Shown in pieces: positions 1-64,000 of a DNA stretch of 64,000 nt. The position numbers were made by a program, and so were the translations under genes. The notes under the pieces were generated by a model. That model ran no database searches. It was not told where the DNA came from and saw only the letters and a program-made list of their open reading frames with translations. How positions within the stretch are numbered: position 1 is the stretch's first letter; each line of letters opens with the position of its first letter. The stretch is from NCBI GenBank assembly GCA_023129115.1, contig JAGMCR010000001.1, forward strand, positions 1-64,000, in the 5' to 3' direction. The DNA comes from Candidatus Iainarchaeum sp. Lineage in GTDB: Archaea; B1Sed10-29; WALL01.

Positions 1-78
1 ACCACGAAGCGCAAGACAACCAAGCGGAAGACCACTAAGAGAAAGACTGCACGCAGGACAACGAAGAGAAAGAAGTAA
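1..78 (+). CDS. 3' end of a Lys/Arg/Thr-rich protein (TTKRK repeats, histone H1-like tail); partial
   Basis: Frame from base 1 reads TTKRKTTKRKTTKRKTARRTTKRKK*, stop TAA 76-78, followed by T-rich tract. Confidence 0.6.
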   Translation, partial: TTKRKTTKRKTTKRKTARRTTKRKK

Positions 79-168
79 GGGACCACGTTGTTCTTTGTTG
101 AATGGTCTTTTTGAACCCCTTTTTCGATATCTCTTTCTCTTTCTTTATCTCCCCCAGCCCGTGGCCTG

Positions 169-1188
169 TCAGACCGGCGGGTCAGTGGCAATCGCTTCAA
201 TGACCCTTACGGTCTCCTTCACGTCGTTTATGTCAGCGATAGAAATAGTGGAGTGGATGTTTCGCACGGGGATTGAAATCACCACGGTTGGCGTCCCGCC
301 CTTGCTCAGCGAGATGGCGAGGGCGTCGGTCGTGCCCGTGTCGCTCACCTCGATTTGGTACGGAATTCTTTTTTTCCTCAAGAGCTTCTCAATCTTTTTC
401 ATGAGCACCGTGTTCGCAATGAATTCTTCGTCTTTGTAAGTGAGGTACGGCCCGTGGCTCATTCCCCCGTTGGTGTCGTCGTAGTCCTGCGCCGGCGTGG
501 TGTCCACGTTTATGGCGAAGTCGCCCTCGAGCTTGAACGCGGAAACCCTGGCGCCGTACATGCCCATCTCTTCCTGCGCAGTGAAGACGTACGAAATGTT
601 CCGCTTCTTTTTCTTCATTTTCTTCGCGAGCATTATCGACGCGGCGCAGCCGACGCGGTTGTCCATGGCCTTTCCCGACATGATGTTTTCCTTTCCAAGC
701 GTGGCGAACGCGCGGCGCGGGATGACGTAGTCGCCCGGGCCGATGCCCAGCCGCTCCACTTCTTTTTTGCTCTTGAGGCCCACGTCGATGTACATCTGCT
801 CGATTGACGGGAACTCTTCAGAGACAAGCCCCTCGTGGAGGTTCTTCGAGGAAATCACGCCGTGCACCACGCGCTTTTCCGAGGCCACGATGTGCACCTG
901 CTGCGCCAGAAGCGTTTCCGGCTCTATGCCCCCGACGCGCGAGAAGATTATCCTGCCGTCCTTCTCGACTTCCTTGACCATTAGCCCAATCTCGTCCATG
1001 TGCGAGAACACGAGCACGTGCGGGCCCCGGCCCTTCTGTGTCGCGATGAGGTTGCCGAACGAGTCAACAGTGATTTTGTCGACGAATGGCCGGATTTCTT
1101 TCTTTATGAGTTTCCTGATGTTCTCTTCGCCGCCTGACGGGCCGTACACGGCCGCAAGGCGCTTGACCAAGTCGACGACTTTGTCCAT
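169..1188 (-). CDS. M42 family (TET-like) aminopeptidase
   Basis: GPSGGE, SHMDEIG, KAMDNRVG, QEEMG, VDTT, GTTDA and RNIHS metal-binding motifs. Confidence 0.93.
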   Translation of the reverse strand: MDKVVDLVKRLAAVYGPSGGEENIRKLIKKEIRPFVDKITVDSFGNLIATQKGRGPHVLVFSHMDEIGLMVKEVEKDGRIIFSRVGGIEPETLLAQQVHIVASEKRVVHGVISSKNLHEGLVSEEFPSIEQMYIDVGLKSKKEVERLGIGPGDYVIPRRAFATLGKENIMSGKAMDNRVGCAASIMLAKKMKKKKRNISYVFTAQEEMGMYGARVSAFKLEGDFAINVDTTPAQDYDDTNGGMSHGPYLTYKDEEFIANTVLMKKIEKLLRKKRIPYQIEVSDTGTTDALAISLSKGGTPTVVISIPVRNIHSTISIADINDVKETVRVIEAIATDPPV

Positions 1189-1190
1189 TC

Positions 1191-1424
1191 TTACAACCCC
1201 AGCAGCCCGTCAACCTTTGCCTGGTCGAACCCGATGACAATCGTTCCGTTGATGTCGATGACCGGCACTCCGCGCTGCCCCGACTTCTCAATCATTTCCA
1301 CCGCCTTTTCCTGGTCCGCTGCCACGTCGTAGGCAGTGAAATCAATGCCTTTTTCCTTCAGGTAGTCCTTGGCGCGGTCGCACCACGGGCACGTCGGGGT
1401 AGAATAAACTATCACATTCGCCAT
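1191..1424 (-). CDS. Glutaredoxin-like protein (NrdH/YruB type)
   Basis: YSTPTCPWC active site, GQRGVPVI, IGFD; 77 aa. Confidence 0.93.
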   Translation of the reverse strand: MANVIVYSTPTCPWCDRAKDYLKEKGIDFTAYDVAADQEKAVEMIEKSGQRGVPVIDINGTIVIGFDQAKVDGLLGL

Positions 1425-1489
1425 GCCGATACTAAACCACCCACCCTATTTAAATAAATCCTTTGAGAATTTATTTGCAGGTGTTTTCC

Positions 1490-2212
1490 ATGAATGCGCT
1501 AACGGCAATGAAGAAGGCCTGGCAGGCCTACCGGTCCAACGCGGCGAGGCTCATCATTGGCACGGCCATACTGCTCGTGGCGATTGTGCTGCTCGTCATG
1601 TTCGCTTTCCTGCCGCTGCTCGGGCTGTTCGTCTTCTCCAATCCCGAAATGGTCTTCATCTCGCTGTCACTGTTCTCGCTGTTCGTCATCGTGGCGCTCG
1701 GCGTCGCGGGCGTGCTGTGCGCCGGCTACATCCGCTTCACTTCACAGGCCTATGGCATCACTTATGCCGAGGCCAGCAAAAAGAAGCGCGTGCGCGCGGA
1801 CGAGAAGCCGGACTTCATGACAATCTTCAAGTTCGCGAGCCGCGAGGGGAAGAACGCGGCGCTTTTGGCGTACGCCTGTGCCTTCGCGCTGCTCGTCATA
1901 TTCGGCGTGCCGTACATCTGTACTTCTTCGCTCGACGCCGTGCTGCTCGCGCTGCCGTTCGCGCTCGTGTTCCTGTTCTTCGTGATGCTGGCGCCGCCCA
2001 TAACCGTGTTCGAGAAAAAGCCGCCGCTCGAGGCGTGGGCAAAGTCGTTCGAGTTCGCGCTCAATAACTTCCCGCAGCAATTGCTTTTGACGGCAGTGAT
2101 GGGGCTAATCTTCCTCGTGCTGGCAGTGATTCCTTTTGTCGGGCCGGTGGTGCTGTTCGCGCTGATGCCGTGGTTCGCATTGAGCAAGGTCGCGTTCTAC
2201 CGGGGCGAGTAA
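1490..2212 (+). CDS. Hypothetical integral membrane protein
   Basis: About 6 hydrophobic helices; ATG at 1490 after AGGTG SD-like and TTTAAATA TATA box. Confidence 0.8.
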   Translation: MNALTAMKKAWQAYRSNAARLIIGTAILLVAIVLLVMFAFLPLLGLFVFSNPEMVFISLSLFSLFVIVALGVAGVLCAGYIRFTSQAYGITYAEASKKKRVRADEKPDFMTIFKFASREGKNAALLAYACAFALLVIFGVPYICTSSLDAVLLALPFALVFLFFVMLAPPITVFEKKPPLEAWAKSFEFALNNFPQQLLLTAVMGLIFLVLAVIPFVGPVVLFALMPWFALSKVAFYRGE

Positions 2213-2248
2213 CAAATGACTTGGAAACCTGCCGCGCTACCCCAAAGG

Positions 2249-2350
2249 ACTTGGGGGATGCCAATTGGCATCCCCCCATAGGCCGATTGTTCCACTCACC
2301 CATCCAGTTGTTCCACTCACCCATAGGCTGATTGTTCAACTCCCCCAGAG
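2249..2350. repeat. Palindromic intergenic repeat GGGGGATGCCAATTGGCATCCCCC plus short tandem TTGTTCCACTCACCCAT units
   Basis: Perfect palindrome 2253-2276; related copies near 3148, 39379 and 49202. Confidence 0.85.
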
Positions 2351-2361
2351 GCCGACTTCTT

Positions 2362-3075
2362 TCAGGCAGGCATTCCCGCAATCGCTATCAACACGAGCGA
2401 CAGCGCCATGCCCAGCAGGAAGTACATGGGCCTGCCCTCCCGGCCGTCGGGCACGAGGTCCCTTATCACGACGTACAGCAGCACGCCCATCACGAGGCTG
2501 AACACCGCGTAGAACGCCACGGCCCTCAGCTCGAGCGCGGTCGCGACCACTGCGCCGAACACCGTGGACAACGAGAGCACGAGCTCTTCCAGCTTGTTGC
2601 TATTGAAGTGCTCGTGGATGTGCCTCACAGAAATCGAGGACGACAGCGTGTGCAGCAGGAACGGGATGAACACGAGGTACCCCAGCTTCCCGCCACTCAG
2701 CGGGATGCCGAAGAACATCACCAGCGCGAACCCCAGTATGAACGAGTCCGCGATGAACCCGGCGATGTGCAGGTGCGCGAGGTCCTTCAGGAGCATTTTC
2801 TTGTTTTGCACGTGCTGGTACACGTATTTTTCGGCAACGTGGAACGCCGTGAACCCCAGCAGCAGCAGCAAATAGACGTTTTCGCCGATGAACCCCACGC
2901 CCATCGTGAGCTCCGGCAGCACCTCAAGCATTATGTACGTAATGAATATTCCAGCGGAAAAGCTAGTGATTTCGTGGTGGAACTCCTTCACGCGGTTGGC
3001 CGTCTTCTCGCTGAAGAAGTGCACGATTGTCAGCACCGCCGCGAGCACGATTGGAATCATTGGGATTACCAACAA
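2362..3075 (-). CDS. ZIP-family-like metal transporter / membrane protein
   Basis: About 8 TM helices; SFSAGIFITYIMLEVLPE, LLH, GVLLYVVIRDLVP resemble ZIP motifs. Confidence 0.65.
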   Translation of the reverse strand: MLVIPMIPIVLAAVLTIVHFFSEKTANRVKEFHHEITSFSAGIFITYIMLEVLPELTMGVGFIGENVYLLLLLGFTAFHVAEKYVYQHVQNKKMLLKDLAHLHIAGFIADSFILGFALVMFFGIPLSGGKLGYLVFIPFLLHTLSSSISVRHIHEHFNSNKLEELVLSLSTVFGAVVATALELRAVAFYAVFSLVMGVLLYVVIRDLVPDGREGRPMYFLLGMALSLVLIAIAGMPA

Positions 3076-3109
3076 TCAAGGGGTTTATAAAAAGCTGCCG
3101 GGCAGTAAT

Positions 3110-3180
3110 CCAACCGGCCTATGGGGGGCTGACACAACCGGTGTATGGGGGGGTGCCAATTGGCACCCCCCAACTCCTTG
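3110..3180. repeat. Second copy of palindromic repeat, inverted relative to the 2249 copy
   Basis: GGGGGGTGCCAATTGGCACCCCCC at 3148-3171; flanks match the reverse complement of 2244-2290. Confidence 0.85.
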
Positions 3181-3258
3181 CTCACTGCGTCCTCCAAGTC
3201 CTTGCCTCGCTGATTGCCGCACATCTTTTTTTATACTGGAGTACCTAAAACCATAGCT

Positions 3259-3735
3259 ATGGCAGACAAAGTTGGAGTAGTAGACACCATGTTCGCGCGC
3301 GTGGACATGTACCCCTTCGTGGTCCAGGCGTTCCAGGACGTTGGCTGGGAGCCCGAAATCGTGCGCCGCACGGTCCCCGGGGTCAAAGACATGCCCGTCG
3401 AGGCACTGGACCTACTCGAAAAAGAGGGCTGCGCCATCGTCCTCACGCTTGGCATGGGCGGCGGAGAGCCGGTGGACTACACGTGCGTCCACGAGGCATG
3501 CGTGGGCATCCAGGGCGTGATGCTCAAGACCGGCAAGCACGTCATCGACGTCATCGTGCACCGCAACGAAGTCAAGGACGACCTCGAGTTCTACAAGCTC
3601 TGCAAGAACCGGGCCTACAAGCACGCGGTCAACGCGTACTGGCTCCTCAGCAAGCCAGAAGAATTGACGAAGCGCGCCGGCACCGGCGAGCGGCAGGGCC
3701 TGGACAACGAAGGCCAAATAGCGGTGAAAAAATGA
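3259..3735 (+). CDS. ribC: Archaeal riboflavin synthase
   Basis: KVGVVDTMFARVDM, RRTVPGVKDMPV, GTGERQG motifs; first gene of rib cluster. Confidence 0.92.
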   Translation: MADKVGVVDTMFARVDMYPFVVQAFQDVGWEPEIVRRTVPGVKDMPVEALDLLEKEGCAIVLTLGMGGGEPVDYTCVHEACVGIQGVMLKTGKHVIDVIVHRNEVKDDLEFYKLCKNRAYKHAVNAYWLLSKPEELTKRAGTGERQGLDNEGQIAVKK

Positions 3736-4121
3736 AGCTTGGCATTATTGTCGCAGAGTTCAACAAGGAAATGACCGAACAAATGCTCGCGAAGGCCGAA
3801 GCGACCTCAAAAGAGCTCGGCATCGAGACCACTGTCCGCTGGGTCCCCGGCGTGTACGACATGCCGCTCCAGGCCAAAAAAATGCTTCCGTCCGTGGACG
3901 CGCTCGCCCTCCTCGGCGTCGTGAAAAAAGGCTTGACCGCGCACGACGTGATTGTCGCGGAAAACACTGCGCGGCTCGCGGCAGACCTCTCGCTTGAGTT
4001 CAACAAGCCAGTCACCCTCGGCATAATCGGCCCCGACGCCAGCCAGGAAGTCGCTGCCGACCGCCTCGAGGGCTATGCCAAGCGCGCCGTGAAAGCCGCT
4101 TTTTATCTGGTTAAGGAGTGA
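3732..4121 (+). CDS. ribH: 6,7-dimethyl-8-ribityllumazine synthase
   Basis: [27 protein letters not shown]; ATGA overlap with ribC. Confidence 0.93.
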
Positions 4122-4738
4122 CGAAGTTGAGTTCCCCCAAGCAAATAGATGCACAGGTGCAGAGGGAGGCAGAGACCCTCCTGCCGACCAAGCACGGCGA
4201 CTTCAGGCTCATCGCTTATTCCACCGGTGCTGGCTCGGCCCAGCCAATTGCGCTCGTGAAGGGAGAGATTGGCGGCGGTGCAGTGCTGGTGCGCGTGCAC
4301 TCCGAGTGCTTTACGGGCGACGTCCTCGGCTCCAAAAAATGTGACTGTGGCGACCAGCTCGCCGCTGCCCTGGAGCAAATAGAAAAAGAGGGCGGCGTGC
4401 TCGTTTACCTGCGGCAGGAGGGCAGGGGCATTGGCCTGCTGAACAAGCTAAGGGCGTACGAGCTCCAGGAAGGCGGCCTCGACACAGTCGAGGCGAACCA
4501 CGCCCTCGGGTTTGGCGTGGACTTGCGCGACTACGGCGTTGGCGCGCAAATCCTCCTCGACCTCGGCGTGCGAAAAATCCGGCTGATGACGAACAACCCA
4601 GAGAAAATCATTGGCCTGGAGGGCTACGGGCTCGAGGTCGTCGAGCGCGTGCCCCTTGAGGTCGCTCCCCACGAAGCCAACCGGGACTACCTGCTCACCA
4701 AGCAGAAAAAAATGGGCCACTTGCTGGGGGGCCTTTGA
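4118..4738 (+). CDS. ribA: GTP cyclohydrolase II
   Basis: [40 protein letters not shown]. Confidence 0.96.
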
Positions 4739-5450
4739 CATCGAAATCCCGGAGTCCCATCCCCGGCACGGCTCGCTCGTCGCACGCGAAAAAGTCGAGG
4801 CCGCGGTCCAGGCTGGCTATGCCACGCCGGTTGGGCTGGTCGCCCACGGCCGGGGCGAGGCCTTTGACTACTTAATCGGCGAAAAGACGACTGGGTACGC
4901 GCGCGCCGCGTGCGAGGCCGCGGTCGCCAAGCTATTGTCCACGAGCTCCGCCCTTTCCGCGAACGGCAACGTCGCTGCCTTGTGCGGAGAGGAATACGTC
5001 GCGCTCAGCGAGGCCCTCGGCGCGCCCATTGAAATCAACTTGTTTTACCGCACGCCCGAAAGAATGAAGAAAATGGAGGAGCGCTTCCGCGGGGCCGGCG
5101 CGAAAGAAGTCCTTGGCGTGCGCGAGGACGCCGAAGTGCCTTTTCTCGAGAGCGAGCGGCGCAAAGTGGACTCCCGCGGCATTTATTCCCGCGACACGGT
5201 GCTCGTCCCCCTGGAGGACGGCGACCGCACCGAGTGCTTGAAGAAAATGGGCAAGTTCGTGATTGCCATTGACCTGAACCCCCTGTCCCGCACTGCACAG
5301 CAGGCCGACATTACTATAGTGGATAATATAACGCGCGCCGTGCCGCTCATGATTGAATTGGCCAAAAAGAAGCCGGAGTGGCGCGGGTTCGACAACAAGG
5401 CAAACCTCCGCGGCTCCATGGAACTGATGAAGCACTACCTCAGCCTGTAG
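4735..5450 (+). CDS. Archaeal 4-phosphopantoate--beta-alanine ligase (phosphopantothenate synthetase); start codon anomalous
   Basis: [41 protein letters not shown]; no in-frame ATG/GTG/TTG at the expected start (see findings). Confidence 0.9.
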
Positions 5451-6058
5451 TGCACCAGAATCCCGGGGCCCAGCCGGCTTGTCTCTATAACCTCAAGCGG
5501 AATCGGCTCGCCTTTCGTGCCTTCGCCGTCCGCCATTGTCGGCGTGTCTTTGCCGCCTACCACCATGGGCGCGATATAGGCGTACAGGTCGTCGACCAAT
5601 CCGTGCCGCACAAAGCCCCAGATGACAGTGCCGCCCCCCTCCACAAGCAATTTCTTGATTCCGTGCCGGCTGTACAAGGCCTCCAGCACTTCTTCCAGGT
5701 CGAGCAAGCCCTCCCCGCCCGGGCACTGCACGAGCTCCACGTTCCCGCCGTATTTTCCCCCGCTTTCTTCTGAAGTGATTATCAGTGTTTTTGCCGCCGC
5801 GTCCACCACGCGCGCGTTTTCCGGTGTCCTGCATTGCGAGTCCAGGACCACGCGCACCGGCCGCTGCTCTGCGTTCAGCCCGGGGTCGTCGGACAACACG
5901 GTCCCCACACCCACAAGAATTGCGTCGCACCCGTTCCGCAACGCGCGCACGCGCTCCGCGTCTTCTCTACACGAAATCTTCAGCGGCTTCCTGCCAGGCA
6001 GGGCTATCTTGCCGTCGCAGGACATCGCGCAATTAATGGTCACATGCGGCCGATTCAT
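5435..6058 (-). CDS. 2,5-diamino-6-ribosylamino-4(3H)-pyrimidinone 5'-phosphate reductase (RibD C-terminal / Rib7 type)
   Basis: AMSCDGKI, AILVGVGTVLSDDP, LLVEGGG; no deaminase domain. Confidence 0.92.
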   Translation of the reverse strand: MNRPHVTINCAMSCDGKIALPGRKPLKISCREDAERVRALRNGCDAILVGVGTVLSDDPGLNAEQRPVRVVLDSQCRTPENARVVDAAAKTLIITSEESGGKYGGNVELVQCPGGEGLLDLEEVLEALYSRHGIKKLLVEGGGTVIWGFVRHGLVDDLYAYIAPMVVGGKDTPTMADGEGTKGEPIPLEVIETSRLGPGILVHYRLR

Positions 6059-6130
6059 TTATTCCCCCTCCTTTTTTGTGGGCTAAAGGTATTTAAACCA
6101 GAACCTCTTTTCTATTGCAGGGTGCTCCAA

Positions 6131-6403
6131 ATGACCATGGAAGACGAAGTCAAGACCACTTACAAAATGCTCAAGACAAACGATTTCAAGGTAGCCGAAA
6201 TCATTTTCGAGGGCGGCGTAAGCGTAAAGGACACTGCTTCACTCGCGTCGCTCCAGCAGTGGGTCGACGGCGGCAAGGCCTTTGGCGTCATCCACGTCAT
6301 CTACTTCACCCCGGACGGCCAGCAGCGCGTAATCGACATAACCGCAGGCAAGCCCGAATCCGCGGTGCCAGCCCCCGAAAACACTGAAGTGACCGAGCCG
6401 TGA
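6131..6403 (+). CDS. Hypothetical protein (90 aa)
   Basis: ATG after TATTTAAA; GTGA overlap with the next gene; host-like codon usage. Confidence 0.7.
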   Translation: MTMEDEVKTTYKMLKTNDFKVAEIIFEGGVSVKDTASLASLQQWVDGGKAFGVIHVIYFTPDGQQRVIDITAGKPESAVPAPENTEVTEP

Positions 6404-6912
6404 GCTTCCTCGCACTCGCACAGAAGCGCAAGTCAATCCGCCGATTTCTCGACAAGCCAGTCCCACAAAAGCTAGTCGACACAATCCTCGAGGCCGCCAG
6501 GCTCGCGCCTTCCGCAGGCAACCTCCAGGCCTACGAAGTCGTCACCGTAAAAAACGAGGAAACAAGGAAAGCGCTCGCCGCAGCGTCGTTCGGCCAGGCC
6601 CAGGTGTCAGACGCGCCGGTCGTGATGGTGTTCGTCGCAGACCCGCCGCGCAGCGCAGCCAAGTACGGCGACCGCGGGGCAGAGCTCTATTCAGTCCAGG
6701 ACGCCAGCATCGCGTGCGCGTACGCCCAGCTCGCCGCCGCTGACCTGGGCCTCGGCGCGGTATGGGTCGGCGCTTTCGACGAGGACGCTGTCGCGAAAGC
6801 AGTCAACGCGAGTGGCAGGCCAGTTGCGCTGCTGCCGATTGGCTACCCCGCCGAAAAGCCCGGGCACCCGCCGCGCAGGGACGGCGTCTTTTTCGAGGAA
6901 ACACTAGACTGA
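6400..6912 (+). CDS. Nitroreductase family protein
   Basis: RKSIRRF, APSAGNLQ, GLGAVWVG, PIGYP. Confidence 0.93.
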   Translation: MSFLALAQKRKSIRRFLDKPVPQKLVDTILEAARLAPSAGNLQAYEVVTVKNEETRKALAAASFGQAQVSDAPVVMVFVADPPRSAAKYGDRGAELYSVQDASIACAYAQLAAADLGLGAVWVGAFDEDAVAKAVNASGRPVALLPIGYPAEKPGHPPRRDGVFFEETLD

Positions 6913-7836
6913 CTTGATGAACATATGCATCATCAAGAACACTGCGTAAAGCAGGACAAACATCACGCCGTGCCGCCTGCTTAGCCGGGTGTGCTTCACC
7001 AGCAGGTACCAAAGCAGCAGGGACACTCCGACGAGGAACGCTATTGTCGACGCGAACGTTTCGTAGTCGGCACTCAATGGGTTCAGCAGCGCGGCAGCCC
7101 CAAGCACCAGCGTTATGTTCACCACGTTGCTCCCCAGCACCTCGCCCAGCGCCAGGTTCGTGTGCCCCTTCTTTACCGCGCCGATTGCGATGGCGAGCTC
7201 CGGCAGCGACGTGCCGAGGGCTATTATGGTCACGGCTATCGTTGACTCTGGAATCATGAGCTGTGCCGCAAGCGAAGCCGCTGAGCCCACCACGAACTGT
7301 GCCGCGATTACCACGAGCACCATGCCGAACCAGAACTTGGCGTTGTAAAGGACCCAGTCCTTTGTGCGCACGTGGTCAGTGAGCTCGAACCGATAGTCCC
7401 GCTTGGCCACGAAGAACACGTACAGGGCGAAAAGCAGGAGCAGCAGAAGCCCCTCGTAAAAGCCAATCGAGCCCCGCAGGAAAAAAATCAGCGGCGCGAA
7501 CGTAATCAAGAGCAGGATTTCCGCGTTCTCCATCAACTCCTTGCGCTTCACCCTCACGCCTTTAATGGCAACGGCGAGGCCGAGCACCAGCAAAATGTTT
7601 GTGATGTTCGAGCCCAGCACGTTCCCGATTGCAATCCCGACTTCACCAGTGTACGCCGCCGTCAAGGCGACCACCAGTTCGGGGAGGCTCGTGAAGATGG
7701 AAATGGCTATGAAGCCCAGGGCAAACTCCCCAATTTTGAGGTAGTCCGCAATCTTCATTGCCGCGTGTATTACCACGTTGCTGAACACCACGAGCGCCGC
7801 AAGGCTGCCCGCGAGCACCAAGAGCTCCGGAATCAT
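6904..7836 (-). CDS. Na+/Ca2+ antiporter (CaCA, YrbG-like)
   Basis: Two alpha repeats TSLPEL...GNVLGSN and GTSLPEL...LGSN. Confidence 0.93.
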   Translation of the reverse strand: MIPELLVLAGSLAALVVFSNVVIHAAMKIADYLKIGEFALGFIAISIFTSLPELVVALTAAYTGEVGIAIGNVLGSNITNILLVLGLAVAIKGVRVKRKELMENAEILLLITFAPLIFFLRGSIGFYEGLLLLLLFALYVFFVAKRDYRFELTDHVRTKDWVLYNAKFWFGMVLVVIAAQFVVGSAASLAAQLMIPESTIAVTIIALGTSLPELAIAIGAVKKGHTNLALGEVLGSNVVNITLVLGAAALLNPLSADYETFASTIAFLVGVSLLLWYLLVKHTRLSRRHGVMFVLLYAVFLMMHMFIKSV

Positions 7837-7889
7837 TGACCAAGGTTACTGCCCAGGTTAATATATACCCTTTGGTTTAGTGTAGCTGA

Positions 7890-10559
7890 ATGGACTACCA
7901 CGCACAAAGCGCAAAGGCAGTGATGTCCTCACTCAAGACAACCGAGAAAGGGCTTAGCAACGCCGAGGCACGAAAGCGCCTTGAGAAATACGGCAAAAAC
8001 GAGTTCGCCAAGCACCACCGCGTCTCAATCCCAGAAATCTTTCTCGGCCAGTTCAAGTCATTCATCGTGCTCATCCTCCTCGCCGCCGTCGTGATTTCCG
8101 CTGCCCTCGGCCAACTAATCGACACCATCGTAATCTCCGCAATCGTAATCTTCAACGCCGCGTTCGGCACCATCCAGGAATACCGCGCCGAAAAGGCCAT
8201 GGAAGCCCTCGAGTCAATGGCCGCCCCCCACGCAGTAGTAATCCGCGGCGGCAAAGAAAAAGTCATTCCCGCCAGCGAGCTCGTGCCCGGCGACATAATC
8301 GTGCTCGAGACCGGTGACTCTGTTCCCGCCGACGCCCGCATTATCCAGAAAATGAACCTCAAGTGCCAGGAGTCCGCGCTCACGGGCGAGTCAGTGCCCG
8401 AGGACAAGTCCGCCAGCCACGCCGCCAAGGACGCGCACCTAGCCGAGCGCACGTCAATGGTATACATGCACACCACCGTCGCCTACGGCCACGCCAGGGC
8501 AGTCGTCACCGCCACAGGCATGCAGACCGAAATGGGCAGAATCGCGCACTTCATCAAGGGAATCCAGGACGTCGAGACCCCCATGCAGAGGCGGCTGGAC
8601 GAGTTGGGCAAAAAGCTCGGCCTCGTGATATTGGTTATATGCGGCCTGCTGTTTGTCCTCGAAATAATTGAGTCCCCCGAAATACTCGCCCACTTCCTCG
8701 CGTTCCGCGGCGACCTGTCCCTCCTGTTCGCCCAGCTCGCCGGAACAGAAATAGTAGAGCTGTTCCTCGTCGCGGTCAGCCTCGCGGTCTCCGCGATACC
8801 CGAGGGCCTGCCCGCGGTCGTGACAATCACCCTTGCAGTTGGCCTGCAGAGAATGGCCAAGCGCAACGCAGTCGTGCGCAAGCTCCCGGCAGTAGAAACA
8901 CTCGGCAGCACCACGGTTATATGCACGGACAAAACTGGCACGCTCACCCGCAACGAAATGACCGTCACAAAAGTCTTCGTGAACAACGAAGTCGTTGACG
9001 TCTCCGGCACGGGCTACGAGCCCACCGGAAAGTTCAGCAAGACAAGCGCTGAGCTGAAGCGCTTGCTCGAGATTGGCGTGCACTGCAACAACGCGGACCT
9101 CGTGCACGACGACTCGTGGGGCATCATTGGTGACCCGACCGAGGGCTGCCTATTGACGCTCGCGGCAAAAGGGGGCGTCCACGAGTCACTCCATTGCATC
9201 GACGAGCTGGCGTTCGACTCCAAGCGCAAGCGCATGACCACGCTCCACCGCGCGGCCGGCGGCACCGTCGCGTTCATGAAGGGCGCGCCCGAAAGCGTCC
9301 TCTCGGTGTGCACCCACGCGCTCGTGAACGGAAAAACCGTAAAGCTTTCTGCCCGCGACAAGCAGCGCATCATGAAGCAAAACAACGACTTCGCATCGTC
9401 CGCGCTGCGCGTGCTCGCGTTCGCGTACCGTGATTTGCCCGAAAAATTCAGCAAGAAGGACGCGGAGTCAAAAATGGTGTTCGTTGGGCTCGCGGGCATG
9501 ATTGACCCGCCGCGGCCCGAGGCAAAGTCCGCAATCGCCAGGGCCCGGCAGGCGGGAATCCGTGTTGTGATGATTACCGGCGACAACGAGCTGACCGCGA
9601 GGGCAATCGCGACGAAGCTCGGGCTCGCTGGCGAGGAAGAGGGCGTCGTCACCGGCAGGGAGCTGGACCGGCTTGGCGACAAGGCGCTGCCAACAATCGT
9701 CGGGAGGACCACGATTTACGCGCGCGTCTCGCCCGAGCACAAGCTCAAAATCGTCCGCGCCATGCAGGCACAGGGCGAGGTGGTCGCGGTCACGGGAGAC
9801 GGGGTGAACGACGCGCCCGCGCTGAAGACAGCGGACATCGGCATTGCGATGGGCATCACCGGCACCGACGTCTCGAAAGAGGCTTCAGACATTATTTTGG
9901 CGGACGACAACTTCGCGTCCATTGTCGCGGCTGTGGAGGAAGGCCGCTGCATTTACGGGAACATACGAAACTTCATCAAGTACTTGCTGTCCGCGAACTG
10001 CGATGAAATCATTGTGGTCGCCGGCGCGGCATTGGTGGGCCTGCCGCTGCCGTTCCTGCCCGTGCAAATCCTGTGGATTAACCTCGTGACGGACGGGTTC
10101 CCGGCGCTTGCGCTTGGGCTGGACCCACCTGACCCGGACGTGATGAATCAGAAGCCACGGTCAAAGGAACAGAGCGTGTTCCACGGCATCGGCAACGTAG
10201 TGGTAATGGCTGGCTTGATTGCGGCAGTGATTACTTTCATCGCTTTCCTGACGGGCCTCGGCACGAGCGTCGAAAAAGGGCGGACAATGGCGTTCACCGC
10301 GTCCGTGCTATTCGAATTATTCTTTGTGTTCAACTGCCGGTCGGTGCACCAGTCGCTGTTCAACGGATTGTTCGAGAACCGCTTCCTCGTGGGCGCCATT
10401 GGCTTGAGCCTCCTGCTGCAGCTCGCGGTGATTTACGTGCCGTTCATGAATACCTTGTTCGGCACCGTGCCGCTCGCGCTCGACGACTGGCTCTTGATAC
10501 TGCCGCTGTCGCTGACGGCGCTGCTGCCTTTCCTCGGGAACTTTTGGAAGAAGTCTTAG
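7890..10559 (+). CDS. P-type (P2A, Ca2+-type) cation-transporting ATPase
   Basis: [37 protein letters not shown]. Confidence 0.97.
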
Positions 10560-10851
10560 CCAAATATTATGCGCTCGATTTCGTCGTGGTCGGCGTCGGC
10601 CTCGATTGCGTCAAAGACTTTGTCGATTGTTTTGTTGAACTCCCGCATGCTCTTCCGGTAGTTCATCTTTTTCTTTATTTTTTTGATCTTGCTAGCGTTG
10701 GCTCCTTAACCGCACCGAGATGAGCCACTTCCTTGCCCTGTGCTACAGGCCCGGCCCAAACCACGTGGAGCATGTCTCAAATGCAATGAAGATACTCGCC
10801 GACAACATGGCTAGCTAACCTTTAAAAACCCCTTTCCCGTTGTGTGTAATT

Positions 10852-12024
10852 GTGGTAGAGTTTGTCATAAGCCTCATCGTCCTTCTGGTTGGCGCCAAGC
10901 TCCTCGGCGAAGTAGCCGAGCGGGTCGGCTTGCCCAGCGTCATCGGGTACATCTTCGCGGGCATAGCGGCGGGGCCAATGCTGCTCGGCATCAGCGCCCC
11001 GGGCGACGTCTCTGCGTTCGCCGAGCTAGGAATCATCTTGATGCTCTTCGTCACTGGGTTCGAGCAGGGCAACATCGCGGAATTGATGAAGAACTTCAGG
11101 GCAATCTTCACGGTCTCGACAATGGGGTACTTCATCCCGTACGCCGCGGTAATGGCGGTCGCCATGGGCTTCGGCTTCGGCTTCAACCAGGCCCTCCTGC
11201 TCGGCCTCATAATGTCCGCCACTGACTCGGGCATCACGCTCAAGAGCATCAACAGCGTCGGCAAGCTTGGCACTAGGGCCGGCAAAACAATGATTGGTGT
11301 CACGGTGATGGACGGCACCATGGGCCTGGTTATCTTCACTGGAGTAATGGCCTACCTCGCGGTCGGCGCGCTGGACTTCGTGCAAATAGGCTCTGTCGTG
11401 CTCTCAATCCTCGCGTTCCTCGTCGTATTCCTCATAATACAAAAGCTGGTTCCAATCCTGATGGACCAAGTCGAGCACCTTACGGTCGAGCAGGCCGAGT
11501 TCAGCTTCGCGTTCATCTTCATGATACTCCTCGCGCTCGTCGCCGAGACCTTTGGGCTGCACGGCATCATCGGCGCGTTCCTCGCCGGCACTGTCCTCGC
11601 GCGGTCGCCAATCGCGGGCACGAACTTCATCGAGCGCGTGTCCAGCATCTCGTACGCGATTTTTGTGCCGCTGTTCTTCGTGTGGACCGGGCTCCTGCTG
11701 AACCTGCAGTCCCTCACCCTCCTGGCGTTCGCCGTGACCGGCGCAGTGCTCATAGCAAACGCAATAGGCGCGTACTTCGCGGGCAAGCTCAGTGGGTTCT
11801 CGACCCAGGAGAACCTCCTGCTGAGCATAAGCATGCTGCCGCGCGGCGACATAAACCTAATCCTCGTCTCAATTGGCATAACCATGGTCGGCATGAACGG
11901 CCAGCTCATCGTGACGCCGGCGATTGGCCAGGAAATGTTTTCGGCGGTAATGTTCCTCGTGCTGTTCGGCGCCCTGATTACCGCCGTGATGTTGAAAATA
12001 TTTATAAAAAAGGAGGCACAGTAA
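10852..12024 (+). CDS. Cation:proton antiporter (CPA2/KefB-like)
   Basis: 12-13 TM; AELGIILMLF..G, IIGAFLAG, MLPRGD; GTG start inferred. Confidence 0.9.
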   Translation: MVEFVISLIVLLVGAKLLGEVAERVGLPSVIGYIFAGIAAGPMLLGISAPGDVSAFAELGIILMLFVTGFEQGNIAELMKNFRAIFTVSTMGYFIPYAAVMAVAMGFGFGFNQALLLGLIMSATDSGITLKSINSVGKLGTRAGKTMIGVTVMDGTMGLVIFTGVMAYLAVGALDFVQIGSVVLSILAFLVVFLIIQKLVPILMDQVEHLTVEQAEFSFAFIFMILLALVAETFGLHGIIGAFLAGTVLARSPIAGTNFIERVSSISYAIFVPLFFVWTGLLLNLQSLTLLAFAVTGAVLIANAIGAYFAGKLSGFSTQENLLLSISMLPRGDINLILVSIGITMVGMNGQLIVTPAIGQEMFSAVMFLVLFGALITAVMLKIFIKKEAQ

Positions 12025-12470
12025 TGGTTGACATGAAAAAAATAAGGCAAACCCCCGTAAAGGACGTCATGCGCAAGAAAAACATAAAGAAGCTGAAGCC
12101 AACGGACAAGGTGGGCACGGCCATCAAGTGGCTGTGCACCAGCGAGCTCAGCATGCTCCCGGTCATAGACGGCGGCAACTACCTCGGCGAAGTCGTGGAG
12201 GCGGACCTGCTGAAAATCGTGATTGACCCACGGGACATGTCCACGCGGCAGATTATGTCCGAGCCCATGCTCGGCATGAGCTTCTTCCCAGAGAGTGTGA
12301 GGCACGTCATGCGGACGCACAATGTGTACCTGTCTCCGGACGACACGCTCCGCAGCGCGGCCAAGAAGATGTACATGGTCAAGGCGGGTGTCCTGCCGGT
12401 GATAGAAGGCGGCAAGCTCGTTGGCCTGCTCTACGCCGACGACGTGATTGCGCGCCTAGTCAAGAAATAA
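12024..12470 (+). CDS. CBS-domain protein
   Basis: Two CBS repeats (VKDVM...LPVID..YLG; VRHVM...LPVIEGGKLVG); TAATG overlap with the antiporter. Confidence 0.88.
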   Translation: MVDMKKIRQTPVKDVMRKKNIKKLKPTDKVGTAIKWLCTSELSMLPVIDGGNYLGEVVEADLLKIVIDPRDMSTRQIMSEPMLGMSFFPESVRHVMRTHNVYLSPDDTLRSAAKKMYMVKAGVLPVIEGGKLVGLLYADDVIARLVKK

Positions 12471-12929
12471 GTGCACGGGGTCGTTGGGTGAGTACTTCAC
12501 TGTCTGGAACACCAGGAGAGACTCAGTCCTCTCGACGTCCGGTATATTCACGATTTTCTCGAACAGCTTGGTCAACGCATTCCTGTTGGGCACGCTTATC
12601 TCCAGTAGGTAGTCGTGCGGCCCAAGCACGCGGTGGATTTGGGATATCTCTTTCATGTGGCTAAGGCTTTTCTCGACCTCGACCAGCTTGTTCTTCCTCT
12701 TCAGCGTCATGAGGCTGAACACCTTTATGTCCAGCCCAACCCTCTCGAGATCCAGCTGCGCCGTGAACTTTTGTATCACCCCTGACGCGTAAAGCCTCCT
12801 CACCACATTGTGGACTGTCTGCCTGGTCAATTTGTTGTCCTTCGCGATTTTTGAATAAGGCCTCCTGGCGTCTACCACGAGGCTCGACAGCACCTTTTTC
12901 TCGGACTTGCTAAGCTTCACCATGGGCAC
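12456..12929 (-). CDS. Lrp/AsnC family transcriptional regulator
   Basis: DARRPYSKIAK HTH, GVIQKF, LGPHDY, VERTES RAM domain. Confidence 0.92.
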   Translation of the reverse strand: MPMVKLSKSEKKVLSSLVVDARRPYSKIAKDNKLTRQTVHNVVRRLYASGVIQKFTAQLDLERVGLDIKVFSLMTLKRKNKLVEVEKSLSHMKEISQIHRVLGPHDYLLEISVPNRNALTKLFEKIVNIPDVERTESLLVFQTVKYSPNDPVHLFLD

Positions 12930-13087
12930 ACCTGTAAAATTTTATACACGTTTTCAAATAAAAAGGTTACACTTTACTATTATTACAATACTGTTTTTAC
13001 GTATTGTTTGTTTTTCAATCGGTGGTTTTATCTATCTGTTTGCACATAATATCCAGTGCCCAGTGAGTATTGGTTCGAGCGAGGTCC

Positions 13088-13354
13088 ATGAAAGCTGAGT
13101 TCATTCCGATTGATGGGGGTGGTTGGAATGGCGTTGAGCGACCTTTTATGGCGTCCGCCCTCGTAGTGCAGGGCTGGAAGTATTGGCTCTTTGTCCTGGG
13201 CTTTGCGCTGGGGGCGTGCTCTACAGGACTCACGAAATACGCTGTGGCCTTCTCAGCAATCATCGGGGTCATCCAGGAGGTACTCCAGCAATACTGCGTG
13301 TTTCTCCAGGCCGGTGTCCTCGCCGGCGTTTTCGTGAGAATGACGCGGCTTTAA
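13088..13354 (+). CDS. Possible small membrane protein
   Basis: ATG after GAGG; hydrophobic segments; no recognisable family. Confidence 0.4.
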   Translation: MKAEFIPIDGGGWNGVERPFMASALVVQGWKYWLFVLGFALGACSTGLTKYAVAFSAIIGVIQEVLQQYCVFLQAGVLAGVFVRMTRL

Positions 13355-13417
13355 GGGAGGCGGCGATTGGCTCGTGCGCCGCCCCTCTTTTTATTTCCCT
13401 GCTGCAATAGTTAACCA

Positions 13418-14293
13418 ATGAAGACACTCGTCACCCTCGCGCGCTTTGTTTCCCCCGCGGAACAAAAAGAAATAGCCAGCCGCATCGCCGCGATGGGCTA
13501 CAAAGTCCAGTCCGACCCGTGGGCGCCGCAGCGCCGCCTCATCGTCGAGGGGGAAGCGTCGGGAAAATTGTTTGAGGTCGAGGGCGTTTCCCAGGTAATC
13601 CCAATCCACGCCGAGGCAAAAACAAAAACACTTTCCGAGGCAGCAAAGCTAATCGCGGACACGACCAAAAAACTAAACCTTTCCTCGTTCACCATCCGCG
13701 CAAAATTCCTCGGCGACATCCCCTTCCACCAGCGGGCCCTCCGCGAGCGCGTCAAGAAAAAAGCAAAGAACACTCCGGGCCGCACGCTTTACATCGAGGC
13801 AAAGAAACAGGCGGACTACGTATTGGTCCGCGTGGGCCTGCCCGAATTATTCCACACCGAGAAAGACATCCCGCTCGTGCTGGTCCTCGAGTCGCCGAAG
13901 ACGCCGCACGAAATTGCCGACTTCCTGCGCCTGGCAATCGTTTTCAAGGTGCCGCTCCGCATCTCACTCGAGGGCGACTTGCGCACTTTGCACGCTTTGC
14001 AGGAGGCAAAGTCCATTGTGAAGGGCCACGAGAAGACGACTGTCATGACCTACAAGACCACTCTTGAGGCAATCAAGGACAGAAAAGCAGTCGCCCTTTC
14101 CTTGTGGGGCGACAAGGGAGAAGGCTTCCTGAAAAAAGAAAAAGTGGACGCGCTTGTTTTCGGCAACGAGGAGCGCGGGCTTAAACTATCAACACAAAAA
14201 ACCTGCGTGGGCGTCGTCCACCTAGGCCCCCGCAGCAGCGAGCCGATGCGCTCCTGCCAGGCGGCTGCGTACGCGCTTGGAGTGATGGCGTGA
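13418..14293 (+). CDS. SPOUT-class RNA methyltransferase with THUMP-like N-terminal region
   Basis: C-terminal LVFGNEERGL...HLGP...MRSCQAAAYAL SpoU knot motifs; SFTIRAK resembles a THUMP strand. Confidence 0.75.
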   Translation: MKTLVTLARFVSPAEQKEIASRIAAMGYKVQSDPWAPQRRLIVEGEASGKLFEVEGVSQVIPIHAEAKTKTLSEAAKLIADTTKKLNLSSFTIRAKFLGDIPFHQRALRERVKKKAKNTPGRTLYIEAKKQADYVLVRVGLPELFHTEKDIPLVLVLESPKTPHEIADFLRLAIVFKVPLRISLEGDLRTLHALQEAKSIVKGHEKTTVMTYKTTLEAIKDRKAVALSLWGDKGEGFLKKEKVDALVFGNEERGLKLSTQKTCVGVVHLGPRSSEPMRSCQAAAYALGVMA

Positions 14294-14892
14294 GGAACCC
14301 TCTCCCGAAGTACGAAAAGCTTGTTGAACTCTTAGAAGCCGAGCTCGCGGAAATCCCAAAAGACAAGAAGCTGCGGATACTCGAAATCGGGCCTTCAACA
14401 GAGGACTTCAAAAGCCTCATCGCGCTGAAGAAGCACTTCGGCGACAGGGACATCGAGTGGTCTGGAATCACGCGGGACGTTGTCCTGAAGAAAGACCGCG
14501 AGAAGCACCAGAACGAGGGCATTGACGTGCGGTTTGGCGCGGTCGACCACAAAAGCGCAATCAAGAGCATGGGCGAGTTCGACTTCATCATCTCGAAAAA
14601 CGTTTTCTCGTGGCTGGGGCTGATGACGACTTTCATTCCTTCTGCGAAAAGGCGGAAGCTCATCGATAAGGATATGGGCGACACCTTAGGTTATCTCCAG
14701 CGCGAGTTTGACGAAGTGTTCCCCATAATATCGAGGGACATGCACCAAAACGTTTACGATGGCTTGAAGCCCGGCGGCAAGGCAATCCACGTCGTTGACC
14801 CACAGGAAGACTTCATAAAGCCACGTGACGTGCCTTTCCACGTCAAGAGCGAGGGCCGCAGCCACATCGTCGTGGAAAAGCGCAAAAAATAA
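14290..14892 (+). CDS. Class I SAM-dependent methyltransferase-like protein
   Basis: RILEIGP, FDFIIS, LKPGGK motifs. Confidence 0.65.
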   Translation: MRNPLPKYEKLVELLEAELAEIPKDKKLRILEIGPSTEDFKSLIALKKHFGDRDIEWSGITRDVVLKKDREKHQNEGIDVRFGAVDHKSAIKSMGEFDFIISKNVFSWLGLMTTFIPSAKRRKLIDKDMGDTLGYLQREFDEVFPIISRDMHQNVYDGLKPGGKAIHVVDPQEDFIKPRDVPFHVKSEGRSHIVVEKRKK

Positions 14893-14927
14893 GCAACTTT
14901 TTATCCTTGAACGCCCTTGTTATAGTC

Positions 14928-16130
14928 ATGCCTGTGAAGAAGCGCAGGAAGCAGCGGGTCCTCAAGAAGCCTGTTCCTGAATACTGGTACGCAGAGCCAA
15001 CGTTCTCCAGCCGGTTCAAGGGCAAGGGTTATGAAAAGAAGCTGACTAAGACGGAGTACCTCAAGCAAAAAGAAAAACACAAAGAATTCACGGAAGAATT
15101 CAAGAAACGGCATCCCCTCGTTAACGAAGAAAGGGCGTGGGCGATATGGGAAAAAGAACGACGCAGAGAAATGCGTGTCCGGGAGCCTGGTTTCGCGCAG
15201 CGAGTGTTCGGCAGGTCGTTCGCTACGCCCGTGCAAAGAGTTAGGGCGTGGTTCAAACTCCGCAAGTCACACAAAAAAATCGCGAAAGAAATGGAAAAAC
15301 TTGTTCCCGGTGCCAAAACAATTGGCCCCGACTTTTATGCCTACCTCGCGCAAACAAAGTTCGTGGAGTTGACGTCGCGCGGCACTGGAACAGAGTTGGT
15401 ACAAGAAGGCTACGAGCACCTCCCCGGTGTTGTGGGCGAGCGCTCGGAAGAAGACAAGATAAAATTCGAGCTCTGCATGCTCCTGAAAAAAGACCGGCTT
15501 TTCGACAAAGGCTATTTCAAGCCCGTTGAGCGCGAGATGGGCAGGCTTTACGGCGCGTACATCGTAAGGCGCGGCTTCCCGACGTTCATGGCGTCGAAGC
15601 TGCTGGAGGGCGCCCCCCGAAAAAAAGGCAGCAAGGTTGTGGTGCTTGGGTTCGGCGGGACGGGGCTCGGCTACCTCTCGAAAAAGCCTGACCCGCACCG
15701 GAAGTTCGTCCTCGTGGACAACAGCCCCACCATTGCCGAAGCCGCGAAAACACTCAAAGAATTAAGGAACCTCAAGAACGTCACGGTCCTCGAAAAAGAC
15801 GCGACCACAACAGTGGTCCATGACGCCGACCACATAGATGCCCAGTTGATTTTTGAGTACCTTGACTGGGGCCAGCGAGAAGAATTAATCCAGAACGCGG
15901 CCAAGTCCCTCAAGAAAGACGGGACAATGTTCATCACGGACAAGAGTTTTCGAATGGGTGTGTCCGGAGTCGAGGAATACTCTCCGTGGGGTTACATGCT
16001 GCCGAAGCGAGACGAAAAGAAAGAGCTCGCCAGCGTCCGCAAAGTCGTAAAACTCCTGAAGAAGCACGGCTTTAAAGCAACACACGAATACAAGGGCAGG
16101 CTCTATCGCATCAAGGCAAAGAAGAAATAA
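14928..16130 (+). CDS. Basic N-terminal region fused to a class I SAM-methyltransferase-like domain
   Basis: VVVLGFGGTG, VLVDNS, LKKDGTMFI; N-terminus MPVKKRRKQRVLKKP. Confidence 0.7.
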   Translation: MPVKKRRKQRVLKKPVPEYWYAEPTFSSRFKGKGYEKKLTKTEYLKQKEKHKEFTEEFKKRHPLVNEERAWAIWEKERRREMRVREPGFAQRVFGRSFATPVQRVRAWFKLRKSHKKIAKEMEKLVPGAKTIGPDFYAYLAQTKFVELTSRGTGTELVQEGYEHLPGVVGERSEEDKIKFELCMLLKKDRLFDKGYFKPVEREMGRLYGAYIVRRGFPTFMASKLLEGAPRKKGSKVVVLGFGGTGLGYLSKKPDPHRKFVLVDNSPTIAEAAKTLKELRNLKNVTVLEKDATTTVVHDADHIDAQLIFEYLDWGQREELIQNAAKSLKKDGTMFITDKSFRMGVSGVEEYSPWGYMLPKRDEKKELASVRKVVKLLKKHGFKATHEYKGRLYRIKAKKK

Positions 16131-16131
16131 T

Positions 16132-16548
16132 TCACTCCCCAGTGAATTGTACAACAAGTTCTCTATTGCGCTTTTTATTATCAAACTCACAGAAAACGAT
16201 TTGCTGCCACGTCCCGAGCAGCAGGTCACCGTTGTCGAACGGCACTGTCAAGCTCGACTTCAGCATGCTGGCGCGGATGTGCGAGAACCCGTTCCCGTCG
16301 CCCCACTTTTCGTCGTGGTGGTAAATCCCTCTCGGGAACACGCGGTCCATTGCCTCGCGGAAGTCCGTTTGTAGTCCCGCCTCGTACTCAATCGTCGTGA
16401 CCCCGGCGGTGCTGCCCGGCACAAAAATAAGTGCTTGCCCGCTCTTCATCCCCGTCCCGTCCAACACGCCCTGGACGTCTTTCGTGATGTCCAGCATCTT
16501 CGGCTCAATCGTCGGCTTCAGCTTGATTTTTTCGGTAACGACGCGCAT
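16132..16548 (-). CDS. yjbQ: YjbQ/UPF0047 (secondary thiamine-phosphate synthase) family
   Basis: GSTAG, NGFSHIRA, LLLGTWQQIVFCEFD. Confidence 0.93.
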   Translation of the reverse strand: MRVVTEKIKLKPTIEPKMLDITKDVQGVLDGTGMKSGQALIFVPGSTAGVTTIEYEAGLQTDFREAMDRVFPRGIYHHDEKWGDGNGFSHIRASMLKSSLTVPFDNGDLLLGTWQQIVFCEFDNKKRNRELVVQFTGE

Positions 16549-16583
16549 AACGCTTAATAACCCAACGCCCGTTAATTAAAGTT

Positions 16584-17189
16584 ATGCTTGGCATCGCGCT
16601 CGTGTCAGGAGGCATCGACTCCCCAGTGGCCGCGCACCTGACGGCCAAAAAAGCGGACCTGGTCCCGGTCTACTTCGACAACGACCCGTTCGCCGGCAAG
16701 GGCACGAGGCAGCGCGCACTGAAGGCAATAGCCAAGCTCCGCTCGCTACACAAAAACATTCTTGACCCCATTGTCTTCAGCCACGGCCCAGCGCTCAAAG
16801 CGTTCGCGGACAATTGCGACCGCAAGTACCAGTGCCTCTTCTGCAAGCGAATGATGGTCCGTGTCGCGTCGCGGCTCGGCGAGGGCGAGGGCGCCAGGTT
16901 CCTCGTCATGGGCGACTCGCTCGGACAGGTTGCTTCGCAGACGCTTTACAACATCGTGGTCACCGAAAATGCTTCGTCGCTCCCGGTTGCGAGGCCGCTC
17001 GTGGGCATGGACAAGATAGAAATCGAGAAAATCGCCAAGGAAATCGGCACCTTCGGCATCTCCATCGAAAAAGCCGTGTGCTGCTCCATCGTGCCCGACA
17101 AGCCCTCGACAAAAGCAACCATTGAGGCCCTGGAGGCAGAGGAGGCCAAGCTCGACGTCCCCGCGCTTACGGACGCGTACTTCCAGTAA
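16584..17189 (+). CDS. thiI: ThiI-type tRNA sulfurtransferase, catalytic PP-loop domain only (no THUMP)
   Basis: SGGIDSPVA, CLFCKRMM, GDSLGQVASQTL, RPLVGMDK. Confidence 0.85.
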   Translation: MLGIALVSGGIDSPVAAHLTAKKADLVPVYFDNDPFAGKGTRQRALKAIAKLRSLHKNILDPIVFSHGPALKAFADNCDRKYQCLFCKRMMVRVASRLGEGEGARFLVMGDSLGQVASQTLYNIVVTENASSLPVARPLVGMDKIEIEKIAKEIGTFGISIEKAVCCSIVPDKPSTKATIEALEAEEAKLDVPALTDAYFQ

Positions 17190-17204
17190 CGCTTTTATCC
17201 CTCC
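17185..17204 (+). repeat. 20-bp direct repeat AGTAACGCTTTTATCCCTCC (copy 1; contains BRE/TATA-like motif)
   Basis: Identical copy at 18610-18629; 16/18 copy at 17995-18012. Confidence 0.85.
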
Positions 17205-17287
17205 CGCGTTTCTGCGTACGAGACCATGCCCCTCGGCAGGGCGTAGGGAGACTTGTTTTTAAATGGGGTTGCCCCCAACTTTTTGTT

Positions 17288-17614
17288 GTGGACTGCAAGA
17301 AAGAAGTATTAAAGAAGCTCAAGGGCTTGCAGCAGGGGAGTATCGTCTTCACGACTCATGCCGCTCTCCAGGCCAAAGTACGCCAGGTGAGCCTTGAGGA
17401 AGTGGAGAAAAACCTTTTGAGCCCCCGGCGATTGAGGTATGCTGAGAGGCAAGCGTCTCGCAAGGGGGAGTCCAAATACAATTGTTATTTTGGTTATAGC
17501 CGGACAATGGTCCACAGATACGTAATCGTTATTAACGCCAAAGCCGTGGTTGTTACGATTATCAAGATAAAGAAGCGCTGGCAGAGGAGGATTGAGAAAC
17601 GTGGCAAAAAGTGA
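17288..17614 (+). CDS. DUF4258-like putative toxin
   Basis: IVFTTHA...R.VSLEEV...VVVTII pattern; basic; overlaps downstream partner. Confidence 0.7.
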   Translation: MDCKKEVLKKLKGLQQGSIVFTTHAALQAKVRQVSLEEVEKNLLSPRRLRYAERQASRKGESKYNCYFGYSRTMVHRYVIVINAKAVVVTIIKIKKRWQRRIEKRGKK

Positions 17615-17951
17615 GTTCAGTTATGACGCAGAAAGCGATGACTTGTTTTTGTATCGTAAGGGCTCAAAGTCTAGTGGCAGCGTCGAGCTTGGCAACATAA
17701 TCCTTGACTTCGACAAGAACGGTGTCAACGCCCTCCAGTTTATTGAGGCGACTGAAACGCTTTCGGGGATTGTTGGATTGAGGGTGACGAAGAAAATGCT
17801 TTCTTCGATTACTGCTGTTAGCCTGGACTCTGAGGTCAAGGGCGGAAACTTGATTGTCCGCTTTGGTGTAGTGGCCATGGACATGAAATTGGCTGCGCCC
17901 ATAGTCGTCCCCGGATTCAAGCACAAAAGCCCGGCCCTGGCTTTCGCGTAA
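17601..17951 (+). CDS. DUF2283-like putative antitoxin
   Basis: FSYDAESDDLFL, IILDFDKNG..ALQF pattern. Confidence 0.75.
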   Translation: MAKSEFSYDAESDDLFLYRKGSKSSGSVELGNIILDFDKNGVNALQFIEATETLSGIVGLRVTKKMLSSITAVSLDSEVKGGNLIVRFGVVAMDMKLAAPIVVPGFKHKSPALAFA

Positions 17952-18032
17952 TGCAAAATGCTCACTTGGGTGCACTCAATAAAGCACGCAAAGAAGTAAC
18001 GTTTTTATCTCTAGCTTGTGTTATCTTAGTGA

Positions 18033-18614
18033 ATGGCTGACGAGCGCGTAATTCGTATTAATGGAAAGGACTACGTAGTGCCTTACATGAAGAACGGCTA
18101 TTGGCGCAAGGAGAGGGATGCACACATAATCGCTGTCACCGCTCACCACAAGAACCCTAAAGACGTACTGGTGTGGCGAAAGGAGTCTAACACGCTGCCA
18201 TGGATGCAGGTGTATGCAACGTCCGCCAAGCTCAAAGACGGGAAGATAGTTGAGGCCGAAGAACCACCAGAGGTCACGAGCAAACGCTCTCCTATCGAAC
18301 CTCATGAATGGCACTTGTCTATAGCCTCCCCAGAAGACCGAGGGAAAGGGCTCGGAAGACTCGCGAAACGCATACTAACGCTTGTGGAAAAGGACTTAGG
18401 GAGGAAGAGTGTGGCTTTCCCGAAGTGGGAGGACCAGTGGAGGATACCGAAAGAAGTTAGGGATGGCTTCTTCAAGGATGTGTTCAAGCGTAAGAAAGAC
18501 CACCGGGAAATGGAAGGCCGTGTCAAAGACGTGCTCAAAAAACCGGGGGCCAAGCTCCTAAAAATACATTGGATTGGCACCAATCCCCGTAAACGCAAGC
18601 CCCTGAAAAAGTAA
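18033..18614 (+). CDS. Hypothetical basic protein (weak GNAT-like RGKGLG motif)
   Basis: Own TATA-like promoter; EDRGKGLGRL; basic C-terminus. Confidence 0.65.
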   Translation: MADERVIRINGKDYVVPYMKNGYWRKERDAHIIAVTAHHKNPKDVLVWRKESNTLPWMQVYATSAKLKDGKIVEAEEPPEVTSKRSPIEPHEWHLSIASPEDRGKGLGRLAKRILTLVEKDLGRKSVAFPKWEDQWRIPKEVRDGFFKDVFKRKKDHREMEGRVKDVLKKPGAKLLKIHWIGTNPRKRKPLKK

Positions 18615-18636
18615 CGCTTTTATCCCTCCTCTGCGT

Positions 18637-18975
18637 TTGTTTGGTGTGTTGTTTTGGATTGGGGTTTTATTGGTGTACCTTGTTGGCGGGAGCCTGGTTT
18701 TCCTGGCCCACAGGCACGCCAAGAAACGCCCTGACTTGTCGCTGCTTGCCCTAGGGTTCGCGGCTGGCCTGGGGCTCATGTCGATTGTGGGCATTCCAAT
18801 ACTCTTGGCGGCGGGGTACTTGTTCGTTAAGCAAGGCGTTAAGATGGAGTGCAAGCCGGGCGAGGAAGCGAAGAGGGCGTTGGTTGGCGTCGGCGTGATA
18901 GCGGTGTTCCTCCTGGGTGCTGGCGTGGTAATTGTTGGCTCGTGGGTTATCCGCGTAATGGAGTTAGTTTTATAA
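18637..18975 (+). CDS. Hypothetical membrane protein
   Basis: 3-4 hydrophobic helices; TTG start after repeat/promoter. Confidence 0.6.
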   Translation: MFGVLFWIGVLLVYLVGGSLVFLAHRHAKKRPDLSLLALGFAAGLGLMSIVGIPILLAAGYLFVKQGVKMECKPGEEAKRALVGVGVIAVFLLGAGVVIVGSWVIRVMELVL

Positions 18976-18998
18976 ACCCCCTAGGCGTATTTAGGCTT

Positions 18999-19271
18999 AT
19001 GGACGCTTTTTTGAAAAAGCTGCTGATTTATGTTGGCGTTTTTTTGGCTGGGTTTGTGGCTACAATTGCCTTAGTCTTCATGGGGCTGTCGATTATAGGC
19101 AACCTGCTTATGTTCGGCATTCACCTGTGGTTCATGTACGTGGTCTACAACGATGCCAAGGCAATCGGTGTCAATGAAAACTGGTGGCTGGTAATATTAG
19201 TCCTTGGGCCCATTGGTGGGTTCATCTACTACTTGGTGACTAAGGACAAAAGGGGCCCACCAGCCCCTTAA
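18999..19271 (+). CDS. Small membrane protein (PLDc_N-like C-terminus)
   Basis: VYNDAK...WWLVILVLGPIGGFIYYL pattern. Confidence 0.7.
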   Translation: MDAFLKKLLIYVGVFLAGFVATIALVFMGLSIIGNLLMFGIHLWFMYVVYNDAKAIGVNENWWLVILVLGPIGGFIYYLVTKDKRGPPAP

Positions 19272-19375
19272 CCCTTTTTTTATTCGGCCGGCTGGCGAAT
19301 GGCCATGTAAGACCTGTCGCCTGCTGGCGTGACCCTTATCTCCCCACCAAGACGTACTTCTGGATTAAAAAGGTT

Positions 19376-20176
19376 TCATGGCGCGACGGCCAGAAATATG
19401 CTTGCCCCAACAAGTATTGCGTTAGCCAGCAGTGAGCACGCCCAATAAAGTTTTCTGACGATTTCAGGCGTGTGCGGGTCGAGGCTGATGATTCCAAGTG
19501 TGACAATGATTATTATTGGGAGCATGGCGTAGACGACGTATTGGCCGCCGAATCGTGCCACTGACTGGAACACTAGCGCCACTAGGATTATGGTTGCGAT
19601 GAACGCTGATATGAATGACCCGCCTTTCCTGACCTTGTTGGCGAAAAACGTTTGTATTGAGGCGAGGGCTATTGAGGCCGGGGCTGCCAGGGCGCCCTGT
19701 GTTGTCGCGACGATTATTACGAAGGTTATCGGGAGTACGAAGAGCACGTACCCCATGCCAACCAGGATTGGGATGCCTATAACAAAAAGCAACAGTTTTT
19801 CTTTGCCTTTCAAGAAATTGGCGAGACGCATGACGAGGTCCGCGATGAACCGTGGGACTTTTATCCGCAGGGTTTTTGGCGGTATGCTATCGCATTGTGG
19901 GCATTGCTTGAACTTCGTTTCGCTTGTGTAGCCACACTTTTTGCACGAGTACACGGGCTTTTCCCGTTTTGCGTATTCTTCCTGGTTGGAGACGTGGGCT
20001 TGGGTGGGGCTGCTAAGCTTTTCAAGTTGTTCTATTGGCGGAGGTAGAATTTCGTTGTTGGACCCGTGCCTGAACCCCTTTTCCTCGAATGTTTTTGCCG
20101 CTTTGGGCGGCAATTCGTCCCACGTCTTGACTTCTTTGCCGTTGACGCGTATCGTCGCGGTTCTAACAGGGTCCAT
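19376..20176 (-). CDS. Membrane protein with zinc ribbon
   Basis: YSCKKCG...QCPQC followed by about 5 TM helices. Confidence 0.7.
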   Translation of the reverse strand: MDPVRTATIRVNGKEVKTWDELPPKAAKTFEEKGFRHGSNNEILPPPIEQLEKLSSPTQAHVSNQEEYAKREKPVYSCKKCGYTSETKFKQCPQCDSIPPKTLRIKVPRFIADLVMRLANFLKGKEKLLLFVIGIPILVGMGYVLFVLPITFVIIVATTQGALAAPASIALASIQTFFANKVRKGGSFISAFIATIILVALVFQSVARFGGQYVVYAMLPIIIIVTLGIISLDPHTPEIVRKLYWACSLLANAILVGASIFLAVAP

Positions 20177-20252
20177 GCTCAACCCAAGGCACTCCCGGAA
20201 TAAAAACGTTTTTATACTCTTGTTCTGTATCTATCGCCAAGAGTGATGCTCC

Positions 20253-20720
20253 ATGAAAAAAGTGCAGTTGGCCCTCCTCGGGGCCGCAGCAATCGTGTTC
20301 CTCATAATCATTATGCTCGTGGGGGCCCTCGGCGTCGTCGGCTACCTGTACCTCAAGTCCAACCCAAACGTCGGCACGTTCAACTACAGCTCGTACAATG
20401 ACTCCGCAGAGGTCACCATCACGCCCACGCCCACCGCGACCGCGACTCCGACGCCAACAGCCACTCCGACGGCCACGCCGACCGCTACCCCCGCACCCAA
20501 CGCCACTGCCACTCCCACCCCGACTGCTACGCCCACAGCCACGCCACTGCCTAGCGACTGCGTTACGTATGAAGGCAAGTCCGAGCACGGCGACCGCGTG
20601 TGCGGCGGCAAGGACGCCGACGCTTCCAAGAAGTACGTGTGGGAGTGCCAGGACGGGACGTGGACCTACATACAGACGTGCAGCTCGTCCAGTGCGTGCA
20701 GCGACGGCGTGTGCGGCTGA
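20253..20720 (+). CDS. Membrane-anchored surface protein with Pro/Thr linker and small Cys-rich domain
   Basis: N-terminal TM, (TPTA)n repeats, six C-terminal Cys. Confidence 0.8.
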   Translation: MKKVQLALLGAAAIVFLIIIMLVGALGVVGYLYLKSNPNVGTFNYSSYNDSAEVTITPTPTATATPTPTATPTATPTATPAPNATATPTPTATPTATPLPSDCVTYEGKSEHGDRVCGGKDADASKKYVWECQDGTWTYIQTCSSSSACSDGVCG

Positions 20721-20766
20721 AGGCTTTTATAGCTTTGCAACTGCAATTACAGCTCTAGGTGTTGAC

Positions 20767-21555
20767 ATGGTTTTCGAAAATTTTACTGTTGACGAGGCGG
20801 ACGTGAGCCGCGCCATTATCCGGGAGTTCATGAAGGAGCTGGACGCAATGGCAGAGACAGACGTAATCATTGTCGGTGCAGGCCCCGCTGGGGCAGTCGC
20901 CGCCAGGAAGCTGGCGGAGCAAGGCATTGACACGCTGTTGATTGAAAAAAACGTGAAGCCGGGCGGGGGCATGTATCTCGGCGGCATGCTCATGAACAAG
21001 CTCGTCGTCGAAAAGCCCGCAATTTACTTGCTGGAAGAGGTGGGGGTCAAGTCACTAAAGCTCTACAAGGAAGGGCTTTACGTCGCGGACGCGTATGAGG
21101 TCTCGACCAAGCTTTTGGCGAGCGCGTTTGACGCTGGCGCCAAGATGCTTAACGCGGTCGAGGTCGCGGACGTTGTCTACCGGCCCGACAAAATCGCGGG
21201 CGTTGTCGTGAACTGGCACGCAATAAGCTACCTGCCGAAAGTGCTTACTTGTGTCGACCCATTGGCGTTCAAGAGCAAGATGGTGATTGACGCGACGGGC
21301 CACGGCGCGGAAATCGCGAAAATCGCGGGCAGAAAACTTGGCTTTGAGGTCCACGGCTGCGAGGGCAGCATGTGGATGGCCGAGGCCGAGAAAGCGACGC
21401 TGGAGAACACGAAAGAGATTTATCCCGGGCTTATTGTCGCTGGAATGGCGGCAAACAGCGCGTTCGGCCTGCCAAGGATGGGCCCGCTGTTCGGGGCAAT
21501 GTTCTTGTCCGGAGAAAAGGCCGCGGGGCTCGCCGCAGCCAAGCTGAAGGGATAA
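20767..21555 (+). CDS. thi4: Thi4 thiazole synthase (Cys-type)
   Basis: VIIVGAGPAG, GGGMYLGG, TCVDP, IDATGH, PRMGPLFGAMFLSG. Confidence 0.95.
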   Translation: MVFENFTVDEADVSRAIIREFMKELDAMAETDVIIVGAGPAGAVAARKLAEQGIDTLLIEKNVKPGGGMYLGGMLMNKLVVEKPAIYLLEEVGVKSLKLYKEGLYVADAYEVSTKLLASAFDAGAKMLNAVEVADVVYRPDKIAGVVVNWHAISYLPKVLTCVDPLAFKSKMVIDATGHGAEIAKIAGRKLGFEVHGCEGSMWMAEAEKATLENTKEIYPGLIVAGMAANSAFGLPRMGPLFGAMFLSGEKAAGLAAAKLKG

Positions 21556-21558
21556 AGC

Positions 21559-21565
21559 TTAAATA
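21559..21565 (+). promoter_or_regulatory. TATA box (TTAAATA) for the leader-cysK transcript
   Basis: Preceded by purine-rich BRE-like GATAAAG; starts 25 nt before leader ATG 21584 and 31 nt before ATG 21590, consistent with a leaderless or near-leaderless transcript. Confidence 0.65.
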
Positions 21566-21583
21566 CTCCCTTTGGCAATAATC

Positions 21584-21622
21584 ATGCTAATGCAAGGTTT
21601 GGCCTGTTGCTGTTGTTGCTGA
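21584..21622 (+). CDS. Poly-cysteine leader peptide MLMQGLACCCCC
   Basis: ATG CTA ATG CAA GGT TTG GCC TGT TGC TGT TGT TGC TGA directly upstream of cysK; not in ORF track. Confidence 0.75.
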   Translation: MLMQGLACCCCC

Positions 21623-21740
21623 GAAAGCAATCCAACTACTTCTTGCAATAGGCCACAAAAGCATTTCACATCGCCTACAGCCATTGCTGTTCGCCTGTTG
21701 CATGAACCCTCAAACAAAATCCGAGGTGACGACAGGTGAA
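21600..21740 (+). promoter_or_regulatory. Putative cysteine-responsive translational attenuator (segments 1-4)
   Basis: Seg1 21600-21610 pairs seg2 21645-21655; seg2 can instead pair seg3 21693-21702; seg3 21690-21700 pairs seg4 21730-21740 covering the cysK start region. Confidence 0.7.
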
Positions 21741-22617
21741 AATGATTGAAATGGTTGGCGACACGCCAATAACAAATATCCCGGGGACAAGCGTGTGGAT
21801 GAAGCTAGAGTACTTCAATCCCACGGGAAGCATAAAGGACAGGGTGGCTGCTTCCATGGTCGAGGACGCCGAGCAAAAAGGCTTGCTGTCGAAAGGCGAC
21901 ACTATTGTCGAGCCCACCAGCGGCAACACTGGCATCGCGCTTTCTTTTGTCGCGGCAATGAAGGGCTACAAGGCAGTGCTCGTCATGCCGGAAAACGCGA
22001 CGGTCGAGCGCGTCAAGCTCATGAAGGCCTTCGGCGCCGAAGTCGTGCTGACTCCTGTCGGCGGCCACGTCGCCGGCGCGGTCGAAAAGGCAAGGCAGCT
22101 CGCCAGCGAAAGGGGGTGGGTCCTTTTGGACCAGTTCAGCAGCCAGGCAAACATAGCCGCCCACGAAAAAACCGGTGAAGAAGCCATGCGCCAGGCAGGC
22201 GGGTTTGACGCAGTCGTTGCGGGAATCGGGACCGGTGGGACACTCATGGGCGCCGGCAAAGCAGTGCGGCGCTCGAACCCGCGCGCCAGGCTGGTAGCTG
22301 TCGAGCCGGCAGAGGCGCCCGTGCTCTCCGAGGGAAGGGCGGGCTCCCACGGAATCGCGGGCATCAGTGACGGCTTTGTCCCCGCGATTTACGACAGCGG
22401 GGCTGTCGACGAAGTCGTGCGCGTGAGCACTGAAGAGGCAATTGAGGCCACTCGCCTGGCGGCCGGGAAATACGGCATTCTCGGCGGCGTGTCCACGGGA
22501 GCCAACTTGTTCGCGGCCCTCAAGGCACAAAAGCACGGGAAAGTATTGACCTTTGCCCCGGACTCGGGGATGAGGTACCTGAGCAATGGCGTGTACAACA
22601 TTAATTTAAAGGAATGA
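21736..22617 (+). CDS. cysK: Cysteine synthase (O-acetylserine sulfhydrylase family)
   Basis: VGDTP, KLEYFNPTGSIKDR, EPTSGNTGIAL, GIGTGGT, PDSGMRYLS; SD GAGGTGA 21723-21729. Confidence 0.95.
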   Translation: MKMIEMVGDTPITNIPGTSVWMKLEYFNPTGSIKDRVAASMVEDAEQKGLLSKGDTIVEPTSGNTGIALSFVAAMKGYKAVLVMPENATVERVKLMKAFGAEVVLTPVGGHVAGAVEKARQLASERGWVLLDQFSSQANIAAHEKTGEEAMRQAGGFDAVVAGIGTGGTLMGAGKAVRRSNPRARLVAVEPAEAPVLSEGRAGSHGIAGISDGFVPAIYDSGAVDEVVRVSTEEAIEATRLAAGKYGILGGVSTGANLFAALKAQKHGKVLTFAPDSGMRYLSNGVYNINLKE

Positions 22618-22638
22618 AGTTTATAACATTCTTGACTT

Positions 22639-22744
22639 GCAGAGGTAGCAAACCAGCTGAAACGTCAGCACAGACAAGAATCCGTTGGGATTCACGTCAT
22701 GGCACCGTGTATGCGGATGCTTCGCATCCGGCATACGAGAGAAC
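22639..22744 (+). repeat. Duplicate of the tRNA-Cys 5' end (14 nt) followed by a hairpin-containing spacer
   Basis: GCAGAGGTAGCAAA at 22639-22652 and 22745-22758; stem-loop GTATGCGGATGC-TTC-GCATCCGGCATAC at 22709-22736. Confidence 0.8.
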
Positions 22745-22815
22745 GCAGAGGTAGCAAAATGGCTTTGCACCCGCCTGCAGAGCGGGAGATGGGGGTTCAA
22801 ATCCCTCCCTCTGCT
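22745..22815 (+). tRNA. tRNA-Cys(GCA), intronless, CCA not encoded
   Basis: Acceptor GCAGAGG/CCTCTGC, discriminator U, D stem GCAA/TTGC, anticodon arm CCCGC-CTGCAGA-GCGGG, T arm GGGGG-TTCAAAT-CCCTC, followed by T-run. Confidence 0.95.
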
Positions 22816-22832
22816 TTTTTGGAGTGCTGTCT

Positions 22833-23786
22833 ATGCAGCTAAACAAAATCTTGTTGGTCGGCTATGGCGAAGAGGCTCTTGAGCCAAAGCAATGGGAGCG
22901 CCTCGACGGCTTGGCCAAAGAGCGCGTTCTGCTGCCGAAGGGCAGCCCCGAAATCCCAAAGCATTTTGCTGGCACTGACTGCCTTCTCGTCAAGCTGGGT
23001 GCGACAGTTGACAAAAGCATGATTGACAGCATGCCCGGCCTGAAGTACATTGGCATGCTCGGCACAGGCTGCGGCAGGATTGATGTGGCCCACGCCGCTT
23101 CCAAAGGCATTACTGTCTGCAACATCGTTGGCTACAGCACCGAGAGTGTCGCCGAACTGGTATTTGCCCTAATCCTTGAGCACATTCGCGAAATAGAAAA
23201 AGCAAAAAAGCAGGCGAGGGAAGCCAATTATTCAGAAGACGGCTTCGGGGCATACGAGATAAAGGGCAAGGTATTCGGGGTCATTGGCCTCGGCAGAATC
23301 GGCGCCCGCACAGCAGAGATTGCGCTGAACGGCTTTGGGGCCGACGCCCGGTACTGGTCCAGGCAACGAAAAGAAAAATACGAGAAAGAAGGCGTGAAAT
23401 ACCAGGGCCTTGACTCTCTCTTGCAGGAAGCGGACTTTATTTCCATTCACATGGAGGCAAACAAAGAAACAAACGGCTTCTTGGGCCACGGCCGCGTCCA
23501 AAAAATCAAGCCCGGTGCAGTGGTCGTCAATACTGCCCCAATGGACGTGGTGGACATCAGCGCCCTCGCGGAAAGGCTGGGGAAAGGGGACCTAACATTT
23601 ATTCTGGACCATTCTGACGAGCTGTCAGAAGCAGACGCAAAAGAGCTTTCAAAATACAAGAACTGCATCATGTACCCCCCGATTGGCTATATATCGGACG
23701 AAGCCACGCTGGCCAAATTAGACATGTTTGTTGACAACATCCAAAACTTTTTGGAAGGAAAGCCCACCAACGTAGTGCAGGGGTGA
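22833..23786 (+). CDS. D-isomer-specific 2-hydroxyacid dehydrogenase family
   Basis: GKVFGVIGLGRIG, ADFISIH, VVVNTA; canonical catalytic Arg/His positions look altered (NTAP, YPPIG). Confidence 0.88.
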   Translation: MQLNKILLVGYGEEALEPKQWERLDGLAKERVLLPKGSPEIPKHFAGTDCLLVKLGATVDKSMIDSMPGLKYIGMLGTGCGRIDVAHAASKGITVCNIVGYSTESVAELVFALILEHIREIEKAKKQAREANYSEDGFGAYEIKGKVFGVIGLGRIGARTAEIALNGFGADARYWSRQRKEKYEKEGVKYQGLDSLLQEADFISIHMEANKETNGFLGHGRVQKIKPGAVVVNTAPMDVVDISALAERLGKGDLTFILDHSDELSEADAKELSKYKNCIMYPPIGYISDEATLAKLDMFVDNIQNFLEGKPTNVVQG

Positions 23787-23789
23787 AAG

Positions 23790-24443
23790 ATGGGAAACAA
23801 ATTCGTGTACGCCGGAATAGCATTCTTGGCAGTGGCGATCCTGCTCGCGGGCTGCACGAGCAACACTGCCCCCCTTAAGCCAATTCTCCCCGCGCAGACA
23901 GGCGACTTCGCTTATGAAATCACTGTGGAAAACATCGTTGGCTCCTTCAACTACACTCCCTCGTACACGCAAAGCGAATTGATTCTTGCTTTGGGCGAGG
24001 ACGCCCTGTTTGACGCGTCGTTCCCCGACGCAGTTATTTTGGCGCCTCCCTCGATTTCAGGCAGCGCCATGCTCTTCGCCAGCGGCACAGTAATCCTGAC
24101 GGGCTATAAGTCAAGCGAAAGCGTTTACGCGGCAGCCACTGAAGTCACGGCTCTCCTGCAGTCCAAGGGCCTCGAGGCCACGCCCGAAGGCCCTGCCAAG
24201 GTAAAAAACATTGTCGCGTCAATAAACCTCAACAAAACCCTGGACATCCCCGCCCTGCACCAAAAGCTTGGCGGGCAATACGAGCCAGACGAGTTCCCCG
24301 CGCTCGCCCTCTCGAACTACGTGCCGGGGTCAACAGTCACGTTCCTCGTGTTCCCGAACGGAAAAATCATTTCGAGCGGCGTCACGACAGAAGGCCTGCT
24401 CCCGGTGACGTTCGACTACGTCGTCATGCAAATCGAATCATGA
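23790..24443 (+). CDS. TBP (TATA-binding protein)-fold protein with N-terminal lipoprotein signal peptide
   Basis: Lipobox LLAGC after hydrophobic stretch; two TBP repeats: VENIVGS..SFPDAV..LFASGTVILTGYKS and VKNIVAS..QYEPDEFPAL..LVFPNGKIISSG. Confidence 0.85.
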   Translation: MGNKFVYAGIAFLAVAILLAGCTSNTAPLKPILPAQTGDFAYEITVENIVGSFNYTPSYTQSELILALGEDALFDASFPDAVILAPPSISGSAMLFASGTVILTGYKSSESVYAAATEVTALLQSKGLEATPEGPAKVKNIVASINLNKTLDIPALHQKLGGQYEPDEFPALALSNYVPGSTVTFLVFPNGKIISSGVTTEGLLPVTFDYVVMQIES

Positions 24444-24473
24444 ATATATAGTTCTTCTGCCTAAGTGGGAAGC

Positions 24474-24845
24474 ATGGAAGCCATTTCGACCAACAAAGCC
24501 CCTGCGGCCGTTGGGCCGTACTCGCAGGCGATTAAGGCAGGCAACTTCGTGTTCACCGCCGGGCAAATCGCGCTCACGCCCGAAGGCGAATTGGTCAACG
24601 GCGGCATCGCGGAGCAGACAGAGCAAGTGGTCCAGAACCTCAAGGCCGTGCTCGAAGAAGCCGGCACAACCATCCACAGCGTCGTCAAGACCACGGTCTA
24701 CCTCGCCCAGATGAGCGACTTCGCCCTCATGAACGAGGTGTACGGGGCACACTTCACGAGCAAGCCCGCCCGCTCAACAATCCAGGCAGCCAAAATCCCG
24801 AGAGGGGCGCTCGTCGAAATTGACGTCATCGCGGTGATGGAGTGA
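24474..24845 (+). CDS. ridA: RidA/YjgF enamine-imine deaminase
   Basis: APAAVGPYSQAI, GQI, VVKTTVYL, PARS, VEID. Confidence 0.95.
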   Translation: MEAISTNKAPAAVGPYSQAIKAGNFVFTAGQIALTPEGELVNGGIAEQTEQVVQNLKAVLEEAGTTIHSVVKTTVYLAQMSDFALMNEVYGAHFTSKPARSTIQAAKIPRGALVEIDVIAVME

Positions 24846-24958
24846 AACTAAAAGACAACAACTCAAAACACGAGGAATTTCTTCTTAAAATCCAACAACC
24901 AAAAATGAAAGAACTGTGGGATAACAAAGAAGACGAGGCGTGGGAAGTTTTGGAATGA
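24842..24958 (+). CDS. 38-aa peptide with antitoxin-like WDNKEDEAW motif (DUF2281-like tail)
   Basis: GTGA overlap with ridA stop and ATGA overlap with cupin start; MKLKDNNSKHEEFLLKIQQPKMKELWDNKEDEAWEVLE; not in ORF track. Confidence 0.65.
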   Translation: MKLKDNNSKHEEFLLKIQQPKMKELWDNKEDEAWEVLE

Positions 24959-25302
24959 GTTTCGAGCTATACAACATTCCCCAAGGCAAAATAGGAATCG
25001 CCTACTCCGGGAAAGACTTCAGCACCGGCTACCTCGAGCTCGAGCCAGGCACAGAGCTCGCCAAGCACAACCGCCCGGTCCTCGAGCAACTCATGCAGAT
25101 AAAAGGGGCGTCGACGATGATTATGTTCGACGGCGACGAGCAAAAAGAAATCGTCATGGAAGTCGGCGACAAGCTCGACATCCCCGCAGGACAATACCAC
25201 GCCCACGCCAACACAGGCACGGAAAGCTCTATCACGCTGTGGAAGGCCAGCGGCGACATCACTGAAATCATCGACGCGATACGCAAATCATCGGAGATGT
25301 AG
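24955..25302 (+). CDS. Cupin domain protein
   Basis: LAKHNRPVLE...G and GDKLDIPAGQYHAHAN cupin motifs. Confidence 0.85.
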   Translation: MSFELYNIPQGKIGIAYSGKDFSTGYLELEPGTELAKHNRPVLEQLMQIKGASTMIMFDGDEQKEIVMEVGDKLDIPAGQYHAHANTGTESSITLWKASGDITEIIDAIRKSSEM

Positions 25303-25303
25303 A

Positions 25304-26704
25304 ATGAAATTCTTCAACACGCTCGGCAGGGAAAAGCAGGAGTTCAAGCCGCTGCGCGACGGCGAAGTAACCCTGTACGCGTGCGGCCCCACGGTGTACG
25401 CACTGCCGCACATCGGCAACTTCCGCTCGTTCTTCTTCGCGGACACGCTGCACCGCTATTTGGAATACAAGGGATACAAAGTAAAGTTCGCCATGAACAT
25501 CACCGACATCGACGACAAGACCATTCGCGACTCCAAGGAAGCCGGAGTATCACTAAAAGAATTCACCGACAAGTACACCAAAGTCTTTTTCGAGGGCCTC
25601 GACGCGCTCAACATAAAGCGCGCCGACTTTTACCCCAAAGCAACCGAGAACATCCCCGAAATGATTGACCTCGTGCAGCACCTCCTCGACAAGGAACTCG
25701 CTTACATAGTCAACGGCTCGGTGTATTATTCAATCCACAAGTTCCCCGACTACGGCAAGCTCTCCGGCATGGACCTGGGCCAGCTAGAGCACGGCCACCG
25801 CGTCGACGTAGACGAGTACGAAAAGGACGCGCCCGGCGACTTCGCGGTCTGGAAAGCCGCGTCGGCAGAGGAAATCGAGCGCAAGATTTTCTTCGACACG
25901 CCGTGGGGCAAGGGCAGGCCCGGGTGGCACATCGAGTGCTCGGCGATGAGCCGCAAGGAATTGGGCCAGCCGTTCGACATCCACACCGGTGGAGTCGATT
26001 TAATCTTTCCGCACCACGAGAACGAAATCGCGCAGTCCGAGGGCGCGTACGGCGAGAAGTTCGTGAACTACTGGCTGCACGGGGAGCACTTGAGTGTGGA
26101 CGGCCGCAAAATGTCGAAATCGAAGGGAAACTACTTCACGCTCACCGACCTGTTAGAGAAATATAGCTATAACGAAATCCGCTACTTGTTTTTGTCGACG
26201 CACTACCGCGACAAGCTGAACTACACCGAGCCAGCGATGAAGAACGCGGCGAGCGGTGCCGCCAAACTGGAGTTGGCGCTGCAGAACCTGGACTTTTTCA
26301 TTGCGAACGCAAAGGAAGGCAAGGAAGACAAAGAGTTTTTGGCAACAGTCGAAAAAAGAAAAACCGAGTTCAACGAGGCAATGGACGACGACCTGGACAC
26401 CCCACGCGCGCTGCGCGCCATCCACGAGCTTGTGTCTGACATTTACAGGTACGAGGCAAAGGAAAAGAAGGCGCTCGAGAAGGCGAAGGAATCACTCCGC
26501 ACTCTCTTGCATGTGTTCGGCTTGTTCGAGAAAGAGGGCGAGCGCGAAGCGCTCGGCGAGGCGCTAATGGCCAAAATCAAGGAGCGCGAGGCAGCAAGGG
26601 CCGCGAAGGACTTCGAGAAGGCCGACTCCATCCGCGACGAATTAAAGAAAAAAGGCGTTTTGCTGGACGACTTCCCCGAGGGAACCCGGTGGAGAAGGGC
26701 CTAG
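25304..26704 (+). CDS. cysS: Cysteine--tRNA ligase
   Basis: CGPTVY, HIGN, GRPGWHIECS, FPHHENEIAQ, KMSKS. Confidence 0.98.
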   Translation: MKFFNTLGREKQEFKPLRDGEVTLYACGPTVYALPHIGNFRSFFFADTLHRYLEYKGYKVKFAMNITDIDDKTIRDSKEAGVSLKEFTDKYTKVFFEGLDALNIKRADFYPKATENIPEMIDLVQHLLDKELAYIVNGSVYYSIHKFPDYGKLSGMDLGQLEHGHRVDVDEYEKDAPGDFAVWKAASAEEIERKIFFDTPWGKGRPGWHIECSAMSRKELGQPFDIHTGGVDLIFPHHENEIAQSEGAYGEKFVNYWLHGEHLSVDGRKMSKSKGNYFTLTDLLEKYSYNEIRYLFLSTHYRDKLNYTEPAMKNAASGAAKLELALQNLDFFIANAKEGKEDKEFLATVEKRKTEFNEAMDDDLDTPRALRAIHELVSDIYRYEAKEKKALEKAKESLRTLLHVFGLFEKEGEREALGEALMAKIKEREAARAAKDFEKADSIRDELKKKGVLLDDFPEGTRWRRA

Positions 26705-27621
26705 AGCTCCTGCACCTCGATGTTCCACAGCCCCAATTCTTTGGCGTAGTCCACGACTTCGTAGTACTCGTCCCTCTTGAGCCGCCGGTTTATCTCGGGG
26801 TATTCGCTCGCCTTGTACTGCGGCGCGTACTGGCTCATTATGTTGGTGCGCACGTCGTTTCCCAGGTTGTCTGCAATCCACTTGACTATTGGCTTTGCGC
26901 AGCAGTCGACGTGTCCCGGCAAAACAAGCACGCGCACCAGTACCTCGGCCTGTTTCTTCGCGAGCAAGAAGTTCCGCGTGGTCACTTCCATGTACCGAGG
27001 CACGCTGGAGTACTTCAACGCACACTCGTCGCAGCCGTACCTGAAGTCGGCGAGGTAGACGTCAATCGCGCCGTCCAGCAACGACATGGTTTCTTTGCTC
27101 ATGTAGAAGTTGCTGTTCCAGATGATTGGGATATTCCTTTGCGAGAGCGCGAGGCTCTTGAGTATCCAGTGCAGGTTCGGCGTTGGCTCTCCCCCGACGA
27201 AGTTGATGTTGATGCATTCTATGTCTTCAATCCACTTTGCTATCCTGGCGGGGGGCCACACTGTGCCTGCCGCCGGGTTTTGCGAGATGTCCCAGTTTTG
27301 GCAATAAACACACCGCGCGTTGCATCCCGAGAAAAAAATCGTTCCCGACGGCACGAACACGTCTTCTTCCCCGATGTGCGTGAACACGCTCGCGACGCGG
27401 GACTCGTACCCAACGCGGCACCAACCGAGCTCGCCTTCCTTGCGGTTTACTTTGCAGTTCCGCTCGCAGAACCCGCACCGCGTTATTAGCCCGTCCGCGG
27501 CCTTGGACTTCTTTTCCATGTCCGCAGAGAGGTAGCGCGCCTTCTCGTCGCCCTCCACGACTTTGACGTACCTGCCGAGCGCCTTCTGGATTCCCTTGTC
27601 GTTAAACACTGGCTTGCGCAT
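26701..27621 (-). CDS. pflX: Radical SAM protein, PflX family
   Basis: CGFCERNC.VNR, GTIFFSGCNARCVYCQNWDISQ, NINFVGGEPTP. Confidence 0.9.
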   Translation of the reverse strand: MRKPVFNDKGIQKALGRYVKVVEGDEKARYLSADMEKKSKAADGLITRCGFCERNCKVNRKEGELGWCRVGYESRVASVFTHIGEEDVFVPSGTIFFSGCNARCVYCQNWDISQNPAAGTVWPPARIAKWIEDIECININFVGGEPTPNLHWILKSLALSQRNIPIIWNSNFYMSKETMSLLDGAIDVYLADFRYGCDECALKYSSVPRYMEVTTRNFLLAKKQAEVLVRVLVLPGHVDCCAKPIVKWIADNLGNDVRTNIMSQYAPQYKASEYPEINRRLKRDEYYEVVDYAKELGLWNIEVQEL

Positions 27622-27659
27622 TCAACCAAGAATTAGCGGTTCTGGTTTATCTTTGTTTG

Positions 27660-28442
27660 CTAGAGCTGGCTGATGTACGCCTGCACTTCCGGCTCGCTGC
27701 AGTCGCTTGCCTCGTTGCCACTGATTTTGCAGAACAATGCGGTGAGCAAGAGCTCTTCTGTTTCTTCTCCGAGCGCTTCGCCCGCGCCGATGCGGTAGTA
27801 TTTGCCCCCCAGAATAACGATGGGGATGTTGCCCAGCGGCGAGTAGTGCTTGAACGTCGCGATTTCGGGGTGGTCCGGCTCAAGGTCGACTTCAATAATA
27901 TGCGTCGTGACCGACGGGAACTTTTGTGACACCCGGGTGAAAATCGGCTTTTCCCACCCACAGTGCGGGCACCACGTCGCGCCAAAGAAGTACGCGAACG
28001 GCCTCGGCTCTTCGTTGACCATGCGGAAGTAGCCCACGGTTTCGGCGGAGAGCGATAGGTCATAGTCGTGGAACGGGCACACGCTCGCGCTTGGGTCCTG
28101 CGGGTTGAACACGCAGTTGGTTGGGTCCGTGGGGTCACAAGTGCCGAACGCCAGCAGGTTGTACGCCCCATACCCCGTGTAAATCATTGACCCAAAGAAC
28201 AGAATGGTGAAGCACCACGAGACGACCTTGTAGTTCTTGTGTATCAGCCCAGCGGCCTTTGGGCTCTTCTTGAATACTTTGCCCACAATCTTGCCCTTGA
28301 TTTTCTGGTCGAACCCCGTGTCGCACGGCCTCAAAGTCGCCATGCGGAACGTGCAGTCGAACGCCTCGCGCGCGAGGGCGCGGTGCGTCGCCGAAAAAAT
28401 TCCCATTACCCCGAAAACAACAAGCGCCACAACGCAAAGCAT
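27660..28442 (-). CDS. Membrane protein with C-terminal thioredoxin-fold domain
   Basis: N-terminal hydrophobic, Cys-containing region; FGATWCPHC and cis-Pro IP motif. Confidence 0.8.
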   Translation of the reverse strand: MLCVVALVVFGVMGIFSATHRALAREAFDCTFRMATLRPCDTGFDQKIKGKIVGKVFKKSPKAAGLIHKNYKVVSWCFTILFFGSMIYTGYGAYNLLAFGTCDPTDPTNCVFNPQDPSASVCPFHDYDLSLSAETVGYFRMVNEEPRPFAYFFGATWCPHCGWEKPIFTRVSQKFPSVTTHIIEVDLEPDHPEIATFKHYSPLGNIPIVILGGKYYRIGAGEALGEETEELLLTALFCKISGNEASDCSEPEVQAYISQL

Positions 28443-28499
28443 GGCAAAAATTGGCTGTGTTCTTTTATTTAAGGCTTTCGTGTGGCTTGCGTTCGTGCC

Positions 28500-28673
28500 C
28501 TAGGCCTCGATGGCGCTGACGGGGCACGCGTTCTTTGCCGCCTCGACACAGTCTGCGTCGGCCGCGCCGTCCTTCGCGTGTGACTTTCCGTCGTCCCCCA
28601 TTTCGAATGCGTCCGGGCACGTGGCGACACAGGCGCCGCACCCGATGCACAGCTCCTTGTTTACGGTAACCAT
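28500..28673 (-). CDS. Monocluster ferredoxin (57 aa)
   Basis: Hand translation MVTVNKELCIGCGACVATCPDAF...CPVSAIEA; not in ORF track. Confidence 0.93.
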   Translation of the reverse strand: MVTVNKELCIGCGACVATCPDAFEMGDDGKSHAKDGAADADCVEAAKNACPVSAIEA

Positions 28674-28683
28674 TTTGTTTCAC

Positions 28684-28845
28684 CTATAACTCAATTGCGT
28701 TGACGGGGCACACGTTCTTCGCGGCTTCCGCGCAATCGCTGCTTTCCTTGGCGTGGGCTTTGCCGTCGCTGCCCATCTCAAAGCTCGCGGGGCATACAAC
28801 AACGCACGCGCCGCACCCGATGCAAGTTGCATTCACTTTAACCAT
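28684..28845 (-). CDS. Monocluster ferredoxin (53 aa), tandem paralog
   Basis: Hand translation MVKVNATCIGCGACVVVCPASF...CPVNAIEL; not in ORF track. Confidence 0.93.
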   Translation of the reverse strand: MVKVNATCIGCGACVVVCPASFEMGSDGKAHAKESSDCAEAAKNVCPVNAIEL

Positions 28846-28851
28846 GGTTTA

Positions 28852-29049
28852 TCACTCCTTAATGGATTCGTTGAGCTTCTTCACGACCCCGCCGGCGTCA
28901 ATCCCGTGCGCCTGGCAGCCCTGTTCCAGCGTCTCGTACTGCGCGAGCGCGCAGCCGATGCAGTGGAACCCCGCCTCGGCGAGGACTGGCACGGCCTCGG
29001 GGTGGTTCGTCACGAGCTCCATGATGTTGATGTCCTTTGTAATGGCCAT
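28852..29049 (-). CDS. DUF1858 domain protein
   Basis: ITKDINIMELVTNHPE...GFHCIGC...ETLEQGCQAHGID. Confidence 0.9.
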   Translation of the reverse strand: MAITKDINIMELVTNHPEAVPVLAEAGFHCIGCALAQYETLEQGCQAHGIDAGGVVKKLNESIKE

Positions 29050-29149
29050 GCTGGTTTGTTGCCGCACCGCCTATTTAATCTTTTCCTCGTCGCTTGACGG
29101 GAAAACCATTATATATTGTTTCTCCTCTAACACCACACAGGTGTAACAA

Positions 29150-29824
29150 ATGCTTTCCCCCAAACAACTATTTTTCATTCTAGCCTTCAGCGTCCTCGTG
29201 CTGGTTGGCAGCCAAATAAACTTTTCGCCGCTGCTCGGGGCAGACAACCAGTTCTTCACGCTGTTCCAGTTCTTCGGCCCGACCGCAGGCGCGTTTTTGG
29301 GGCCGGTCGTCGGAGCGGCATCCGTGCTCCTCGCGCAGCTCGCCAACTTCGTGCTCGCCGGCAAAGAAGTCACAATAATTAACTTATTCCGCCTCACGCC
29401 CATGCTCTTCGCGGCCGCGTACTTCGGCTCAAAGGGCCTCCGCCAGCGCTATTTCGCAGTGATTCCCCTGCTGGCCATGGCCGCGTTCTGGCTCCACCCA
29501 GTGGGGCAGGAGGCTTGTTGGTTCTATGCGCTGTACTGGCTCATCCCGATTGTGGTGACCCTCAAGCCCGGCCTCGTGTCGCGCTCCGTGGGGGCGACGT
29601 TCACCGCGCACGCCGTGGGCAGCGTCGCGTTCCTCTACGCAGTGCCGACCACCGCTGCATTGTGGATTGGCCTCATACCAGTCGTTGCGCTCGAGCGTGG
29701 GCTGTTCTCGCTCGGGATTGCGGGCAGTTACGTCGTGTTCAACACCGTGATGGCCCGGCTTGAGCTGCCGGTGTTCGACATCGACAAGCGGTATGTGCTG
29801 TCGAAGAAATTATTGCTTGGGTGA
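29150..29824 (+). CDS. Membrane protein, possibly ECF-transporter S-component-like
   Basis: About 6-7 TM, GAFLGPVVGA motif. Confidence 0.65.
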   Translation: MLSPKQLFFILAFSVLVLVGSQINFSPLLGADNQFFTLFQFFGPTAGAFLGPVVGAASVLLAQLANFVLAGKEVTIINLFRLTPMLFAAAYFGSKGLRQRYFAVIPLLAMAAFWLHPVGQEACWFYALYWLIPIVVTLKPGLVSRSVGATFTAHAVGSVAFLYAVPTTAALWIGLIPVVALERGLFSLGIAGSYVVFNTVMARLELPVFDIDKRYVLSKKLLLG

Positions 29825-29829
29825 AACAA

Positions 29830-30888
29830 ATGGCGAAAAAGAAAGCGACAAAGAAAAAAGCAACGGCCAAGAAAGCCGTGAAGAAAAAAACGGCAGTGGA
29901 GAAGCCGGCAGAGCAAGCAGTCAAGGTCGAGCCCAAGCCCCGCATCACGAAGAGGCAGGCCTACGCCATTGCCGCGTTCGTCGCCATCGCCATCGCAGCG
30001 CTCGTGTGGCTCTCGTTCCCACAGGTTCTCGCGCCCGCGGGAGAGCCACCGTCCATAGCCCCGGCACCAACGGCAACGCCCGTGCCCGCGTCCATCACAA
30101 CGCTCACCATAATCAATGACCCAACGTGCGGTGTGTGCGGCGAAAACAACCTGCCCGAAGTAATGGCTATGGTCTTCTCTGAAATCGAAATCACTGAAGT
30201 CGACGCAGCCGACGCACAGGGCCTGATTGAGTCGCTCAACATCAAGGCGCTGCCGGCGTACGTGTTCAGCGAGGGCATCACCCAAACAGCGAACTTTACC
30301 AACACCCAGGCATCCTTCCGGCAGGAAGGCGACTACTACGTGCTTGACGAGCGTGCTGTTCCCGACCTGCCCGCGAGGTACTTCAAGCCCCCGGCAGAGG
30401 CAGGCGAGCCGAGCAAGGGCTCGAACAGCGCGGGAGTCACAATCATTGAGTTCACGGACCCCACGTGCGGCGCGTGCAGGATTTTCTACCAAAACACCAC
30501 ATCCATGCTCGAGAACGAGTACCCCGAGGACGTGAGGTTTGTGTTCAAGACCATGCCCATCAGCGAGTACACTCTCCCCGCCACACTGGCGATGGAGTGC
30601 GCGTTCCGCCAGGGCAAGTTCTGGACCTACACGTATGAGCTCTACGGTGGCCGCAACGTGTCCACTGCCAGGCTGGCCGAAGTCGCGGCAGCCGCCGGCC
30701 TCAACATGGAGGCCTTCCAAGCGTGCGTCGCGGGCGATGACGCGCTCAACGAAATCCTTGGCGACCAGGCAGAGGCCATGGAGTATGCGGTCGTCGCCAC
30801 GCCAACGATTTTCATCAACGGCATAAAGCTGACCGGCATCCCCCCCGAGGAAACGCTCAAGGAAATAATCGACGCGGAGCTGGCTTGA
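29830..30888 (+). CDS. DsbA/thioredoxin-fold membrane-anchored oxidoreductase
   Basis: Lys-rich N-terminus, TM, two CxxC (CGVC, IIEFTDPTCGAC), QGKFW, ATPTIFING. Confidence 0.9.
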   Translation: MAKKKATKKKATAKKAVKKKTAVEKPAEQAVKVEPKPRITKRQAYAIAAFVAIAIAALVWLSFPQVLAPAGEPPSIAPAPTATPVPASITTLTIINDPTCGVCGENNLPEVMAMVFSEIEITEVDAADAQGLIESLNIKALPAYVFSEGITQTANFTNTQASFRQEGDYYVLDERAVPDLPARYFKPPAEAGEPSKGSNSAGVTIIEFTDPTCGACRIFYQNTTSMLENEYPEDVRFVFKTMPISEYTLPATLAMECAFRQGKFWTYTYELYGGRNVSTARLAEVAAAAGLNMEAFQACVAGDDALNEILGDQAEAMEYAVVATPTIFINGIKLTGIPPEETLKEIIDAELA

Positions 30889-31253
30889 TGAACGTCGCCA
30901 TAATCGGCGCGTCCAACGACAGGGACAACTGGGGAAACAAGGCCGTCCGTGCGTACCAAACCATGGGCTGGACAGTGTTCCCCATCAACCCGCACGAAAG
31001 AGAAGTCGAGGGCATCGAGGCCTACAAGTCCGTGACGGCAGTGCCGTACAAACTCGACCGCTTTGCACTGTACGTCCCGCCCGAAGAGGGGGCCAAGCTC
31101 GTGAGCCAATTGCGGAAGGTCGGCGCAAAAGAAGTTTTTGTGAAACCCGGCGCCGAGTCCGACGAGTTAATCGAGGCCCTCAAAAAGGCAGGGATAAAGC
31201 CCTTGCCCCAGTGCGCGATAAAAGCAATCGGTGTCGACCCGAGCAGACTCTAA
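30888..31253 (+). CDS. CoA-binding domain protein
   Basis: VAIIGAS, VFPINP, VEGIEAY, PGAES. Confidence 0.9.
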   Translation: MNVAIIGASNDRDNWGNKAVRAYQTMGWTVFPINPHEREVEGIEAYKSVTAVPYKLDRFALYVPPEEGAKLVSQLRKVGAKEVFVKPGAESDELIEALKKAGIKPLPQCAIKAIGVDPSRL

Positions 31254-31277
31254 CGCTTTTATAAAAGGGAGATAATA

Positions 31278-32447
31278 ATGTCCCCAATGGACCGTGTTTA
31301 CTTTGACCACGCCGCCACCACTCCCGTGCGGGAAGAAGTCCTCGAGGCAATGCAGCCCTACTTCAGCGAGAAGTACGGCAACGCGTCCTCGCTCCACAGC
31401 TTCGGGCAGGAGGCCCGCGAGGCACTCGAAACCAGCCGCGCTACTGTCGCCAAACTTATTGGAGCAAACCCAGAAGAAGTCATTTTCACGGGCAGCGGCA
31501 CAGAGTCCAACAACACAATCCTGAAAGGCACTGCCTTCCACAAAAAAAAGGGCCACATCATCACTTCCGCCATCGAGCACCCCTGCGTCCTGAACGTGTG
31601 CAAGTGGCTCGAAACGCGCGGGTTCGACGTTACTTATTTACCAGTGAACAACGAAGGCATTGTCTCGCCAGGCGACTTTGCAAACGCGTTTAGAAACGAC
31701 ACAATCATCGCGTCTGTAATGACTGCGAACAACGAAATTGGTTCAATCCAGCCCATCGAAGAGCTACAAAAAATCGCGTCCGAGAAAGGCGTGCCGTTCC
31801 ACACCGACGCAGTCCAAGGGTTCGGCAAAATCCCCCTCGCCAGGACAGACGCGCTCACTGTCTCGGCGCACAAGCTCTACGGCCCGAAAGGGGTGGGAGT
31901 GCTCTGCACCAAAGGCATTGACTTCGACCCGCTGCTGCACGGCGGCGGCCACGAGACCGGGAGGCGCTCGGGCACAGAAAACGTCGCTGGCGCCGTGGGC
32001 TTCGCCAGGGCAGCGGAGCTCGCGTTCGCTGAGATGGGCAAGGAAGCAAAGCGGCAAACGGCTTTGCGCGACCAATTAATCGATGGCTTGCTCGCAATCG
32101 ACCGCACGCACTTGAACGGCCCGCGCGAAAAGCGCCTGCCGAACAACGTGAACGTGTGGTTCGAGTTCATCGAGGGAGAGGCGCTCGTGCTCATGCTTGA
32201 CGGCGAGGGAATCGCCGCTTCCACGGGCTCGGCGTGCTCGCAAAAGGAATTGAAGGCGTCGCACGCTCTGCTGGCGCTGGGCCTCGAGGCGCACCAGGCG
32301 CACGGCTCGCTCCGCATGACAATCGGGCGGCCGACGACAGAAAAGGAAGTCGACTACGCGCTCGAAAAAATCCCGCCCGTGGTCCAGCGCCTGCGCAAGA
32401 TGTCGCCGTTCAAGAAAGAGTACGCGGGATTCGGGGGGGAAAAGTGA
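31278..32447 (+). CDS. iscS: Class I cysteine desulfurase (IscS/NifS)
   Basis: YFDHAATTP, HTDAVQ, SAHKLYGPKG, RSGTENV, STGSACS. Confidence 0.96.
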   Translation: MSPMDRVYFDHAATTPVREEVLEAMQPYFSEKYGNASSLHSFGQEAREALETSRATVAKLIGANPEEVIFTGSGTESNNTILKGTAFHKKKGHIITSAIEHPCVLNVCKWLETRGFDVTYLPVNNEGIVSPGDFANAFRNDTIIASVMTANNEIGSIQPIEELQKIASEKGVPFHTDAVQGFGKIPLARTDALTVSAHKLYGPKGVGVLCTKGIDFDPLLHGGGHETGRRSGTENVAGAVGFARAAELAFAEMGKEAKRQTALRDQLIDGLLAIDRTHLNGPREKRLPNNVNVWFEFIEGEALVLMLDGEGIAASTGSACSQKELKASHALLALGLEAHQAHGSLRMTIGRPTTEKEVDYALEKIPPVVQRLRKMSPFKKEYAGFGGEK

Positions 32448-32821
32448 TGGCACTCTACAGCGAAAAAGTGATGGAGCACTTCAAGAACCCGCAGAACATG
32501 GGGAAAATCGAGGGCGCGGACGGAGTTGGAAAAGTCGGAAACGTTATTTGTGGCGATGTGATGTACATATACATCAAGGTAAAGGACAACGTAATCGAGG
32601 ACATCAAGTTCGAGACCTTCGGGTGCGCGGCGGCAATCGCCACGAGCTCGATGATGACCGAGCTCGCGAAGGGCAAGACGCTCGACGAGGCAGAGAAAAT
32701 CACGCGCGACGATGTCGCGAACGAGCTCGGCGGCCTCCCCCCTTTAAAAGTCCATTGCAGCAACCTCGCCGCCGACGCGCTGCACGATGCAATCAAGGAC
32801 TACCGGAGCAAATCAAAATGA
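32447..32821 (+). CDS. iscU: Fe-S scaffold protein IscU/NifU
   Basis: YSEKVMEHF.NP.N.G, GNVICGD, FETFGC, LPPLKVHCS. Confidence 0.96.
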   Translation: MALYSEKVMEHFKNPQNMGKIEGADGVGKVGNVICGDVMYIYIKVKDNVIEDIKFETFGCAAAIATSSMMTELAKGKTLDEAEKITRDDVANELGGLPPLKVHCSNLAADALHDAIKDYRSKSK

Positions 32822-34014
32822 ACGTGCGCCAGGACTTCCCAATACTCGAGAAGAGGATTAACGGAAGCCCAATCATTTACATGGACAGCGCGTGCATGGC
32901 GCTGAAGCCAAGGCAAGTCGTCGACGCCATGAACGAGTACTACACAGACTTCACAGCGTGCCACGGCAGGAGCGCGCACGCGTTCGCGCAGGAGACCACG
33001 CGCCGCTTCGAGGCCGCTCGCCAAACGGTCGCAAAGTTCATCGGCGCGGCAAGCAGCGAAGTCGTCTTCACGCGCAACACGACCGAGGCAATCAACATCG
33101 TCGCCAACGGCCTTGACTTGGTAGGCGGCACGGTCGTCACCACTAACCTGGAGCACAACTCCAACCTTTTGCCGTGGCTCCGCCTGTCCAAGCAGGGAGT
33201 CACGCACAAAATGGTCCCGGTCGAGGAAAACGGCGCGCTCGACTTGGAAAAGCTTGCCGAGGCCGTCGACAAAAACACTCGCCTGGTCTCGCTCGTGCAC
33301 ACTTCCAACGTGACCGGCGCGACTATTGACGCGCGCGAGGCAGCGAAGATTGCGCACGACAATGATGCCCTTCTCCTGCTGGACTCTGCGCAGGCGGCGC
33401 CCCACGTTCCAATCAACGCCAAAAAGAGCGGCGTGGACTTCCTCGCGTTCTCGGGCCACAAGATGCTCGGCCCCTCGGGGACCGGCGCCTTGTACGGCAA
33501 GAAGGCCCTTCTCGAGGAGCTGGACCAGTTCATCGTTGGCGGCAGCACGGTCAAGGACGTTTCGGCGGACGGCTGGGTGCCGGAGGAAGTGCCCGGCAGG
33601 TTCGAGGCGGGGCTGCAGGACTACGCGGGAGTGCTTGGGTTCGCGGCGGCGGCGGACTACTTGACGCGCATTGGCATGGGCAAGGTGCGGGACTACGAAA
33701 AGGCTTTGGGCGCAAGGCTGCTCGAGGGCTTGGCGGGGATTGACAAGCTCACGGTCATTGGCGGGGACGCTCCGGAGCGCACCGCGCTCGCGTCGTTCGT
33801 TGTTGAGGGAGTGGAGCCGCACGACATCGCGATGATACTGAGCGAGTCGCACAATATTTTCCTGCGGTCGGGCATGCACTGCGCGCACTTTTACCACAAG
33901 GAGGTGGGCCTGCCGAAGGGGACTGTCCGAGCAAGCCTTTATATTTACAGCACTGAAGAAGAAATAGACACTTTCGTGTCCGCGCTTTCGGGCGCCGTAA
34001 ACACTTTCGCGTGA
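32818..34014 (+). CDS. sufS: Class II cysteine desulfurase (SufS/CsdA-like)
   Basis: VRQDFPIL, EHNSN, FSGHKMLGPSG, RFEAG, RSGMHCA. Confidence 0.9.
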   Translation: MNVRQDFPILEKRINGSPIIYMDSACMALKPRQVVDAMNEYYTDFTACHGRSAHAFAQETTRRFEAARQTVAKFIGAASSEVVFTRNTTEAINIVANGLDLVGGTVVTTNLEHNSNLLPWLRLSKQGVTHKMVPVEENGALDLEKLAEAVDKNTRLVSLVHTSNVTGATIDAREAAKIAHDNDALLLLDSAQAAPHVPINAKKSGVDFLAFSGHKMLGPSGTGALYGKKALLEELDQFIVGGSTVKDVSADGWVPEEVPGRFEAGLQDYAGVLGFAAAADYLTRIGMGKVRDYEKALGARLLEGLAGIDKLTVIGGDAPERTALASFVVEGVEPHDIAMILSESHNIFLRSGMHCAHFYHKEVGLPKGTVRASLYIYSTEEEIDTFVSALSGAVNTFA

Positions 34015-34019
34015 TTGTT

Positions 34020-35021
34020 ATGAAAAAGTTTTTTGTTCTCGCACTAATCGTTTTGCTCGTGGGCTGCACGCAGCCAGAGGCGACCCCTGCTCCGGCCGCA
34101 ACGCCTACTCCCACTCTAACCGGGGGGCCGTCGGTTGACGGCCCCCCCAGTTCTTCTGGGAATGAGTCCGCCAGCCCCCGGGAAAACGAGTCTATCCCAA
34201 CCCCAACCCCTGACCCGTACTTGTCCGTCGACGTGGGCCAGGTGCTGGAGAAAGGGCTTTTCGAGCTAACGATTGTGTCTGTCGGGGAATACACCCACAC
34301 GACGCCGTTCGGCGAGGAAGTCATGGACTACCGCGTGGACCTTGGGATACAGAACACCGCGGGCACTGAAGAAGAGTACTGGTTCGATTACGAGCTCCAC
34401 GGCGACTCTGGGCAGTACCCGGTGCAGTGGTATTCCCCGCTTTACGCAAAGGGCGTGCTCGGCGCGAGAGAAAAGCTAAGCAGCTCCGTGCTTTACGGCG
34501 TCGGCGGCAGCAAGGGCCCGTTCAAGCTTCTGGTGCGGTCGATTCCGCTGTCGAGGAACGACTACATGGACGTAATCGGCGAGAACGAGCTGGACAAGCC
34601 GGTCGTGGGGGTAATCAACTACGGCGACACTTGCGGCGAGAGCGCGCTGGCCGACGACTACCTCGGCCCGCTCGCGGGCACCGGCGCGTGCGGCGGCATT
34701 TCCGCGGCGCGGGACTGGTTCAACTACCCGTCGTGGATTGAGGAGGGTGTCGTGATTACGCGGCTCAAGCTCAAGAACAACGCTGAAGAGCCGGCCACGG
34801 TCTTTGTGGTGGACGAGGTGCCGGCAAGGTGGGGCGTAACCGCGCGGGACCTGTCGTATACGCATGAGCCTATTTTCCTGGACGATTACCACCCCGCGTG
34901 GTTCGTGAGGCTGGGCAGGAACGAGATTTGGGTGACGCAGGTGAATTTCACGACGTATCTCGAGCAGTCCGAAATCGAGGCTTTGCCGAAGCCAGTGGCC
35001 ACGGCAGTGGATTACGCTTAA
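34020..35021 (+). CDS. Hypothetical lipoprotein
   Basis: MKK + hydrophobic + LVGC lipobox, PT linker, acidic beta-rich body. Confidence 0.8.
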   Translation: MKKFFVLALIVLLVGCTQPEATPAPAATPTPTLTGGPSVDGPPSSSGNESASPRENESIPTPTPDPYLSVDVGQVLEKGLFELTIVSVGEYTHTTPFGEEVMDYRVDLGIQNTAGTEEEYWFDYELHGDSGQYPVQWYSPLYAKGVLGAREKLSSSVLYGVGGSKGPFKLLVRSIPLSRNDYMDVIGENELDKPVVGVINYGDTCGESALADDYLGPLAGTGACGGISAARDWFNYPSWIEEGVVITRLKLKNNAEEPATVFVVDEVPARWGVTARDLSYTHEPIFLDDYHPAWFVRLGRNEIWVTQVNFTTYLEQSEIEALPKPVATAVDYA

Positions 35022-35048
35022 ATACCCTAATCACCCTATTATTATGCG

Positions 35049-37280
35049 GTGACTACTTTGAGGAAAGGCCAGGGCTCTCTTGAATATTTGCTTATTTTGG
35101 CGGCGATTCTCGCGATTGCCGTTGTAGTCGTTCTTGTCGCGAACGCTGTGCTGGGCACTCCGTCCGAGGCAGCGGTTGCGCAGCAAGACAAGTACAACCT
35201 CGCGCTGAAGGGGTTCGATGTGAGGGGGTACGACAAGCCGTACGTGCCGGGAGAGCCTGACACGCTGCCCACGTCCATCCTGGGCGGCGGCAGTGAATAC
35301 TTTTACAATGACAGCGCCCCGCCGGACGACGCCGTGAAAATCGGGGAAATCACTGACTCCAGCGGAGACAAGCACACCCTCTACACCAGTGGTGGAGGGG
35401 GCGGCAGCAGCGGCAGCTACCACGTCAAGAAAAAGAAGCCGAAGCCGACTCCGGAGCCAGAGTGCGAGTCCGACTCTGACTGTGACGAGGACGAGAAGTG
35501 CACTTCTGGAAAATGCGTCAAGGAAGACGAATGCGAGGACGACGATGACTGTGACGAGGGCTATGTGTGCACGGGCGGCTCCTGTGTCGAGGAAGACGAA
35601 TGCGAGTCTGACTCCGACTGCGACGGGGGCTATGTCTGTGAGGATGGCTCCTGTGTAAAGGGACCTGAGTGCACGCATGACGATAATTGCACCACTGGCT
35701 ATGTCTGCAAGGACGGCGACTGTGTAGCCAAGGGCTGCACGACCGACTCTGACTGTCTCGCGGGCTTCAAGTGCGTCAGCAACAAGTGCGCCGACATCAC
35801 ACCACCGGTGATTAGCTCAATGTACCTGCAGGGCAACTTGGAGACTGGTCACAGTTCCACTCGCACCAACACTGAAGCAGTCACGGTGTTGCTGGCCGCT
35901 TCCGACGCGGAGTCCGAGGTGCACATGTGCGGCTTCAGCAACGACAATGTGACGTTCACGTGGAGCAGCTACAACGACAGCCTCTGGATAACAAGTACGC
36001 CGTGGACTATACCCACAGGGAATGGCACCAAGACAGTGCACAGCCTGTGCAACGACACGTGGGGCAATGAGGCCTACGCAAGCAACACGATTGTCCTCAC
36101 GCTCTACAGCAACGTGAAGTCCACTTCGTTCTCTGTTGGTGGGAGCAGCACTGGCTCCTCCAGTGGGTGCTGGCTGAACATGTATCACCAGCTAGACCTA
36201 CCCGGCGTGTGCAGGATGTCCACTTCCGAGATTTACTTTGATGACATGGGGTGGGACATGCCCTATAACATCGAGTCAACAACGTACAGGTATTACTACG
36301 CGGAGGATGGCAACGTTTCCATCGGCGGCAACGTCACTTACTTTACTGCGTGCGAGAGCTACAGCGGCAAGCCGGCGGACAAGCGGCGGTGGTCGATTAT
36401 TGAGTGCTACGCCACGAGCACTGGCGCTGGCATCCGTGGGGGCGGCAGCGGCTCGTGCAACGACGACGAGACTTGTGACGCTGGCGAGGACTCCTGGTTC
36501 TGCCCCGGCGACTGCCCCTATGACGCGAACGACTTTGCGGGGCGTGGCTATGTCTTTGGCCTGCAAGTATGTAAGGACGCATGCCCCGACGAGAACTGCT
36601 TTGCTGATTCGTGTAACACTTGCTGGACTGATGGCACACAATGCGCTGCCTGTAACACTTACTTGTCTGCGTATTGCGAGAACGCGACGGGATACCCCTC
36701 GTGGACCTGCGGCTCCTTTGGCTGTGAAAGCGGCGAAGACGTTTTCAATTGCCCGCAGGACTGCTGCGCATCGGACTGCACTGGCCCGCCCGGCAGCAAC
36801 TGCAAGGACGAGTGCAAGGGGTACAATGGCTGTACCACGGTCAGCGCCTCTTGTGACAGCAAGAGCCCAGGGAAGTCTTGTTCCGACAGCTACACTCTCC
36901 TAACTTGCTGCGGCGGCGCGACGCAGGACTGCAGCGCTATTGGGGGAAAGTGTTTCGAGTATGGGGATACTGCCCAGTGTGTCGTATGTGACAACGACGG
37001 CATCTGCGAAACAAATGAAGACGTCGTGGGCTGCCCAAACGATTGCTGCTTGTCCAACTGCACGGGCGATGTCGGCGGTTCCGGCTCTGACGGCATTTGC
37101 CACAAGAACTGCGATGGGAAATCCGGATGCTCTTTCGCTGACTCGGTTTGCGACGGAGAAGACGTTGATGCATATGTCTGTGTTGACGAAGACACCCGTG
37201 TACAGTGTTGCGATGGGTCGACAACGGACTGTGGACTTTATGAATACTGCTGGGATGGTGTTTGTGCGGCTCCCATGTAA
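35049..37280 (+). CDS. Class III signal peptide-bearing, large Cys-rich surface protein
   Basis: RKGQGSLEYL + hydrophobic helix; C-x-x-D-x-D-C...C...G.C repeats; CPxDC repeats; Ig-like middle segment. Confidence 0.85.
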   Translation: MTTLRKGQGSLEYLLILAAILAIAVVVVLVANAVLGTPSEAAVAQQDKYNLALKGFDVRGYDKPYVPGEPDTLPTSILGGGSEYFYNDSAPPDDAVKIGEITDSSGDKHTLYTSGGGGGSSGSYHVKKKKPKPTPEPECESDSDCDEDEKCTSGKCVKEDECEDDDDCDEGYVCTGGSCVEEDECESDSDCDGGYVCEDGSCVKGPECTHDDNCTTGYVCKDGDCVAKGCTTDSDCLAGFKCVSNKCADITPPVISSMYLQGNLETGHSSTRTNTEAVTVLLAASDAESEVHMCGFSNDNVTFTWSSYNDSLWITSTPWTIPTGNGTKTVHSLCNDTWGNEAYASNTIVLTLYSNVKSTSFSVGGSSTGSSSGCWLNMYHQLDLPGVCRMSTSEIYFDDMGWDMPYNIESTTYRYYYAEDGNVSIGGNVTYFTACESYSGKPADKRRWSIIECYATSTGAGIRGGGSGSCNDDETCDAGEDSWFCPGDCPYDANDFAGRGYVFGLQVCKDACPDENCFADSCNTCWTDGTQCAACNTYLSAYCENATGYPSWTCGSFGCESGEDVFNCPQDCCASDCTGPPGSNCKDECKGYNGCTTVSASCDSKSPGKSCSDSYTLLTCCGGATQDCSAIGGKCFEYGDTAQCVVCDNDGICETNEDVVGCPNDCCLSNCTGDVGGSGSDGICHKNCDGKSGCSFADSVCDGEDVDAYVCVDEDTRVQCCDGSTTDCGLYEYCWDGVCAAPM

Positions 37281-37392
37281 CTAGCGTAAAGCCCATATCC
37301 ATCAAAGCGTTACCTTTAAATAAAACGCTCTTCAAAATGGATATCCACTGATTTAGTGATTATTTTAACGTGTTTAAACGGAGTGATATGAA

Positions 37393-39042
37393 ATGACTCA
37401 ATTAACCGGACAACCGATTTTGGTCCTCCCGGAGGGCGCGCAGCGCCTTTTGGGCAGGGACGCGCAGCGGTCCAACATCGCTGTGGCAAAGGCAATAGCT
37501 AACGCAATCCGAAGCACGCTCGGGCCCAAGGGCATGGACAAGATGCTCGTGGACGACTTGGGCGACGTAGTGATTACGAACGACGGCGCGGCAATCCTCA
37601 ACGAGATGAGTGTCGAGCACCCGGCCGGCAAGATGATGGTCGAGGTCGCAAGGACACAGGACGAGGAAGTCGGCGACGGCACCACCACTGCAGTGGTCAT
37701 CGCTGGCGAGCTGCTCAAGAACGCGGAAGACCTGCTCGAAAAGAAAATCCACCCCAGCATCGTCATCCGCGGCTACGACATGGCTGCCGCGAAGTGCCTT
37801 GAGGCGCTCGAAGAAAAAGCCGAAAAAGTCGAGTTCTCGGACGACAAGCTCCTGCGCCAAATGGCGTTCGTCGCCATGACCGGCAAAGGATCAGGGCGCG
37901 CGGGCGGGCACTTCTCCGAAATCGCGGTCAAGGCCGTGAAGCAGGTCGCTGACCACGCAGACGGAAAAGTCTCGATTGACAGCGACTACATCAAGCTCGA
38001 GAAGAAGCAGGGCGGAGACCTAGTCGACACCTCGCTCATCAGCGGCGTCGTCATCGACAAGGAGCGCGTGCACCCCGGCATGCCCAAGCTCACCAAGAAC
38101 GCGAGAATCGCGCTGCTCGACTCCGCGCTTGAGGTAAAGTCCACTGAGACGGACTCGGCAATCCAGATTACTTCGCCGGACCAGCTCCAGGCATTCCTCG
38201 CACAGGAAGAAAACATGCTGAAGGAAATGGTCAACGAAGTCGTGAACAGCGGCGCCAACGTCTTCTTCTGCCAGAAGGGCATCGACGACATGGCCCAGCA
38301 CTTCCTCGCGAAGGCAGGCGTCGTGGCCGTGCGCAGGGTCAAGAAGAGCGACATGGAAAAGCTCGCCAGGGCAACTGGCGCCAACGTCGTGACGAACATC
38401 CACGACTTGTCCAAGGACGACCTCGGGAAGGCGGGAGTCGTCGAGGAGCGCAAGATTGCCGGCGAAGACATGATTTTCGTCGAAGAATGCAAGGACCCCA
38501 AGGCCGTGACCATCCTGGTCCGCGGCGGCACCGAGCACGTTGTTGACGAGGCCGAGCGCGCCTTGGTCGACGCAATCGGCGTTGTTTCTTCCGCTCTCGA
38601 GGACGAGAAGTACGTCATTGGCGGCGGGTGCATCGAGGTCGAGCTGGCCCTCGATCTGCAGGACTATGCCAAGACAGTGGGCGGCCGCGAGCAGCTGGCA
38701 ATCAGCGCGTTCGCGAACGCGCTCGAGGTAATCCCAAGGACTCTCGCCGAGTCCGCGGGAATGGACTCCATCGACACCCTTGTCGAATTGCGCGCGAAGC
38801 ACGAGAAGGGCAAGAGGGACCTCGGCGTCGACGTAATGGCCGCGAAGACCGCTGGCATGAGTGGACTGCACGTGTTCGAGCCCGCGAAAATCAAGAAGCA
38901 GGCGATTACGAGCGCGAGCGAGGTCGCGGAAATGATTCTGCGGATTGACGACATCATTGCCTCAAGCGGAAGCGGCAAGGCCGCGCCCGAAATGCCCCCC
39001 GGCGGAATGGGTGGCATGGGCGGAATGCCCGGCATGATGTAA
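37393..39042 (+). CDS. ths: Thermosome (group II chaperonin) subunit
   Basis: [31 protein letters not shown] tail. Confidence 0.98.
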
Positions 39043-39490
39043 TCAGCTTAAACTAAGCTGGCACGTTAGACTAAAGCGGGGCGTAAAGCCCCGCTAATAG
39101 GCCGAACCCCCGCGGGCGAAACGAGCTCGCGGTTTTAACTCTTTTTTCCGTCGACGCTTTTCCACCGAGCGAGCGCAAGCGAGTAACAGAAAAAGGGTCG
39201 GTGGGATGCCCGGCATGATGTAATCAGCTTAAACTAAGCTCAAACGAGAATCCCCCGGCGTTTTCCTTCGGGAAACTCGCCAGGTCCTGCGGGATTCACG
39301 TTATGGCACGTTAGACTAAAGCGGGGCGTAAAGCCCCGCTAATAGGCCGAACCCCCACAACAAACCGAGTAATTAACCGGGGGGACGCCAATTGGCGTCC
39401 CCCCCAGTTGTCTTTTTGCTGCGGCTCCCCCAGTTGCTTTTTCTTTTGCTTTCCCCCGTTTTGCTGGGGCTGCCCCCAGTTGCTTTTTCT
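39025..39490. repeat. Mosaic of duplicated blocks and hairpins downstream of the thermosome gene
   Basis: 35-bp DR 39025-39059 / 39206-39240; 53-bp DR 39059-39111 / 39304-39356; block 39143-39198 recurs at 62152-62207; palindrome 39379-39404; CCCCCAGTTG units. Confidence 0.9.
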
Positions 39491-39496
39491 TTGCAC

Positions 39497-39664
39497 CTAT
39501 AGCTGGTACAATTGCCCCTTGAACCACTGGTAAATCATCGCGAAGCATATCAGGTTCGAGAAGAGGAACACGACCATGTTGCCGCCGAACGTGTTCAGCA
39601 GTAGCTGGAATATCGTGAAGTAGTAAATCACTGCGATAATGAGTATTACGAGCACCTTCTTCAT
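39497..39664 (-). CDS. Small 2-TM membrane protein (55 aa)
   Basis: Hand translation MKKVLVILIIAVIYYFTIFQLLLNTFGGNMVVFLFSNLICFAMIYQWFKGQLYQL; not in ORF track. Confidence 0.7.
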   Translation of the reverse strand: MKKVLVILIIAVIYYFTIFQLLLNTFGGNMVVFLFSNLICFAMIYQWFKGQLYQL

Positions 39665-39723
39665 TGCCCTTACAAACGCGGAAGAACTATAAATTTATAT
39701 GGGAAGCCCGTGTTATCCAAGCA

Positions 39724-41964
39724 ATGAAAAGGCTTTTGCTGGTCCTGCTGCTCTTTTCGCTTGTTTTCGCCCAAATAGAAGAGCCCAAGCTAGTCAAGCA
39801 GCTAGACTCAGTAATCACGCAGACAGGCGCCATACGCGTAGTCGGTGGCCAAATGTACTCCGTGGAAATCAACGTCACCGTGCCGCAGGAGAGCCTCTAC
39901 CAGAAAGTAGACATGGGCGGCACCCTAGTCGACGACGCCGAAGGCAACCGGCTCGCCACGCTGTCCCACGACAGCCCCCCCAACCCCTTCGCCTACTCGG
40001 TCCAAAGCACTGTATCGACCAGCGAGCGCACCACGAAATGGCTCCCAACTGGCTACGAAGTCCCCGACGACTACCTCGTCTACACACAGCCCAGCGAAAG
40101 CGCCCAAAGCAACGACCCCGCAATCAAAGCCCTCGCCCAGGAGATTACGGCGGGCCTTGTCACGGACTTCGAGAGGGTCTCGGCCCTCGCGATATGGGTC
40201 CACAACAACATAGAGTACGACCTCTCCATCGTCGGCCAGCGCAAGGACGCGACGTGGGTACTCCAGAACGAGAGGGGGGTGTGCGTCGAGTACTCCAGCC
40301 TCTTCGCCGCGCTGGCGCGCTCGCTCGGCTACCCCACGCGCTACGTGCTCGGCAAGTCCTACGGCGAGTACGGCTGGCTAGGCCACGCGTGGAACGAGGC
40401 CTACATCGGCGACTGGGTTCCGGTCGACGCCACATGGCTCGAGGTCGGCCACCTCGACGCCACGCACATAGAGTTCTTCAGGAGCGCCGAGTCCAGCGCC
40501 CCCCAAAAAGTAGTCGCGAAGGTAAGCGGCGACGCGTCTATCCAGGCAGAGACGCCCGAGTTCGGCGGCGAGGCCGACGGCGTTACCGTGGAAATCTCTG
40601 ACGTTGCCGTTTCCCGGGAAAGGGCCGACTACAACTTCTCGCTCGTGGCCCCGTCCCTCGGGTTCGGCCAGCAGACCCTCGCCATCCTCGCGATTGAGGG
40701 AACTGACTACCGCGTCCTCGACTTGCGCCTCGTGCCGTGCAGGGCCGAAATCGACTTGATTGAAATCGAAGCGCCAGGCCGCGCCATAGTCCTCGAGCCC
40801 GGCAAGACCTCTTACGCCGCCTGGCTCCTCACCACGGCCACTGGCTTGGACCCCGGCATCAAGTACACGTGCCCCCTCACGCTCAACTCGCGCTACCTCG
40901 ACGAAAAAAGCGCGGCCCTCTCCATCCAGAAAACGCACAAGCCGAGCGGCCTCAAGGCAACGATTTACGACTCTGCCCTCGCGCCGGGACAGGAGGTTTC
41001 GGTCTACGCCGACGCCGAGCGCGGCGAGCAAATCACTGTCGCCGGCGACGGCTACCTCCACACTCGCCCCGCGTCCAGGGGAGCCATCGTGTTCTCGTTC
41101 ACGCCCACCCACACCGGTACGCACTCCGTGTTTGTCGCGGCCGAGAGCGGCGGCGTCGAGGAGCTCCAGTACACGGTCGAGAAAGAGGCAAAGGTATACA
41201 TCAAAAAAATCGATACGCCCGCCCGCGTGCTCGTCGGCGAAGAGTCCGACTTCAACATCACGCTCTCCAACGCCGGCAGTAAAGAGGAAAAAGTCAGCAT
41301 CAGGGTCTCGATTGGGGACGTCGAGCAGCTCACGCACCTCGTGATAGAGGAAAGCGCGGACATAGCATTCTTTTTCAGCCCGGGCTATCCCGGCAACGAG
41401 ACCCTCGTGGTCGAGGTGTCGGGCGAAGGCTTTTCCGACACGAAGACGCTGCCGGTCACTGTCTACGACGAGCCGTGGGTGGAGGTCGGCACCGCTTCCA
41501 TTGCCCCGGCCAATGGCAACGTGGTGGTGGCCATTCCGGTGGACTCCTCGAACTCTGTCCGGGAAGTCACGCTCTCCATGGCGGGGCAGCAGCAGACGCT
41601 GGTTTCCGGCAACGCCACTTTCCAGGTCGGGGGGGGCGTCTACGTCCTCACCATAGCGTGGACCGACCTCAACGGCGAGCCCCATAGCGAGGCCCGCACC
41701 ATAAACACAGCCCTCCCGGAAAAAGACGGGATTGGCGGCCTCACCACCCTGGCGATTGCAGTGGTCGGCGTGCTGGTGCTTGTCTTCCTAATCTATGCGG
41801 GCAGGAAGATATGGGCGGAAAGAAAGGCGGTGGAAGAGCAGAGGAAGGCAGAGGAAAGAAAGCGGCGAGTAGCAGAAATAATGGAAGAAAAGAAAAAAGA
41901 AGAAGTGGTGCAGGAAAAGCAAGCACCTGAAGAAGACAAAATGCCCTACGGGCCTACTTTTTGA
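39724..41964 (+). CDS. Secreted transglutaminase-like domain protein with Ig/CARDB-like domains and C-terminal TM
   Basis: Signal peptide; GVCVEYSSLFAALARSLGYPTR, HAWNE, WVPVDAT catalytic triad motifs. Confidence 0.9.
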   Translation: MKRLLLVLLLFSLVFAQIEEPKLVKQLDSVITQTGAIRVVGGQMYSVEINVTVPQESLYQKVDMGGTLVDDAEGNRLATLSHDSPPNPFAYSVQSTVSTSERTTKWLPTGYEVPDDYLVYTQPSESAQSNDPAIKALAQEITAGLVTDFERVSALAIWVHNNIEYDLSIVGQRKDATWVLQNERGVCVEYSSLFAALARSLGYPTRYVLGKSYGEYGWLGHAWNEAYIGDWVPVDATWLEVGHLDATHIEFFRSAESSAPQKVVAKVSGDASIQAETPEFGGEADGVTVEISDVAVSRERADYNFSLVAPSLGFGQQTLAILAIEGTDYRVLDLRLVPCRAEIDLIEIEAPGRAIVLEPGKTSYAAWLLTTATGLDPGIKYTCPLTLNSRYLDEKSAALSIQKTHKPSGLKATIYDSALAPGQEVSVYADAERGEQITVAGDGYLHTRPASRGAIVFSFTPTHTGTHSVFVAAESGGVEELQYTVEKEAKVYIKKIDTPARVLVGEESDFNITLSNAGSKEEKVSIRVSIGDVEQLTHLVIEESADIAFFFSPGYPGNETLVVEVSGEGFSDTKTLPVTVYDEPWVEVGTASIAPANGNVVVAIPVDSSNSVREVTLSMAGQQQTLVSGNATFQVGGGVYVLTIAWTDLNGEPHSEARTINTALPEKDGIGGLTTLAIAVVGVLVLVFLIYAGRKIWAERKAVEEQRKAEERKRRVAEIMEEKKKEEVVQEKQAPEEDKMPYGPTF

Positions 41965-42340
41965 GGATTTCAGCGCCGCGCTGTGCGTTGTCGAGCGAGA
42001 ACACAAGGTTGACTTTGTCGTTGCCCCTGCTCAACATGTAAATCGCTTCAATGTTCACGCCTTGCTTGCCGAGCTTCCTCGCGATTTCCGTGAGCGAGTT
42101 CGGCTTGTCGGCGACTGACTTTATCACCACGTCGTTCGCCGTGAACATAAAGTCCCCGTCCTCGAGGAGCTGCATTACTTTCTTGTCGTTGTCGACCACG
42201 ATGCGGATGAACCTCTGGTGGCCCACGCGGTCTGTGGCAATTGCTTTTAGGTTCACGCCATTCTTGCCAAGCAGTTCACATACCCTGGCCAGCTCGCCGG
42301 GCGAGTCGTCAAGCTCTATAACAAATTCGTTTGCTATCAT
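41954..42340 (-). CDS. Tandem ACT domain protein
   Basis: LDDSPGELA...GVNL and ADKPNSL...GVNIEAIY. Confidence 0.9.
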   Translation of the reverse strand: MIANEFVIELDDSPGELARVCELLGKNGVNLKAIATDRVGHQRFIRIVVDNDKKVMQLLEDGDFMFTANDVVIKSVADKPNSLTEIARKLGKQGVNIEAIYMLSRGNDKVNLVFSLDNAQRGAEILKK

Positions 42341-42414
42341 TTATTGAACACCTCTTGCAGTGCAAAAACTATTGATAACTGGTTTTTGGCTGGTGAATGT
42401 TTTATGCGCCCTAA

Positions 42415-43284
42415 CTATTTAATCCTGCCGATTATCTGGCACGCCTTGCAGGTTTCCCCGCTCGACGGCTCCCCGCACGCCTTGCACACCTTCGGCGCAG
42501 TCCCCGCTTTTTTGCCCCAGAACTCCGAGAGATAAAAATTAACGATGTTGTTCTTGGCGTTCGGGTGCTTCTTCTCGAACTCGTCCAAAAACCCGCGGAA
42601 ATTCCGCCTGTACGCGTCAATGGAGTACGGGCACCTGCTGTACTGGACTGGGAAGCCCATAGCCCTCGAGTACGCCGCGGTCTCGCTTTCCTTGATTAGG
42701 TAAAGTGGCTTTATTCGCGGCACGAACCCCTTTCCACTGCTCCGCGGCCCGCCCCGGTACACTTGTTTCGTGTCGTTCCTGAACACGTTCATAAGAAAGG
42801 CCTGTGCCTCGTCGTCCATGGTGTGGCCGGTCGCGACAACGTCGAACGCTTTGGCGTGCCTGTTGATCATCTGCCTGCGCAGCACGCCGCACAAGGCACA
42901 CATCTGCTGGTCCACCCCTTTCGCGGCAAGCATTTTCTTTATCTCGGGCACGGAGTGGCCAAGCTCTTCCTTGACCAAGTATTCAGTTAGGGGTATGCCG
43001 TGCTTTTCGCACACTGCGCGCAGGTTCTCCACGTTTTTGTCGGAGTGCTTTCCCCCGAACGCCGTCACAGTTATTCCCTCGACGCCGTACCCGAACTTGT
43101 GCAAGAGGTAAAGCAGCACGGTCGAGTCCTTGCCGCCGCTCACAGCGACCGCGACTTTGTCCTTCTTCCCGATTAAGGAAAACCTGCGTATCGTGTACCG
43201 TACCTTCTTCTCGAAGTACTCCATGAAATGGCTCTTGCAGAACCCCGAGCAATATTCTTTCTTGCCGCACTTGGTGCAGGGCAT
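42415..43284 (-). CDS. ttuA: tRNA 2-thiouridine synthetase, TtuA/Ncs6 (TIGR00269-like)
   Basis: N- and C-terminal Zn fingers, AVSGGKDS, CALCGVLRR, ATGHTMDDEAQ, RIKPL, CPY. Confidence 0.9.
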   Translation of the reverse strand: MPCTKCGKKEYCSGFCKSHFMEYFEKKVRYTIRRFSLIGKKDKVAVAVSGGKDSTVLLYLLHKFGYGVEGITVTAFGGKHSDKNVENLRAVCEKHGIPLTEYLVKEELGHSVPEIKKMLAAKGVDQQMCALCGVLRRQMINRHAKAFDVVATGHTMDDEAQAFLMNVFRNDTKQVYRGGPRSSGKGFVPRIKPLYLIKESETAAYSRAMGFPVQYSRCPYSIDAYRRNFRGFLDEFEKKHPNAKNNIVNFYLSEFWGKKAGTAPKVCKACGEPSSGETCKACQIIGRIK

Positions 43285-43335
43285 GCCACTATTTTTGCAG
43301 CAACGCTTTTAAATGAATGCGTGCATAAATCTTTC

Positions 43336-43824
43336 ATGACCTTGAAGAGGCACGTTTATGCCCTTACAGTCCTGTTCCTCGTCTTGGGCGGGGCTTTCGC
43401 GGTAATGCAGCTCGGCAGCGCCCCTGTTGGGTGGCGTTCCGCAAGGCAAATGGCCCGTGCGAGGTACACGCCCAGGGCGTACCAGCCCATGGCGTCTAGC
43501 CCTCCGTGCAACTTCACGGGGGCCTCCAATTACCGGAAAGTGAGCGGCAACTTCAGCATGGCCCTTACCGATCTTGTTGGGCTCCGAGGGTCCAAGAGCA
43601 AGATTATGCTAACCAGCTTTACGGTCACTACAAGCGGCGGCAAAGTGACGGCAGTCACCGCGAACATGTGCATGAGGACTGGCTCAAGGTTCAGCAAGAA
43701 GACGTTTAACTTGAACAAGCCAGTCACGATTGACAAGAGAGTGAAACTGACGGTCACTGGCGCCACTCGCTCGATGGTGCCGTGGGTCCCATCAACCGTA
43801 AACTTCAAGTTGACAAAGGACTAG
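43336..43824 (+). CDS. Hypothetical secreted basic beta-rich protein
   Basis: Signal/TM at N-terminus; own BRE/TATA (AACGCTTTTAAA). Confidence 0.7.
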   Translation: MTLKRHVYALTVLFLVLGGAFAVMQLGSAPVGWRSARQMARARYTPRAYQPMASSPPCNFTGASNYRKVSGNFSMALTDLVGLRGSKSKIMLTSFTVTTSGGKVTAVTANMCMRTGSRFSKKTFNLNKPVTIDKRVKLTVTGATRSMVPWVPSTVNFKLTKD

Positions 43825-43856
43825 GCTTTTTATTCCCAAAGCACTTTTCTTTTTGC

Positions 43857-44132
43857 ATGAAGCGAGCGCACTTGATTATTTCCGGTAGGGTACAAGGAGT
43901 GTTCTACCGCGCAGCTGTCCGCGACGCCGCGAGAGAATTCGACGTAACCGGCTTTGTCCGCAATTGCGCGGACGGCACTGTCGAAGTGGTGGCCGAGGGC
44001 GACGACGAAGAAGTAAAGCGGTTCGCCGAGGCGTGCTTCATCAACGACGGCACGCGCATGGCGGCCTCGATGGAAAAAGACTTCAGCGACATCGAAAAGC
44101 GGGAATACAGCGATTTCTCGATAACCTATTAA
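43857..44132 (+). CDS. acyP: Acylphosphatase
   Basis: ISGRVQGVFYR, GFVRN..DGTVEVVAEG. Confidence 0.95.
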   Translation: MKRAHLIISGRVQGVFYRAAVRDAAREFDVTGFVRNCADGTVEVVAEGDDEEVKRFAEACFINDGTRMAASMEKDFSDIEKREYSDFSITY

Positions 44133-44155
44133 ATCCTGGCTGCGTTAATTATACC

Positions 44156-46819
44156 ATGGCGAGAGCGGGCTATGCGAAGAGGGTGTCCACCCACCTCCGC
44201 AAGCGGATGAAAAAGCGCGAATTCTACAACTGGGACCGGCACTACGAAGCAGGGCGGATTGCGAATTCACTCGACAAGAAAGAGATGCCCCGCACGCTCG
44301 TCAAGGCCATTGACTACGTCGAGGACCAGAAGCTCTTGGCATCCCTCGTCTCCCATTCCAGCCCCGCAGTAAGAAAAAGAGCCGTTCTTAAGCTCGACTT
44401 GCCCGGTGAGGAGCACATCCAAAAGGCGCTTGAACAGGCAGCCGTTGACACGATCCCCAGTGTCAGGGCAATGGCTGTAATCAAGGCACGCCACTTGTTG
44501 CGTAATCACTATTTCCCTTACCTGGTCAACCTCATCGAGAACGCAGCCAGCGACCGCAGCAAGGAAGTCCGCGTCCAGGCAGACGACGCGCTTAAGACAA
44601 TTGCCATAAAGAAGCCAGTGTGGGAAAAAGCCACGGCAATCAAGCCCCTGGCCCTTAAGCTAATGGACGCCCTGAAACAAGAAGAGCTCTTCAACCCGCC
44701 TGAACATTACCCTGAGTCCAAGCGCCTAATAACTAATTTCGCGCACAGCAACAACGCCTACTCGAATGGCGCCCTCTCGTCCGTGCTCTTTAATTCCACT
44801 GGCATGATGATAACCGCTTCCGAGGGCCTCATCGACCGGCGCCCCGAACTCGCGAAAGACATAATCAAGTACGCCAAAGGCCTTTACGATTTATTCTCCA
44901 CCAAAAGCGTAAGCGAATTCTTTGACGAAAAGACGCTTAGTTTCAGCAAGCATGACCTTGGCCAGCGGCGCATGGAACGGGAGCAGGCCGTTAGCCGCCT
45001 GGCAGAGATTGCAATCAAGACAGGCGACCCCGGCGTCGTCGAAAAGCTCCTCGAAATTCGTGCTGCGGACGACACCTCAGGCGACGAAAAGGAGTATGCA
45101 GCCATGGGAATTCTCGCGGCGAACAAGGTCGCGCGCACCAAACAAACACGCGCAGCAGTGAACTCCTTGTCCCCAAAAGAGAAAGCCAACGCCTTGGAAG
45201 AACTAAAGCGCTGGAAGAGGATGGGGGAGCAATGGACGGCGCGCATGGCGGAAGCTGAAAAGGCACAGGAAGAGAAGCCCGTACCACCCCCTAAGCCAAA
45301 GCGCCTGTCCAGCAAGGAATCAAAAGAGATTGTGGCACTTGGCAACATGGGCGTAGACGAGGCACTTGGCCGCGCGTCTGAAGGCAAAATCTCTTTCGAG
45401 GACGCGCTCAAGGCAATCGAGTCCATACGGTCCCCGTATGCGGCTTCCGTGCTGTGGGACTTTTACGCCAATCTCTACCGAATGGAAAACCCTGAGTTAT
45501 CAGGGGACTGGCAGAAGGCCTACGGCATAGTGCCTTCTGCAAAAGAAGAGAAGAAAAAGAAAGAAGCCGCCCAAATGAGCCAATTCATGACGGCTTTTCT
45601 CACGGGATTCCAGCCATCGCCAGCGCTGCAGCTGCGCTTCAAAATTGGTGTTTCCCTCGCGAAGATAGACACCGAAGAAAGCCTCAAGCCCCTTCTCGCC
45701 TTGCTTGGGACTGACCTCCAGGCAAAACAAATACTCATCAACTCGGGGGAGACCGGCACCCACAAACTCAAGGAAATCGCAGGCAACGAAAAAGAAAAGT
45801 TCGAGAGGCGCACCGCAGCCATTTACTCCCTCACGGGAAAGCGGAACAGCCGGTTCCTGGTTGATCTCTTCAGCACGACAAAAGACCCACACATCAAAAT
45901 GTATTGCCTTGGGCAGCTGGCGCGTTCCGACCACGCCCTCTCGCCCGACCTCCTGCGGGAAGTTTTGTCAGAGGAGAGCCGCTCCCTTGACCCAAAGAAA
46001 GTACAGAAAATGGGTTTCCTTGACGGCCTCACGCCCAGCGTGACCACGACCGAGACCAAGAAGACTGAATCTGGCTATACCAGCACGACTACGCTCGGCA
46101 AAAAAGGGTACAACCCATTCAAGTTGACCAGCACGCACGCTGTTGCCACAGCCCTTCTGGGGGCCATGGCTGAGTGGGGGCCAGCCGAAGAGATTATGGA
46201 GAAGCACGCCGGCAACGAAGATGTTATGAAGTATGCTTCTAGTATCAAGAGCAGGGCGTACTCGTTTTTTGGTGTGGAGTCCATGCCCGACATTCCCAAA
46301 CGGGCCAAGCGGTCTATTGCAAACTCCCTCGTGAAAAGCGGAGAGACGCCGCTGGCGAAGGAGCTGGCCGAGGTTGTTGAGGCCACCGACGACCCCGAAG
46401 TAAAAACAATCGGCAACGCCCACCTGGATTCGATGGCACGCGCCCGCGGGGACGCCCAGGCGATGCTTGACGCGCTCAACATGACTGAGGACGAGAAACA
46501 AAAAGAGCAGGTCCAGCAGTTCCGCAAGGCCCTCGAGAACAAAAACTCCGTGATAACCACTTACACGCCCCCGAAATGGGCGCTACGAATTTTCAGGAAA
46601 GAGCTGGGTGAAACTTATTGCCGCGCGCACAACGACCACCAGTGGGCGGTCTATGGCGTTGGTGCTGAGGCCTTGAAAGGCAATCCCCACGCGCTCAAAG
46701 TTTTGAGGGAGCTCGGCCTGAAGTCTCCTGACGAGCACACCCGGAAGATGTCCAAGACTATTCTTGGCCACGTCAAGAAAAAGGCGAAGAAACAGAAGGC
46801 AGTAAAGGGCTCGAAATGA
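44156..46819 (+). CDS. Large HEAT-repeat/alpha-solenoid hypothetical protein
   Basis: HSSPAVRKRAV, DTIPSVRAMAV, DRSKEVRVQA repeats; basic N- and C-termini. Confidence 0.75.
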   Translation: MARAGYAKRVSTHLRKRMKKREFYNWDRHYEAGRIANSLDKKEMPRTLVKAIDYVEDQKLLASLVSHSSPAVRKRAVLKLDLPGEEHIQKALEQAAVDTIPSVRAMAVIKARHLLRNHYFPYLVNLIENAASDRSKEVRVQADDALKTIAIKKPVWEKATAIKPLALKLMDALKQEELFNPPEHYPESKRLITNFAHSNNAYSNGALSSVLFNSTGMMITASEGLIDRRPELAKDIIKYAKGLYDLFSTKSVSEFFDEKTLSFSKHDLGQRRMEREQAVSRLAEIAIKTGDPGVVEKLLEIRAADDTSGDEKEYAAMGILAANKVARTKQTRAAVNSLSPKEKANALEELKRWKRMGEQWTARMAEAEKAQEEKPVPPPKPKRLSSKESKEIVALGNMGVDEALGRASEGKISFEDALKAIESIRSPYAASVLWDFYANLYRMENPELSGDWQKAYGIVPSAKEEKKKKEAAQMSQFMTAFLTGFQPSPALQLRFKIGVSLAKIDTEESLKPLLALLGTDLQAKQILINSGETGTHKLKEIAGNEKEKFERRTAAIYSLTGKRNSRFLVDLFSTTKDPHIKMYCLGQLARSDHALSPDLLREVLSEESRSLDPKKVQKMGFLDGLTPSVTTTETKKTESGYTSTTTLGKKGYNPFKLTSTHAVATALLGAMAEWGPAEEIMEKHAGNEDVMKYASSIKSRAYSFFGVESMPDIPKRAKRSIANSLVKSGETPLAKELAEVVEATDDPEVKTIGNAHLDSMARARGDAQAMLDALNMTEDEKQKEQVQQFRKALENKNSVITTYTPPKWALRIFRKELGETYCRAHNDHQWAVYGVGAEALKGNPHALKVLRELGLKSPDEHTRKMSKTILGHVKKKAKKQKAVKGSK

Positions 46820-47592
46820 ATCTCCCGTTCGGAATGCGTGCCTCCACCCTGGAGGAAAGAAAGCGATTCTACGAAGGCTTTGACTTGCAAAAGGCAACGG
46901 GCTGGATTGGCCGCAAAGTGGTCTATGTAGTTATTATCGGCCGCCACTCCGGGATTTATCCGCCGCAGTTCGAGGAAGACAAGAGCGTGCCGCTCGTGAT
47001 TGACAACTACAAGACCCTGGACGATGTCATGAAGTACGTAATGAAGTACCTGCCCGAAGGCATTTACTACGACCGGAATTACTACCACGACTTTTCCCTG
47101 TGCCACTCGCACGACTTGAAGGACGCGTGGGACTGGGACAACTTCGCGGGCCAGCAGCTCGCGTTCGACATTGACTCTGAAAACGTCACCTGCCCCGAGC
47201 ACGGCACGTTGAAAGAACGTATGAAGCGCGGCGAAGGCCTCTCGTTCTGCGAAAAAGCCTTCGAAATCGCGCGCAAGAACACAAGCAACCTCTTCGACGC
47301 GCTCACACAAAATTACTCGGACCTACGCATCGTTTTCTCGGGAAGAGGGTTTCATATACATGTATTCGATAAGGACACGATAACGCTAACCCGCGACGAA
47401 CGGAAAAAAATCGCTTCCGACTACCTGCGCTTCGGAATAGACCGCTGGGTGACCGAGGGGGAAATGCGCTTGATTAGATTGCCTTACTCGCTGAACGGCA
47501 CATCCTCACGCATAGTCACGCCTATCAAGAAATCGGAATTGGGGGCCTTCAACCAGGGCGATTACTCGGCTTTTTTCTCGCCTTCCTTGTAG
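46816..47592 (+). CDS. priS: Archaeo-eukaryotic primase small subunit-like protein
   Basis: LAFDID (motif I), VFSGRGFHIHV (motif II), IDRWV...RLIRLPYSLN; CPEHG...C Zn site. Confidence 0.85.
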   Translation: MNLPFGMRASTLEERKRFYEGFDLQKATGWIGRKVVYVVIIGRHSGIYPPQFEEDKSVPLVIDNYKTLDDVMKYVMKYLPEGIYYDRNYYHDFSLCHSHDLKDAWDWDNFAGQQLAFDIDSENVTCPEHGTLKERMKRGEGLSFCEKAFEIARKNTSNLFDALTQNYSDLRIVFSGRGFHIHVFDKDTITLTRDERKKIASDYLRFGIDRWVTEGEMRLIRLPYSLNGTSSRIVTPIKKSELGAFNQGDYSAFFSPSL

Positions 47593-47735
47593 TACTGGGC
47601 TTTTTTCTCCTCTTCCCCGGTTTTTTTCTCGCCCTCTTTGTAGTAGCCCTTCTTCTCCGCTTCCCCGGCCTTCTTCTCCGCTTCCCCGGCCTTCTTTTCC
47701 CCTTCTTTGTAGTAGGCCTTCTTTTTCTCTTCCAT
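47562..47735 (-). CDS. 57-aa charged repeat peptide (3x YYKEGEKK)
   Basis: Hand translation MEEKKKAYYKEGEKKAGEAEKKAGEAEKKGYYKEGEKKTGEEEKKAQYYKEGEKKAE; TTATAT TATA-like box about 25 nt upstream; not in ORF track. Confidence 0.7.
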   Translation of the reverse strand: MEEKKKAYYKEGEKKAGEAEKKAGEAEKKGYYKEGEKKTGEEEKKAQYYKEGEKKAE

Positions 47736-47832
47736 GCCTAAGGCTACGCCAATTTGATATAATAAGCTTTCCCCGCAACCTATTTAAACAACAAATCCCT
47801 CCCTTTCCGCAGCAGGTTTTAGGTGAACCACT

Positions 47833-48927
47833 ATGAAAAAGCTACTAATACTCTCGCTTTTCGTGTGCATGCTCACACTGTCCGCGTTCGCGGCACAGCT
47901 GAGCGACACGAACGACGAGCGAATAGAATACAGGTATTCTATAATGTACGCCCGCTCCGAGGCCCACCGCATTGGCATGGGCGCAGTGCTCGAATACCTC
48001 GGCGACTCGGTGACAACGGACCTCCAAGACGCGTACGACTCGTTTGTTGGGGCCTACGACGGCCTCGAGGACGCCGTGGCGGCAGAAGACTTCGACGCGC
48101 TCTGGGACACGCGCCTCGAAATGATTGACGTCGCGGAAGACTTCCGCACCGAGGCCCGGGAAATCCTCGGCGACGACACCGCCGCGGCACGCGCCGCGGT
48201 CGCGGCAGCACTCCTCGAAAACGAGGAATACCTCGCGTCGCTCGAGAAGGACGTGTACGACAACCACGTCGACCTAGTGCTGAACATCTTTGACAACGGC
48301 GTCGAAGTGTCCGAGGAAAAGCTCGCCGGCCTTGAGGAACAGGGCGCCGACACCACGGACGCCGAGGCTGAGCTCGACGAAGTCAAGGGCATGCGCGGCA
48401 CGCTTGAGGAAAAGCTGGGCGACGCGTACGACGCGTGCATCGGCGACTTGATTCTCGTGTGCGACAGCGACGAGTTCACTGACTACGTCGAGTACCGCCG
48501 CCAGACCCACGAAGGGTTCAAGGAAGTCGCGCGCCTCGCACTGCAGGCCGCGCACATGAACTGGGTCGACAAGATGCGCGAGCGATTGGACGCGGACGAG
48601 GAAAAGCTCCTCGCGCTTGACATCGACACCACAGAATACGAGGAAGACCTCGAAGAAATCCGTGCACTGCTGGGCGAGGCCGAAGCGCTTTACGCCGACG
48701 GCGACTTCGCGGGCGGCCGCGACAAGACCAGGGAAGCGCGCGAGCTCTATGTCGACGCGCTCAAGGGCATCAGGGAGGCCCTGCAGGAGGCCCGGGCGGC
48801 CGCGCTCGAGGCATCCAGGGCAGAGCGCGAGGCCAGGGCCGCAAAGAAGCCCAAGCCCACTGCGGACACTGACGATGGCACCACTGGCAATGGCACCACT
48901 GCCAACAACACGGGGGCGATGGCATGA
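47833..48927 (+). CDS. Secreted acidic coiled-coil protein
   Basis: Signal peptide MKKLLILSLF...AFA; helical Glu/Asp/Ala-rich. Confidence 0.8.
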   Translation: MKKLLILSLFVCMLTLSAFAAQLSDTNDERIEYRYSIMYARSEAHRIGMGAVLEYLGDSVTTDLQDAYDSFVGAYDGLEDAVAAEDFDALWDTRLEMIDVAEDFRTEAREILGDDTAAARAAVAAALLENEEYLASLEKDVYDNHVDLVLNIFDNGVEVSEEKLAGLEEQGADTTDAEAELDEVKGMRGTLEEKLGDAYDACIGDLILVCDSDEFTDYVEYRRQTHEGFKEVARLALQAAHMNWVDKMRERLDADEEKLLALDIDTTEYEEDLEEIRALLGEAEALYADGDFAGGRDKTREARELYVDALKGIREALQEARAAALEASRAEREARAAKKPKPTADTDDGTTGNGTTANNTGAMA

Positions 48928-49151
48928 AGCAAGTACTGGCTCTCGCGCTGGTCGCGTGCTTGTTGGTAACGGTTGGCTGTGTCGGCGGCAAGAAAGCCGA
49001 GGTGACGCCGACCCCGACGCCCGCGCCAGAGGTCACAGCGACGCCAACACCAGAATCAGTTGACGACGCGCCGGCGCTTGCCGACGAAGTGATTCCGGAA
49101 GTCAATATGGAAGACGACGCGGAAGACGTTGACTTTGGGGGGGTTATCTAG
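48924..49151 (+). CDS. Small lipoprotein with PT linker and acidic tail
   Basis: TVGC lipobox; ATGA overlap. Confidence 0.75.
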   Translation: MKQVLALALVACLLVTVGCVGGKKAEVTPTPTPAPEVTATPTPESVDDAPALADEVIPEVNMEDDAEDVDFGGVI

Positions 49152-49154
49152 AAA

Positions 49155-49312
49155 GCAATTGGGGGCTATTCCCCGAGACCAACAGGGGGCTTGAAACCAA
49201 TGGGGGCTGTTGACAATTGGTCAACAGCCCCCGTGTTTTCGGGGGAGCTTGGCAAATCGCCAACACCCCCCTTTCTTTGGGTTGTTCCAGTCCTTTTGGT
49301 GCCACCCCCCCT
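49155..49312. repeat. Palindromic/G-tract intergenic repeat related to the 2253/3148/39379 family
   Basis: GGGGGCTGTTGAC-AATTG-GTCAACAGCCCCC at 49202-49232. Confidence 0.75.
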
Positions 49313-49362
49313 TTTAAATAAAAATGCTTTTAAAGACCTTTGAGCAGTAAAGGACAAGAGGT

Positions 49363-50865
49363 ATGATTATGTCGGACTTATTCCTTGGCGTCAGCGTAAA
49401 CACATGGATTAGTGGAATCCAGGTTATTATAGTGCTCGTCACAGGCCTCGTGCTGTTGAGGCTGTTCAGCATCGCGAGCGCGCAGATAAAAAGGAAGTCG
49501 GCAGTGGCGAGGGTGTTCGCCAAGGCAGTCGACTACGTCCTCATAATCGGCACAATCTTTTTCGCCGTGTACTCGCTTGACCCGTCACTGACGAGCATGA
49601 TGGTGACGAACCTCGGCGGCTACATGCCCATACTCGCGTCCACCCTGCTGCTCCTGATATTCGGCATAATGCTCGTGAACCTCGTGATGGAGCTCGTGGA
49701 CCTTTTGTTCACAGAGATAAAGCTCCAGGTATACTCGAAGCGCTTGGGCGTCGACGAGTCACTCATAAAAATCCTCTTGCTTGGCCTGCGCCTGTTCCTC
49801 TACCTGATTGTGCTGCAGGTCTCGATGGCGCAGCTCGGAATCCCCAAGAGCGTTGTCGAGAGCTCGATGTCGGCAATCAGCTACGCGTTCGCGTTCCTCA
49901 TCGCGGCGCTTGTGTTCTTCGCGTCGAAGGACCTGGTGACGAACTGGCTCGCGGGCTTTTACCTCAAGTCCTCGCGCTTCCTCAAGATGGGCCAGCGCGT
50001 GTTCGTGGACGAGGCCGACGGCGAAGTCGCTGGCTTCTCCTCGTTCTCGACCCTCCTTGACACTGGCAAGGGCTACTACCTCGCGGTGCCGCACTCGCGG
50101 CTCGTGGGCGACGAGGTGCGGCTCAAAAAGTCGCGCTTCGAGCTGAAGACACTTGAGTCCATGCGCAGGCACTACATTGCACAGGAAAAGTCGCTGTGCG
50201 TGCCCGCGGTCATCAACGTAATCCTCGACATGTTCGGCTACCCGGTGAAGGGCGGGCAAAAGGCAATCGCCAAAGAGTGCAAGACAGTGGTGCCCGGCGG
50301 GACCAAGCCCGCGGACGCCCTGAAGGCCGTGGCCGACCTCACGGACAACAACATGCAGGGCCTGCTGGTCCCGCACAAGAACATCATCAACCTGCGCGAC
50401 GAGGTCAAGGCGTGGCTCGCCGAGGGCGGGCTCGTAATCCTGAACTTCTACAAGGCGGCGCTATTCCCCGGCGTAAAGCGCGACCAGAAGCACGCAGTGC
50501 TTTGTTTGGGCGTGGAGGGCGACGGCCTGCTTATAATGGACCCGAACGCCAAGACCGGCGGCGTCTACCTCGTGAACTACAAGGAAATGGAGCGCGCGAT
50601 GGGCCCGTTCGAGGGCGAGGAGAGGAGCTACATCGCGTACGCGCCGAAGGGCACCAAGGCCTTCTGGCGCATCCAGAACAAGCTCTACTACTCGGACCCA
50701 GTGCACTACAAGACGCTAAGCAAGGCGCTGGAGCGCAAGCTCAAGCAAATCTTCCGCGAGGCGAACAGGGCGGGCGAGGACGTCTTCCCCGAGTACGTGC
50801 GCGAGTTCCTTGACGAGTTCCGCTCCGCCGAAAGCGAGCGCATAGAGAGGCTGTGGAAGCCATGA
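49363..50865 (+). CDS. MscS-family channel fused to a C-terminal C39-like (papain-fold) peptidase domain
   Basis: TM helices + LKMGQRV...GEV...ST......VPHS (MscS beta domain); QEKSLCVPA, KHAVLCLG, LIMDP (Q/C/H/D). Confidence 0.8.
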   Translation: MIMSDLFLGVSVNTWISGIQVIIVLVTGLVLLRLFSIASAQIKRKSAVARVFAKAVDYVLIIGTIFFAVYSLDPSLTSMMVTNLGGYMPILASTLLLLIFGIMLVNLVMELVDLLFTEIKLQVYSKRLGVDESLIKILLLGLRLFLYLIVLQVSMAQLGIPKSVVESSMSAISYAFAFLIAALVFFASKDLVTNWLAGFYLKSSRFLKMGQRVFVDEADGEVAGFSSFSTLLDTGKGYYLAVPHSRLVGDEVRLKKSRFELKTLESMRRHYIAQEKSLCVPAVINVILDMFGYPVKGGQKAIAKECKTVVPGGTKPADALKAVADLTDNNMQGLLVPHKNIINLRDEVKAWLAEGGLVILNFYKAALFPGVKRDQKHAVLCLGVEGDGLLIMDPNAKTGGVYLVNYKEMERAMGPFEGEERSYIAYAPKGTKAFWRIQNKLYYSDPVHYKTLSKALERKLKQIFREANRAGEDVFPEYVREFLDEFRSAESERIERLWKP

Positions 50866-51740
50866 AGTTCGCGCTCCTGGCCGGCTCTACGAACTACAAG
50901 GAAGTAAACGAAAAGCTGCTGAAGGCGGCCGGCAAGCTGTTCACCGAAGCGGTTGAGGCGCCGTTCCCAGAAATAAAGGCGGTCGCGTCCAGCAAAGAAA
51001 ACGCAGTGATTTTCGGCGAGAAAAACCTGTGCGGGTTCGACGCCGTCTATCCCCGCACTTCTTCTCCCGACATTGAGTACGCGCCAATCATCCTGGACAT
51101 GCTGATTGACGCCGGCGTCTATTCCCCAATCCAGCCGGACGCGATTACCATCGCGAAGAACAAGTTCTACACCCTAAAAATCATGGCCGAGGCAGGCCTC
51201 CCGACGCCGAAGTCCGTGCTCATCACTTCGCCGCGCATTGTCGAGAGCGTCGTGAAAGACTTTGAGTTCCCTGTCGTGGTGAAGCTGCAGCACGGCATGG
51301 CCGGAAAGGGCGTCATGCTCGTGTCGTCGCAGAACGACTTCCCGCCAATCATTGACGCGATGGCGAAGCTCCACCAGACGGTCAATGTCGAGGAGTTCAT
51401 CAAGAACCCGGGCGAGGACCACCGCCTCTTCGTGGTGGGGGACGAGGTCGTGGCGGCGATGAAGCGGAAGGCCGTGAAGGAAGGCGAGTTCCGCACCAAC
51501 ATCACGATTGGCGGCAAGCCCGAGCCCTACAAGCCCACGAAGGAAGAAGTCGAAATCGCCTTGAAGGCCGCGAACACCATTGGCATGGAAATCTGTGGCG
51601 TCGACCTGATCCCGAGCGAGAAGGGGCCGGTGCTTATCGAAATCAATGACGGCCCGAGCTTTAAGGGGATAAGCACTGTCACGACCGTGGACCTTTACAA
51701 GGCAGTGGGCGAGTTTATCTTCAAGCGGGCTAAGTCCTGA
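50862..51740 (+). CDS. RimK/LysX-family ATP-grasp amino-acid ligase
   Basis: KNKF, GLPTPKS, PVVVK...G.GV, EEFI, EFRTNITIGG, GVDL, IEIN. Confidence 0.92.
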   Translation: MKFALLAGSTNYKEVNEKLLKAAGKLFTEAVEAPFPEIKAVASSKENAVIFGEKNLCGFDAVYPRTSSPDIEYAPIILDMLIDAGVYSPIQPDAITIAKNKFYTLKIMAEAGLPTPKSVLITSPRIVESVVKDFEFPVVVKLQHGMAGKGVMLVSSQNDFPPIIDAMAKLHQTVNVEEFIKNPGEDHRLFVVGDEVVAAMKRKAVKEGEFRTNITIGGKPEPYKPTKEEVEIALKAANTIGMEICGVDLIPSEKGPVLIEINDGPSFKGISTVTTVDLYKAVGEFIFKRAKS

Positions 51741-52095
51741 CCTTGCCCTCGCCTGGGCCCTTGTGCGTTTTTGACACGTCTATAACAAAGTTATTGAGTA
51801 TTATGTCGCGGCCGACCAGTATTTTGCACCTTGAGTGCCTGCGGTCCGTGATGTTGGCCTCTGTCACGTATCTTTTCTTGCCGATTGTGATTGCTGCTTT
51901 TTTGACCGCGCGGCGGTGCCCTGCAGAAGAGGCGCTCTTTACTTTTTTGTGGCGCAGCACGGGGCCCAGCCCCGCTTCCCTGGCGAGCGCGGTGTCTATG
52001 CTTGTTGTCTTTGCGCCGGTGTCGAACTTGGCGAGGGCCTTTACTTTTTTCTTGCCCACGAGCGTTACTTGCTTGAAGAGCCCAACTGTCTGCAT
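51730..52095 (-). CDS. RimK-associated retropepsin-like aspartic protease (RimB-like)
   Basis: AKFDTGAKTTSID, DRR, ILVGRD. Confidence 0.88.
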   Translation of the reverse strand: MQTVGLFKQVTLVGKKKVKALAKFDTGAKTTSIDTALAREAGLGPVLRHKKVKSASSAGHRRAVKKAAITIGKKRYVTEANITDRRHSRCKILVGRDIILNNFVIDVSKTHKGPGEGKVRT

Positions 52096-52310
52096 GGGTT
52101 GAATTATCGTGGGGCGGTTTAAAAAAGCAGCGGCTTCATGGAGTTGGGTGAGGGCCTCAAAGCCAAGGGAAATTTCCGAAGAAACTTCTATATTAAATCA
52201 AGTTAAACCGAAGTTCAACCTAATTCAATCCTTGATTGCTCGACCCTTGCCTCCAACTACTCCCTTCTGGTTTATAAGGCTTTTTATTGGCTGCCGTGTA
52301 ATAACTACTC

Positions 52311-52859
52311 ATGGCAATGCACGCGGAAATGGCGGGGGAAAAGCCCTACACGCCTGGGGGCGGCGAAAAGCGCGAGAGCCTCCTGAAGGCCCATGAACGC
52401 TTTAAGCCATGGGTCAAGGAGATTGATGGCTGGCTCAGGAGGGACATAGCGGGCATGGACCTCGCCACCAACCACGACATAATCCGCAACATAATCAAGA
52501 GCCATCCCTTGCCCGGGATTGAGTCTGGTGAGAGCAAGGCGCAGGTAGCAGTGGACTCTCTTAAACAGGCAATCACCCGTAATAAGCTGGCCATGCTGGG
52601 GCTACAGGACTCTATTAGCCGGGACCGGCAACGCATTGAAATGGGGAAAAAGATTACCAGGCAATTTAGGCGGGTTAAGGCACTTCCCGCGCAGTTCGAG
52701 GACTACGAGGATTTGGGGGACGGCAAGGGGCCTATTGCCGCTAAGCCAGAGAGTGCTGACGAAGCCACTCCGGAAGCCAAGGAATTACTCGAAAAAGCAG
52801 GGGACTACCTGGAGCACTTGCGTAATGTTGCCGCGGCTTTTGAGCTGAAGGAGTACTGA
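52311..52859 (+). CDS. Hypothetical protein
   Basis: 182-aa ORF after TATA-like elements; helical, charged. Confidence 0.65.
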   Translation: MAMHAEMAGEKPYTPGGGEKRESLLKAHERFKPWVKEIDGWLRRDIAGMDLATNHDIIRNIIKSHPLPGIESGESKAQVAVDSLKQAITRNKLAMLGLQDSISRDRQRIEMGKKITRQFRRVKALPAQFEDYEDLGDGKGPIAAKPESADEATPEAKELLEKAGDYLEHLRNVAAAFELKEY

Positions 52860-52898
52860 AACATTAACTTAATTAATCTCCACCTCTTTTTATTTTGC

Positions 52899-53396
52899 AT
52901 GAAGGCCTGGCACATGGCCTTGCTCCTGCTTTTGGCGGGCTGTGTGCAGCAGGAGGCAACCGGCATGAAAATTACGAGCACTGCTTTTAGGGACATGCAA
53001 CCGATTCCGGCGAAGTACACGTGCGACGGCAACGACATGAGCCCTCCCCTCGACGTGTCTGGCGCCCCGGAGGGCACGAAGTCGCTCGCCCTGATTGTGG
53101 ACGACCCCGACGCGCCAGTCGGCGTGTGGGTGCACTGGGTCGTGTGGAACCTTCCCGCGGCAAGCATTCCCGAGAACTCCCTGCCCGCTGGGGCGCTGCA
53201 GGGAATGAACAGCTTCAGCAAGCTGGACTACGGGGGGCCGTGCCCGCCGAGCGGCAGGCACCGCTATTTCTTCAAGCTCTACGCCCTCGACACCAAGCTC
53301 GACCTCGAGGACGGCTCGTCAGAAAAAGACCTCGAGATGGCAATGAACGGCCACATCCTTGCAGAAGCCCAGCTAATCGGGACTTATGAGCGCTAG
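52899..53396 (+). CDS. YbhB/YbcL (PEBP) family lipoprotein
   Basis: LAGC lipobox; YTCDG..SPPL, DDPDAP, HWVVWN, YGGPCPP, HRYFFKLYALD. Confidence 0.95.
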   Translation: MKAWHMALLLLLAGCVQQEATGMKITSTAFRDMQPIPAKYTCDGNDMSPPLDVSGAPEGTKSLALIVDDPDAPVGVWVHWVVWNLPAASIPENSLPAGALQGMNSFSKLDYGGPCPPSGRHRYFFKLYALDTKLDLEDGSSEKDLEMAMNGHILAEAQLIGTYER

Positions 53397-53438
53397 AACA
53401 GGAAAGTATTTATTGCAAAAAAAGCATTAAGCAATGCA

Positions 53439-54389
53439 GTGCCGATTTTCAAGAAACGCCGCAAGCGCGTACTTAAGCCGAAGGAAAAATGGTCTCCTTA
53501 CTCGCGCGGTTCCGAAAAAATTGGGGCCCTGAAAGAGCCCGTGGCCCGGAAAGAGCGCGTGGTCGATAAATTTAGGGCCGGGAAAGAGCCTGGGGCATGG
53601 AAAAAATACTTTTCGCAACAAGGTCGGGTTGAGCTGCACAAGGGTGAGGAACTGTTTTACCAAAAGGCATTAAACAAGCTCGGCGAGAAGGCAAGGGAGT
53701 TGCGCAGGGAGAAAACCGGAGTCGGGCAGGTCGCCGTGGACTCCACTAAGTTCTTCTTTGTCCCTCCAGAGCACTTGCGGGGCGTCGCTTGGAGGAATCT
53801 CACCCCTGAAGGCAGAGTCGCCAGAACGGCACTCCTCAAGCAGAAGCAAAAGGAATTCACCAACCAATACGGCGAAGAGCAGGGCATGAGGCAATACAAC
53901 GAATATCTCCTGAAGGAGCGTGTACTCACTGGTGTGGAAGCGGGTCTAGAAGCAGGTGTCTGGGGGCTTGCACTAGCACCAATCCCAATAGGAGGCAAGA
54001 GCGGCGCTGTGGGGATTCGGCTCGCCGGGACTGGGATGGAACGCGTTGCAGCGAAATTAGTGGGGGGAGGCCTTGAGAAGCTTGCTGTGAAAGGAGCCGA
54101 GAAGCTTGCTGTGAAAGGAGCTGAGGAGCTTGCTGTGAAAGGAGTCGAGAAGTTTGGTGTGGCAGGCGCCGAGGAGCTTGCTGTGAAAGGAGCCGAGAAG
54201 TTTGGTGTGAAAGGAGCCGAGGAGCTTGGTGTGAAAGGAGCCGAGGAAGGAGCCAAACACACTGTCTTGGATGCTGGGAAGCATGAGCTTCCAGCATTCG
54301 TTTCCAGCCTTAAGACAAAATTTGGGGGCAGCTGGTTAGGGGAATTCATTGCGTCCCACAAGGGAAAGAAGCGCCCTTCTCCTCTGTAA
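53439..54389 (+). CDS. Hypothetical protein with basic N-terminus, Gly-rich hydrophobic segment and GAEKLAVK repeats
   Basis: MPIFKKRRKRVLKP; GLEAGVWGLALAPIPIGGK; seven octapeptide repeats. Confidence 0.8.
   Translation: MPIFKKRRKRVLKPKEKWSPYSRGSEKIGALKEPVARKERVVDKFRAGKEPGAWKKYFSQQGRVELHKGEELFYQKALNKLGEKARELRREKTGVGQVAVDSTKFFFVPPEHLRGVAWRNLTPEGRVARTALLKQKQKEFTNQYGEEQGMRQYNEYLLKERVLTGVEAGLEAGVWGLALAPIPIGGKSGAVGIRLAGTGMERVAAKLVGGGLEKLAVKGAEKLAVKGAEELAVKGVEKFGVAGAEELAVKGAEKFGVKGAEELGVKGAEEGAKHTVLDAGKHELPAFVSSLKTKFGGSWLGEFIASHKGKKRPSPL
54075..54242 (+). repeat. Coding tandem repeat, 7 x 24 bp
   Basis: Units like GAGAAGCTTGCTGTGAAAGGAGCC, head to tail, no spacers. Confidence 0.9.
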
Positions 54390-54392
54390 GCG

Positions 54393-55256
54393 CTAGAACA
54401 GGAATATCACTGACACTACAAACGTGATGACCGTGAGAATAGTTATATGCTTCAGCCCCGCCACCAGGCTCCCCTCGGAAATCTCGCCCAGCAGCAAGCC
54501 CGAGAAAAACGCCTGCACCAGGAACAAGTAAAAGATGTTCGGCGTGTAGTCAATCTGCCCGCCCACTCCCATGAACGCGTTGTCCTGCGCGAACGGGTTA
54601 TCCTCCATCGCGGTCGCGTTGTCCGTGACCCCCATCCCAGACATCGCGAAAATGCTGCTGTTGAGTATTATCACCACCGCAAGGAACATGAAAAACACGA
54701 TGTACCCAGTCAGCACCATGGCCTTCATCTGCGACTCGCGGTTCATCCTCAGCGCCTGTGCCTTCCTCAAGTTGTCGCCAGTCGCCTTGAATATCATGGT
54801 CAATCTCCCCCCGCCTGCAGTGTACGCCGAAAACAAAATCGACACAGCGCTCGCAATGCTTTTGCTGCCCGTCTCCTTCGCGAACAGCTTGAACGCCTCG
54901 GGGAACGTCACGCCCATCTCCATGCGGCTCTGCATCCTCGCGACGAGCGGGTCAAGGCGCCCGTAGCCCGCGTCCCTCGCGACCTCAATCGCCTGCGGCA
55001 GCGTGAGCTGCGCCTCAAGCATCGAGTGCACGTTCGACAGGAACGTCGGGAACGCGAGCTCGTACTGCCTCAGCTTCCTCTGCTGCGCGTACGTGTAAAC
55101 GAACGGCGGCACCATCGTGATGATGGCCACCGCCGGAAGCGAAATGCTGGTCGTGACCTCGAGCACGAAGTGAAGCACGAGCCCCACCACTATCGCGGAA
55201 AGCACGCTGCCCGCCGCGACCTTCACCAGCATGGGGTCCAGCTCTATGTCCTCCAC
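54393..55256 (-). CDS. Type II secretion F / TadC-like pilus platform protein
   Basis: FPTFL...LTLPQAI...YGRL, AGG, QAFFSGLLLGEI..GSLVAGLKH. Confidence 0.9.
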   Translation of the reverse strand: MEDIELDPMLVKVAAGSVLSAIVVGLVLHFVLEVTTSISLPAVAIITMVPPFVYTYAQQRKLRQYELAFPTFLSNVHSMLEAQLTLPQAIEVARDAGYGRLDPLVARMQSRMEMGVTFPEAFKLFAKETGSKSIASAVSILFSAYTAGGGRLTMIFKATGDNLRKAQALRMNRESQMKAMVLTGYIVFFMFLAVVIILNSSIFAMSGMGVTDNATAMEDNPFAQDNAFMGVGGQIDYTPNIFYLFLVQAFFSGLLLGEISEGSLVAGLKHITILTVITFVVSVIFLF

Positions 55257-56111
55257 TCACATCCCCTCCGGCTGGATGGCCTTCACCAGCACGATGAAGC
55301 CAATGTTCATCACGGGGATGACGAGGAAAGTCCCTATCGCCAGCAGGTCAGTCACCTGCATCTCCATGAACTGGCCGCCCCCGAGGAAGCCCATCACGAT
55401 AATCATAATCAGGAACAGCAGCGGCGCGAGGAGGAACACAGTCGTGTAAACCGTGGAGAGTGTCTCCACGTAGTTCTCGAACCCCTCCTGTATCCGCACG
55501 TACTCGCTCATCGCGTCATCAGCCTTTTCCTCGAAAAACCTCGTCAAGTCCCCCCCCGTCAGTATCTCGCTCCTGAGGCTCTTCAGCACGTCCGTCAGCC
55601 GCGGCGCCGGTGACCTATCCGCCTCAATCTCCAGTGAGTCCTGCAGCGCCATTCCCCCATCCTCAATCCGCTGGATGATGCGCTTCGTGACCCTGGACAA
55701 TTCCTCGTACTCGGTAACGCCCGAAATCATTTCTAGGGCCTTCACAGGCGTCGCGCCCGCCCCAATCATGGCAGACAAGTACGCCAGTGCCGGCGGCAGC
55801 TCAATCGCAATCCTCTTCTTCTTGAACTCCGCCTCCTCAATCGGGTACAGCAAAAACATCAACAGGAAGACCACGCACGCGATTTCGCCGGCCGCGACGA
55901 ACGGCACGAACATCCCGCTCACAATCCCCCCCACGATTGAAAGCCCCAGAATCCCCGCCACCCCCGCAATCATCAGCGACGCGTAGTCCGCGTAAAGCAT
56001 TTTGATGCCGGAGCGCAGGAACGTCTGCTTGAATTCTTGGTGCGAGTCGTGGGTGAACAAGTGGCCTATCCTGGTAGAAAACGTCCGGGCGACTGAAGTC
56101 ATGTCTGTCAT
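55257..56111 (-). CDS. Type II secretion F / TadB-like pilus platform protein
   Basis: IELPPALAYLSAM..GATP...YEELS, SP, TGGDL. Confidence 0.9.
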   Translation of the reverse strand: MTDMTSVARTFSTRIGHLFTHDSHQEFKQTFLRSGIKMLYADYASLMIAGVAGILGLSIVGGIVSGMFVPFVAAGEIACVVFLLMFLLYPIEEAEFKKKRIAIELPPALAYLSAMIGAGATPVKALEMISGVTEYEELSRVTKRIIQRIEDGGMALQDSLEIEADRSPAPRLTDVLKSLRSEILTGGDLTRFFEEKADDAMSEYVRIQEGFENYVETLSTVYTTVFLLAPLLFLIMIIVMGFLGGGQFMEMQVTDLLAIGTFLVIPVMNIGFIVLVKAIQPEGM

Positions 56112-57772
56112 TTCTTTCCCCGGCCCTTCAGCAGCTTGACGGCCGCCGCCCTGTCCTTCCTGAACAGGTTTATCCAGTGCGTGAAGTCGGCGAAGCCCAC
56201 GTTCTTTTCCATCATGAGCTCGAGGTACTGCTTCCTCTTGTGCAGCTCTTCCGCAATGTTCCTCTTTTTCTTCTTTTTCTTTTCCCGGGTCCGGTAAATG
56301 TCGACCAGCTGCGACGTCCCGGCCTTGCTGAGCTTTTGCAGCATTATGCTGCTCCCCGTGTACTCCGCCGTGTCGTCGCCCGGGTTCCACCTGAACACGA
56401 TGTTGTAGTCGCCCCTCGTCGCCGTGTAAATCTCCGCGACCTCCCTCACGCGCCTCGCGTTGGGCGCGATGCTCGGCGCCTGTTCCATCACTATCACTAT
56501 ATCGACGAGGCTGATGAGCTCTTTCTGCAGGCTAATCGGCGGGCTCGTCAGCCTGTCCACAATCGTCTCCACGGACTCCGCGTGAATCGTGCCCATGGAG
56601 TAGTGGCCCGACGCCATGCCCTGGAACAAGACGTTCGCCTCTTCCCCACGGACTTCGCCTACAATCACGTAGTCCGGCCTCTGCCTGAACGACGCCTTCA
56701 GCAAATCGAACATCGTGACCTCTCCCGTCAACCCCCCGGTGCCCAGTGCAGGCCTCGAAATGCTCTGTATCCAGTTGTCCCTCATCAAGTTTAATTCCGC
56801 GGTGTCCTCGATGCTCACGACCTTGAGGTTCTGTGGGATGAACAGGCTGAGGGCGTTCATCGTCGCGGTCTTCCCGCTCGCAGTCCCGCCCGCGAGAATC
56901 AGGTTCACGCCGGCCTCAATCGTCAGCCAGAAATAAGCCATTTCCTGGCTGCTGAACGTCCCGAGCCTCACGAGGTCCAGCGGAGTGAACGGCACTTCCC
57001 TGAACTTCCTTATCGTGAACGTCGGGCCCTTCAGCGTCACGCCAGCGCCGAACGTCGCGTTCACCCTGCTCCCGTCCGGCAGCGTCCCGTCCAGCAATGG
57101 GTTGCCGTACGAAATGAACCGCCTGCACTTCTGCGACAGCTTTATCGTGAAGGACTCGAGGGCTGCCTTGGTCTCGAACATGATGTTCGTCACTATGGAC
57201 CCGTGCTCCCGGTGGCGCACGTACAGCGGCACCTGTATGCCGTCGCAAGAAATGTCTTCTATGTTCGGGTCGTGCATGATTGGCTCAATCTCGTTGAGGC
57301 CGAGGAAGTCCCTCTCGAGATAGTAGTCCAGCACTTGCCTCTCCTTTTCGCCCACCTTCATGCCGTAGACCTTGATGGCGTCGTCCATCGCGTTCCTCAT
57401 GAACTTGTGCTGCTCCACCCGGCCGGAACGCAGCGTCGCGTCCATGACCTCGACGACCCTCGCCCTTATCCGGTTGTACTTTTCCTCGTCCTTTGGCGGC
57501 TCGAGCACTTCGTACAGGTACTCCCCCGCCTTGTGCGTTATCCGCACCCGTGCGTACTTCTCGCCCACAGGATACTCGTCAACCACGCCCTCGGGCACGG
57601 CCTCCGGCTTCCCGAGCCCGCTCTTCCGTGGCGACTTCAGGCGGATTGCCGTGGCTTTCTTGAGAGTAATCCCCTTTTTCTTGCCTTTCGCTGTCTTGCC
57701 CCTCTTTCTGAGGGACTCGCGCTGCTCCCTCAGCGCCTCAAGGCTTTTCTCGAGCTCACTTTCAGTTGGCAC
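56108..57772 (-). CDS. Type II/IV secretion ATPase (PilB/ArlI/TadA/VirB11 family)
   Basis: DPNIEDISCDG, GGTASGKT, SIEDTAEL, RQRPDYVIVGEVRGEEA, GH..GTIHA. Confidence 0.96.
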   Translation of the reverse strand: MPTESELEKSLEALREQRESLRKRGKTAKGKKKGITLKKATAIRLKSPRKSGLGKPEAVPEGVVDEYPVGEKYARVRITHKAGEYLYEVLEPPKDEEKYNRIRARVVEVMDATLRSGRVEQHKFMRNAMDDAIKVYGMKVGEKERQVLDYYLERDFLGLNEIEPIMHDPNIEDISCDGIQVPLYVRHREHGSIVTNIMFETKAALESFTIKLSQKCRRFISYGNPLLDGTLPDGSRVNATFGAGVTLKGPTFTIRKFREVPFTPLDLVRLGTFSSQEMAYFWLTIEAGVNLILAGGTASGKTATMNALSLFIPQNLKVVSIEDTAELNLMRDNWIQSISRPALGTGGLTGEVTMFDLLKASFRQRPDYVIVGEVRGEEANVLFQGMASGHYSMGTIHAESVETIVDRLTSPPISLQKELISLVDIVIVMEQAPSIAPNARRVREVAEIYTATRGDYNIVFRWNPGDDTAEYTGSSIMLQKLSKAGTSQLVDIYRTREKKKKKKRNIAEELHKRKQYLELMMEKNVGFADFTHWINLFRKDRAAAVKLLKGRGKK

Positions 57773-57844
57773 TCTCTGCTCACTTCCCGCACAAAGCAAG
57801 GGCTACGGCATATTTATATATAACTCCGGTGAGTTACCCCCCTG

Positions 57845-58654
57845 ATGCGAAAAGGCCAGGCCAACATCGTGGGCTATGTCATGCTGCTCGCCATAGGCGC
57901 AATCCTGGGCGTGGCCCTGTTCTACATGTTCGCGAGCACTTCCAGCGAGATAGGCACAATCATGCACACGCAGTCGCGGCAGCAGGCCAGGGTAATCTCG
58001 TCCTCGCTCAGCCTCTACGCGCCCGGCGCAGTGCGGGAGGGAATCCCCTACCGCGCAGTGGTCCAGAACACGGGCCACTCCACAATCACGGGCCTGTCCG
58101 CGTTCATCAAGTCCGGTGAAGTAGAGACATCCCTCACCGTGACCGACCTCGGCGGCAGCCCAATATCCTCCCTCCTTAAGGACAGGGTAGGCCTCGTCAC
58201 CGTGGCGCCTCCTCCGCAGCAGGGCGACCTGCTCGTCGTCGGCGGCAAAGAGACGTACGCCTTCAAGTCGTTCGACACGGCGCCCAAGCGCGTCAAGCAA
58301 GTGGTGTGCGGCGGCCCGGAATTGAGCGCAGTGGACGGCTCGGGCATCACGATTTATTCCAACACGTGCGGGGCGAACAACACGTTCACCTGCAACCTGA
58401 CCGTGGACCCTGACTCCTTGTACGTCGTGGCGTGGGCCAAGAGCCAGGGCGGCTATTCTTACTTCATTGTCACGGACGGCGGCAACTTTTCTGTCCTGGA
58501 CTCTGTCTCTAGCGACGGCGACGAAGGCGTTTACTACGCAGGCGACGCCGCGACGCCGGGCAACGAGCTTGACGTCTGTATCCAGAAAACAGTGGGCGGC
58601 TACCTGTTCCTCGACTACTTGATTGCCGTGCCGCTGTATACCCCGGAGGTGTGA
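57845..58654 (+). CDS. Class III signal peptide (pilin-like) protein
   Basis: MRKGQ + hydrophobic helix; V.NTG motif; divergent from the ATPase. Confidence 0.85.
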   Translation: MRKGQANIVGYVMLLAIGAILGVALFYMFASTSSEIGTIMHTQSRQQARVISSSLSLYAPGAVREGIPYRAVVQNTGHSTITGLSAFIKSGEVETSLTVTDLGGSPISSLLKDRVGLVTVAPPPQQGDLLVVGGKETYAFKSFDTAPKRVKQVVCGGPELSAVDGSGITIYSNTCGANNTFTCNLTVDPDSLYVVAWAKSQGGYSYFIVTDGGNFSVLDSVSSDGDEGVYYAGDAATPGNELDVCIQKTVGGYLFLDYLIAVPLYTPEV

Positions 58655-58660
58655 TGCGCA

Positions 58661-59509
58661 ATGAAGAAAGGGCAAAGCGAAATCGTGTTCCCGATTCTGA
58701 TTGGCATCCTCGTTGTCTTCGTGCTCATGGTGACGCAGTCCATTTCGACGCAAGCGCTTTCCTTTTCCGAGGCACAGTCCTACGCCGTGCTGGAGCAAAG
58801 GGCCGCGTCTGACGCCGACTTCGAGCTCTTCCAGCCCCCGACGCCGCTGGACAGTGACGGCGTAGTGCGCAACTCGGGCGCGATTCCCCTGAGCAACGTC
58901 GAGGTGACGGTGGCCTCGTCGGGCCTGGACACGACTTTGGTATCGCCCATGCTGTCCCAGCTCGAGAACGCGAACTTCACTGCCGACGTCGAGTACGGCG
59001 ACCTCGTGATTGTCTCGAGCACCGAGGGCTTCCGCGTCTTCCCCGTCATCCCCGAGCCGCAGCGCATCGAGGGCGCGACGGCAGAGGTCGCGGAGGCGGC
59101 GCTGCTGTTGGTCAAGACCGCGGTGACCACGCGCTCGTTCATCGGCGGAAACGAGACCGCCGAATTGAACAACGCGCTCCTGACACAGGGCGGCACCAAC
59201 TACACCCTTTCCTCGAACGACATAACGAAGGGCGTGGAAATCCAGTTCGACACGAACCCGTGCCTCACGATTGGCGCGGTCCTGGACATGCGCGTGCTGA
59301 CAGACGAGGCCGTTACCATCCGCACGTTCAACGGATACGAGTACGTGGACGGGTTCATTTGCTATTTCCCGCCCGAGGCCTGCAAGACCACGGACCTGTC
59401 GGGCGTGATGCAGCAGGACGCCAATGGCACGTTCAAAATTTTGATTGGCCACCCGAATGAGGCGCCGATAACGATTGACTACGCGGCGCTTGACCTGCGG
59501 TGCACCTAG
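58661..59509 (+). CDS. Class III signal peptide (pilin-like) protein
   Basis: MKKGQSE + hydrophobic helix; VRNSG motif. Confidence 0.85.
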   Translation: MKKGQSEIVFPILIGILVVFVLMVTQSISTQALSFSEAQSYAVLEQRAASDADFELFQPPTPLDSDGVVRNSGAIPLSNVEVTVASSGLDTTLVSPMLSQLENANFTADVEYGDLVIVSSTEGFRVFPVIPEPQRIEGATAEVAEAALLLVKTAVTTRSFIGGNETAELNNALLTQGGTNYTLSSNDITKGVEIQFDTNPCLTIGAVLDMRVLTDEAVTIRTFNGYEYVDGFICYFPPEACKTTDLSGVMQQDANGTFKILIGHPNEAPITIDYAALDLRCT

Positions 59510-60234
59510 ACAAACATTTCTTCTTCGGGGTAGACGTCGATTCCGCCGCGTGTTATCTTGTATTCCCTTAGCACGCGGTCTATTTTTGAGCCCCGCTGCT
59601 TGATGACGCGCACGCCCCTGCGGAGGCGGCGCTTCTTGTCCTCGATTTCGGTGAGCTCTATCAGCCCGTCGGCGAGGAAGTCCTCGAAGCCGAATGGGGC
59701 GTTGCCGCTGGCGTTTTCTGTGAGGTAGACAGTGGTCAGGCCCTTGCTCTTGGTGAAGTTGAACACGCGGTCGAGCTCGTGCCTCATCTCGTTGGGGTTG
59801 CTGTAGTTGTACGTGAGCGTGGACACGGAGTCGATGACGAGGCGCGTGTACTGTGTCTTGCCGCGGAGGAAAAAGTTCACTGCCTCGACGAGGTCCTTGG
59901 GCTGGAGCGCTTTTTTGCCCCCGCCTTTCTTGCGGAACGAGGCCTCGGAGAACTGCGAGAGCAATAGCTTGTCCGGGTCTTTCGCGAGCTCGGCAATCTT
60001 GAAGTCAGAGCCATCGAACTCGGCGACGACGTTGCCGATTTCCTGGCTTGTCGAGAGGTAGATGCCGGGCTCGCTGTATTTTTTCACGCCGTTGATGAGG
60101 TACTGCATGCCGAGCGTTGTTTTGCCTGTCCCTGGCGTGCCCTTGACTATGATGTTGCTCCCCGGCACGATGCCGCCGCCCAGCAGCTTGTCCAGCCCTG
60201 TAATGCCTGTCCTAATGCGCTCCATGCCCTTCAA
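59506..60234 (-). CDS. KaiC/RAD55-like single-domain ATPase
   Basis: RIRTGITGLD..LGGG, GTPGTGKT, RLVIDS, ADGLI, VIKQRGS. Confidence 0.93.
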   Translation of the reverse strand: MKGMERIRTGITGLDKLLGGGIVPGSNIIVKGTPGTGKTTLGMQYLINGVKKYSEPGIYLSTSQEIGNVVAEFDGSDFKIAELAKDPDKLLLSQFSEASFRKKGGGKKALQPKDLVEAVNFFLRGKTQYTRLVIDSVSTLTYNYSNPNEMRHELDRVFNFTKSKGLTTVYLTENASGNAPFGFEDFLADGLIELTEIEDKKRRLRRGVRVIKQRGSKIDRVLREYKITRGGIDVYPEEEMFV

Positions 60235-60315
60235 GACACGCCCCGTGTTTTTATTGCTTTGCGTGGCACCGGCTCTGTTTTAATAGTGCCCGGCTATCGC
60301 TTCGCCAGAGGAGGG

Positions 60316-60468
60316 TCAGAGCTGCTTCTTCAGGCGGGCGAGGTCGTACTCCAGGTCCCCCCGCTTCTTCTTGTCCATGATGGGCATGCGGAGGTCCTGT
60401 TCTATTCTGGCAATCTTTTCCTTGAGCCCCTTGGCCCTTGCGTGCGCTTGTTTCTTGCTAATTCCCAT
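60316..60468 (-). CDS. Small basic helical protein (50 aa)
   Basis: MGISKKQAHARAKGLKEKIARIEQDL...; upstream AACGTTTATAT promoter-like sequence. Confidence 0.55.
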   Translation of the reverse strand: MGISKKQAHARAKGLKEKIARIEQDLRMPIMDKKKRGDLEYDLARLKKQL

Positions 60469-60526
60469 TTGAAACCCCTGCTTATACGGGTGCGGCGCGG
60501 GAATATAAACGTTCATGGCTCGGAAG

Positions 60527-62011
60527 CTATTTCTTTTGCCGGGGCTTTGCCTTGGCTTTCTTTTTGAGGTGATAGTCATAGCCAAACAAAGCCAGCGCCA
60601 GTGCAACAACAGCCCAGCCGAACACATCCCCGTATTTGGTGTAAAAAGTTCTCTTGTTGGTGAAGGAAACCTTTCCAGCGACTATTTCTGGTTCTGGGGC
60701 CGTGTCCTGTATTATTCGACCATAGGGGTCAATTATTATGGAACCACTGGACCCAAAGAAAAGGGCTGTGTACACCCTGTGCTCAACAGCCCTGTAAACT
60801 GCGTTACCGCCAATTAGTCCCTGGAAAGCGCCAATAACCGGCCTGTCACATGAAGTTACAATTATGAATTGTGTGCCGTCCTCAATCAGCTGCCTTGCCG
60901 GGATTGTTGATGCGGATTCTATGCACAGAAGAATGCCGAGCCTCCCAAGCTTTGTATCGTAGCCATGGGTTCTTGGCAATATCTTGCTAAGGTCAAATGG
61001 GACAAAGCCGTCAATTATCCCGGCAGGAAATGCATTTAAAAAAGGAGCCTCATGGCGTTCAGTTTTGCCATCAGGATACACTAAATCTTCTGAATTCGTC
61101 AAGTAAATATTATGCTCTTTGCTGAAATTCACATACTGGGTCGTGTAAGGGCCTACTGTTTCAAATGGCTCATAATTCATCCAATCCGACCACAATATTA
61201 TTTCTGGGTTATATTTCAATGAATTTTTTGTTAAATTAAAATAGAGTTCATTGACATATTCTGTTTCCATCACTTTTGGCTGTGCCTGGATAATAATTAC
61301 AGTGGTATCGCCAGCACTGAGTTCCGGGATGCTAACTAAACCATAAGCAAATATTGCCCCAAATATAAAGAGGACTGCAATCGCTTGCTTGGATATCTTC
61401 TTTGTTTCCTTGTAATGAATTACCATATACGCGAGAGCGCAGTTGACAAGCAGGATTAGAAAAGTAACTCCGTACATGCCTGTGAATGACGCCAACTGCA
61501 GGATAGGAGTATTCATCCACTGCGTTCTTGACAGCGAGACAAATCCAATCCCCCCACCAATTTTCATAATTGCTGGCAGATTCATTAAGAGAAACTCCAC
61601 TGCTGTCCCAACAATCGGTATAATGAGGACCTGCAGTGTGGAGGGGAGGTAAGCCAGTTCTTTACGGGGCAGTTGCTTGGGCTTCCAATAATCCTCAACA
61701 TGCCACGTGACATAAAATGTCGTCAAGAGAGCCAGGATTATGCCTAATGGCCAAGCGATAATAGAAGGCAAAAAAACATCAAATTCGTTATAGAGCCAAA
61801 TAAATACTGGTGCGAGAAAAATACCTGTAATACACAGCAGCCTGTCCATTCTTTTTACCTTTGTCTCATTGTAAATGGCAACAATCAAAGGCACCAGCGC
61901 GAACCACGCCAAAAAGCTCCCGAAGTTAAAAGGCGGGTAGCTAAGCAAAAGCAAAATCCCGGACAATGCCGCCAGCCCATAGCCTGTTTTATTATTGAGC
62001 ATGTTATTCAT
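60527..62011 (-). CDS. Apolipoprotein N-acyltransferase (Lnt)-like protein; AT-rich, probably acquired
   Basis: LSYPP...LAWFALVPL, QLASFTGMYGVTF, IIQ, LLCIES, YRAVEH, GSIIIDPYGRI, TFYTKYGD. Confidence 0.85.
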   Translation of the reverse strand: MNNMLNNKTGYGLAALSGILLLLSYPPFNFGSFLAWFALVPLIVAIYNETKVKRMDRLLCITGIFLAPVFIWLYNEFDVFLPSIIAWPLGIILALLTTFYVTWHVEDYWKPKQLPRKELAYLPSTLQVLIIPIVGTAVEFLLMNLPAIMKIGGGIGFVSLSRTQWMNTPILQLASFTGMYGVTFLILLVNCALAYMVIHYKETKKISKQAIAVLFIFGAIFAYGLVSIPELSAGDTTVIIIQAQPKVMETEYVNELYFNLTKNSLKYNPEIILWSDWMNYEPFETVGPYTTQYVNFSKEHNIYLTNSEDLVYPDGKTERHEAPFLNAFPAGIIDGFVPFDLSKILPRTHGYDTKLGRLGILLCIESASTIPARQLIEDGTQFIIVTSCDRPVIGAFQGLIGGNAVYRAVEHRVYTALFFGSSGSIIIDPYGRIIQDTAPEPEIVAGKVSFTNKRTFYTKYGDVFGWAVVALALALFGYDYHLKKKAKAKPRQKK

Positions 62012-62066
62012 GGCTATAATTACCCCCCAGATTATTAAGCTTTGCTTTGGGCATCTAAGCAAAGTC

Positions 62067-62282
62067 TGGCCCAGAAGCGGCTGAAACTCAGCCCAGACCT
62101 GAGCTGGCGAGGTCGACTAAAGCGGGGGCATAAAGCCCCCGCAAATAGGCATTTTTCCATCAACGCTTTTCCACCGAGCGAGCGCTAGCGAGTAACAGAA
62201 AAAGGGTTGCTTGGAACTCAGCCGGCACGTTAGGCTTGGGAATCTAAAGATTCCCAGAGACAGTTAATTGGCCCAGAAGCTA
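62067..62282. repeat. Hairpin cassette bounded by 12-bp DR TGGCCCAGAAGC, sharing blocks with the 39 kb mosaic
   Basis: DR 62067-62078 / 62269-62280; GACTAAAGCGGGG..TAAAGCCCC..AATAGGC and CGCTTTTCCACCGAGCGAGCG...GTAACAGAAAAAGGGT shared with 39069-39198. Confidence 0.85.
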
Positions 62283-62320
62283 CTCCCCCCAAGCCGTAAT
62301 AGGAGCGATTGCCTGATTAT

Positions 62321-62575
62321 TCAATATGCTTTATCATGATGGTCTACTGAGATTATCTTAACAATGTCATCTCTTATTGTGTAGACAAGTACAAAGCTTC
62401 CAAAGTGCACTCGCAGGTATCCAGCCAGGTCTTGCTTTAGTGGCTTGTAGTGTTCCGGATGCTCGATAATCTCAATCAGCTTTTTTTGTATTTGCTTGAA
62501 GAGAGGCCGATTTTTTTTCTTCAGCTTTTTCATTGACTTATCGAATTGCTTGCTGAACTTGATTTTGTACTGCAC
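62321..62575 (-). CDS. relE: RelE/ParE-family (YafQ-like) toxin
   Basis: YKIKFSKQFDK, YKPLKQDLAG..RVHFGSFVLVY, HHDKAY. Confidence 0.9.
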   Translation of the reverse strand: MQYKIKFSKQFDKSMKKLKKKNRPLFKQIQKKLIEIIEHPEHYKPLKQDLAGYLRVHFGSFVLVYTIRDDIVKIISVDHHDKAY

Positions 62576-62806
62576 CTAAAGGCCTTCCAGGTACGCAATC
62601 GCTTCCTTTTTGCTCATGGCCCGGGCTTCCCCGTCTAGCTGCGCCTCTATCTGTTCGTATCTGGCGATTCTCTTTGCCATGATTTTCTTCCGTATTTCGT
62701 CCAGGATGAACTCCTGCACGTTCTTGTACCCGTATTCCTGAGAGTATTCCTTGGACGCTTTAAAGAGATTTGCAGGCATTGTAACACTAATTTGCTTCAG
62801 GGCCAT
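62576..62806 (-). CDS. Ribbon-helix-helix antitoxin
   Basis: KQISVTMP...YGYKNVQEFI..IR; immediately upstream of the toxin. Confidence 0.85.
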   Translation of the reverse strand: MALKQISVTMPANLFKASKEYSQEYGYKNVQEFILDEIRKKIMAKRIARYEQIEAQLDGEARAMSKKEAIAYLEGL

Positions 62807-62885
62807 TGAATTCACCCACATACTTTTGCGTACGTTTAAGTATTTAAACTCATTGGCCCGAGAAGCGGCTCTTTTCCCCTGGCGG

Positions 62886-64000
62886 TTACGCGCCCAGCAT
62901 CTCTTTCTTTAGCTCGGCGAGGGCGTGTTGGCTGCCGTGGTACCTGTAGTCCTTTTTGAGGATGTCGTCCATCCAGTACGCGTCGCCCTCGTACGTGAAC
63001 TGCATCAGCTCGCCGATGACCCGCTTGTTCTTCGCCGAAATGAACTTGAGGAAGGCGTGGCGCTTGCCGCCGGAAGAAAACACGCGCACTATCTCGATTT
63101 TCCCTGCCTTGGTGCTCATGGCGTACCTCGCGGTCTTGGGGATGCCCCTCATTTCGCGCTTGGCGTCCTCGAACAGCTGGGACCCCTCCACAAGGGGGAC
63201 GTGGAAGTGCGTGGCGCCACGGACGGGCCTGCACTGGAACAGGTAGTACGGCGTTATGCCGACCTCAACCATTCTTTCGAACAGCTCTTGGAGCGTTTTT
63301 GGGTCGTCGTTGATTCCCCTCAGCATGACGGCCTGGTTGTAGACCCGTACCCCGCTTTTGAGCAACGTGTCCACTGCCTCGATTGTCTGGGGCGAGAGCT
63401 CGCGTGGGTGGTCGAAGTGGGCGATGACATAGATTTTTTTGTCTGGTGTGGAGTGCTTCGCGAGTATCTCCACCAGCCCGGGGTCGGTGGTGATTCTGGA
63501 CGGCAGGTAAGTGAGCACGCGCGTGCCCAGCCGGATTAGTTTTACGTGGGGTATTTCCCGGAGCTCTGCCAGCATCTCGTCTATCTTTTGGTTGCTGAGC
63601 GTGAGGGGGTCTCCGCCGCTCAGCAGGACGTTGTCCATTTCGGGGTGTGCCTTGACGTACTCGACTACTTCGGCGAAGTCATCGATTGCCTCCGCGTCTT
63701 TTTTGCCGACGTTCCTCCGCCTGAAGCAGTACCTGCAGTAGGACGCGCACGTGTCTGTTGTCTGGACGAGGGCGGTCGGCTCGTACTTGTGCTGGAGGCC
63801 CTTGAGCTTGGTGTTGCATTTTTCGCCGCTGGTGTCGGAATAGCCTTCTTCCGAGAACTCTTCTTTCGTGGGAAAAACCATCCGCAGGAGCGGGTCGGCG
63901 GGGTCGCTCCAGTCAATGAGGCCCGCGAAGTGCGGGGTTATCCTTATGGGGTAAAGCGCGTCAAGCGCTTCAATGTTTCCCTGTGTTACCCCAAGGGCTT
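62886..64000 (-). CDS. kamA: KamA family radical SAM protein (lysine 2,3-aminomutase-like); 5' end beyond window
   Basis: GLQHKY, CASYCRYCFRR, LLSGGDPL, HFDHPRE, NQAVMLRGIND, PYYLFQC; frame open to window end. Confidence 0.9.
   Translation of the reverse strand, partial: ALGVTQGNIEALDALYPIRITPHFAGLIDWSDPADPLLRMVFPTKEEFSEEGYSDTSGEKCNTKLKGLQHKYEPTALVQTTDTCASYCRYCFRRRNVGKKDAEAIDDFAEVVEYVKAHPEMDNVLLSGGDPLTLSNQKIDEMLAELREIPHVKLIRLGTRVLTYLPSRITTDPGLVEILAKHSTPDKKIYVIAHFDHPRELSPQTIEAVDTLLKSGVRVYNQAVMLRGINDDPKTLQELFERMVEVGITPYYLFQCRPVRGATHFHVPLVEGSQLFEDAKREMRGIPKTARYAMSTKAGKIEIVRVFSSGGKRHAFLKFISAKNKRVIGELMQFTYEGDAYWMDDILKKDYRYHGSQHALAELKKEMLGA

Follow-up and report, generated by a model that had tools for sequence, protein, structure and literature searches.

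Gene organization at the locus

Within the window (the whole stretch of 64,000 nucleotides that was analysed), an intact open reading frame with an ATG start encodes a 217-amino-acid protein in which a predicted lipoprotein signal precedes two repeats of the TATA-binding protein (TBP) family. This protein is referred to below as the TBP lipoprotein, a designation whose second half is a prediction. The features of the locus are as follows:

22745-22815, + strand: tRNA-Cys, at the upstream edge of a four-gene block
22824-23786, + strand: gene for a D-isomer 2-hydroxyacid dehydrogenase, with its stop codon 3 nt before the ATG of the TBP lipoprotein
23780-23786, + strand: Shine-Dalgarno-like GGGGTGA, 4 nt before the ATG, a putative ribosome-binding site
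23790-24443, + strand: TBP lipoprotein gene
23790-23852, + strand: predicted signal peptide, residues 1-21, comprising the n-region MGNK and a hydrophobic h-region of 17 residues
23844-23855, + strand: lipobox L19-A20-G21-C22 (pattern census and controls)
23856-23909, + strand: predicted Thr/Ser/Pro-rich tether, residues 23-40 (AF2 model)
23910-24179, + strand: TBP repeat 1, residues 41-130 (27.1 bits, alignment and AF2 model)
24180-24443, + strand: TBP repeat 2, residues 131-217, and the stop codon (44.2 bits, alignment and AF2 model)
24465-24845, + strand: gene for a RidA/L-PSP family protein, downstream of the TBP lipoprotein after a 21-nt gap

The four-gene block consists of the dehydrogenase, TBP lipoprotein and RidA genes and a cupin gene. 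The GC content of the TBP lipoprotein gene is 56.6%, compared with 56.0% for the genome, and its GC3 resembles that of the adjoining genes. The GGGGTGA motif shares bases with the TGA stop codon of the dehydrogenase gene, and given this overlap a single transcript probably serves for the translation of both genes. The 3' end of the 16S rRNA, searched for as a comparison with the anti-Shine-Dalgarno sequence, was not found. The junction between the signal and the TBP domain is bridged by contigs of two further runs from the same study, with 0 and 1 differences, and the sequence is near-identical across three samples. None of the three runs in which the stretch is present is listed as RNA.

The TBP lipoprotein sits in a variable slot of the genome that differs between close relatives. 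In G002, a genome of the same genus, the orthologue of the dehydrogenase is 86% identical but has a different downstream neighbour, and about 11 kb separates it from RidA. This 11-kb stretch encodes a TraG/HerA-type ATPase and two unrelated orphan proteins with membrane anchors. In a related MAG, the cysteine synthase region leads to CysRS, and the four-gene block is missing between them. A 210-amino-acid membrane-anchored orphan just upstream of RidA in G002 (P0161) was considered as a diverged counterpart of the TBP lipoprotein and rejected, with a BLASTP E value of 1.2 and an hhalign probability of 0.1% against the TBP alignment. No homologues of P0161 were found, and its single-sequence AF2 model (pLDDT 39.8) is unusable.

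A two-repeat TBP fold

The earlier note had recognized two TBP repeats in the translation, and the Pfam model for TBP (PF00352) finds them in tandem above its curated cut-off (68 bits, E 6.4e-19, cut-off 22.9, two stretches). A whole-genome scan with the same model gives 27.1 bits for the first repeat (23919-24161) and 44.2 bits for the second (24198-24398). Repeat 1 is the more diverged; N48, V50, F78, F96 and T104 are kept, and of its basic columns, K107 alone is kept, with A85, S90, T100 and Q124 standing where the others are lost. Repeat 2 keeps N140, V142, Y164-E-P166, F169-P170, F188 and K192, and has lost its basic columns at S175 and T199.

A phmmer search matches 35 distinct TBP-containing sequences in the PDB, the best of which is 1mp9 (1.7e-17). 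The AF2 model has a mean pLDDT of 87.3, with about 95 in the core, and the structural check that had been proposed gave the anticipated result: Foldseek superposes the model on solved TBP chains with E values of about 1e-14, a target TM-score of 0.82-0.89 and an rmsd of about 2 A over 175 columns. Because a TBP alignment went into the model, this fold match does not count as evidence separate from the sequence match. Together with the sequence matches, the model identifies the protein as a true TBP-family two-repeat saddle, in which each lobe has the order strand-helix-four strands-helix.

A predicted lipoprotein-type export signal

The N-terminus reads MGNK, then FVYAGIAFLAVAILLAG, then C22, and its lipobox is L-A-G-C. 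The only charge ahead of the hydrophobic stretch is K4, as is typical of a signal peptide, and C22 is the sole cysteine of the protein. The hydropathy of the stretch reaches 2.66 in a 15-amino-acid window, and no other protein among 154 of the TBP family reaches at least 2.0. In the AF2 model, residues 4-20 form a helix of low pLDDT, and the tether is disordered before a short extra strand (residues 33-37) that precedes strand S1, with a pLDDT of 52-74 across residues 21-40.

That the N-terminal signal and the LAGC lipobox are present was already clear from the translation, and a pattern census indicates that they are not a product of chance. The strict pattern (a positively charged n-region, an h-region and [LVI][ASTVI][GAS]C, with the cysteine at about residues 15-35) occurs in nine of the 1231 ORFs of the genome, a set obtained by a crude greedy ORF call rather than curated annotation and used for the isoelectric point statistics as well. 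Every one of the nine reads L[AV]GC. No reversed protein carries the pattern, and shuffled N-termini gave a mean of 0.05 and a maximum of 1 over 20 rounds. In the eight other ORFs, a signal-like N-terminus and L[AV]GC are likewise followed by a Thr/Pro-rich tether and an acidic mature part.

The TBP lipoprotein thus has the pattern of a Sec-type lipobox lipoprotein, and the motif recurs in other predicted exported proteins of the organism. Given an n-region, an h-region and a lipobox and no twin-arginine, it would be a Sec-type prolipoprotein, predicted to be exported and lipidated at Cys22. With such a signal at its start, the TBP saddle is probably displayed on the cell surface. According to the available part of PMC12462473, a high prevalence of lipoproteins is predicted for DPANN archaea, and AliA is present in these archaea 'with some gaps'.

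Acidic, arginine-free composition

The protein had been described as acidic, and its pI is indeed 4.36 as a whole and 4.27 for the mature part. It contains no Arg, 8-9 Lys and 19 Asp and Glu, for a net charge of about -11. Across 110 aligned TBPs, the median pI is 7.3 and the median number of Lys and Arg is 24, and the single-repeat TBPs of this genome have pIs of 5.4, 8.0 and 10.9. The proteome has a median pI of 8.9, with a value under 4.4 in only 3.2% of ORFs; Arg makes up 5.7% of residues genome-wide, and just three of the 1231 ORFs, the TBP lipoprotein among them, have no Arg at all. The mature parts of all nine lipobox proteins have pIs of 4.05-4.6 and Arg contents of 0-4.6%. The composition of the TBP lipoprotein therefore matches the surface lipoproteins of the organism, not its basic cytoplasmic proteome.

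DNA-contact residues and the transcription role

Conserved residues were judged on a MAFFT alignment with 110 TBPs. The retention of the NIV asparagines and the four intercalating phenylalanines, read by the earlier note from the letters, is confirmed on this alignment: F78, F96, F169 and F188 stand in columns where 94, 97, 106 and 106 of the 110 TBPs have Phe, and N48 and N140 in columns that are Asn in 106 and 104. In the column after FPG that normally holds Arg or Lys, repeat 1 has Ala85 and repeat 2 has Ser175, so that the loss of these basic residues also holds; MAFFT slips by one residue near FPD in repeat 1, where Leu84 and Ala85 are both non-basic.

Nine of the ten Asn/Val/Phe/Thr columns that we take to contact DNA, chosen from TBP-DNA structures, are kept. 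The exception is Ser196, in a column that is Thr in 70 of the 110 TBPs. Of the eight basic (Lys or Arg) columns on the DNA rim, by comparison, two are kept (K107 and K192), against a median of six in the 110 TBPs. Four of the 110, all ordinary but very acidic TBPs, have three or fewer of these columns (2-3 kept), and because they keep equally few, the lost basic residues are only weak evidence against DNA binding. The overall identity to TBPs is about 27%. Among columns conserved in at least 70% of TBPs, 22 of 33 are kept, including all Gly and Pro turns of repeat 2, and at such a rate the retention of all four phenylalanines is not remarkable.

All ten NCBIfam TBP models match the protein at 44-74 bits, and none of their cut-offs (181-347) is reached. 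Of the traits of a general transcription factor, the minor-groove contact residues are present; scores at the NCBIfam cut-offs, a basic rim, freedom from a targeting signal and conservation in relatives are missing. We infer that the TBP lipoprotein is not part of the transcription machinery and that this role has been lost; it would fall to the three strong single-repeat TBP genes of the genome. The kept contact columns and, in repeat 2, the YEPxxFP stirrup could nevertheless mean that binding of DNA or TFB is still selected.

Orphan status and origin

Neither 40 related genomes, two of them of the same genus, nor 30 other genomes of the class yielded a close homologue. Among the best 150 of the 1171 matches at E<=0.001 in a phmmer search of 1.84 billion representatives, only the protein itself lies at E<=1e-30. 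A word-based homologue search returned five proteins, of which the protein itself was the only close one, and it forms a singleton cluster in a set of about 15 billion proteins. A protein-atlas look-up returned TBP clusters alone, with a score of 0.81, below the level at which a match counts as more than a lead. As a singleton, the TBP lipoprotein may be an evolutionary transient.

The expectation that a canonical two-repeat tbp gene would exist elsewhere in the genome was not borne out; none is found there, and three strong single-repeat TBP genes are present instead. Single-repeat (monopartite) TBPs have a described example in TbpA of Halobacterium, as treated in the available part of Brindefalk et al. 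2013 (PMC3597702). Repeat 2 of the TBP lipoprotein matches eight single-repeat TBPs of the same class, seven of which belong to its own family or order, at 38-44 bits per domain. It matches the two other half-size paralogues of the genome at 28-32 bits, and either repeat of two-repeat TBPs at 20-35 bits.

A tree with repeat 2 inside the clade of the class was not rejected by the AU test (p-AU 0.50, lnL 1.67 higher). In a quick repeat tree, neither repeat of the TBP lipoprotein is placed with support, and their end branches are 1.6 and 2.35 long; the 84 rows of this tree comprise the two repeats in question, 10 single-repeat TBPs and each repeat of 36 two-repeat TBPs, of which 24 were taken as the first to pass a length filter among the 110 alignment members. 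Most likely, the TBP saddle arose inside the lineage from one of its own half-size TBP genes. Such a gene would have been doubled or fused, a signal peptide would then have been gained, and fast divergence would have led to the acidic, Arg-free composition seen in the other surface lipoproteins of the organism.

A probable surface lipoprotein and its alternatives

The reading that best accounts for these observations, with a probability of about 0.6, is that the gene encodes a species-specific, lipid-anchored surface protein that derives from the lineage's own TBP and has no role in transcription. Residues 1-21 would carry the prolipoprotein across the membrane, Cys22 of LAGC would become the lipid-anchored N-terminus, and the short Thr/Ser/Pro tether would fix a whole two-lobed TBP saddle to the outside of the membrane. 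The concave face of the beta-sheet retains an uncharged lining of Asn, Val, Phe and Thr and is for this reason taken as the working surface, the one that would grip an extracellular partner. For that partner we lean towards a non-nucleic-acid ligand or the surface of another cell, with cation-assisted DNA binding as the main alternative. The earlier note had proposed an exapted TBP paralog at the cell surface; the TBP saddle and a lipoprotein-type signal used elsewhere in the genome both stand, and the surface location itself is probable. The roles it put forward, AT-rich DNA capture, a ligand-binding saddle or interaction with a host, are putative functions. Its remark that no exported TBP is known also holds: full-text literature searches found no exported, secreted or lipid-anchored TBP, and none of the 153 other TBP-family hits has a signal of this kind. 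The available part of Brindefalk et al. 2013 (PMC3597702) makes no mention of a signal peptide, a transmembrane segment, secretion or a lipoprotein.

The alternative that survives best, though it is unlikely, is an extracellular DNA receptor, a refinement of the lipid-anchored reading in which the anchored saddle would grip the minor groove and capture environmental DNA as food or for uptake. The Phe/Asn/Val/Thr face would contact the groove, and porewater cations would replace the lost Lys and Arg, a substitution that has been proposed for very acidic TBPs. The nine kept contact columns, with all four Phe and both Asn, are in favour of such a receptor given an identity of only about 27%, as are three very acidic ordinary TBPs (P0119, P0042 and P0111) that keep 2-3 of the eight basic columns, and a run label of cold seep metagenome, i.e. 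saline sediment. However, the net charge of about -11, the lack of Arg and the two remaining basic columns all weigh against DNA as a ligand, the retention of the phenylalanines is unremarkable at 22 of 33 conserved columns, and the adjoining genes are ordinary metabolic ones. Furthermore, the SNase (PF00565), Endonuclease_NS (PF01223) and ComEC (PF03772) families were not found in the genome, which is 88.6% complete. Slightly more doubtful is the fuller version, in which a minor-groove clamp moved to the surface of a genome-reduced archaeon captures DNA with the aid of porewater cations for nucleotide scavenging or uptake; if true, it would be a DNA-acquisition device without a known counterpart.

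A young orphan with little or no function is a less probable explanation again. Here, a duplicated TBP would have acquired a signal-like leader by chance and would be drifting, perhaps unexpressed. The singleton cluster, the absence from two genomes of the same genus, the slot that differs between close relatives and the very long branches are all what such a gene would be expected to show. Drift does not sit well, however, with a frame intact over 217 codons, with a confident AF2 model, with the retention of 22 of 33 strongly conserved TBP columns (every Gly/Pro turn of repeat 2 included) or with a near-identical sequence in three samples, and the coherent shift to a surface-protein composition would have needed many substitutions under selection.

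Lower still stands a membrane-tethered cytoplasmic TBP, in which the hydrophobic stretch is an uncleaved anchor and the protein a sequestered or specialised transcription factor. This seems to be the arrangement in P0140, a 702-amino-acid DPANN 'hypothetical protein' of the same class, in which four PF00352 repeats (237 bits in total) come first, then a Lys/Arg-rich stretch, a single hydrophobic helix and, at the C-terminus, a domain of about 240 amino acids. Membrane-linked TBP repeats do therefore occur in the class, and the DNA-contact columns and repeat-2 stirrup kept by the TBP lipoprotein would suit such a factor. In the TBP lipoprotein, however, the helix ends in a perfect lipobox like that of eight other proteins of the genome, K4 is the sole charge before it, which fits a signal peptide, the composition is that of a surface lipoprotein and not of the basic cytoplasmic proteome, and the basic columns that face the DNA backbone are lost.

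Finally, an ordinary cytoplasmic TBP paralogue with a mis-called start, translated from a point after the lipobox, is very improbable: an in-frame GTG does exist at residue 46, just before ENIV, but it is the sole in-frame start codon from the lipobox to residue 63, lacks a Shine-Dalgarno-like motif and would remove most of strand S1 (modelled at residues 40-56), and this start would leave both the missing Arg and the acidic pI unexplained and 135 nt as 'non-coding' that nevertheless read as a perfect signal peptide and lipobox (chance expectation 0.05 per 1231 ORFs). No later start codon spares the whole TBP core, and a true start downstream of the lipobox, the outcome that would have undone the original suggestion, would therefore cut into that core.

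Significance

Few DNA-binding folds are as conserved or as well studied as that of TBP, and to our knowledge the TBPs described so far all work inside the cell on DNA. If a copy has been sent to the surface, as the lipid-anchored reading holds, the saddle would be re-usable outside transcription, and an exported TBP would serve as a natural experiment on the adaptation of a cytoplasmic DNA-binding domain to conditions outside the cell. As the lineage already runs on half-size TBPs, this one genome offers the fold in a half version, a Lys-tailed half version and an exported double version, a set that may help in tracing the origin of the TBP duplication and the limits of drift in the fold. In DPANN archaea, contact with a host or substrate is a task for which species-specific surface lipoproteins are prime candidates. 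The finding concerns one gene in one uncultured species.

Comparison with known systems

Archaeal lipobox lipoproteins processed by the AliA/AliB pathway, as in Haloferax volcanii (available part of PMC12462473), share the n-region, h-region and lipobox with the TBP lipoprotein. Its mature part is acidic, like those of the eight other lipobox proteins of this genome. We know of no lipoprotein that has a TBP domain as its cargo, and none was found in the literature searched.

Canonical archaeal TBPs (Sulfolobus acidocaldarius 1mp9, Methanocaldococcus jannaschii 2z8u and Pyrococcus woesei 1pcz/1ais) have the same saddle fold, with a target TM-score of 0.78-0.82, and both they and the TBP lipoprotein have two PF00352 repeats, the minor-groove Asn/Val/Phe/Thr residues and the repeat-2 YEPxxFP stirrup. 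Unlike them, the TBP lipoprotein adds a predicted signal peptide and lipobox, has no Arg, a pI of 4.3 and no orthologues, and its repeat 1 has diverged strongly. Half-size TBPs from DPANN archaea have a single repeat, are cytoplasmic and Lys-rich, and score 78-105 bits on Pfam, whereas the TBP lipoprotein carries, behind a predicted export signal, two repeats that differ greatly (2 bits against each other). Repeat 2 is nonetheless most similar to the half-size TBPs of its own lineage.

P0140 resembles the TBP lipoprotein in that a TBP-family domain is physically tied to a membrane. Its repeats precede the helix and the Lys/Arg stretch, and should therefore face the cytoplasm; they are basic, have a high Pfam score and come without a lipobox, in contrast to those described here. 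Among eukaryotic paralogues, TRF2/TLF/TBPL1 is not known to bind the TATA box and keeps the saddle fold with a changed DNA-binding chemistry. It has lost the intercalating phenylalanines and remains a nuclear transcription factor, whereas the TBP lipoprotein keeps its phenylalanines, has lost the basic rim and carries a predicted export signal.

A TBP domain behind a lipoprotein signal

The open reading frame lies exactly where the earlier note had placed it:

23790-24443, + strand: TATA-binding-protein (TBP) lipoprotein, ATG start, 217 codons

The Pfam TBP model matches this protein at 68 bits in two stretches (cut-off 22.9), and by this criterion its sequence is assigned to the TBP domain family. 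Scored singly in a six-frame scan of the whole genome, the repeats reach 27.1 and 44.2 bits, and a phmmer search of PDB sequences matched 35 distinct sequences that contain a TBP, with Sulfolobus TBP 1mp9 ranking first (1.7e-17). An AlphaFold2 model, for which the input was an alignment with 110 TBPs, has a mean pLDDT of 87.3 (~95 from residue 40 on, low at residues 1-30), and Foldseek pairs it with solved TBPs (E ~1e-14, target-normalised TM 0.82-0.89, rmsd ~2 Å over ~175 columns). The fold match backs the sequence match and the TBP identity originally proposed, but is not independent, as TBP sequences went into the model.

The N-terminus consists of MGNK, 17 hydrophobic residues and Cys22, the sole cysteine of the protein, which completes an L-A-G-C lipobox; the lipoprotein signal reported earlier is thus present in the sequence. 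The signal would be Sec-type, as a twin-arginine is absent; by sequence, the protein qualifies as a Sec lipoprotein. We searched a crude set of 1231 greedy, non-overlapping ORFs of at least 80 aa from the 1.25-Mb genome with a strict pattern, in which Met and Lys/Arg precede a hydrophobic run and [LVI][ASTVI][GAS]C. Nine match, all with L[AV]GC and most with a Thr/Pro-rich tether after the lipobox; reversed proteins gave no match to this pattern, and 20 shuffles gave a mean of 0.05 and a maximum of 1. An earlier pass over 6424 six-frame ORFs had given 14 matches, of which two or more were plainly spurious. Among 154 TBP-family proteins, the TBP lipoprotein alone matches the strict or the loose signal-lipobox pattern, and it alone has an N-terminal 15-aa hydropathy window of at least 2.0. 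According to passages of PMC12462473, lipoproteins are predicted to be widespread among DPANN archaea, where AliA, a candidate lipidation enzyme, occurs "with some gaps". The window encodes a second lipobox protein, which matched no Pfam family:

34011-35021, + strand: 336 aa, LVGC, Pro/Thr-rich tether, mature pI 4.33

The reading that we favour, with a probability of about 0.6, is that of a surface lipoprotein. The protein would be exported by Sec, cut before Cys22 and anchored to lipid, with a tether of ~18 residues holding the TBP saddle out at the cell surface. It would have no role in transcription, and its concave sheet, conserved and uncharged, would be the face that grips an outside partner.

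The DNA-binding face and acidic composition

In the alignment with 110 TBPs, 33 columns are conserved at 70% or more, and the TBP lipoprotein agrees with 22 of them, including N48, V50, F78, F96, T104, N140, V142, F169 and F188. Nine of the ten columns that we take, from TBP-DNA structures, to line the minor groove are kept, among them the asparagines (N48, N140) and the four phenylalanines (F78, F96, F169, F188) whose retention had been claimed; the exception is Ser196, which is Thr in 70 of the 110 TBPs. The claimed loss of basic residues is equally apparent. Eight columns are basic (Lys or Arg) in half or more of the 110 TBPs, and only two of these are left (K107, K192), the others being replaced by A85, S90, T100, Q124, S175 and T199.

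Basic columns kept (of eight) by the 110 aligned TBPs
2 kept: 1 TBP
3 kept: 3 TBPs
4 kept: 6 TBPs
5 kept: 26 TBPs
6 kept: 26 TBPs
7 kept: 34 TBPs
8 kept: 14 TBPs

The TBP lipoprotein is at the extreme of this distribution, yet inside it, and three of the four lowest TBPs are the ordinary, very acidic proteins P0119, P0042 and P0111 (pI 4.05-4.23). Because the count falls within the range of ordinary TBPs, the conclusion that the protein cannot bind DNA is not secure.

The acidity noticed earlier holds on calculation: the mature protein has a pI of 4.27, with no Arg, 8 Lys and 19 Asp+Glu, against a median pI of 8.9 in the crude ORF set. Of the ORFs in that set, 10.9% fall below pI 5, and 3.2% have a pI under 4.4; Arg accounts for 5.7% of residues and is missing from only 3 of the 1231. 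The mature parts of all nine lipobox proteins are equally acidic (pI 4.05-4.6, Arg 0-4.6%), in contrast to the proteome and to the cytoplasmic half-size TBPs of the source genome (pI 5.4, 8.0 and 10.9). Acidity would therefore be a signature of the surface lipoproteins of this organism, and it fits export. A lipoprotein-type composition may explain the loss of basic residues more simply than a targeted loss of DNA binding.

Cation-assisted DNA capture, as a variant of the surface-lipoprotein reading, could draw on the retained contact residues and the saline setting. However, the net charge is ~-11, and the SNase, Endonuclease_NS and ComEC families were not found in the 88.6%-complete genome, so that this variant appears unlikely.

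Neighbourhood and orphan status

The gene order around the TBP lipoprotein is cysteine synthase, tRNA-Cys, 2-hydroxyacid dehydrogenase, TBP lipoprotein, RidA, cupin and CysRS. The CysRS shares 67% identity with its counterpart in a Candidatus Iainarchaeum MAG, which lacks the four genes from dehydrogenase to cupin (window 22745-25302, tRNA-Cys included, compared with L026 1255-4428): there, a LAGLIDADG endonuclease ORF comes after cysteine synthase, with CysRS directly next. ARAGORN found no tRNA at that place, and the tRNA-Cys may therefore be interrupted. The same-genus relative G002 has an 86%-identical dehydrogenase and a 75%-identical RidA on one contig, ~11 kb apart (G002:C9:5853-16761; L106, L108). 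The intervening stretch, which includes a gene for a TraG P-loop/HerA-type ATPase, may be an integrated mobile element. Two orphan proteins with membrane anchors, 270 and 210 aa long, are encoded immediately upstream of RidA; no relationship was found between the 210-aa one and the TBP lipoprotein. The dehydrogenase-RidA slot thus appears to carry varying species-specific envelope proteins in close relatives, which is the behaviour of accessory surface genes and not of core transcription factors.

The source genome is that of a DPANN archaeon (19 contigs, 88.6% complete). A canonical tbp had been expected elsewhere in it, but a six-frame scan of this incomplete assembly found no two-repeat tbp; its three strong TBP genes are all single-repeat:

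L001 1483-1749, - strand: half-size TBP, 88 aa, 104.5 bits
L002 1480-1773 (C1:64322-64615, just beyond the window end), + strand: half-size TBP, ~97 aa, 95 bits
L003 1486-2157 (G000:C15), - strand: single-repeat TBP, 223 aa, 78 bits, Lys-rich N-terminal half

Relatives in the same genus, family and order likewise have open frames of ~90-120 aa with one TBP repeat. The N-terminal tail of the L003 protein (~130 aa) has an extreme content of Lys, Ala and Thr, with 58 Lys and a pI of 10.9, and gives a weak histone-H1-like HC2 match (17 bits, under the cut-off); the protein has the look of a TBP lobe joined to a tail that would coat DNA. A 230-aa frame resembling it is found at G002:C1:17915-18172.

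No close homologue of the TBP lipoprotein was found in 40 related genomes, including two of the same genus (89% and 84% complete), where the best non-self match was an ordinary TBP (2.5e-14). Across 31 genomes of the class, low-scoring TBP repeats occur in the source genome only; the other full-length matches lie at 51-106 bits, only two of them below 68, and genome G020 has two short partial matches (41.6 and 66.5 bits). When phmmer was run against 1.84 billion representatives of ~15 billion proteins, the TBP lipoprotein itself was the sole match at E<=1e-30, and among the best 150 of 1171 matches the next representative reached 88 bits, with 32% identity. The TBP lipoprotein is the only member of its 90% cluster. 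The finding concerns one gene in one uncultured species, with no close relative in these searches. That the gene is a drifting orphan without function is judged improbable.

It is also doubtful, slightly more so, that the anchor stays uncleaved and the saddle is kept inside the cell. This reading is made thinkable by P0140, a DPANN "hypothetical protein" of the same class (702 aa; 726-aa frame at G014:C8:9538-10695) in which four TBP repeats (237 bits) precede a Lys/Arg stretch, a single hydrophobic helix at ~residues 440-460 and a C-terminal domain of ~240 aa. From this single-pass layout, P0140 is probably a membrane-tethered, cytoplasm-facing multi-TBP protein.

Start codon and assembly

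The stop codon of the D-2-hydroxyacid dehydrogenase lies 3 nt ahead of the TBP lipoprotein ATG, and GGGGTGA 4 nt ahead of it. Beyond the lipobox, in-frame start codons occur at residues 46 (GTG), 64, 68 and 84 (all TTG) and 94 (ATG). The GTG has no Shine-Dalgarno-like motif, and a start there would delete most of strand S1 (residues 40-56 in the model); the start is accordingly placed upstream of the lipobox, and a mis-called start is very improbable. An assembly chimera is unlikely, since contigs from two further runs, of the same study and so not fully independent, bridge the signal-TBP junction, one with no differences and the other (run X3, depth 6.1) with a single C>T at 23923 (Thr45 to Ile, strand S1).

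Origin

A home-grown origin from a half-size TBP is favoured by composition, repeat scores and a constrained tree. The gene has a GC content of 56.6% and a GC3 of 71%, matching the genome (56.0%) and its neighbours. Repeat 2 (residues 131-217) scores 38-44 bits against eight single-repeat TBPs of the class, seven from its own family or order, versus 28-32 bits against the two other half-size paralogues of the source genome; for the individual repeats of two-repeat TBPs, first or second, its scores are 20-35 bits. Repeat 1 (residues 41-130) scores 10-21 bits against all compared TBPs and 2 bits against repeat 2. A quick maximum-likelihood tree of 84 repeats gave no supported placement for either query repeat (end branches 1.57 and 2.35); constraining repeat 2 into the well-supported clade of class TBPs changed the likelihood by +1.67 units relative to the free search (p-AU 0.50). 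In the two-repeat TBPs L010, L011, L013, L015 and L016 (families f8, f6 and f22), both repeats fall inside one clade with single-repeat TBPs (SH-aLRT 99), which suggests that a half-size TBP gene doubled again in some lineages.

Comparison with known TBPs

In full-text literature searches, no exported or lipid-anchored TBP came up; the words signal peptide, transmembrane, secreted and lipoprotein do not occur in the TBP-superfamily survey of Brindefalk et al. (PMC3597702). Judged from its sequence, the TBP lipoprotein fails as a functional TBP in its NCBIfam scores, basic rim, cytoplasmic location and conservation in relatives. It would represent a familiar domain in an unprecedented cellular place.
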